A DNA stretch of 58,553 bases, filler included, from Platydemus manokwari (lineage: Eukaryota): the NCBI GenBank assembly GCA_037951405.1. It is 4 parts of 4 records of this genome, joined end to end, with 100 filler letters (N's around TTAATTAATTAA, not from the genome) between each part and the next. Parts side by side here need not be neighbours in the genome. Positions count along the whole stretch, not along the records: positions 1 to 10,488 come from JBBMOY011130107.1; 3 more parts are not named here. The stretch is one strand, 5' to 3'. Positions 1-58,553 of the stretch are shown here, piece by piece (the first letter of the stretch is position 1; each line of letters begins with the position of its first letter). The notes beneath the pieces were generated by a model. The model saw only the letters and a list, made by a program, of their open reading frames with translations. It was not told the origin of the DNA and did no database searches. The position numbers and the translations under genes were made by a program.

Positions 1-229
1 TTAATTTTAAAATCATTTTTATATTTTATTATTTATTTTTAGTAAAATAAATTTATTTCTTTATCTTTCAATTTATTTTCATCATTCATTCGTTTAATTT
101 ATGATTATTTAAAAATAATGTTAAAATATAGACTCATCAAATGTAAAGATCACAATATTTGGAAAGAAAATTTTTTAGTAAAGGTGATAATTTTCATAAA
201 ATATATTTCTTCAGAATTTATCTGGGAGT

Positions 230-600
230 GGATATAATGAAGTCTTGCGAATTATTCTTAGTAGGGATAAAATCAATTGATACCAAGAACTTAGAATAGA
301 AATACAGTGACCAAGACAGAATCGCAATGGTACTAAAGATTATTGCAGATAAGAATGATATCTCATTGAATAATTGCATGAGAAAATGACTTCAATTTCT
401 TTGATGTCTCGGTTCGATTTGGAACTAACTGATTTGGACAACCGTGAGTTCCGAACAAAAAGAGAAACTATTGCACAAAAGTCCACAAGGCAACCAGTAA
501 ATTTAGATACAAGAATTAAAGATATGATAGAAAATCTTCTAGAAAGTAATGTTATAACAACTTTCAAGAGCCTTTCAAATTCTCTTTAGGTCATGGTTCC
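230..600 (+). mobile_element. Degenerate Gypsy-type pol fragment (protease end / start of RT)
   Basis: Translates to ..RQPVNLDTRIKDMIENLLESNVITTFKS.., resembling the Gypsy RT N-terminal pattern P..R.P....I...I..LL..G.I..S.SP. Upstream LGVDIMKS resembles the ILG.DFL protease motif. Interrupted by stops and frameshifts; boundaries approximate. Confidence 0.45.
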
Positions 601-923
601 TAAGGATCTATATAGACTCCAAAACAAAGCCGAACAGACAACAGTCTTCCCTACAATAGATTTAAGCCAAACATATTATCAGGTCAAACCTAAATAAAAA
701 TCTAAGTTGAAAAATGATGTTCAGCTCTAGAACTGATCAGAAACTTCCCGCAAATGCTGTTTTTTTCGCCAATTTTCAAAATGTTCCACAATTAAAACAA
801 ATATTATGCGTATAAACAAATCAAACAATGTTGACTGATTTTGATAGCTTATGAATTGAGCTTCAAAATGACGTGTATGTTAATGATTTGCTACAGCACA
901 CACACAAGTGTTTACATCTGGTG

Positions 924-1760
924 TCAAATTCCGGTTATTAAGTTATAGACCCAATACATTAACAGCTTACTTATTTCCAGGATACAGAATCTTAAGTAAA
1001 TTGGTTTATTAAGTTTTATTTGTTCTTTGTGAAAATGAATTGCATATAACTCATTACTAAACTTTGTAAATCTTTTAAATGTTGGTATTGTGTTTTGTCT
1101 CCTTGCTTTATTTGGATCTGTAACTAACTTTACATTTTCTCTCTTTCTTATATTGTCCATGGTTTTTTTCAAGGAAAGGGTTATTCATTAGTTTGCACAT
1201 ATCATTTTCAAAGTCACTTTTTCCTTTGGTTCTTAGATCAGTTTTTAATTGAATATACTCTTTTAACCATGGTTTCTGAGAGAACTTTAATATTCTATTT
1301 ACTCTTAATTTTCATTCCTAGTTTTAGATAGAATTGAACATTCCTATAGTGAACTACATAATTAGTTTTATCGGTTTGATTACAAACAAGTAATTCTTTT
1401 AACACAATCTTATCTTCATTTATCTTTTCTCTTTGTATTCTACTAAACATATTTAAATCTGTTTTCTTTTTTATAAGAGCTAATGGATAATCCTTTGTTA
1501 ATCCTCAGTATATTCAAGATTGACCTCTGAGATAATTCCTTCTTTTGAATCCCTTGGGATATTAGATATAATAGTTTCAAATTTATTTAAGTTAAGTCTG
1601 CTTTTATTGATTTCATTATTTAATTCATTATTGATTTCATCTATTTCTTCTTGATCAATCCATTTAAAATTATTAAAAGGTAAAGGTTCGGGCATTGCCC
1701 AACCATATAGATTATTGGGATCTAAATAAAACAAATAATTTGTTTTAAGCATCTTCTTCT
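924..1760 (-). mobile_element. Polinton/Maverick protein-primed DNA polymerase B fragment, copy 1 (pseudogenised)
   Basis: Motif A YLDPNNLYGWAMPEPLP..FKW (ORF 1498-1752). Region after motif B KTMDNIRKRENVKLV and KPIYLRFCILEISKLLMY (ORF 924-1172). Frameshifts lie between the two. Confidence 0.85.
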
Positions 1761-1999
1761 TCTATTTCTCTTTGAGCATTAAATTGTCTTATTAATAAAT
1801 CAAACTCAAAGTTATCTAAAATTCTATAATATATATATCCTTCATTTATTTATTTATTATCGAATTCAATTTATAATCCTTCATCATTGTAAATGTCCAC
1901 ATAGATATCTTTGGTTTAAAATATAACTATCTGTATTGATGTATGATATAACAATATTTTCCTTATATTTAGATTTTAAAACATAATAAAATTAATACA

Positions 2000-3000
2000 T
2001 TAATAACTTACTTAATTCTAAAATAAATTGGCTTATTTAAATTCATCTGCTCTTTATGATAATGTATTGCAAATAATTCATCATTAAAGTTTGTTGATCT
2101 TTTAAAAGTTGATTTCGTATTTTGTTTTCTAACTTTAACTGAATCAGAAAATAATTATACATTTTCACGTTTCCTAATATTTTCCATAGTTTTCTTAAAT
2201 ACAGCACTATAAATATAATATCAAGATATCTTTTTCAAATTCACTTGTACCATGTGTTCTTAAATTTGTATTTGATTAAATATATTCCTTTAACCATTCT
2301 TTTAAAAACATATTATTATTCCATTTACCTTTGTTATTTTCATCTACATTTTCAAATAAAATTGTAAGTTTTTATAATGAATAACATAGTTTTTTTATCT
2401 GTTTGAACGTAAATTGATAATTTTGATAAAGGAATTCTTTCTTTATTAATTTCTCCTCCTAACCATTATTAACAAACATTTTGAAATTAACATTCTTTGT
2501 CTCTGGAGCCAGGCAAAAATATATTGTTTGTTTTTTACATTCATTTGCATATTCAAGATCAACATCTAATAACATTCCCTGTTTTGAATTATGTGGTACC
2601 TGTTAAATTAATCATTCAAACTTTTTCAAATCTTCATTTAATTCATCTATTTGATCTTGATCTTCCTATTTAAAATTTTCATAAGGTAATGGCTGGCTCA
2701 TTACCTATCCATATAAATTATTAGCATTAATATACGTTAAATAATTCTTGCCAAAATATTTACTTGAATCAAAAAATTCATTTGGTATCCCATAAGTGTC
2801 CTTTTTACAATCGTTGATTCGCATGTTAAAAATGGAGCAGAAGCAAAAGTAGCTGGATCTAAATTTCTTTTATTTATTTAATTAGTTCCGAAAGCTTTTA
2901 TTCCATCAGGTTATATATTGTATAATTAAAGATTGTATAATTCCATAACGTTTTACAATCGTATTTATTTCAATACCTTGATTTTATAAAATCTTTGAAT
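2000..3000 (-). mobile_element. Polinton/Maverick pPolB fragment, copy 2 (more decayed)
   Basis: Manual translation gives NLDPATFASAPFLT (LDP..Y.TAP motif, ~2825-2865), YINANNLYG*VMSQPLPYENFK* (~2665-2740) and KTMENIRKRENV (~2160-2195). These duplicate the motifs of copy 1. Boundaries approximate. Confidence 0.8.
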
Positions 3001-3699
3001 ATTGTTTTTCTTCAGCTTCTGTGTTTTTAATTTTTTATTGAATCTATAATCTTTCTTAATTATTCAATCCTTTTATTTATATCAAAACTGTTCATTTTTT
3101 ATATAAAATTTGAGATAATTGAAATAACATAAGTTACATAAACCTACATTACTAGCTCCTAATCTAGGATCACATGAAGATTCTAATTTTTTTTATCAGG
3201 ATAACGAATATTAATATCTATTACTGATAATTCATTATTAGTATAAACATCATATCAGATTTTATTTGGATCCATTTTTATAAATGTTTATTTTTAGTAG
3301 TCTCAAGTTATTACTTAAGGGTATCTCAAATATTTTTTTTATTTAATTTATTTTTTTAATTTTTTTAATTTTATTTATTTCATTTATTTTATTTATTTTT
3401 TTTTAAAGGGGGGTATTTTTTAGGGGGTGTGTGTTATTATAGTCGTTTCCCCTCTACCAAGCAACTTGAGGATAAGTGAGATACAATTAACAATTCAGTA
3501 TATATATATAATTCATGTGACATAAATACGACTACTCATATTATAACAATATTGTTAAGTTATTTTATTTTGAATGATAACAGTGTTATTTTCTGATTAT
3601 TGGTGATTATTGATTTTGCAATGTGAAAATTAAATGATGCTATTTTATTTACTATTAGTTGAATTGTAAGATAGATACTGGCAGTTTATTAGAGATCAC

Positions 3700-5340
3700 A
3701 CATACACTCAGCAAATACCCAAATTTTCTACACACATGCACGTCAACTGTAAGAAATAATTCAAAAATTAATAAATTCTCACTGATCGCAATTTCATACA
3801 ATCAATAAATTCAAACCAACCTTTCACAGATGCAGAGATGCAAAAGCTGTCAGATCTATTTATAAAAAGATTGAAGAAAAGTGGATCGACCATATTTCAT
3901 CAATAAAAGCGCAAAAACCACTAAAGAGGAGGATAATCCTACAATATTATTGTCAAAGAAAAACGAAAAGATTAGATAATGAATTACCAGGATGTTCTAA
4001 GTAAATAGAAATAATCTATGTAGGACGTTGACGACTAGGAGATATTGCATTAGGATGAAATTAATAACACGAACGACATGTTCAGGATCAGCACAGAGCA
4101 AGTAGTAAAATAATTATAGAAATGAATGACAATCAAGAACACCTTATACAACAAGAGATAGCAGGCATCCAACAATATACCCAGAGAAGACAAAGTAAGC
4201 CAAATATATCTATTTTATGATTCTGCGATAAAATTCAGAATGTTTACGATAGTAAAGCAGATGAAGAAGAAATGGTCATTATTTAATTAACTATCAGGAT
4301 GGAGCGAAAGTAAGACAAGAAGAAGATGGAGATGACATATAATTTGTAAATTGTATGGGATATGACAAAATTTTATTTACTCCCTTTTTAAATTTTTTGA
4401 ATTTTATCCCATTCCTTCTTATTATTCTAACATTTTTATGTTATTATTGGTAAATCCTTTTATAGTTCTTTCTTATCACTTAATAGGGTAATAAAAATAA
4501 AAATCCAAAATTAAAACTTAATATAATAGAATAGTAATTTCTCAGATATTTTAAACTATACATTGGTTATACAAAGTGTATTATCAATTTCAATTGAGGA
4601 AGAAATAAGTGTAAAATAGCTTTATTTGACAATGATGGGTTATTTGAATTTAATTTATTACCATTTGGATTAACGGGATCTACATAAATTGATATTCATG
4701 AATGTCGCACATTTTTTGTGGACTTACTTTTCCCGATCTGTTCAGACAGATAAATAATGTTGAAAAAAATCGCATTATTGCAATTGAGAGTAGAGCCTTG
4801 AAAATATGCAAAAATTATTTAACTTTAGAAAAAGAAGCATTAGCAATCATTTTCGGCATTATTTATTAGAACATCAAATAAGATTAATTGCAGATAATAA
4901 TTCCCTAAAATGACTTATTTATTAAATAAGACATGAAGTACCATCATTTTTATATGGTAATGAGATATAGATCTATAAGATCAGAAACGTGAATACACTG
5001 TCGAGGATTAAAAGGGATTAAATTGACATTAGAAAAACTTTTTTTCTATTTCAATGGCAACAAAAGACATCTCGTGTATGAATCAACTCGAGGTGATTCA
5101 AAAAAATGATATTGAAATTCAACAAATTAAAACATCATTGAAAAACCGAGTTTGCGATGTAGACCCAAAACAGTTAATACAACCAGGATATTTTATACAT
5201 ACGAATTTATTAAAATATGATACTTGTAAAGAAACATTACTAGTAGTAATTGAAGAACATAAACATAATCTACTAATGCAGTATCACGACGGTCATCAGA
5301 GGGTTACTTAACCCCTTGGAAAATATTATCTAGTTTAAAA
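3700..5340 (+). mobile_element. Heavily degenerate, internally deleted Gypsy LTR retrotransposon
   Basis: RT piece KIALFDNDGLFEFNLLPFGL (~4612-4675). RNase H piece YLTLEKEALAIIFGI (~4815-4860). Integrase Zn-binding start LLMQYHDGH (ORF 5054-5311). Order RT-RH-IN is Gypsy-type. Boundaries approximate. Confidence 0.65.
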
Positions 5341-5594
5341 TTAAAAGATTATTAGTAGTCAGTAAATGACTAGTTTAATCCATCAACCCCAATCCAAGAA
5401 ATCATTAACAATAAAACTCTCAATTTTTCAATCCTCCATACCCCACCTACCCCCGAAATTGCACATTTTGTAATCAATCAATTTAAAAAACAATATAAAG
5501 GGATTTAACTACCCATTTACGCACTACTTAATATTAAAAAATAGTCAAAAATATTCATAAAAAATAAAAGCTAATTAAAAAAATAAATTTAAAA

Positions 5595-5705
5595 ATGAAC
5601 GAAACCAAAACTGTATTTTACTGTGAAAGATGTAATAGATACTTTAAAACAAAAACCGCGAAAATAGCTCATGAAAAATCCAAGGAGCATAAAAACGAAG
5701 TGTAA
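5595..5705 (+). CDS. 36-aa micro-ORF consisting of one C2H2 (matrin/U1-type) zinc finger; probably a truncated TE/Polinton gene
   Basis: ATG 5595, TAA 5703-5705: MNETKTVFYCERCNRYFKTKTAKIAHEKSKEHKNEV. Pattern FYC-x2-C-x3-F-x8-H-x2-S-x2-H. Too short for the supplied ORF track. Confidence 0.55.
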   Translation: MNETKTVFYCERCNRYFKTKTAKIAHEKSKEHKNEV

Positions 5706-5756
5706 CGTCCACGATTGATAGATAGTATCTATAAAGTCAAAGTCAAGAACAAAAAT

Positions 5757-6010
5757 ACAAGTCCAAACTCACAAGTCCGAAACCATAATTCCGAATGAAA
5801 TAAAGTCCGAAATTACAATCCCGAACCCACAAGTCCGAAATCATAAATCTGAAACTATAAGTTTATCAAAATTTTTCAAAGTCCAAAAAAAGCAATTCAA
5901 AATCCAAAAACCACATTGTACAAAAAATTACAAGTTAAAATTTCACAAGTCCTAAAAGTCAAAATCAGATAAAAATAAGCCAAAGTCCGATAAATTGAAA
6001 GTCCGATTAA
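5757..6010. repeat. Imperfect ~14-bp tandem array (consensus AYAAGTCCGAAAYC), about 7 units plus dispersed AAGTCC(GA) copies
   Basis: Units acaagtccaaactc, acaagtccgaaacc, ataattccgaatga, aataaagtccgaaatt, acaatcccgaaccc, acaagtccgaaatc, ataaatctgaaact (5757-5856). Further aagtcc copies continue to ~6005. Confidence 0.75.
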
Positions 6011-6013
6011 AAG

Positions 6014-9000
6014 TTATTGAGCATCATCGTCCTCCCCCTCACTTGCTGAAAAAGATAAGTCCGGATGGAACTTACTTGCCCTTGGTATATTGACATTTCT
6101 TTTACCCGTATGAAACTGCCATTGGAGGAACGATGCGCTAATGTTTGATTTAATAAATTTCATTGCCAGTTTGTTGATTAGTTGTTTACCCAACCCGAGT
6201 TTTCTTAGTATTAAATCGTTAATCTTAACCCAAATGCCCAATACTCCAACTATAAAAGTATATAATTCCACCGTGAATTTGGGGAATTTTGTTTTTATAT
6301 CATTACGCAATTGCTCATACTTTGACAGATTTTTCTTATCTGTTCCATCGATTAACTTAGGCTCATCCATTGGGTACTTGATATCAATGAGCATAATTGT
6401 TGATTTATGCTCATTGATCATTTGTAAATCTACTCGTAGGTTGGAATCAACAAACTGGCTTTTTTCATCTATAAAAATTCTAAAGCCAGTGTTATATTCT
6501 ATAAAACGAGCGACTATATCCACAATCTCATTGTGCCTATATGTTTTAAAAGAACTTGATGGAGGGCACAAGGTAAAAATATGAGTTTGTGAATCTGTTT
6601 GATATAGGCACTTTCGTTACGCCATACCATTCATGAATTTCTTGTTGAGTGTTGATAGGGTGTTGGTCTTTGCTTTTTGAATGAAGTGGAACTCGGCAAT
6701 CGATAGATATCCATGAAAAACAATCTTGCTTCATAGTGGGCTAACTGTACCTAAAAAAGTATTATACCTCCCACTTCTAATTTGCTTTGTCCATTCAATT
6801 TGATAAGATTGAACGAAACACTTTCTCAACAACTTTGGTGCCTCCTTGAATTTCTTGGGCTCTATGATTCCGGAATGAAAAAAGACCCTATCTTCGACAT
6901 GTATGTTTTGGTCGACTCGGAGCATGATGGTTTCATTTATGTAGATAAATTGTATCTTAGTGTTTAACTTGTTTGCTGCATATTTTATGGACTCGCGGAC
7001 TTTGGGCCACCATGTTTTGCTTCTCTGAGTCTGGGTCATATGTGTGTTAATCCACTCCAGTGATTGTGATATGTTGCAAATGTCGGTGCATGTTTCTGTT
7101 TTCGCAGCCTGGCATAGAGAATGGATCGAAACTTGTCTTATCATTTCGTGCTTACTCGTTAGTAGTTAGAAGACATACATGATGGACTGCGTAGTGTAAT
7201 CCTCACACAAGTTTCTAAGCCCACACCCTCCGCTTGATTTGGACGCGTACTGCAGTATTTCGGAACTCCTAATATGTTTTTATATACTTTCTCATCATGA
7301 CATCCATCTCTAGCAGATGCGTGAATGTTATGTAGTAGTTTCTTAGATAAAAAGTGGATTTTGTTTGAAAAAAAAGTTCGAGGGCTCTTAGTTTTTGCCA
7401 CGGTAAAAGGATTGAATCGGTCAATTTTTGTAAAGCAAGTTGTAAGTCGTTAAACAGTCCCTCCGTTGAATTGTGTAACTTGAGACTAAAGTTAACTCCG
7501 AGATACCTGTAGTAGTCTTCTAGTTTTATTGTTGGAATCGTTTCATTGTTAACTTTGATCTTATCAAGGTGGGATCCTTTTCTTTCATTATGGACATAGC
7601 CAAATTTTACTGTCTTAAATTTGAAACCTAATATAGTGGCTAGGTTGGTGGCCTCGTTTATCATGTCTTGTATACTCTCTCCATTCCTCCAGATCAGTGC
7701 AAGTTCGTCTGCGTAAGCCAGAAACGATATCTTGTGATTCGCCAAGAGTAGCCCTCCTAACTTGTTATTCTCCAATTTGACCAAGATTGGGTTCATAGCA
7801 ATATTAAACAGCAGCATTGAGATAGAGCACCCTTGGCGGACTCCGCGCTTCATCTCGATTGGACTCGTTTCATAGTCGCCACATTTCAGTGTAGTTTTGC
7901 AGTTCCTATAAAGACTCTTTATAAACTTGGTGGAATTAGAGTCAAGACCCATGTGTTTCAAAAGTCCAATCACTGAAGGAAAGGCTTCCTCAATGTCCAT
8001 AAATGGAATATGGATGTCATCTCTTCCTTTCCTAGAATAAGGCTCAAGAAGAGTCCAGAGCAAAAAATTGTGTTCTGCACACCCGCTCGTAGGTCTCAGA
8101 CTCTTTTGTAATGGATGGATAAGATTATTTTCATCAGTCCAGGACCTGAGATGTTGGCACAAGATCGATGTAAGAATCTTGTAACAACAGTCAATTAACG
8201 CGATCGGCCTCCAGGACCCAACCTCATTATAATGCCCTTCCTTCATCGGTTTGGGAATCATAGTCGTGGAATATATTCGCCATTCCTCAGGAATTTCCAA
8301 TTCGTCAAGGCATTTATCAAATAATGTTTTAAACAATATACATTCTGGGTCTCCATAAATAATGTCTTTATATCCAATGTTGTTGCGTCATGGAGCCGTC
8401 GGGTCTTTTTGCCTGATCGTTTTGTATATTGTTTCAATGTCGATACGGAGAAGTTGGGGCCTCTATTTGTATATTTCTTGAGTTCACAAAATTTATTACA
8501 AGCCTTACTGCATGGTACTTGACATTCTGGTAGTACAAAAAGAGGTTATTGTTTCTTGGTGTAATGTTTCTCCAACTTCTCCCTCTTTGGCCATGAATCA
8601 GCATTTGTTGAGCGATTGATGATCTGGAATGCCGCAGACGGAGCGACATTGAAAAGGTTCCTAAGTTTCAAATCTGTTGAACCACTGTCGAGATCATTGG
8701 AAGCACTGCCTAGAAAGACTTGATTAGGTTGTTTAATCGGTGTCATGTATGTAATGTGCTTGCATATTTCTAGATACATTGTGTTTATGTCTGCTCCTTT
8801 TATGTTGGTGTTTATGTTTTGTACTGGAATTTTGCGTATCTCTTTTGTGTCTTTTGGTGTCTCTTGTGGTAAGCAAAGTAGTTGTTCGCCTCTCTTGATT
8901 TTCTTTTCGTGTTGCAAGTATACGACGTTTGCCTTTTCTTTTATCTTTGTGATATTTATGTTTTCGAGGGGTACTCTGTTGCATGTGTTTCTTATGTAGC

Positions 9001-10488
9001 CAAAGACTACAGGACCACTTTCACCGAAGTTTGATTGTAGGTGGCGAGTACAGTTGGTGTTGACTGGTTTGAGTTTTTCGTTTTTTCACAATAGTCGAGA
9101 TATGTTTGTGTTTGTGATATTGATGATGTTTTCTTTTTCTTCTGGCTATATATCACCTTCTGGGTCGAATATTTTAATTGTTTCGTTCGGTACGTGTATA
9201 ATGACCACAACCCGCTTCCTTGTTTGGAGCAGAAGAGAGCAGAAGATGATTTCTCTGTTGTCAAAATATTTAAATGATAAGAATGCTTTAATATCTTCTA
9301 TATTATCTAGGGCCAGTGCTCTGCCCAGAAAGGGTTCTAAAATAAAAAACTTTCTATATCTTATCTCATTTCTTTCATGTGCCTTTCTTAGAAGAGCAGG
9401 CAGTCATCATAAAAGTTGTTTTCTTGCTGTTGCTGTGTTTTTGTTTGGTTTCCCATGGGATCAATCAATTCCATTCATTCGTCTCGAAACCCAAGCATGA
9501 GGACCCAGTGAATGTTCCTAATGTTTATTGGTGTGATGAATGTCTTGCTAGTGTTCAATGTCGGAATGTATATGTTAGATTCCTCAATGTTTAAATTGAA
9601 TGTGATTATAGTTTCAGTGATGAATGAGCCTAGATAATATACTTCATGTTCTTGGATGTTGGCCTGTATGAATGTGTCTCGCTGTTCCCCAGAGAACCAG
9701 AGTGTATTGTCAGGCACTGAGGGGTCGTACCTTGAAGTGTTGATTCTAATGTTGGTGACCCTCTCAGTGTTACCCCATCAATCAAGATCGGCTGATTTGT
9801 TTGGAAGTGGGATGAATGAGTTAAGGATGTTGATGTCGAATCTGTTCTTCCTGCTTGCATTGATTTGTTTTCTGAGTGGACGTTCGGTGCTTGTTTTCCT
9901 ACACTGAACGTATACGTGGCTTTATAGAAGTGTTGCTTGAGAGTTGAAGGTCGAGAAGCATTCTTGAGATGTTGGAAGTATTTGTTCATCGCCCAAATAC
10001 TCGCAAGTAGTTTCGGTTTCTTCATTGACTTCTGGTGAATTTTTCATTCATTTGACCTCCTTTAATATATCAAATAACATGTTCTTGATCTCGTTTATGT
10101 CTGCTTCAAGTTTGCTTATTCGTTAGCTCTCGATGTGATCTTTGATTAGTAGTGGGTTGGCTTGTGTACTCTGTTCTTGTGAGATTTTTTTTGTGAAATG
10201 ATTTCTTGTTGATGTTTTTCTTGTGTGCCTTTTAGGGTCTTATATAATTCGACTGTCTTATCTGGAATAACTGTCTTGTTTATGCTTAATTCGGTGTCTT
10301 CTTGATGACTTTGTATTTAAGTTATCTGTGTCTGAGGCAATTGTTGAGCTTGAGTTTTGTTTCCTTTGTTATGTTTAGCACGGTTGGTCATTGTATCATT
10401 GGTTGCTCTTAGACCAATTACGCCTATGATTGCCTTCTTTAATTTTCTTATGCTTATGTTTAGATTTTCGCATTTCATTGGCTCAATC
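6014..10488 (-). mobile_element. RLE-type (R2 superfamily; NeSL/R5/Utopia-like) non-LTR retrotransposon with Ulp1-like domains, RT, CCHC knuckle and restriction-like endonuclease; decayed, 5' end cut by gap
   Basis: RT (7269-8336): WRPIAL, GCAEHNFLL, GVRQGCSIS..LFNI, AYADE, YRYLG. Knuckle KCLYQTDSQTHIFTLC (~6566-6613). REL (6014-6571): RHNEI, RVDL, IDIKYP, K.SKY..L, FIVGVLG. Ulp1-like FITPINIRNIHWVL..IDP (9440-9717). Several frameshifts and stops. Confidence 0.92.
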
Positions 10489-10588
10489 NNNNNNNNNNNN
10501 NNNNNNNNNNNNNNNNNNNNNNNNNNNNNNNNTTAATTAATTAANNNNNNNNNNNNNNNNNNNNNNNNNNNNNNNNNNNNNNNNNNNN
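10489..10588. other. Artificial contig spacer (44 N + TTAATTAATTAA + 44 N)
   Basis: The identical 100-nt spacer occurs three times. The 12-mer places stop codons in all six frames. Confidence 0.97.
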
Positions 10589-10795
10589 ATCTCGAAATTT
10601 ATTTATATTTTTGCGAATATTATTTACTAGAATTATAGACACTCTATGTACCAGCTTTTGAATTGGGAGCCATTGAAAGCTATATTTGTGCTTTTGTATT
10701 TTGTTATAAAACATAGTATTACTTGTAGTTTTAATCATTTTGTTACTCATGATTATTTCTGATGGCTTATATTCATGATTTGATTGTTTTAATAG

Positions 10796-18971
<8,176 letters not shown>

Positions 18972-20139
18972 CTATTTACTCTCCAATTGACAATTAGTGT
19001 CGCTGAGCACTCAAATTAATTTCCAAACATTTTCATACAATTGTTGACGTTACAACCGACATTATTATTATTGATGATGATAAAAATTTAATAAATTATT
19101 GGGATTAACTTTATAATTAAGCTGCAGTTTTTGTGTTGAAAATTGATTTTGTTTTTATTTTATTAATAAAAGACCATAATTTCCTATTCGAAAAATTTCT
19201 GAGCTTGAAATTTATAGATTAAAAATTTAACAATATCTGCATTTGTTGCGCATATTATTACACACTGTATAACATACAAATTTGTACATTGAAATATTCT
19301 GCTTGTTGGTTTTTATTTTGTTTAAACTATCATGAAATCAGAGAGATGGAAGTTTTTTAAATAAATAATTATATAATAGATAATTTTCAGCTTTTTGTAT
19401 ATCATATTATTGTATGAGATATATTATTGTGATTGTGTCTTGGAATTAAATATGGTTATCGATTATTTTTACCAGATAAATTATCTATTCTTAATTTTCA
19501 TTTGATAAATTCTGAACGTGTTATATTTGGTTGATAATCTCTAATCCATATATTCTTTACGTTATTGTATGGGAAACTATCGCTCTATTTCGTTGAAAAT
19601 TATTTTTAATGCTTTTCGGTGTCACCTAGCAATTACAGCTAGGTATGAGACTAACTTGGTATTTTTAATTTATTTAAACAATATTTTGTGGTTTATTTTT
19701 TATTAAGAGAAATAAAATGCTTGAAATGTGGATTGTGTTAGAAAATTTATATATTATAATTTTGACTGCTATTTTCTAACAACAATTAGTTTTAACATGA
19801 TTTCAATTTATTTCTCAGTTATAGCCGTGTGTCTGAATTTTAGTTCGAATCGATTTGTTCCTTTCATTTTGATTATTATTCTATTTTTACGACTATGAAT
19901 ATTGATAAGTAACTTTAAATTTATGAGTTTATATAAAATATTAATTATTGACATGGAATATTTTATATCGATTAATAAATAATTATTATTTCGCCACAAA
20001 TCAAATTTTAAATCTATTGTTATTTATTCTTTTGTTTTAATTATTTATCAATGTAACTCAAAATAACCAGATTCGGAAAATCATTGCGAAAATTATTTGA
20101 CCAGAATCTGGAATATTTGCTATTTTCATGAATAAAAAC

Positions 20140-33276: not shown

Positions 33277-36200
33277 TTATTTTATATTTCGACACGATTG
33301 GTCATGGTCGTTTACTTCTAATTTTAGACCATCCAATTTAGAAGTTAAAAAATTAATATCAATTGATTGATGGTAGGAATTGGTTTTAAAATTTTTGAAT
33401 TTTCTTGAATCTATTTTCGTGTGATGAAGTTCAAGACTTGCACAAAGAATTGTAGAATTCATCGGTCCACCAAAGGACGATTTAATGGGATTAAAATCGA
33501 TTCGATTGAAATCATTTAATTGGATTTGTTCGGTTGATTTTGTCTTTCCAACGTTCTCATTACCAGTAGATAGTTTAATCCGATTTGTATTTTCGACAGA
33601 GATATTTCCATGGACCAGTGTTCGATCACGATTACAATGATTATTAATAATTGATGAGAAATTGGATAATTTTTCGATTTCAATGTCGGATAATATTTGA
33701 TTTACGATTTTTATTCTTTTATTATGATAATAATAATAATGATTATTATTATTAATGATAATAATATCAAAAAATGTATTTTCATGTTTACGTTTTAAGT
33801 TTTTGTTTATATATATCGATTTGTTAATAAGTTTTTCCCTTCGATTAGACAATGATATCGAATCGGAATTATTTCTGTTTTTCCTACACAGGTTTTTCAT
33901 CGTCTTCATTGAAGTGTCGCACTCATCTGATTTATTGACTATGTAATTCATAGTTATCATATCTTGAGTTTGAGAATGAACGGGAAAATTATGATTTTGA
34001 TTAATACCGATTTGATTGCCTTTGTTTTTTATACATTGTTCTACTTGTCTATTTCTCTCACTAACACTACCCGATTTACCCGTGTATGAATAAATAAAAA
34101 CTTGACATCTATCTTCAATAAATGGTTCTGGATTCTGATTTTTGTTGTTGAGTTTATTAGAATATTCGAATCGTTTGTTTTTCAAAATCATTTGAGGAAT
34201 GTTTAGACTTATTCGATCGATAGACATTGGGAAGTCTAATAAAATCAAACTTATCATATTCTGTATATTTTTTCTTGTTAAATCCAATCGAATTTGTAAA
34301 TTATGTTGTTGAAATAAATTGGAGACATGATCAGAAATACCATTTTTAGAAGCGTTCACAAATTGAGTATTTTTAAATAACGTATTCTGTTGTAAACAAA
34401 TCAACATCTTCTTTATTTGAAAAGGTTTCAGGGTGAAATTGTGAATCGGTAAATTTGAATGTTTTACAGAACGATTTGGTTTTGTTTCTGCCTGAGTAAT
34501 CATAAATGTGATGGATTTATTTATCTTTTTAATAACATTTTCTTCAAAACATTTCTTTTTCAAATCTCTAACAGTCATTGCTTTCGCTTGAATATGATTT
34601 TGTTCTTTATCGATAAGGTGTGTCAGTTCCAGATTGGTAGGTATTAATTGTTGGAGAAATGTAAACAAAGATTCCGATGCTGAGGGAATATCATCGTCAT
34701 TTATGATTATCATCGAATCATGGATCGGGGAAATTCGACGATTTCGACTTGATATCGCCAGAAAATCAATCAATTTATCCTTAACGATTGTCGTCAACAA
34801 CAGATGTATATTATCATTTATTAATCGATAAATATCAATATTAACGTTTTCTAAAACTCTCCTATGGAACGTTGTCAAGTTCCAAGTGCTCTTGCTCGTC
34901 ATTAATTTGTAACTTTTCGTAAATGTTGGAGACACGATTAGGTTGCTAATCGAATCAGAATTAATGAATCCATGTATTAATGAATTGAGTCGAGCAGTTG
35001 AATTGAAATTAATTTTTATATATTTGATGGGAATATTATTAACCAATGATTTGGGATGATTCTTACACTGTAATTCTTTAGGAAATTCTTTATCGTACGA
35101 AGATAGATGTTTCGATAAATAATTCCAAATCTCTTTATTCAATTCGCTACCGATTTCTGTGTTATCATATGACGAAGATTCTAAGAATTCCTTATTAATC
35201 AAATCTGATTCTGAAATAATAATATGATCAACTAAGAATCGATCATTAATAATTATTTTATTAATAAAATCAAATATTCTTCTTTTCGAAATGAAATTCG
35301 AAGAAAGATTTACTTTTGGTTTAATCAAGCTGAATGGAGTTTGATTGGCACTGGGAGTTGTGGTGTGAAGTAACGAGTAGTGTTTCAGTATATCAGTATT
35401 GTCATTCACTCTGGTAGACAGAGCCAAAGTTTTTCCAATATTTTTTCGATATTTTTCATTATGAGCAATAATTTGCTTATCGTTTCGTTTATTAAATGAT
35501 ATTCGACGTTTGTGAGCTTGAGACGATGCAAAATCTCTATCACAAAACATATTCCATATTTCGTTATCTAAATCGTTGTTCAAAATTGTATCGTCTTTTA
35601 TCGGTAGAAGTTTCCATAAATTATTTCCTTTTGATATTTCGGTTGCGGTGATCGAATGATGTGGTATTTCATTATTATTTTCTCGAACTATTTTTGTCAA
35701 GTGTTTGATTCTCACAAATTTATTGATATCATAGTTAATTAAACGATTCAAACGAATTTCATAGCTGATAATATTTCTATTATGTTGTTCATATAATAAT
35801 TTCTTGTAGTTTTCAAAATGGTTTTTACAAATGCTATTTATTGATTTCACTGTGAACATTTTTCTTTTCTTCAAACATTGGATAATACTTTTCAAATTAA
35901 ATAACATGATTTCCATGTTAGAATATTCATTTAATGGTGCTGGAATCATTTTGTGACTCGTCAACACCAACATTGATTCCTGGCTGTGTTTTTTCTCAAC
36001 TTGCTCGACAATTGCATTTGGTTGTGGATTAAAATCACAATTATCCATACGGCTATCAGAGGAACTTATTCCATTTGTTAATAAGATAGGATTTTGTTTT
36101 AATAGATAGAATTTCAGTTCCTCATTTAGTAAAGGCATTCTTTTAATTATGCTATGAGATTTACACGAGGAAAATTCCACTTGTATTTTAGCATTTGTTA

Positions 36201-39200
36201 TCTCCTTTTGTCTCGAATATATTGAAATTGTATCGAATTCTTTTATTTCCAAATAAATTAATAATTCATAACATTGTAATAGAAAACTCTCTGATTGATA
36301 ATTGATTTGTTTATGATTAGACTTTGAAAGAAATGAATGTTTATAATTTGATGGCATTATAAAACTTATAAAACTATCACGGATCTTCTTCTCTACAGTT
36401 TGATGAAACTTTATTTTATTGAAGCTCATTTGAATTTTGATTTTATTATCCGATTTTGTCAAAACATTTATCGCTTTGTCTTTCTCAACAATTGTACTGC
36501 AATGCAATGGATCGATCGAACAATCGTTCGACCAGATCTCAGAAGTCATCATAATGGGACAATTTGAAACTCGAATTCCAATATTTCTTTCGGTCATATC
36601 TTTTGTTATCACAAGTTTTACATTCTCCAATCGTTTGCCGTTTAATTTTTCGACTTTTAAAGAGGCCTCTTTACAATATTTATCGAATAGATAATTAGTA
36701 TTGCGATTCTTGATAAATCTCGATCTGGACTTTTGAGGCTGATCATTAAGTGGGGTATTTATTTTATTAATATTCCCTATATTGGATGTGTTTGTCAAAT
36801 CGTCATCATTTATCGAGTTGACTAACGATGAATAATGAAAATCATCAATTTCACGTAATTGGAGTTTAGTTTTAATCTTTGGATATCGTAAACATCTTAC
36901 AGTTTCGTAATCATGAGTTTTCAATTTATAGTTCTTGTGTAGTGTTCTTGAATGGTCGACCTGGGCTGTGTTATCACTTTCTTTCTTTCTATTGATGATT
37001 TTCGTATTATGAATTTTTCCACTTTTCAAAGGCAACTTGATGATTTCTTTGAATTCCGTTGAACGCAGAGATCGTATTGGTATCAGCTTATTACTAGTCG
37101 GTTGAAAAATAATCGTCGGAAAAATAGGAGAATGATGTAGTGGAGCATTGATGGAAACTTGAATTTTCGAATCAACTGGCTTCACTTTCAGGTTTTCTTT
37201 TAATTTAGGAACTTTTCGTAAAAGTTCTTCCAATAGATCTTTCTTTGTAATTTGGCCAGATTTCTGTGCTTGTTCGCAACGAGATGATTTAGAAGGTAAA
37301 TAGTTTTTCGATGATTTTAATGATCTTCTCGGTGAGTAGTTTCGATTTATTAAATGCTTTTTCGTCTTTTCGACTCGAATAGGTTTGTTTTCAATAATTT
37401 TGATTCTACCAAAGGCCTTGGGTTTCATATTTCGTTCATGTCTAACGAGTGTATTCTTATAGAATTCCTTATATTGTCGTCTAGCTGTCCTGTTATGAAT
37501 GTTTTTCTTGCATATTTTACATGCAATATCGTGTTTCATAGGTTCCATATGCATTTTATGAAATCTAGACATACATTTCTGTTCTTCGATTGCCTCGTTT
37601 TGAAATCGATTCATGAGAAATAACGTCCTTGAAACGCCATACATCTGCTCATTTTTATACTCTATTTCTTCGTCCTCATTTTTGATACATGGATGAAAGC
37701 TGAATTTTCGTCTACGGTTTGCTTTGTCTTTTAATTTTTTATTGTCTTCTATCTTTCGAATCTTCTGAATCCGGTTCTTATATTTTCTTATCTGAAATGT
37801 ACCTCGATAATTAAGCAATTCTTTAAGCTCTCTCTTTTTAAATTTGCATAATAAATCCGGATCTAATAAATCTTGAATGATATGCAATTCTTGTTTGAAA
37901 TAGGTTTTGTTTTCTTCTTCAATCACTCTAATGATTTCATCGGTATCAATTCCTGGATCTGATGAGTACGTACCAAAGAATCTGGAAGAGTGTATTATAC
38001 TGTTAGATCTTATCATAGTCGTAGCAATTGAACCTGAAAGAATAGCGTTTGCTTCCATAAATCTTTCGGATAAAATTCTTGGCCTGATACTCGATCTTAA
38101 AATAGTCGCAGTTTCATAGAATGGCTCTTTGCTATATTTACTAATGGATGATCGATAGACTTTATCCAAATCGAATTCTTCTTTCTCAAATATGCTGTCA
38201 TAGAATACTTCTTCATCCTTTATTTCTTCGAAATTTATCGATTCATCTGATCCACTATGAGTAACAAGACATTTTGTTTTATCACAAAACTTTTCACTGA
38301 ATTCCGAATATTTGGAATCATCATACTCGTCTTCGGTTCTAAATGATGATGGTTTAATGACATCATTATCTTCAGCTGCCTCAGTGCTATTATAAGCCAA
38401 TTTGCTTTTCAAAATTTTTATGAAATTTTCTTCTTTTTCCACTGTAGACTGATTGGTTAATAAGGCTTTTATACTACCTATAGAAAACATTTCCTCATGC
38501 ATGCTTGCGTGAACTCGTCGATTATTATCTATTTGACTATCTGAACGGGTAGTTTCAGTGACATTTTCAAATAAATGATTGACTGGGCGACCATCTTCAT
38601 GGGTTTCTGTTGTTTCACTTTCTTTAGTCAAAATTTTCTTTCGAAAATTTATTTTTCGTTGCAAAGGCTTAGTTACTAGGCTATCCACGAATTCTACCAA
38701 TACCCCTAATAATGTACCAGTTGAAGATTGAGTCGATAATCTTTCATCTTTATCTAATACTTGTCGTTTCTTTAGTAAATGCGATAATTCATGATTTTTT
38801 AAATGGTGATGCACTGCTAAATCAGTGGAAGAAAGAACATTATTGCCGAACGATATAATTTTTCTTACTCCATCTTCAAGTTTACTTGATTTATATGATT
38901 CAGAATAAGTAGTTATTGATTTAGTTTGAGACAAGTACATCTCAACTATTTGATCATAGAAAAACCTTTCCGATTCCTGAAGTTGGTATATAATTTTGAT
39001 ATCATTTTCTTTCAAAGCTTGGTCAACGACTTCCATTATATGACTTATGGTAACCATCCAATCTGATGGCACATGTACCCACATACCATTTGGTAGTAAA
39101 GGACACTTTTTAAAGGTACTGTTTTTTATTCCATAAATGCTTCTTCTTCCTCTCTGGCTTGTAGTAACGTTCAAATATTCTTCCTTGTAATGGGGGTTAT

Positions 39201-39393
39201 CCACGGAGTTAAGGTTAAATTTGCTGACCGAATAAACTGACGATCTCTTATCAGATATTAAGCTTGCTCTAGGTTGAAACAACTGAGATCGTAAAATAAT
39301 TTCCTCATTCAATTGTTCTTTATCGGATTGAACAATTTTTTCAGGTTCAGTCGATTCATTTTCCGACAAACCATTCGATTCTACATTATTCAT
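33277..39393 (-). CDS. Uninterrupted 2038-aa ORF (from first ATG) of unknown function; K/N/S/I-rich
   Basis: 6.1 kb with no stop codon in AT-rich DNA. First ATG at 39393 (the ORF track starts at a TTG at 39426). Possible splice acceptors (tatacag, aatcag) lie just upstream. No TE or enzyme motifs recognised. Confidence 0.85.
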   Translation of the reverse strand: MNNVESNGLSENESTEPEKIVQSDKEQLNEEIILRSQLFQPRASLISDKRSSVYSVSKFNLNSVDNPHYKEEYLNVTTSQRGRRSIYGIKNSTFKKCPLLPNGMWVHVPSDWMVTISHIMEVVDQALKENDIKIIYQLQESERFFYDQIVEMYLSQTKSITTYSESYKSSKLEDGVRKIISFGNNVLSSTDLAVHHHLKNHELSHLLKKRQVLDKDERLSTQSSTGTLLGVLVEFVDSLVTKPLQRKINFRKKILTKESETTETHEDGRPVNHLFENVTETTRSDSQIDNNRRVHASMHEEMFSIGSIKALLTNQSTVEKEENFIKILKSKLAYNSTEAAEDNDVIKPSSFRTEDEYDDSKYSEFSEKFCDKTKCLVTHSGSDESINFEEIKDEEVFYDSIFEKEEFDLDKVYRSSISKYSKEPFYETATILRSSIRPRILSERFMEANAILSGSIATTMIRSNSIIHSSRFFGTYSSDPGIDTDEIIRVIEEENKTYFKQELHIIQDLLDPDLLCKFKKRELKELLNYRGTFQIRKYKNRIQKIRKIEDNKKLKDKANRRRKFSFHPCIKNEDEEIEYKNEQMYGVSRTLFLMNRFQNEAIEEQKCMSRFHKMHMEPMKHDIACKICKKNIHNRTARRQYKEFYKNTLVRHERNMKPKAFGRIKIIENKPIRVEKTKKHLINRNYSPRRSLKSSKNYLPSKSSRCEQAQKSGQITKKDLLEELLRKVPKLKENLKVKPVDSKIQVSINAPLHHSPIFPTIIFQPTSNKLIPIRSLRSTEFKEIIKLPLKSGKIHNTKIINRKKESDNTAQVDHSRTLHKNYKLKTHDYETVRCLRYPKIKTKLQLREIDDFHYSSLVNSINDDDLTNTSNIGNINKINTPLNDQPQKSRSRFIKNRNTNYLFDKYCKEASLKVEKLNGKRLENVKLVITKDMTERNIGIRVSNCPIMMTSEIWSNDCSIDPLHCSTIVEKDKAINVLTKSDNKIKIQMSFNKIKFHQTVEKKIRDSFISFIMPSNYKHSFLSKSNHKQINYQSESFLLQCYELLIYLEIKEFDTISIYSRQKEITNAKIQVEFSSCKSHSIIKRMPLLNEELKFYLLKQNPILLTNGISSSDSRMDNCDFNPQPNAIVEQVEKKHSQESMLVLTSHKMIPAPLNEYSNMEIMLFNLKSIIQCLKKRKMFTVKSINSICKNHFENYKKLLYEQHNRNIISYEIRLNRLINYDINKFVRIKHLTKIVRENNNEIPHHSITATEISKGNNLWKLLPIKDDTILNNDLDNEIWNMFCDRDFASSQAHKRRISFNKRNDKQIIAHNEKYRKNIGKTLALSTRVNDNTDILKHYSLLHTTTPSANQTPFSLIKPKVNLSSNFISKRRIFDFINKIIINDRFLVDHIIISESDLINKEFLESSSYDNTEIGSELNKEIWNYLSKHLSSYDKEFPKELQCKNHPKSLVNNIPIKYIKINFNSTARLNSLIHGFINSDSISNLIVSPTFTKSYKLMTSKSTWNLTTFHRRVLENVNIDIYRLINDNIHLLLTTIVKDKLIDFLAISSRNRRISPIHDSMIIINDDDIPSASESLFTFLQQLIPTNLELTHLIDKEQNHIQAKAMTVRDLKKKCFEENVIKKINKSITFMITQAETKPNRSVKHSNLPIHNFTLKPFQIKKMLICLQQNTLFKNTQFVNASKNGISDHVSNLFQQHNLQIRLDLTRKNIQNMISLILLDFPMSIDRISLNIPQMILKNKRFEYSNKLNNKNQNPEPFIEDRCQVFIYSYTGKSGSVSERNRQVEQCIKNKGNQIGINQNHNFPVHSQTQDMITMNYIVNKSDECDTSMKTMKNLCRKNRNNSDSISLSNRREKLINKSIYINKNLKRKHENTFFDIIIINNNNHYYYYHNKRIKIVNQILSDIEIEKLSNFSSIINNHCNRDRTLVHGNISVENTNRIKLSTGNENVGKTKSTEQIQLNDFNRIDFNPIKSSFGGPMNSTILCASLELHHTKIDSRKFKNFKTNSYHQSIDINFLTSKLDGLKLEVNDHDQSCRNIK

Positions 39394-39984
39394 GACCTGA
39401 TTGATACCTGTATACAGATAATTCAATTTTCAATTTAAATATCTACAGCATCTAGTCTGATAATTTATTGATTGTTAATCTCATATCAATAAATATAAAT
39501 AATCCAAATAGATTAACAAATAAAACCCCCTAGGATCTTGAAATTTATCTAAATGAAAATTATCTTTAATCTTAAATTAGAAAAAGGGTCTTCTGAATTA
39601 ATTTTAGTGCAATTATTTGTCTTGTTTTATTTTACTTCAAAATTTATTTAAAATAATATTTTGATTTATATTTTAAGTTGAAATTCAACTTTAGATGAAA
39701 AAGACCAAAGATAGCGAAATTATATTAGAAAATAAACACAATTTAATCTCGATTCAACGTTTTAAATATCAAATAATAATTTAATTTTTATATTTATCTT
39801 ATAATGTTTACCTCTAGTATTGTCACATCTCGAAATAGACTGGAGAAGATATTAAGAAATTTTATATAACAATAAATTTTAAATATTTAATTTCGTTTTT
39901 GATTTTTTAATTATTTTTTGAAAGTTGATCCATTCAGTGATATTTCACATTTTATGACGTCGAATAGGAACTAGATAGAATTGC

Positions 39985-40085
39985 AAACCAAGTTCCCATT
40001 CTAATAACAACTCTTCTCTCTGCTTTACGAGGTTTTAAATTCAAATTTTTTAAATTATAAATCTAGTTAGTTAATTACAGACATG
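39985..40085 (+). repeat. Short dispersed repeat, copy A
   Basis: aaaccaagttcccattctaat ... aattataaatc.agttagttaattacagacatg recurs inverted at 44319-44410. Confidence 0.7.
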
Positions 40086-43000
40086 CTCAATAATATCATT
40101 GCTTGTTTTTATAAAATAATTGTAAACATTCAGAGTATCTCTAACTTTGCCTCTAATTTAAAAAAAAGTAGTGGTCACTAATTTTCAATAACCTGCAAAC
40201 CAACTTACTTTGATTCGTTTTCAAATTATCCAAGATATTTTTTAATTAATATAATATATTTTGAATCTCTAGTCTATTTAATATTTTATTTCAAACAATT
40301 AAAATTCCTATTAAGTACTTAGAAAAAAAATTCAATGTATTTAAATAATATAATTAAATAAACTATATAGATTTTTGCAACGCACTCAAGAAATTAAAAT
40401 TTTTATTTTAATACATCTTTTTTAACTTGTTAAACTTGATTACATTTAGTAATGGAATATTAAACGTGGTTATTGTAATGGAAATCTATGCGCTCATATT
40501 TGGTTCAAATCAGAAGCAAAAATTTTTTAAAGTTGACAGTCAATAAATTGGAAGTTGTTGCTAATCAGCTAGACATCGTACTAACTAGCAATATTTTATA
40601 AATATTTTGAGCACATTATTTTAATTTCATTATAAGAATATTCTACTTCAACAATATATGTGTTCCCAGTTGTATAATAATCTTTTTTTTTCATTCATTA
40701 GATGATTAGAGCTACCACTGACTATTATAGATTAATAAATATCAATTGAATTAAATTATAAATCAAAAAATTTAATTTAATACTAATAAATTTAACATAT
40801 GGAAAACATATGGAAACCTTGAAAATGTGCTTGAAAAGGGTCGTTAGAGCCAAGGAAAGAATCCTATAAGGGTCTATACAAACAGACACAATAAACACAC
40901 GTGTACACAATCAATCAGATTTGTTATAATTTTTATCTATATTTAGAAGCTAAGAATCGATAGGCACATACCTACAAATATCAGCAAGCTCAAATATCCA
41001 CCAATAGCACTAGAGATGTGATGAAATTTTCAAATAGGTCAATCCAGGAACAAATTCAGCAACTGGAAAACGAAGATTCGTGACAGAAAGCAGACAAGCC
41101 AGTTGGGATTATAAAAGTGGTTGAGTTCCATGAATATCTACCAGTCCTTTTTGGTCAGTAACTCGAGTGTTAAGCTTATCTTTGTGTGATTTTTAGTAAT
41201 CAATCTTCATTATCTTTTTGACTTTCGGGCGCTGATCCAGTTTTGATTTTGAAAAGATTTGAAATTTTGATTGTGATATTTTTATTAACACAATTTTCAT
41301 ATCTAAATTGTTGATTAATATACCAACAAATGTGATAAACATTAGTCAATGAGAGAGCTTTATAATATACTATTTATTGACTTTTCTAATTTCAATGATT
41401 ATATTGGTGCATTTTCTCTACGAGTTTTGTTTATTTAAATTCAGATAATCATTTAAAAAATATAAAATTTAAAAATTTAAAAATCTCAAGATCAACTATG
41501 ATCGACAAATTACAGTTAAAATTAAAATTAAAAAGTCTAATTCCGGATGCCAAGAAAATTCTCACGAAGCTGGTATATTTCACTTTAAAAACAATATCTA
41601 AAGCTTAGATAAAATTCAAATCAAAGACATCAAGAAAGCCAAATATTCAGATTGATATGAAATTCAGCAAAAAACACTGGATCAAAATAAACAATTAAAA
41701 TAAATATCTAACAAATAAATTCTTTTCAATCTCAGTCAAACAGAAGTGAGAAATATCATTAAGATTAAGCTTAGTCTGGTGAAAGTAAGCATGGATTGGG
41801 AATTGGATCAAATAGAGAGTAGCTAAATTACAGAAACACTGACTCACTTCAAAGTTGCGATTATTCTGAAAACCTTAACTTACTTTTGTTCAACACTATG
41901 CACAGGGAAGAGAAAGTTACGTGTTGAATTATTAAATTGAAGTCCTAAAACTGCCAAGAACGCTATGGTTTTTTACATTTATAAACATGGATTTACTCCA
42001 CATACCATATCTTGAAGAAAGTTACTCCCAAATTTCACACGGGAGCAAATTTCATAGATTTCGGAATAATGTAATAACTACTTCAGCCGAACGTTATTCG
42101 AAACAAATTATGATAATTGTTATGGAAATTGTTTTAAATTCCATCATGCTGATTTCATTGAACGTGATCTTCTGTTTGATGATTAATAACCTAGAACCTT
42201 GGATTTATCCAAATTGACCAGGTTCAATAGTTAACGTTGACTTAACGACGGAATCTTTTATGTCATTTATCAACATAAATTATTTTGAAATGAATATGTT
42301 TTAGGATCGAAAATAAGCGCATCCAAAACCATCAAATTCTTCATTATATTTAGTATGAAATTCTACAAAAATATCACAATATTCTCCAAAATTAGAATAT
42401 ACTTCCAAATCTTTACTATCATTAAAACTATTACGTGATATCGAAAAGTAGTTCAGTTGATATTTCCTTCAGAACCTTTTATAATTTTAAGTTTATATTC
42501 ATCCACAAATGAAGTTTGTTGGTACTGTTTAATCGTTAATATTAATAATTTAATAATTAATTTATAAAACTATATTAATTTAATTAATTACGAATATCGA
42601 AAGCTTATGGCAATTCAGAACATGTTTGGTATTGTTGCAACAACTATTGCCTTCGACTACTTTGAATAAAATGAATATTTTATAATCTTATTATTTTGAT
42701 TGAAATATTCCTAAACCGATTGTAAATTAAATTCAACAACTAAATCTCATTTAAAATAATAAATTAATACAAAAAATAACATTACCTTATTTTCTTTTAA
42801 TTGTTTATTAAATTCAAAAATAATTGAAAATACAAGAACTAGAATATTTCTAATTATGGTTTTGTGCACATGATAATGAAATATGACATTTTTTATTTAC
42901 AATGATAATTCATTTTTTTTTAAAATCAGACTGGAGTTTATAGTATTTAAAATGATAATTTTGAATTAAAAGCATAAATTAAAGCAAATATAAAATTTTA

Positions 43001-43247
43001 AAATGTTTATTTCGACCGATATAAAAACTTAAATATTTAAAATTATGTTTTTTAATATTATAAAGTATTTGTTTAAAATAATGAATTTTATATACTCTAG
43101 GTGTAATTAAAATAGCAGATATTCAAATTGACAAAATCAAATTATGACATACTGTGAATTTTGAAATCACTCTAAAATGAAATTCATTGAAATTTCAAAT
43201 ATTTTTCGGACATCAAATTTTCGATCACTGCCTCGAAAAATTTGAAA

Positions 43248-43711
43248 ATGTCATTGAGATATCATTCTGAAAATAGAAACGAAGAACGATTCGAAGTGCG
43301 CATAATCGATAGTAACTCCTGTCAGATTAATGATGAAAATTTGGAAAACGATGACGACAAAGACGAAGAACAATTATTATCGAAACGTAAGTCGGAACTT
43401 GAGAAGAGACGCCAATCGCGTATGATAACTAATGCCGTCAGATTGGATTTACAAAGATCAATTCTCAATCATACCAACAATACCCAAAGCCGACAAACTA
43501 TCATTTACAATTTTCTCGAATTTCCAACTGGTTGGAAATGTTTTCTCTACCATTTTGCTGTGTTAGTTTTCATTTGTCAGTGAGGTTTATTTTGATTTTA
43601 ATTAATTGGAACATTATTAGATTTCTATTGGTTTTGATCTGCTTGATTCTTAGCGTTCTATCCACGATTGGCCACTATAGAGTAGTAGCTCTCGATACAT
43701 TATTTTGGATG
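43248..43711 (+). CDS. KCNQ1: KCNQ1-like voltage-gated potassium channel, exons 1-2 (S1-S2); remainder absent, contig ends at the gap
   Basis: Exon 1 (43248-43561) ends IYNFLEFPTGWKCFLYHFAV. GT-AG intron 43562-43620. Exon 2 (43621-43711) gives FLLVLICLILSVLSTIGHYRVVALDTLFWM. Nearly identical to the KCNQ1 signature [36 protein letters not shown]...TLFWM. Confidence 0.92.
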
Positions 43712-44186
43712 GTAATAATTTTCTCATTTCGTTTCATAAATATCATTTCAATAAAAATTAAAGGGTGTAATTACCCCTGATTAATTTAATGATTGTTGTT
43801 TATTTCCTACATTAATGATCAATCGAGGCATAGTTATGTTAAAGACCTAGTAAAGATAGAGTAGATGTCAAGATATAAAATAGCTAGAATGACACAAATT
43901 CAAAGATATTTACTTAAAGACAGAGTTCACGCTTTTAATTTCTTTTTCAAAGCTTTTTATAACATTGCGATATGAAGATTTAAAACCTTTAATTGTTTAT
44001 TTTTATATTTTTTTGTTCTCCAAAACCATAATTTTACAATGTTGAGATTATTTTCTCCAAATCTAGGCATTCACCAGGGATAAATTGATTTTTAAACCTA
44101 TCAAATTCAAATCAAAAGCCATATTATATGTCTTCTTCTCAGCCAGAACATGAGAAATGATTCAATAAAACATTAAATATTATATA

Positions 44187-44286
44187 NNNNNNNNNNNNNN
44201 NNNNNNNNNNNNNNNNNNNNNNNNNNNNNNTTAATTAATTAANNNNNNNNNNNNNNNNNNNNNNNNNNNNNNNNNNNNNNNNNNNN
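44187..44286. other. Artificial contig spacer
   Basis: 44 N + TTAATTAATTAA + 44 N. Confidence 0.97.
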
Positions 44287-44318
44287 ATTTTATAAAAATA
44301 ACCAATGATATTATTAAA

Positions 44319-44410
44319 CATGTCTGTAATTAACTAACTCGATTTATAATTATAAAATTTAAAAACTCAAATAATCATATAGAAGCTCGATTAGAATGGG
44401 AACTTGGTTT
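44319..44410 (-). repeat. Short dispersed repeat, copy B (inverted relative to 39985-40085)
   Basis: catgtctgtaattaactaact ... attagaatgggaacttggttt is the reverse complement of the ends of copy A. Confidence 0.7.
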
Positions 44411-47400
44411 TAAATACTATGTTTTATCATTATTATACATCTTAAAAATGAAATATTAACTGAATTATAAGAATAAATCAAACATAAAATTAAGTTATGA
44501 AATTATATCGTTCGCGAAAATTCATTATAACGAAAGTAGGTCAAAGGACCCTTTGTCTTCACTTAAGCCGATAATTTAAAAATTTCAAGATTTCAATCTT
44601 AAAATTATGTATTTTTACTAAGTTTATAAAGGTTAATTTTTTCTTCTTTTCTAGTGAATTAATGGAACTCCGTTGACTCTCAAACAGATTTCAGTTGTTT
44701 ATAATTTATATCTAGTGAATTAAGATATACTTTTGCAGTAAAAATTGTTTAAGTTAATCATTTTGTATACCATATTATACGATCATATTATACAGACTTA
44801 AGATCAGGCACCATAATAATTGAATCGATAATGAAATTGGACTTTAATGAAAAAAAAATAAAAGACTTTTGCCGATTATTAAAAAAAAGTGAATAATTTA
44901 CTGTTTCTTTAGAATCATTTCGGTTAAGTTTAAATTTTTTCTTGGTTTTTCTGCTTTATCCATAAGCCGGGAGTAGGGAATATTTTGTTGCTTTTGGTAT
45001 CAAATTATCAAGCAAGACCGAAACTTAAGGAATGATTCGATATATTTAGCACTGTCATACACGTCTCTAATAAAAATAAGAAAGTAACTTTGATGACAAA
45101 ATGCAGTGTATTTTGCTACCTTATTGATAACTTCCTTATACGAGTTCAGAATACATTTCAGACTACACTAACATAAAGGTCAAATAAAAAACGTAGATTC
45201 AGTGGTTGCCCACACATAATGTGAGTATAAATTAAAAAGGTATTTAGTAATAATAATGTTTATTTTATATGCCTTATTTCAATTTGTTCTTTATAAAAGA
45301 AATAAATTTTTCATTTATAATTGCAATATAAATGTATAATGGCGATGTGAAAAGAAATGGAATAAAATCGCATTATAATAATTTGGCAATGAATAACTTC
45401 ATATAACCTATAGTCAACACATTGAGAAATTATTTATTCGAGAGTTCACATCAATAATATGTCAAACAATATAGAATCTTATATTCTTGGTTAGTAGATT
45501 TTATGTTTACAGAAATCGCTGTAACTCAAAATGTGAAAATATGACATAAAAACGACATATCAAGCATATAACAAGTGATTGAAATGACTGAAAACGACTT
45601 CAGTCTTAATACCTCACAGATAAAATATTTTAAGAGAAGTGAAAATCAACTACGGACTGAATTTGACATAACAACATGTGAACTAAACTTCTGTAATTTG
45701 CAGACTAAATTATTCTTGACTGATAACGTTTTATTTTAAAAATTTATTTATCATAGCTTCAAGGATCCGAAATTCTTCTTACTCATTATTGTCAAATCAA
45801 ATAAATGAAGCAACTGTATAATAAATTAAATTTCGGTTATTTACAATCTAACTATCTTATCCAAGTACTTTATTCTTATTTAACTTATGTGTTTTGAAAT
45901 ACATAACAAAAAAATATTTATTTCATAAAAATATGATTTCAAATAACTTGGGTTGACCTATATTCCAAACATTGGCATCCCAGAATTATTGAACCAAGTT
46001 TGGGATTATTATATCAGATAAATTAATCCCATATCTGATGATTCTATGTTTGCAACTTGTGTTGGGGTCTTGAAAAATTGAGTACGTTATTTATTATTAT
46101 TGAGTACCCTAGAATTTTTCTCTGCCTTAAAAAATTCCAATGCATTAAACACATGCACGATAATAAATAAAAATTGGCAGAAAATATCCGCGAATGAGTC
46201 ATCGCTGCCCATATAAGGCTGTGACTGCAATTAGTAAGCTACACGATAGCACAATAACAACAGTAAGACAGCAACACATTGGCAGAATCGACGTATAGTT
46301 ATTTATTTAAAAGCGCGGTAATACACCCACTAGTGTTACGATCCGGGAAAGTAGATTCAATTGCGCACAGGAGATATGCCCAAATTCGTCTGGAAGATCA
46401 ATTTTGATAATTGATATTCAAATTGTTCGAGAAGAAGCCCAAAGAACGATAAGTAAGATAATTCCTATAAAATCATCAACAATTTATAACATCAACCGCA
46501 AATTCTTCCTATTTATAGGGTTAAACCCAAAGTCCTTGCATAGACGGTTCTACTCCTCTTGGGAGCATTGTTAACCGGAGCTTTTGCAAGAATTGTACAA
46601 ATCTGTCCGTTTATGTGTATAGAAGTATTTGTAAAATCCACTTTTAATTAATTGTATATAAGAAGTAATTTATAAGCTTATTGTTATCGTTGTATAATTG
46701 TAGTAATTTATATTAATAAACTTTTTATCAAGGAAATTTATTTTTGATATTAAATCGGCATGTGCCATTAGGTTCCACAAATCATTTTCTGTAAATATTA
46801 TCATTACCAAAAATCATCTCACCACCTTTTCGGCCAGATATAGTTGAAGTAGTTAAAAGTTTATAATAATATAAATCATTATAGCAATATCTAGAGCCAC
46901 CGTCCCCGTCTTCATACGTTGATTGGTGTGATCGAGGCGAAGGAATATCAAAAATATTAGGTTTAGTGATTACCTGTGGGTCAGAGGGACTCAGAGAGCT
47001 GATTAGGCTTAGATATTGCCAAAGCAAACAAAAATTCAAACTTTGAAATGCAAGTAAAATAAAACGATAGACCCCCAAAATCATCACTTGAACATCCACC
47101 AATTCTCCAGGATCTAAATCTGGTCAACAGTAATTATCATCTTCTTTAACAACTATTATTTTATTAATACACTTGTTAATGTAAAATCAATACTATAAAA
47201 TCAAACAATCCAGTTAACAATATTATTATTAAGGTTTATCTAATAAAAATAACAGCCGGAATTTCGACAAATTGCTTCTCAAAGCCATTGAATATATATT
47301 TAGCATAATTAAATAATTATTTATTTTTCATAATTTATTAGTGTGATTAAGAAAGATAAACGGGACATAAAATAAACAGATCAATCTTATTGAAAAATAA

Positions 47401-47962
47401 TAAGGATAAATGATAAGTAACGGAGAAAATTCAAAAATCTATTGAAAACCCAGTTATTTATTAGTACATAATTGATAATCAAAATTTTTGCATAAGCTTA
47501 AAGATTCAAATAAATTATTTTTATTTTTATAACTAATATATCATTTACGGGTCGAATACAAGGATAAATCACTTGAAATGCAACGATATTTTTATGTATT
47601 AAAACGTCGAATTCCAAATTTAAATATTAGAATAAACCATACCTATAGTTAAGCAGTAACTCAAAAATAAAGATAGATAAGTCCAAATACTTTACAATAC
47701 CGTGAAAAACAATATGTGCTTCGTTCAAAAGGTAGAATAAATTTCATAAAATTTTTGAGAATATATAAAAGATATTTCAAATCGCTAATCATAAAATCAA
47801 AATTAAAAAATCATGAATAGCATTTTTTTTATGTCAACGGACTTAAAATCCAATAAACTTAAAACTTAAAAATTAAAATAACTGGTTTGTATATAAATAT
47901 GATAATTAAAGTTTCTTGTTTATATATTCGCATGCTTTCCGAAAATTTAAAATCTATTAACT

Positions 47963-49835
47963 ATGGAAAAAGATTTGATAATGGATAAAATGTTAGTGAT
48001 GTTCTCTATTTATTTTATTATCGAAATTTATTATCAAGGAAACGGAAGCGGAAATCTGCTAATGAAGGTGGAAAGTAATGTATTTATTTTATTTGAGTAT
48101 AAATTCTAAGTTGTACCATTAGTACTGAAAATAAATACACTTCCAATATGATACTGAAAAGTCCATTTGTATCTAATTCTTTAAGGAATTTACAAAATAA
48201 TAAAGGTAATATTGTTTTTATAAATTAGTTTGTAGTTATTTAAATAGTACCAAATCTAATTGTTTAATTTCACATTGTCCTTGTCATTAATATTAATCAC
48301 AATTTTACTTTTAAAGAGTCTTAATAAAATAAAGAATAACATTTTTTAATAGTTATGTTTGGAAAATATTAGCCTGAGTATTATTTTCTTATATAGAAAT
48401 ATTTGATACTTTGAGTGATGTATCAACGGACGATTCGGACATTCAAATAACCCATGAATCGAGAAATAATTCTCCAAGTACGAGCAAAGTCTCCACAAAA
48501 ACCGAAAATATGAAAAATAAGACAGTTATAAATTTAGATAGCAATAGTGATACCGAAATTGTAAATTTTGCTCCCAATAAATGCATCGATTATTTAACTA
48601 TGCCACCAAATTGTGAAATTTTGCAAGAAATTGATTATTTAAAATTTGATAGTTACGTTTCACAAGCTGTTAATCAGTCTAGTTCTTCATTTTCTAGCAG
48701 CTCGTCCGATTCTGAACACGACATTATTGAATTAGATAACGATTTATCTTTTGTTATAGATGGTGAATCGTCTATTGATCTCACTGAAACCAGTATTTCC
48801 AAGTAAAATGAATAAGATAGAAATACCATTTAATTAACCTTTCCATTCCATAGGGACAATGATGTTTCGATAACAAAAAGTGAGTTTGGTTAATATTGAT
48901 TTGAATCCGTTGGATAAACAAATTATTTTTTCATAGGTGACAAACCAAAAAATAAAAGGAAAAGAAAATCACAAAAGTGGATTTTATTATAAAAAAATGA
49001 TTTGTATATATTTTCATTGATAAATCCATTATTAGGCGATTTCCAAACAATCCTGAATTGCAGGCCGATAATCGCATGTTTAAATATTGGTCACAGCGAT
49101 ATGATTTATTTGAGAGATTTGATATGGGCATCAAGCTTGACAAAGGTTTTCTTTGCTTGAAATTTGCTATCTAATATTGTGAGTCTATAGAATCATGGTA
49201 TAGCGTTACTGCTGAATATATAGCCAGAGAGCAGGCTAGCTTGTGCAATGAATCGGACACGGTTCTCGATGGATTCTGCGGAGCAGGAGGCAACACAATT
49301 CAATTTGCTTATAAATGTCAAAAAGGTTTGCTCAATGATGTTTGAAGGGTTATTGTTCATGATTTATATCATATATTCAGTATTGGCAATCGATATTGAC
49401 CCTGTTAAAATTGAATTAACAAAGCATAATTTAAACGTCTATGGTGTGGAAATGGCAAAAGTGTCCATTATGAAAGATGATTTTTATTCCTTTGCCAATC
49501 ATTATCGATTATCAAATAATCAATCAAGCGTGATATCGTTACCGAATATTGATGTCGTGTTTTTGTCGCCACCGTGGGGAGGTCAAAATTATTTGATGGA
49601 CAATGGTGATTGTGGTGTGACTGATACGATTAATATCGATAAATTGATGAGTACGGCTCGAATCTTTCAACCGAAAACCATTATGCTTTATTTGCCACGC
49701 AACAGTGATCATGATCAATTAAACCGTTATTTATTACCAAATGAAACCATTGAAATCATTCAACATGAATCTCGTTATAAAAAAGTCAATAATAAAAAAG
49801 TGAAAGCTATCACTGTTGTTTATAGATGTAAATAA
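47963..49835 (+). CDS. TGS1: Trimethylguanosine synthase (RNA cap guanine-N2 methyltransferase), 9 exons
   Basis: In-phase GT-AG model: 47963-47991, 48039-48074, 48111-48205, 48397-48802, 48854-48879, 48937-48976, 49036-49145, 49191-49325, 49381-49835. Motifs [52 protein letters not shown] and DVVFLSPPWGG. The 5' exons are inferred from splice phase only. Confidence 0.95.
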
Positions 49836-51631
49836 TAATGATAATATATTATCATTATTATTATTATGAAAATATATTTTGATTATTTAATTTGATATTC
49901 ATGATCTGTGACTGCTTGTATTTCACCATTTGTCGTGTAGTTTTGATAATATATTTGATAATATTCATTGAATATTTGTCCTTTGTAAATTTATATATCC
50001 ATGTATGTGTGTACGTGTTTGTGTGCGTGTATTTGTGTGTTTAGAATATTTTGTCACAAGTAATTTATGTTAAATAAATATTTTGTTTGGGTGCAAATAT
50101 ATATATTTAATGATTATATATAATGAAATAATAATTACTGTAGTTATAAAATTGTAATCAGATTTTTATATCTCAAATATTTGTTCTATCATAATGGGAA
50201 ATTTTTTGATAAAATTATGAAATTATTAGCTAATCGAATGAATGACAATGTTTACAAAAATCGATTATTTGTTACAGAATATTATTAACATTTCCCATTA
50301 AGAATCATTTGTGATAGACGAAATATTCGATTTCAAAATATGTAAGAATTAATAACAAATTTGCTTGCTTATGTAAATATTCATCACAAGCAGATTGAAA
50401 ATTGTTTAACAACCTAAATGTCATGAAAATATATACAAATGCATTCCTACCTCACAATGTATAAATATTAAGTAATGTTATATGGTTTGATTATTTTTTA
50501 CTGGCTTTAAAAGAGCTTCGATAGCAAGCATTGAAGATTGTACTACTGGAAAAGTTTATCTAAAGGATTTTTCTCAAATTTATATTTCACACTAAGTGAA
50601 ATCAAGACTGAGTATGACACTTTGATTTTCTATAAATAAAATTATATCAGTAAGGCCGTATATGGCATAACTTGTACGCTACTATGTTTAAATAAAGCCG
50701 ATAAAAGGCAATTATTGATTAAAAAATTTTATTTTGGAAATATGAAAAATAAATAAACAGCACAACTGAATAAAATAATTAATAGAATTCAATGCCAAAT
50801 GCGTCACGAAAGCGATGTGTTGACAGCCCCAACGGACGGAGAAGATAGAAACATTTATTAAATATGATGGCGAAAACTAATAATACAATTAAAGACTGGT
50901 TCTGAGTAAATGATACATGAAATAATTATTAAGTAGTATCTTATTGATTTTTCCAATTAAGTTGATGAAAAAACATCGACAAATCCTGAAAATCACGATT
51001 AAAAATCAAAAATATACTTCTTAGCTACAACTGTCTCTTGATCAATAGATAATTGAACGATGCTGATTCACAATAATATTACAACACTAGCACTTTCATA
51101 TTGTTAAATTAAATGTAGCTGATTATGCCGAATGTCGACTGTCTTCAACTATAGTGCAGTTAATGGCAACTGCCTTTTTGTGTTATTTTTAGAATTTTAG
51201 AAGGTTTTAGAAGATCTTTTTAAAAATAATTTTTTTTAATAATGACGCATATAAATGCTTAAAATAATGTAATAGTTTAAACAACCGTGAATTGTATAAA
51301 AGTAATAGATGATAAATATTCGTAAACGATTATCAAACTATTGAATTAGCATTGCTGAGAACGGATCCCAGTTTTGTAACCACAGTGACACATAAATTAT
51401 TAGACACTTGACACTAATATTAGAAATTGATTTGAAATTGAAGTTTTCTGATTTATCTATATTATTATCCGTATTCATGTTCAATATATATGGTTTTGAA
51501 TAAAAATTTTATCCAAACTTTTTTAGTTATCTGCTTATGTACAATTCTCCAACTTACTTTATATTTATTGTTAAGATTTTAATTTTTGTTTAATAAGCAT
51601 CATCCCGTTTGACTGAGCTTTCTTTCTTGCG

Positions 51632-51673
51632 ACAGATTTCTGGGACGTGTCCCTTCTTGCAGCAATTATCGCA
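51632..51673 (-). mobile_element. Isolated gag-type CCHC zinc knuckle (retroelement remnant)
   Basis: The reverse strand reads CDNCCKKGHVPEIC = C-x2-C-x4-H-x4-C, preceded by an N-rich stretch. Confidence 0.55.
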
Positions 51674-52338
51674 ATTGAGATTTGTTGCCTTGTTCAAATT
51701 TTAAATTATTATTGAAATTTGTATTCTATTATTTATTCTTATTTTTGTAAGTGACATAAATAATACCTCTACTACTTGTGCTGATTTCAACAAGTCGAGC
51801 TTTTCAAAATCAAAAAAATTATCCCCAATCTGGAGGCCGAGAGTGATATGAGGAAAAAATCCTTACTATAAATGGTCTTTAAAGTTATTTTTCGTGCCTC
51901 GTTGCCATTTGATGCGGTTACCATGGGATTGATATCCAAGTAGAGTGAACTGGTGCGCAAACTCACTAATATGTTCGTCTGTATTTTGTTTTTATTATAT
52001 CCGGTATCAGCGGGAAGCACTAGGTTGCCAAAAACTTGCCTGGAGTCACTCCATAATGGTTATTTTTTAATTTTGTCATGATGCAATTGTACTTTTCTCT
52101 AGCCATGCTCATAAGATAAAAAGGTAGTCGTTTTATCATGTTGCCTCATCTTATTTCATAAGCATCTGGCAGCTGAAAATAGTTTGCCAAAACTCATGAA
52201 ATAAACCTGGCTCTTCGTTATAAAAGCTTAACTGGTATTTGAACTATGATGTTATCACCAACTCGATTGTTCATATTATGCTCTATTCTTTTTGATGCAT
52301 TTTGTTCTTTAATATTTTTAAACATCTGTTGGGATAGA

Positions 52339-52654
52339 ATGGAACGTCTAGTGCTCTATTCAGATAGTGAAGAGGGCGAAGACGAAAAAATCCCATATAC
52401 CATTAAGTCCTACAATGAATGGAGACAGCAACAGCAGCTGTCCAACAAAACACAATTACCACCACAACTTCAACCACCGAAAAACCCACAACCATCAACG
52501 AGCAGTCATGTGTTCAAAAAAACCAAGAACACCCCAAAGACCCGGTACACCAATAGGTAAGAAACCTGAGACAATACTGATAAAACCCATAAAACCGAGC
52601 CCAAAATGGGAAACATGGGCTACCCAAAGCTGGAGAGTGGATTTAGACGCTTGA
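52339..52654 (+). pseudogene. Unknown small-ORF family, copy A (frameshifted)
   Basis: MERLVLYSDSEEGEDEK...PQPSTSSHVFKK, then (frameshift near an A-run) RPGTPIGKKPETILIKPIKPSPKWETWATQSWRVDLDA*. The C-terminus resembles 55684-56001. Confidence 0.45.
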
Positions 52655-55600
52655 TGTCAGGAGGGATTCGGTGGAACTGCAAAAATCAAACTATCCTGAA
52701 CCATCCAGTGATCAACTCAATAATGACTCATTCGTGACTTGATATTGAAATCCTAATTTTGACTTGATCCTAATCTATAACTGATATTCTATTGATATTT
52801 GATCGTGAATATTTTTGTAATTGATATTTGATATTGATATTTTAATCTTGGATATTTTTATAATTATCTTGATTTTGATATTTTGAGAATTTGTGTAACT
52901 ATTTTTATTATGAATTGCAAATTATTTATGAATTATTTTTGAGGAAAAAAATAATTTAATATATATTAATATTTATAAATCAAAAAGTGGAAAAAGAAAT
53001 AAGATATTTAATTTATAATGTCAGAAATTTAATAATAATTAATTTATAATGTCATTAATATAATAATAAAATTTATTAGGTTAGGTAAATTATCGAGAAT
53101 TTTTATGGTTTAGAACTTTTATAATGATAAACATTAAAGATCCAAAGTGAAAAAATTGTTTAAAATTTATAAGAGTGATAGAAATTCATAGGTACAAAGT
53201 ACCGAATTTCAGCATTTATATAAGCTTTGTGATTTCCATCACAATTCACTCTCAGTAAAATACAACACAATTGTAACTAAATTGAAACGAGATTTTATTT
53301 GATTTGACAAACCAGGGCAAAGCTTAGAAGGTAAAGGATCGAGAATAATATAATTTTTTGGTAAAAAAATTAAATAAAAAATAAATACCTCACTCTAAAT
53401 GATCTCGCTTTGGAGTCATACACATATTCTTAACTCTATAATAAACTATTAAGTTCTAAATTTTGGGTTCTCACGGTCTCTGTGAGATAACCTTACCCAT
53501 TTGTTTTATAATAAATTTCTTTTGTGTGAGCTAAACGATGTGAGCAAATTATTTTGTTCGTATATTATTTTTAATCTTAATAAAGTTTGTTATCAATTTT
53601 GAGTGTTTTGATATAATACAAACGTAAAGGAACTCACGCTGTTGAGTTGGTTTAAACAACAAATTAACATTCATCACAACCCAACATATCCATAATTGCT
53701 GAAGCAAGATCTGATCATGCCCTGTTAAGTCATAACTTTCCTGTTCTGGGAGCTAGATATTCATTTACTCTGAGCTAAATTGGGAAACATTATTGTTAAT
53801 AAAAACTTGATGTTTCTCAGAATTTCGATTTTCTTTAAAATCTCTAAATTCTCTCATTTTCTCTTTCCAAAACTTGTTTCTCTTTTGATTGTAATACTGC
53901 TGCTCTGCCGATCTCAGCCCTCAGACTTTTCCTTAAGCTCTGATTACTACCTGCTCTGTAGGTAATTGTCTTTCCGCCCAACCCAAACACACCTACAGCT
54001 TGACTTAGCATTTTGTTTTCTTCCTCTGTTATTTTTCTTTGATGTCTTATCTCCTCGTTATCATCCCCGCTATCTATCCACTTGGCAAAATAAATGTCCT
54101 AAAGATTTTCACTGGAATAGGCATTATTTTCTTTCATAATTTTATTAACTGTACGGGATCCTTTGGTTTCAATCTCTTTCAGTTCCTCAGTAAAGGCTTT
54201 CAATTTTTTAAAACTGAATCCATTAAGAATTTTTCGATGATCTTGCTTGATGACCTCTCGGATAATTTCTTCAGTCTATTGATCCTCTGATTGAATACTC
54301 ATATAGACTGGTCTTGTTGCAGAAATAGTGCTTAATTCCCCTTCTGGGACAGCAACTTTACTCCAATATTACTATCCTTTTATGGCTACACAAGCTTATC
54401 CGTGTGATAATCCATAGCATATATGAAATCAATAAATTAAATAAAAAATTGCTCCTCATAAAGCCTGATGTAGTTTGATTTTCGGATAAATGACGTCCGA
54501 TTTTTGGGTTCATCAAAAAAAATTTGCATGGACTATCTATAATATAAAGTTTAGGTTCGCGAAACACCACTGGATCCAGTTGATTTGGCACAATAAACTC
54601 CAGGATTGTTGTATAGGGAATATTTTTGTTATAGAAATCATTCTCTGGAAATCATTCTGTTCGGAAATTAGGCCGCTTTGGAGGCACGAGATTTATAGAT
54701 GCAGATGAAAAGGCTCCCAGCTTGATATTTTCAATATGGAATTTAAAACTATGTCAGATTTGACACAATTGACATTGATCATGGTTGGTTTGATAGATAA
54801 ATTAGGGGTCACATCTTTTAGTTCGAAACTTCCATGTTCTTGAAAGTAAAGGGCTATTAGAGAAGCTGTCTTTAATCAGCTCGGTAGATTCTCAATTTTG
54901 TCAAAACTATTACATCCTATTCCATAAAGGGCTTTTTCTTCTCGGAACTAGTAATTGTAGTCGAAGGTTGCACACTTCAGATTTATGGTCATATTTTAAA
55001 AAGAAAAAATTAATTACTTGCTTGCTCACTAATCGAAGTTTTCTTTTCAAATAAAAATAAATATCAAAGGGTTTGAAGCTGCTTTATAGGTTTTTACCGT
55101 CTATTCTCATTAGTTAATTTTCTATAGGGTGATATTTTGTGGTAATATTACTATTTGCTAGGTTCTTTTATTTATTTCTTCAATTATTGTATTTTATTGT
55201 TCGAATTTTATTTACACTTGGGTTTACATCCATAGTAATTATTTTAACAACTTATTAATATGTGATATTTCAATCCTAACTTATATTTACAAAATTAATC
55301 CAATATTGTACTCAATATACCTAAGATTTTTATTATTCATACCAAAATTATTAACTTTTAGCTGATATTTAAAAATATTGATTTGATTATCCACTATTAC
55401 AAAATTAAAATTTTCAACCATTAACTGCTGTTTACATTTATTGATTTCATTTTATTAAAACAAAATGTTAAAGTGGCGGTTGTTTTTAAATATTACTGGT
55501 TCCTAAGGCTTCAGTAACTGGTATGATGACTGAATTACTGGTACTTGTATAAATTTAAGTTAAATGTCTGAGCGCAGAGGAACTGAGGTTGCTCTGAGCC

Positions 55601-55683
55601 TGAAATGATTAACAGGTTATGAAACTCTATGAAAAAATAATATTTTATAAAAAAATTAAAAATATTTGATCGTAGGATGACTA

Positions 55684-56001
55684 GTTAACACCCGATCTAA
55701 CTGTTGTGAAAGCGCCTCTAAAGCCCCGAGCACATCTTATCATATGCCCACTAACGCCCCAAGCACATCTAATATAACAGCCACAAATGCCAATGAAAGG
55801 ATTGATCTCGATTAAGATGGCAACTGGGATGGAACGGTTTATCGTGGGGATAAGCCCGAGAAGGTTGGCTGGAGAAAACCCCAGGAAACAATCAAGACGG
55901 AGCCAATAATCCCAACAGATCCTAGAGAGGAGAATTCCCGATGGTGGGGAATGCACAAACGTATGGATCTTGACGAACAATATGATATTGGATTCTCATA
56001 A
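55684..56001 (+). pseudogene. Unknown small-ORF family, copy B (one in-frame stop)
   Basis: ..KAPSTSYHMPTNAPSTS..ERIDLD*DGNWDG..GWRKPQETIKTEPIIPTDPREENSRWWGMHKRMDLDEQYDIGFS*. This frame is not in the ORF track. Confidence 0.45.
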
Positions 56002-57339
56002 AAACTCACATTTGATCCTTACATTTGTTTTTTTTCATGATTTGTCTCTAATCTGTATATCTTATATTACGTAATTCTCCAATCCTTCCTTAAATGTAAA
56101 ATGTACTCAAATATTTGTATAATGTATTTGTCACAAAGTTATATTTTTAATGACAATTATTATAATGAAAACTTTAACGATAATAAACTTTAAAACAAAT
56201 TGGACAACAAAATAATAAATAGCGCGCCAAAATAACAGTAATAGAAAAATTAATTTAATTTATATAGAATTTTATAAATGCGTTTAAGTGAGCTAATAAT
56301 ATATAGAAATTCCAAAATTAATTCGTTGAAATTTCTAAAATTCTAAAATTATTAGAATTTACGTAATAAAATTAAAAAATTTTGGGGAAAAAAAATAATT
56401 TTTATTTCGAAGTTAGAAAATAAAAATATTTTAAATTTTTAAAGCGAATTTTCCACTTTCAAAATACTATAAATAGGCACCTAAAATCATTAATTCTCGC
56501 TCACACAAATTAAAAGACAAAATTTTCGAAAGTCTAAAAGTAGAAAGAGAACTTGTAGAAAAACCGAAAACGTTAAAGGAAGCAAACTGCCGTTTTCATC
56601 GCTAGAAGAAGATTTAACCGACAGAAGAAAATTCATAAACGTCTTTTGCGAGAGTGCTGGCAATATTGCATATTACGACAAGCAGGAGTAAATTCTAAGG
56701 TGCGGAAGCTGCCAAAACTGAAATAATATATTTTAAAATCTATTTTTTCTAAAATCTTAATATAGGTCATTTCGTTAAATTCGAATCGGCCACTCCCGAA
56801 CCTTAACTTTTAGGAGTTAAAATCTAGTTTGGTGTGAATTAAATAATTCTGTTTGTTGATCCGATCTATCAATTATTGTTAATTGTAAATTATTTTGAAA
56901 ATCTTGTAATATTGTTTTTTGATTTCAATAGTGGAATTTTCTTATTAAACTGTCTTCATTTTTATTTATTGGTTAATAGTCTAATTTATTATTTGTTAAA
57001 GGTATTATAGTTTATAGTATAATAGACCGATAATCGAGAGGTTTGATTTGAAATTAAATCAGATCAATTTTAAGAACTCATTTGTGTTGGGAGTAACAAC
57101 TTACAAGTACCGAAACCCAACAAATGTATTAACTCCGACCTTAAAAACTTGATATTTTTTCTACTTTTGGATTCTTTTGATTTTATTTTGGCTCTTTTTT
57201 CAAGATTAATCTTATGTTTCGAGGACTACAAGTTTATGTGCATTACTGAGTCTTAAATTGAATCAAATTGATTTTCGATCTCTCCCCGAATGCATAAAAT
57301 TCTACCTTCTACTCTGTGTCAGGTACCTCGTATCAAATA

Positions 57340-57438
57340 GCATGATCTGAAATAATGACCATCTTGCCCGCATATTAAACATTTGTGCATTAGGAGGCAC
57401 TGGGTTATATAGTGTCCGCTTTCTCCACAGCAGAAGCA
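57340..57438 (-). mobile_element. Tandem CCHC zinc knuckles (gag/ORF1-like remnant)
   Basis: The reverse strand reads CFCCGESGHYITQC-LLMHK-CLICGQDGHYFRSC, two exact C-x2-C-x4-H-x4-C motifs, in a frame missing from the ORF track. Confidence 0.72.
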
Positions 57439-57677
57439 ATTGTATCCGCAAAAGCGTTCTTCTTTTGCGTATAGAGTGCCTCAACACTCATTGTAAAGTT
57501 TCTTGGTCATGTATTTCATCGAATGCAGTAGTTTCTCTCTACCTGAAGCGAATTTCTGTTCTGAAGACATTGGCTCCGGAGTTCCTGTTATGATAGTATG
57601 AAGTAGTGAGTATAATCCAGCACCCCCCCAACCCAAGAAATCATTTACAATAAAACTCTTATTTCTTAGATCAGGGA

Positions 57678-57902
57678 ATGGTTTTAACAAAAATTCATAA
57701 AAAACTAAAATTAAAAAAATCAAGATGGTTGGAGTGTTGTATCAAACATAATATTGAGCAAAGAACCATCGCAAAGAAGAGAGGGGATAAGTTTGGGGAG
57801 GAATTCTTTAAACTTTTAAACAATTCCTTTTATGGAAAAACGTTAGAAGACTTTAATAAGAGATTGAATATCTCTATCATTTCAGCTGATAGAGATAGTT
57901 AG
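57678..57902 (+). mobile_element. Polinton/Maverick pPolB fragment, copy 3 (motif B)
   Basis: SRWLECCIKHNIEQR..AK...FGEEFFKLLNNSFYGKTLED: the K-x3-NS-x-YGK motif B in a Polinton-type context. Confidence 0.8.
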
Positions 57903-57995
57903 ATAAAAAAAATAAGATTCGTTTTAATATTATAAAACAAACGGTATAATTTTGAATTAGAATAAAATATTGATGCAAACAAGTTATGTTTTTAC

Positions 57996-58553
57996 TGGCG
58001 ACCACGCCGAAATTAACGCTCTCACTAGAGCTAAACGAGAAGAGAGGCATAAAACTTTTGCAAATTTGTCATAAAAAACTCAGGAATTATTAATTCCAAA
58101 ACCATCATTCTTCGATTCATCAATCCAAGACGCTGATAAACGGTTCCAAACAACCAAAGCTTTCATAAGCTTTAATCAAATGGAACTGTCATTTGTATTT
58201 GATATGCTTTTGAGAGATGACGCCAAGAATTCAGCAGTTTCAAAGAGGCTGTTTCAAATGAAGAAATTGAGAAATAGTTTTTAGAAACATTTTCACATGC
58301 CAAAACAGTGTAGAACAAGTATCAAGATTTGGCAGCAATCCAACAAAGACCAGATGAAAAATATCGTAGTTATGAACTTCGAGTAAAGAAGCTAGTTTCG
58401 GAAGTGTTTGACAAGAAAAACACTCTTGAAGAAATTACAAGATTATTTATTCTACAAGGTTTAAATAGCAAGAAACTGAAAGAGTCATTTACTCTCGACC
58501 CTGCAATGTCCGACGATAGAAGAAGAGAGCTAGCTGTCAATTTTGAGAAGTTA
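57996..58553 (+). mobile_element. 5' internal end of a Gypsy element: primer-binding site plus gag, running off the window
   Basis: TGGCGACCACG at 57996-58006 is PBS-like (complementary to the 3' end of animal tRNA-Arg(TCG), ...CGUGGUCGCCA). AATAAA at 57961. 58245-58460 is a close homologue of gag at 22100-22310. Confidence 0.78.

What the first reader, a model, noticed from the sequence alone, without database searches (positions are those of the whole stretch)
8985..9717. RLE retrotransposon with two tandem Ulp1/C48 domains, the second an apparent pseudo-protease
Seen (manual translation, minus strand): domain 1 (~9717-9440) W(F)SGEQRDTFI...FITPINIRNIHWVL...ELIDPMG retains His-Trp and Asp but lacks a QxNxxDCG segment in this copy, possibly through deletion. 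Domain 2 (~9420-8985) NNFYDD...FFILEPFLGRALALDN...IIFCSLLLQTRKRVVVIIHVPNETIKIFDPEG...LQSNFGESGPVVFGYI aligns by eye with the intact Ulp1 of the element at 24330-24770, but HW is replaced by KR and DCG by ESG while Asp and the oxyanion Gln remain. Established: NeSL-clade elements can encode one Ulp1-type deSUMOylase, and SUMO is used in transposon silencing. Inference: an enzyme plus dead-paralogue pair, in which the inactive copy binds SUMO or substrate, could be an anti-silencing module. I know of no description of this arrangement but cannot search.
Basis: partly seen in the sequence, partly recalled or inferred. Interest (0 to 1): 0.72.

Follow-up and report, generated by a model that had tools for sequence, protein, structure and literature searches.

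The report
LINE with readthrough and self-cutting protease
A family of jumping genes keeps an intact protein-cutting domain next to a disabled but long-conserved copy, just behind a conserved stop codon; ribosomes likely read through that stop with the help of a predicted RNA hairpin, and the intact domain likely cuts the long product at a conserved Gly-Gly site, much as some viruses do.

Summary
Real, and richer than reported. The window copy is a dead RLE non-LTR retrotransposon. Its missing QxNxxDCG is a private deletion: 13 of 13 other spanning copies carry 253-279 more bases. Across subfamilies about 40% identical, domain 1 keeps His/Asp/Gln/Cys. Domain 2 has the Ulp1/SENP fold (Pfam E 8e-8; Z 18), Ser for Cys and Lys/Gln/Arg for His. 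Its dN/dS (0.33-0.47) matches domain 1 and RT, and a tree supports one old duplication. 'KR' is half artefact: the family has KW. Two features are new. (1) A Gly-Gly motif is conserved in the otherwise variable linker after domain 1 (8 of 9 long database relatives). (2) An in-frame UGA is conserved about 20 codons before domain 1 (44 of 54 rows), followed by UGG, a 7-nt spacer and a predicted 10-bp hairpin, with no usable downstream AUG. Best reading, inferred: ORF1, readthrough, then a protease that cuts at Gly-Gly and leaves the pseudo-protease as N-terminal module of RT-RLE. SUMO anti-silencing is an untested rival. The scan saw the live/dead pair before in another genome (e1-9187044), but no note on the stop or the Gly-Gly was found.

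The parts
9781..10488 (-). ORF1 remnant (low-complexity, T/Q/N/K-rich; 5' end cut by contig end). In the family it is about 360 codons or more, in frame with the UGA; no Pfam match
   Evidence: (L134: one stop in the last 300 codons; L012: one stop)
9778..9780 (-). Conserved in-frame UGA between ORF1 and the protease, followed by UGG
   Evidence: TGA in 44 of 54 aligned rows; 37 exact genome matches to the 20-nt cassette pattern, 0 for the reversed control
9714..9770 (-). Predicted readthrough hairpin: 5' arm 9770-9761, 3' arm 9724-9714, starting 7 nt after the UGA; loop length varies between copies
   Evidence: 86.7% of cells paired, 4 of 10 pairs with a two-sided change, covariation score reached by 0 of 500 shuffles; RNAalifold gave no consensus
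9447..9714 (-). Domain 1, Ulp1/C48 protease; catalytically complete in the family, truncated in this copy
   Evidence: His 47/53, Asp 50/53, Gln 46/52, Cys 47/52; Pfam C48 in 20 of 28 rows at E<=1, best 1.3e-5; AF2 pLDDT 90
9446..9447 (-). Copy-specific deletion (about 279 nt) of the QxNxxDCG helix and of the Gly-Gly linker motif
   Evidence: loose ends at 9447 in 6 contigs of run X1
8927..9423 (-). Domain 2, conserved C48 pseudo-protease ([KR]-[KQR]-W ... DP ... QxxFG[ED]SG); stops and a frameshift in this copy
   Evidence: E 7.9e-8, above cut-off; Z 18.0, rmsd 2.6 A, 162 aligned, to SENP5
7272..8387 (-). Reverse transcriptase (open frame; RVT_1 at residues 44-299)
   Evidence: E 3.4e-22; a sister copy's RT is closest to R2 proteins in the PDB, E 1.7e-33
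6017..6616 (-). Cys-His knuckle and restriction-like endonuclease
   Evidence: R2 protein C-terminus, E 1.6e-7; motifs
5704..6016 (-). 3' UTR with degenerate 14/44-bp tandem repeats; interrupted at about 5704 by another repeat, so the true 3' end is not in this copy

Best explanation
This RLE retrotransposon family encodes ORF1, a conserved UGA, an intact Ulp1-fold protease, a Gly-Gly linker, a conserved Cys>Ser pseudo-protease, RT and RLE; ribosomes likely read through the UGA, helped by a predicted hairpin, and the intact protease likely cuts the fusion after Gly-Gly, which would leave the pseudo-protease as the N-terminal module of the RT-endonuclease. Shown: the architecture, the catalytic states, purifying selection on both domains, one old duplication, and conservation of the UGA and of Gly-Gly. 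Inferred: readthrough (about 0.75); cleavage at Gly-Gly by domain 1 (about 0.6; cis or trans unknown); a binding or scaffold role for domain 2 (about 0.85, partner unknown). Domain 2 sits where R2 proteins carry their N-terminal nucleic-acid-binding domain (recalled). It may bind a ubiquitin-like tag, the element's own proteins, or nucleic acid.
For: Stop: TGA in 44 of 54 rows across subfamilies about 40% identical, against TGA in 1-4 of 43-76 rows at four true Trp codons. It is in frame with both ORF1 and domain 1. The first in-frame Met lies inside domain 1 in 18 of 18 rows and after the catalytic His in 13 of the 16 where the His was located. The overlapping UGAUG frame gives only 2-4 residues in 16 of 18 rows. 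A 2050-codon host frame has 7 TGG and 0 TGA. UGA-UGG and a 7-nt spacer before a stem-loop are described for furovirus readthrough (PMC3159437, passages). One relative, P0025, is a single 2421-aa frame with the protease internal. Gly-Gly: 39 of 71 linker rows against 7 of 299 control windows, and 8 of 9 long database relatives, the ninth having GSG, with only 1-6 such sites per protein. Proteases of this clan process viral polyproteins at Gly-Gly-Xaa (PMC4584293, passages). Domain 2: median dN/dS 0.33-0.47 for pairs with pS>0.15, against 0.28-0.47 for domain 1 and 0.37-0.65 for RT. All 27 domain-1 rows split from all 31 domain-2/3 rows (96/99).
Against: No translation or cleavage data exist. 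RNAalifold found no consensus structure, and only 8 of 32 single sequences fold at z<-2. The hairpin was read from the same sequences it was tested on, its arms also encode conserved residues, and the shuffle control ignores relatedness (pairs with a two-sided change: reached by 101 of 500 shuffles). The census profile included the stop column. One subfamily has MG[PQVL] and several have GEG/GDG instead of GG; P0003 and P0012 lack GG. AlphaFold left the Gly-Gly tail disordered in both models. Many database relatives begin at a Met just before domain 1 and their DNA could not be seen, so the stop is shown only in this genome. In Tca2, a UGA with a predicted 3' structure did not direct readthrough on its own in yeast reporters (PMC2194720, abstract). 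The dN/dS pairs are not independent.
Confidence: 0.5

Rival explanations
1. Anti-silencing pair: domain 2 is a natural Cys>Ser trap that holds SUMO- or ubiquitin-tagged host proteins, and domain 1 removes the tag. Gly-Gly is a flexible hinge or a secondary site. This can coexist with readthrough and self-cleavage.
For: Ulp1-C580S binds SUMO conjugates and needs D451 (PMC3216068, passages). Domain 2 has Ser at the Cys site in 41 of 58 copies and Glu/Asp at the D451-equivalent site in 62 of about 75. The best structural matches are SENP5 and Ulp1.
Against: Domain 2 lacks the W448-equivalent Trp (Leu/Tyr/Ile/Phe in 71 of 75). Domain 1 in this genome has Gly at the D451-equivalent site. Identity to SENPs is only 10-18%, and the same fold covers NEDD8, ubiquitin and viral polyprotein proteases. 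A plain hinge would not need GG at one place in otherwise unrelated linkers.
Confidence: 0.3
2. The downstream frame is made without readthrough, by an internal promoter, splicing or trans-splicing, non-AUG initiation or A-to-I editing of the UGA. The hairpin then serves that purpose or RNA packaging.
For: Tca2 precedent of non-canonical bypass (PMC2194720, abstract). Several relatives start with Met before domain 1. 7 of 54 rows have a sense codon here (5 TTA, 1 CTA, 1 TGT) and 1 more has TGG.
Against: No in-frame AUG before domain 1 in 18 of 18 rows. No AG acceptor is shared by the subfamilies after the stop (listing). Frame is kept across the stop in spite of loop length changes of 6-12 nt.
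Confidence: 0.2
3. Domain 2 is an active serine enzyme, either a Ser-Lys dyad or Ser-His-Asp in some relatives.
For: Ser is near-universal at the nucleophile site; Lys/Arg precedes the His site in 68 of 75 copies; P0008 and P0072 keep His-Trp and Asp with Ser.
Against: The His site is K 38, Q 17, R 9 of 76 in this genome, and Tyr/Arg/Lys in relatives. The oxyanion Gln is lost in most database relatives. Cys>Ser is the standard inactivating change in this fold (PMC3216068; PDB 2g4d title).
Confidence: 0.05
4. Domain 2 is a decayed duplicate and the stop is post-insertion decay.
For: All copies examined are damaged; pairs with pS<0.15 have dN/dS near 0.8.
Against: dN/dS 0.33-0.47 between lineages, fold retained, the same Ser in other data sets, and the same TGA in distant subfamilies.
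Confidence: 0.02

Closest known systems
NeSL elements of nematodes and Utopia-1_TSP (Kojima and Jurka 2015, PMC4640811; passages and S5 Fig read)
   Same: RLE non-LTR element with an Ulp1-like cysteine protease N-terminal to RT; same W..D, HW, D, Q..CG motifs as domain 1.
   Different: One protease domain is described there; no pseudo-protease, Gly-Gly linker or readthrough stop appears in the passages read. No N-terminal zinc fingers were seen here and no target site was found.
R5/LIN lineage of flatworms (named in PMC4640811)
   Same: RLE type with several co-existing families in one genome; a possible home for this family.
   Different: Membership untested, as no reference sequences were at hand. 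Burke 2003 and Repbase entries were not read.
Stop-codon readthrough cassettes with a 3' stem: furovirus, alphavirus, gammaretrovirus gag-pol (PMC3159437, passages)
   Same: UGA, G-rich 7-9 nt spacer, 10-12 bp stem with a variable loop; polymerase downstream; UGA-UGG occurs in one furovirus.
   Different: Here it lies in a non-LTR retrotransposon, and it is untested.
Viral CE-clan processing proteases: ASFV pS273R, adenain, poxvirus I7 (PMC4584293, PMC10318531, passages)
   Same: Same fold (pS273R Z 12.3); ASFV and adenovirus precursors are cut at Gly-Gly-Xaa.
   Different: Those are free-standing enzymes cutting structural precursors. Here the enzyme and the site lie in one polyprotein, next to a dead paralogue.
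Yeast Ulp1 / human SENP and their Cys>Ser trap mutants (PMC3216068; PDB 2g4d, 5aek)
   Same: Fold and the Cys>Ser change.
   Different: Domain 2 is natural, has usually lost the His as well, and lacks the W448-equivalent Trp; SUMO specificity is not shown.

Membership tests
Peptidase C48 / clan CE (domain 1) | His-Asp-Cys triad with oxyanion Gln on the Ulp1 fold | tested here: met
   not met in the window copy itself (deletion)
Peptidase C48 / clan CE (domain 2) | Ulp1 fold | tested here: met
   Pfam E 7.9e-8; Z 18.0, rmsd 2.6, 162 aligned; hhalign 97% to domain 1
Peptidase C48 / clan CE (domain 2) | Catalytic Cys and His | tested here: not met
   Cys 1 of 58, His 1 of 76; no Cys in 12 database domain-2 rows
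SUMO-specific protease (Ulp1/SENP) | Cleaves or binds SUMO | not tested
   Needs a bench assay; no complex model was obtained
SUMO-specific protease (Ulp1/SENP) | W448- and D451-equivalent residues | tested here: inconclusive
   Domain 1 has Trp but Gly; domain 2 has Glu/Asp but no Trp
RLE (R2-group) non-LTR retrotransposon | RT followed by a Cys-His knuckle and restriction-like endonuclease | tested here: met
NeSL clade (NeSL, Utopia, R5/LIN) | RT groups with NeSL-1/R5 in a tree | not testable with these tools
   No reference RT sequences were available; nearest solved relatives are R2 proteins
NeSL clade (NeSL, Utopia, R5/LIN) | Ulp1-like protease before RT (some members) | tested here: met
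NeSL clade (NeSL, Utopia, R5/LIN) | Sequence-specific target site | tested here: inconclusive
   True 3' ends were not resolved
Structure-stimulated stop-codon readthrough | Conserved stop in frame with both ORFs | tested here: met
Structure-stimulated stop-codon readthrough | 3' stem 6-12 nt after the stop, with covariation | tested here: inconclusive
   Supportive pair counts, but no RNAalifold consensus and weak single-sequence z-scores
Structure-stimulated stop-codon readthrough | Fusion protein demonstrated | not testable with these tools
   Needs a reporter assay, ribosome profiling or proteomics

The most novel reading that the evidence does not exclude
A lineage of non-LTR retrotransposons has independently arrived at the retroviral gag-stop-pro-pol plan. 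Hairpin-driven UGA readthrough sets the ORF1:RT ratio, a captured SUMO-protease fold matures the polyprotein at a ubiquitin-tail-like Gly-Gly site, and a duplicated Cys>Ser copy rides on the RT-endonuclease as a targeting or SUMO-trapping domain.
Probability: 0.4. Interest if true: 0.85.

Novelty: new variant of a known kind. Interest (0 to 1): 0.72.

Why it matters
Ulp1-like domains have been noted in NeSL-type retrotransposons without a known substrate. A conserved Gly-Gly right behind the enzyme gives a concrete, cheap test of whether they are maturation proteases rather than anti-host deSUMOylases. The UGA-hairpin cassette is a compact candidate readthrough signal in a class of element where my searches found none described. 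A natural, selected Cys>Ser Ulp1 fold fixed to an RT-RLE could reveal a new way for these elements to find chromatin or evade silencing.

Tried and rejected
Ser-Lys dyad at the His site: rejected, since the site is K/Q/R. Stop as CpG or Trp decay: rejected; no CGA and one TGG in 54 rows. Reassigned TGA in the host: not supported by one long host frame. Stop-start reinitiation at UGAUG: wrong frame, mostly 2-4 residues. A second apparent stop inside ORF1 (EVK*MK) reads Ser/Ala in most other copies that cover it, so it is taken as decay. AlphaFold of domain 1 plus linker did not order the Gly-Gly tail; this is no verdict on cleavage. No complex model of domain 2 with a SUMO-like host sequence was obtained, so that question stays open. 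The word-index search with domain 2 found nothing among longer proteins, whereas the profile search found 70 proteins at E<=0.001. A sequence search of the PDB with the domain-2 profile found no C48. Rfam: one chance-level hit. No RNA holder was listed. Target site not resolved. Malik and Eickbush 2000 was not held. Literature searches gave no listing that describes tandem or dead Ulp1 domains, Gly-Gly processing or readthrough in an RLE element; most hits were judged from title and abstract start only, and subscription papers and Repbase are not covered.
Full report
Observation. The stretch belongs to a decayed RLE non-LTR retrotransposon running from the contig end at 10488 to about 5704. 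It has RVT_1 at 8387-7272 and a C-terminal region that matches R2 proteins. A sister copy's RT is also closest to R2 proteins among solved structures.

What is private to this copy. A DNA search of the own genome (911 Mb, fragmented) gave 57 matches that break at window 9447/9446. 13 of 13 other copies spanning the point carry 253-279 more bases, five of them exactly 279. The extra stretch encodes QxNxxDCG, the last helices of domain 1 and most of the linker. The Arg of 'KR' is also private: Trp is the family state. Run X1 may be the source of the assembly and is not counted as independent.

The family. A protein search gave 135 matches at 29-100% identity. I fetched 60 of the divergent ones, dropped 19 duplicate loci, and kept hits above 0.9 bits per residue for counts. 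Domain 1 has His in 47 of 53 copies, Asp in 50 of 53, Gln in 46 of 52 and Cys in 47 of 52. Domain 2 has Lys 38, Gln 17, Arg 9 and His 1 of 76 at the His site; Ser 41 and Cys 1 of 58 at the Cys site; Asp 62 of 75; and Gln 43 of 54 (a few off-frame rows remain). Domain 2 passes the Pfam C48 cut-off (E 7.9e-8; 20 of 33 rows match at E<=1) and aligns end to end with domain 1 (97%). In an AlphaFold model of the tandem (mean pLDDT 77, linker below 50) it superposes on SENP5 with Z 18.0, rmsd 2.6 A over 162 residues. Median dN/dS for pairs with pS above 0.15 is 0.33-0.47 in domain 2, 0.28-0.47 in domain 1 and 0.37-0.65 in RT; the closest pairs sit near 0.8, as expected for decay (pairs not independent).

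Relatives elsewhere. A profile search of 1.84 billion proteins found 70 at E<=0.001; the ten looked up come from ENA, JGI and Logan assemblies. Long ones show an intact domain 1, then one or two degenerate C48-like domains, then RT. In a tree of 59 domain rows, all 27 domain-1 rows fall on one side and all 31 domain-2/3 rows on the other (96/99, midpoint-drawn, several long branches). None of 12 database domain-2 rows has Cys. Most have Ser, two keep His with Ser, and three are too diverged to read. One old duplication and loss of the nucleophile, followed by long conservation, is the simplest account.

The Gly-Gly site. The roughly 28-residue linker is unalignable between subfamilies except for a motif of the form [hydrophobic]-G-G(-G). 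It occurs in 39 of 71 linker rows (55 with GG or GxG), against 7 of 299 control windows (rows include near-copies and some truncated flanks). It also occurs in 8 of 9 long relatives, the ninth having GSG. One subfamily has MG[PQVL] and two partial relatives lack it. Clan CE enzymes cut after Gly-Gly, in SUMO (PMC3216068) and in ASFV and adenovirus precursors (PMC4584293). Domain 1 keeps the Trp that opens the W-x-x-D motif of Ulp1 and NeSL proteases (35 of 43; S5 Fig of PMC4640811); domain 2 has lost it. That this Trp roofs the Gly-Gly tunnel is recalled, not from a call. I infer that domain 1 cuts its own polyprotein here. AlphaFold did not dock the tail, so this step has no structural support.

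The stop. About 14-22 codons before domain 1, an in-frame stop recurs in distant subfamilies. In loci not selected for it, the codon is TGA in 44 of 54 rows, TTA 5, TAA 2, and TGG, CTA and TGT one each; the next codon is TGG in 43 (one locus appears twice, and the profile included this column). True Trp codons show TGA in only 1-4 of 43-76 rows. Upstream, ORF1 runs about 360 codons in the same frame (L134) and has no Pfam match. The first in-frame Met after the stop lies inside domain 1 in 18 of 18 rows, and after the catalytic His in 13 of 16. Seven bases after the stop begins a 10-base arm whose complement lies about 35-50 bases on. On 32 sequences, 86.7% of cells pair (26-46% when slid) and 4 of 10 pairs show a two-sided change; the covariation score was reached by 0 of 500 shuffles, the count of two-sided pairs by 101. 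RNAalifold gave no consensus and 8 of 32 single folds reached z<-2, so the hairpin is plausible but not proven. The layout matches structure-stimulated readthrough, including UGA-UGG and a 7-nt spacer in furoviruses (PMC3159437). Tca2 is a caution (PMC2194720). One relative, P0025, has no stop before the protease.

Mechanism. Most ribosomes would stop after ORF1. A minority would read through to make ORF1-protease-pseudoprotease-RT-RLE. Domain 1 would then cut after Gly-Gly, freeing pseudoprotease-RT-RLE. Architecture, conservation and selection are shown; readthrough, cleavage and the partner of domain 2 are inferred. Nothing here shows SUMO specificity.

What is known. PMC4640811 (passages, S5 Fig) describes an N-terminal Ulp1-like domain in NeSL and Utopia-1_TSP and names the R5/LIN flatworm lineage. 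I saw passages of PMC3159437, PMC3216068, PMC4584293 and PMC10318531, and the abstract and section list of PMC2194720. Malik and Eickbush 2000 was not held, and Burke 2003 and Repbase were not seen; they may mention processing or the ORF junction. bioRxiv supplements were closed. Nine full-text searches listed nothing on this arrangement. The scan's notes hold the live/dead pair from another genome and nothing on readthrough.

Verdict. Observation confirmed; pseudo-protease reading supported; anti-silencing untested. New variant of a known kind, interest 0.72, mainly for the two testable additions: the Gly-Gly site and the UGA-hairpin cassette.

Noticed in passing
window 24449-27400 (+): Second, unrelated decayed RLE element with a single intact C48 domain (Pfam E 9e-4) and RT; no second domain or Gly-Gly seen in its translation, and a long branch among domain-1 rows.
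   Followed up: partly
window 33280-39429 (-): 2050-codon open frame with no Pfam match, rich in Lys/Asn/Ser/Ile.
   Followed up: no
window 49224-49832 (+): Frame matching RNA cap guanine-N2 methyltransferase (Methyltransf_15, E 2e-21).
   Followed up: no
G000 contigs C1195876, C1236653, C1783505, C833313, C844200, C1309394, C321558: Tandem arrays of divergent ubiquitin/SUMO-like units about 280 bp apart, each in its own short frame; 111 matches in all, besides ordinary polyubiquitin.
   Followed up: no
P0028, P0030, P0047: Relatives with three C48-like domains: one intact and two degenerate, the third with a conserved HxxxGSGxFSNxLxC-type motif that is also in P0033.
   Followed up: partly
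P0008, P0072: Second domains that keep His-Trp and Asp but have Ser for Cys.
   Followed up: partly
L039, L042, L066, L081, L086: Several copies appear 5'-truncated close to the 3' arm of the predicted hairpin, as a reverse-transcriptase pause would give; not counted against a null.
   Followed up: no
L045, L014, L072, L096, L099: TTA instead of TGA at the junction in five copies from different subfamilies: decay, or lineages that lost the stop.
   Followed up: no
window 5500-5704 and G000 matches: A separate multi-copy repeat abuts the element's 3' UTR at a sharp junction.
   Followed up: partly
window 22800-24000 (+): Decayed stretch that reads like an LTR-retrotransposon RNase H/integrase remnant (by eye).
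   Followed up: no
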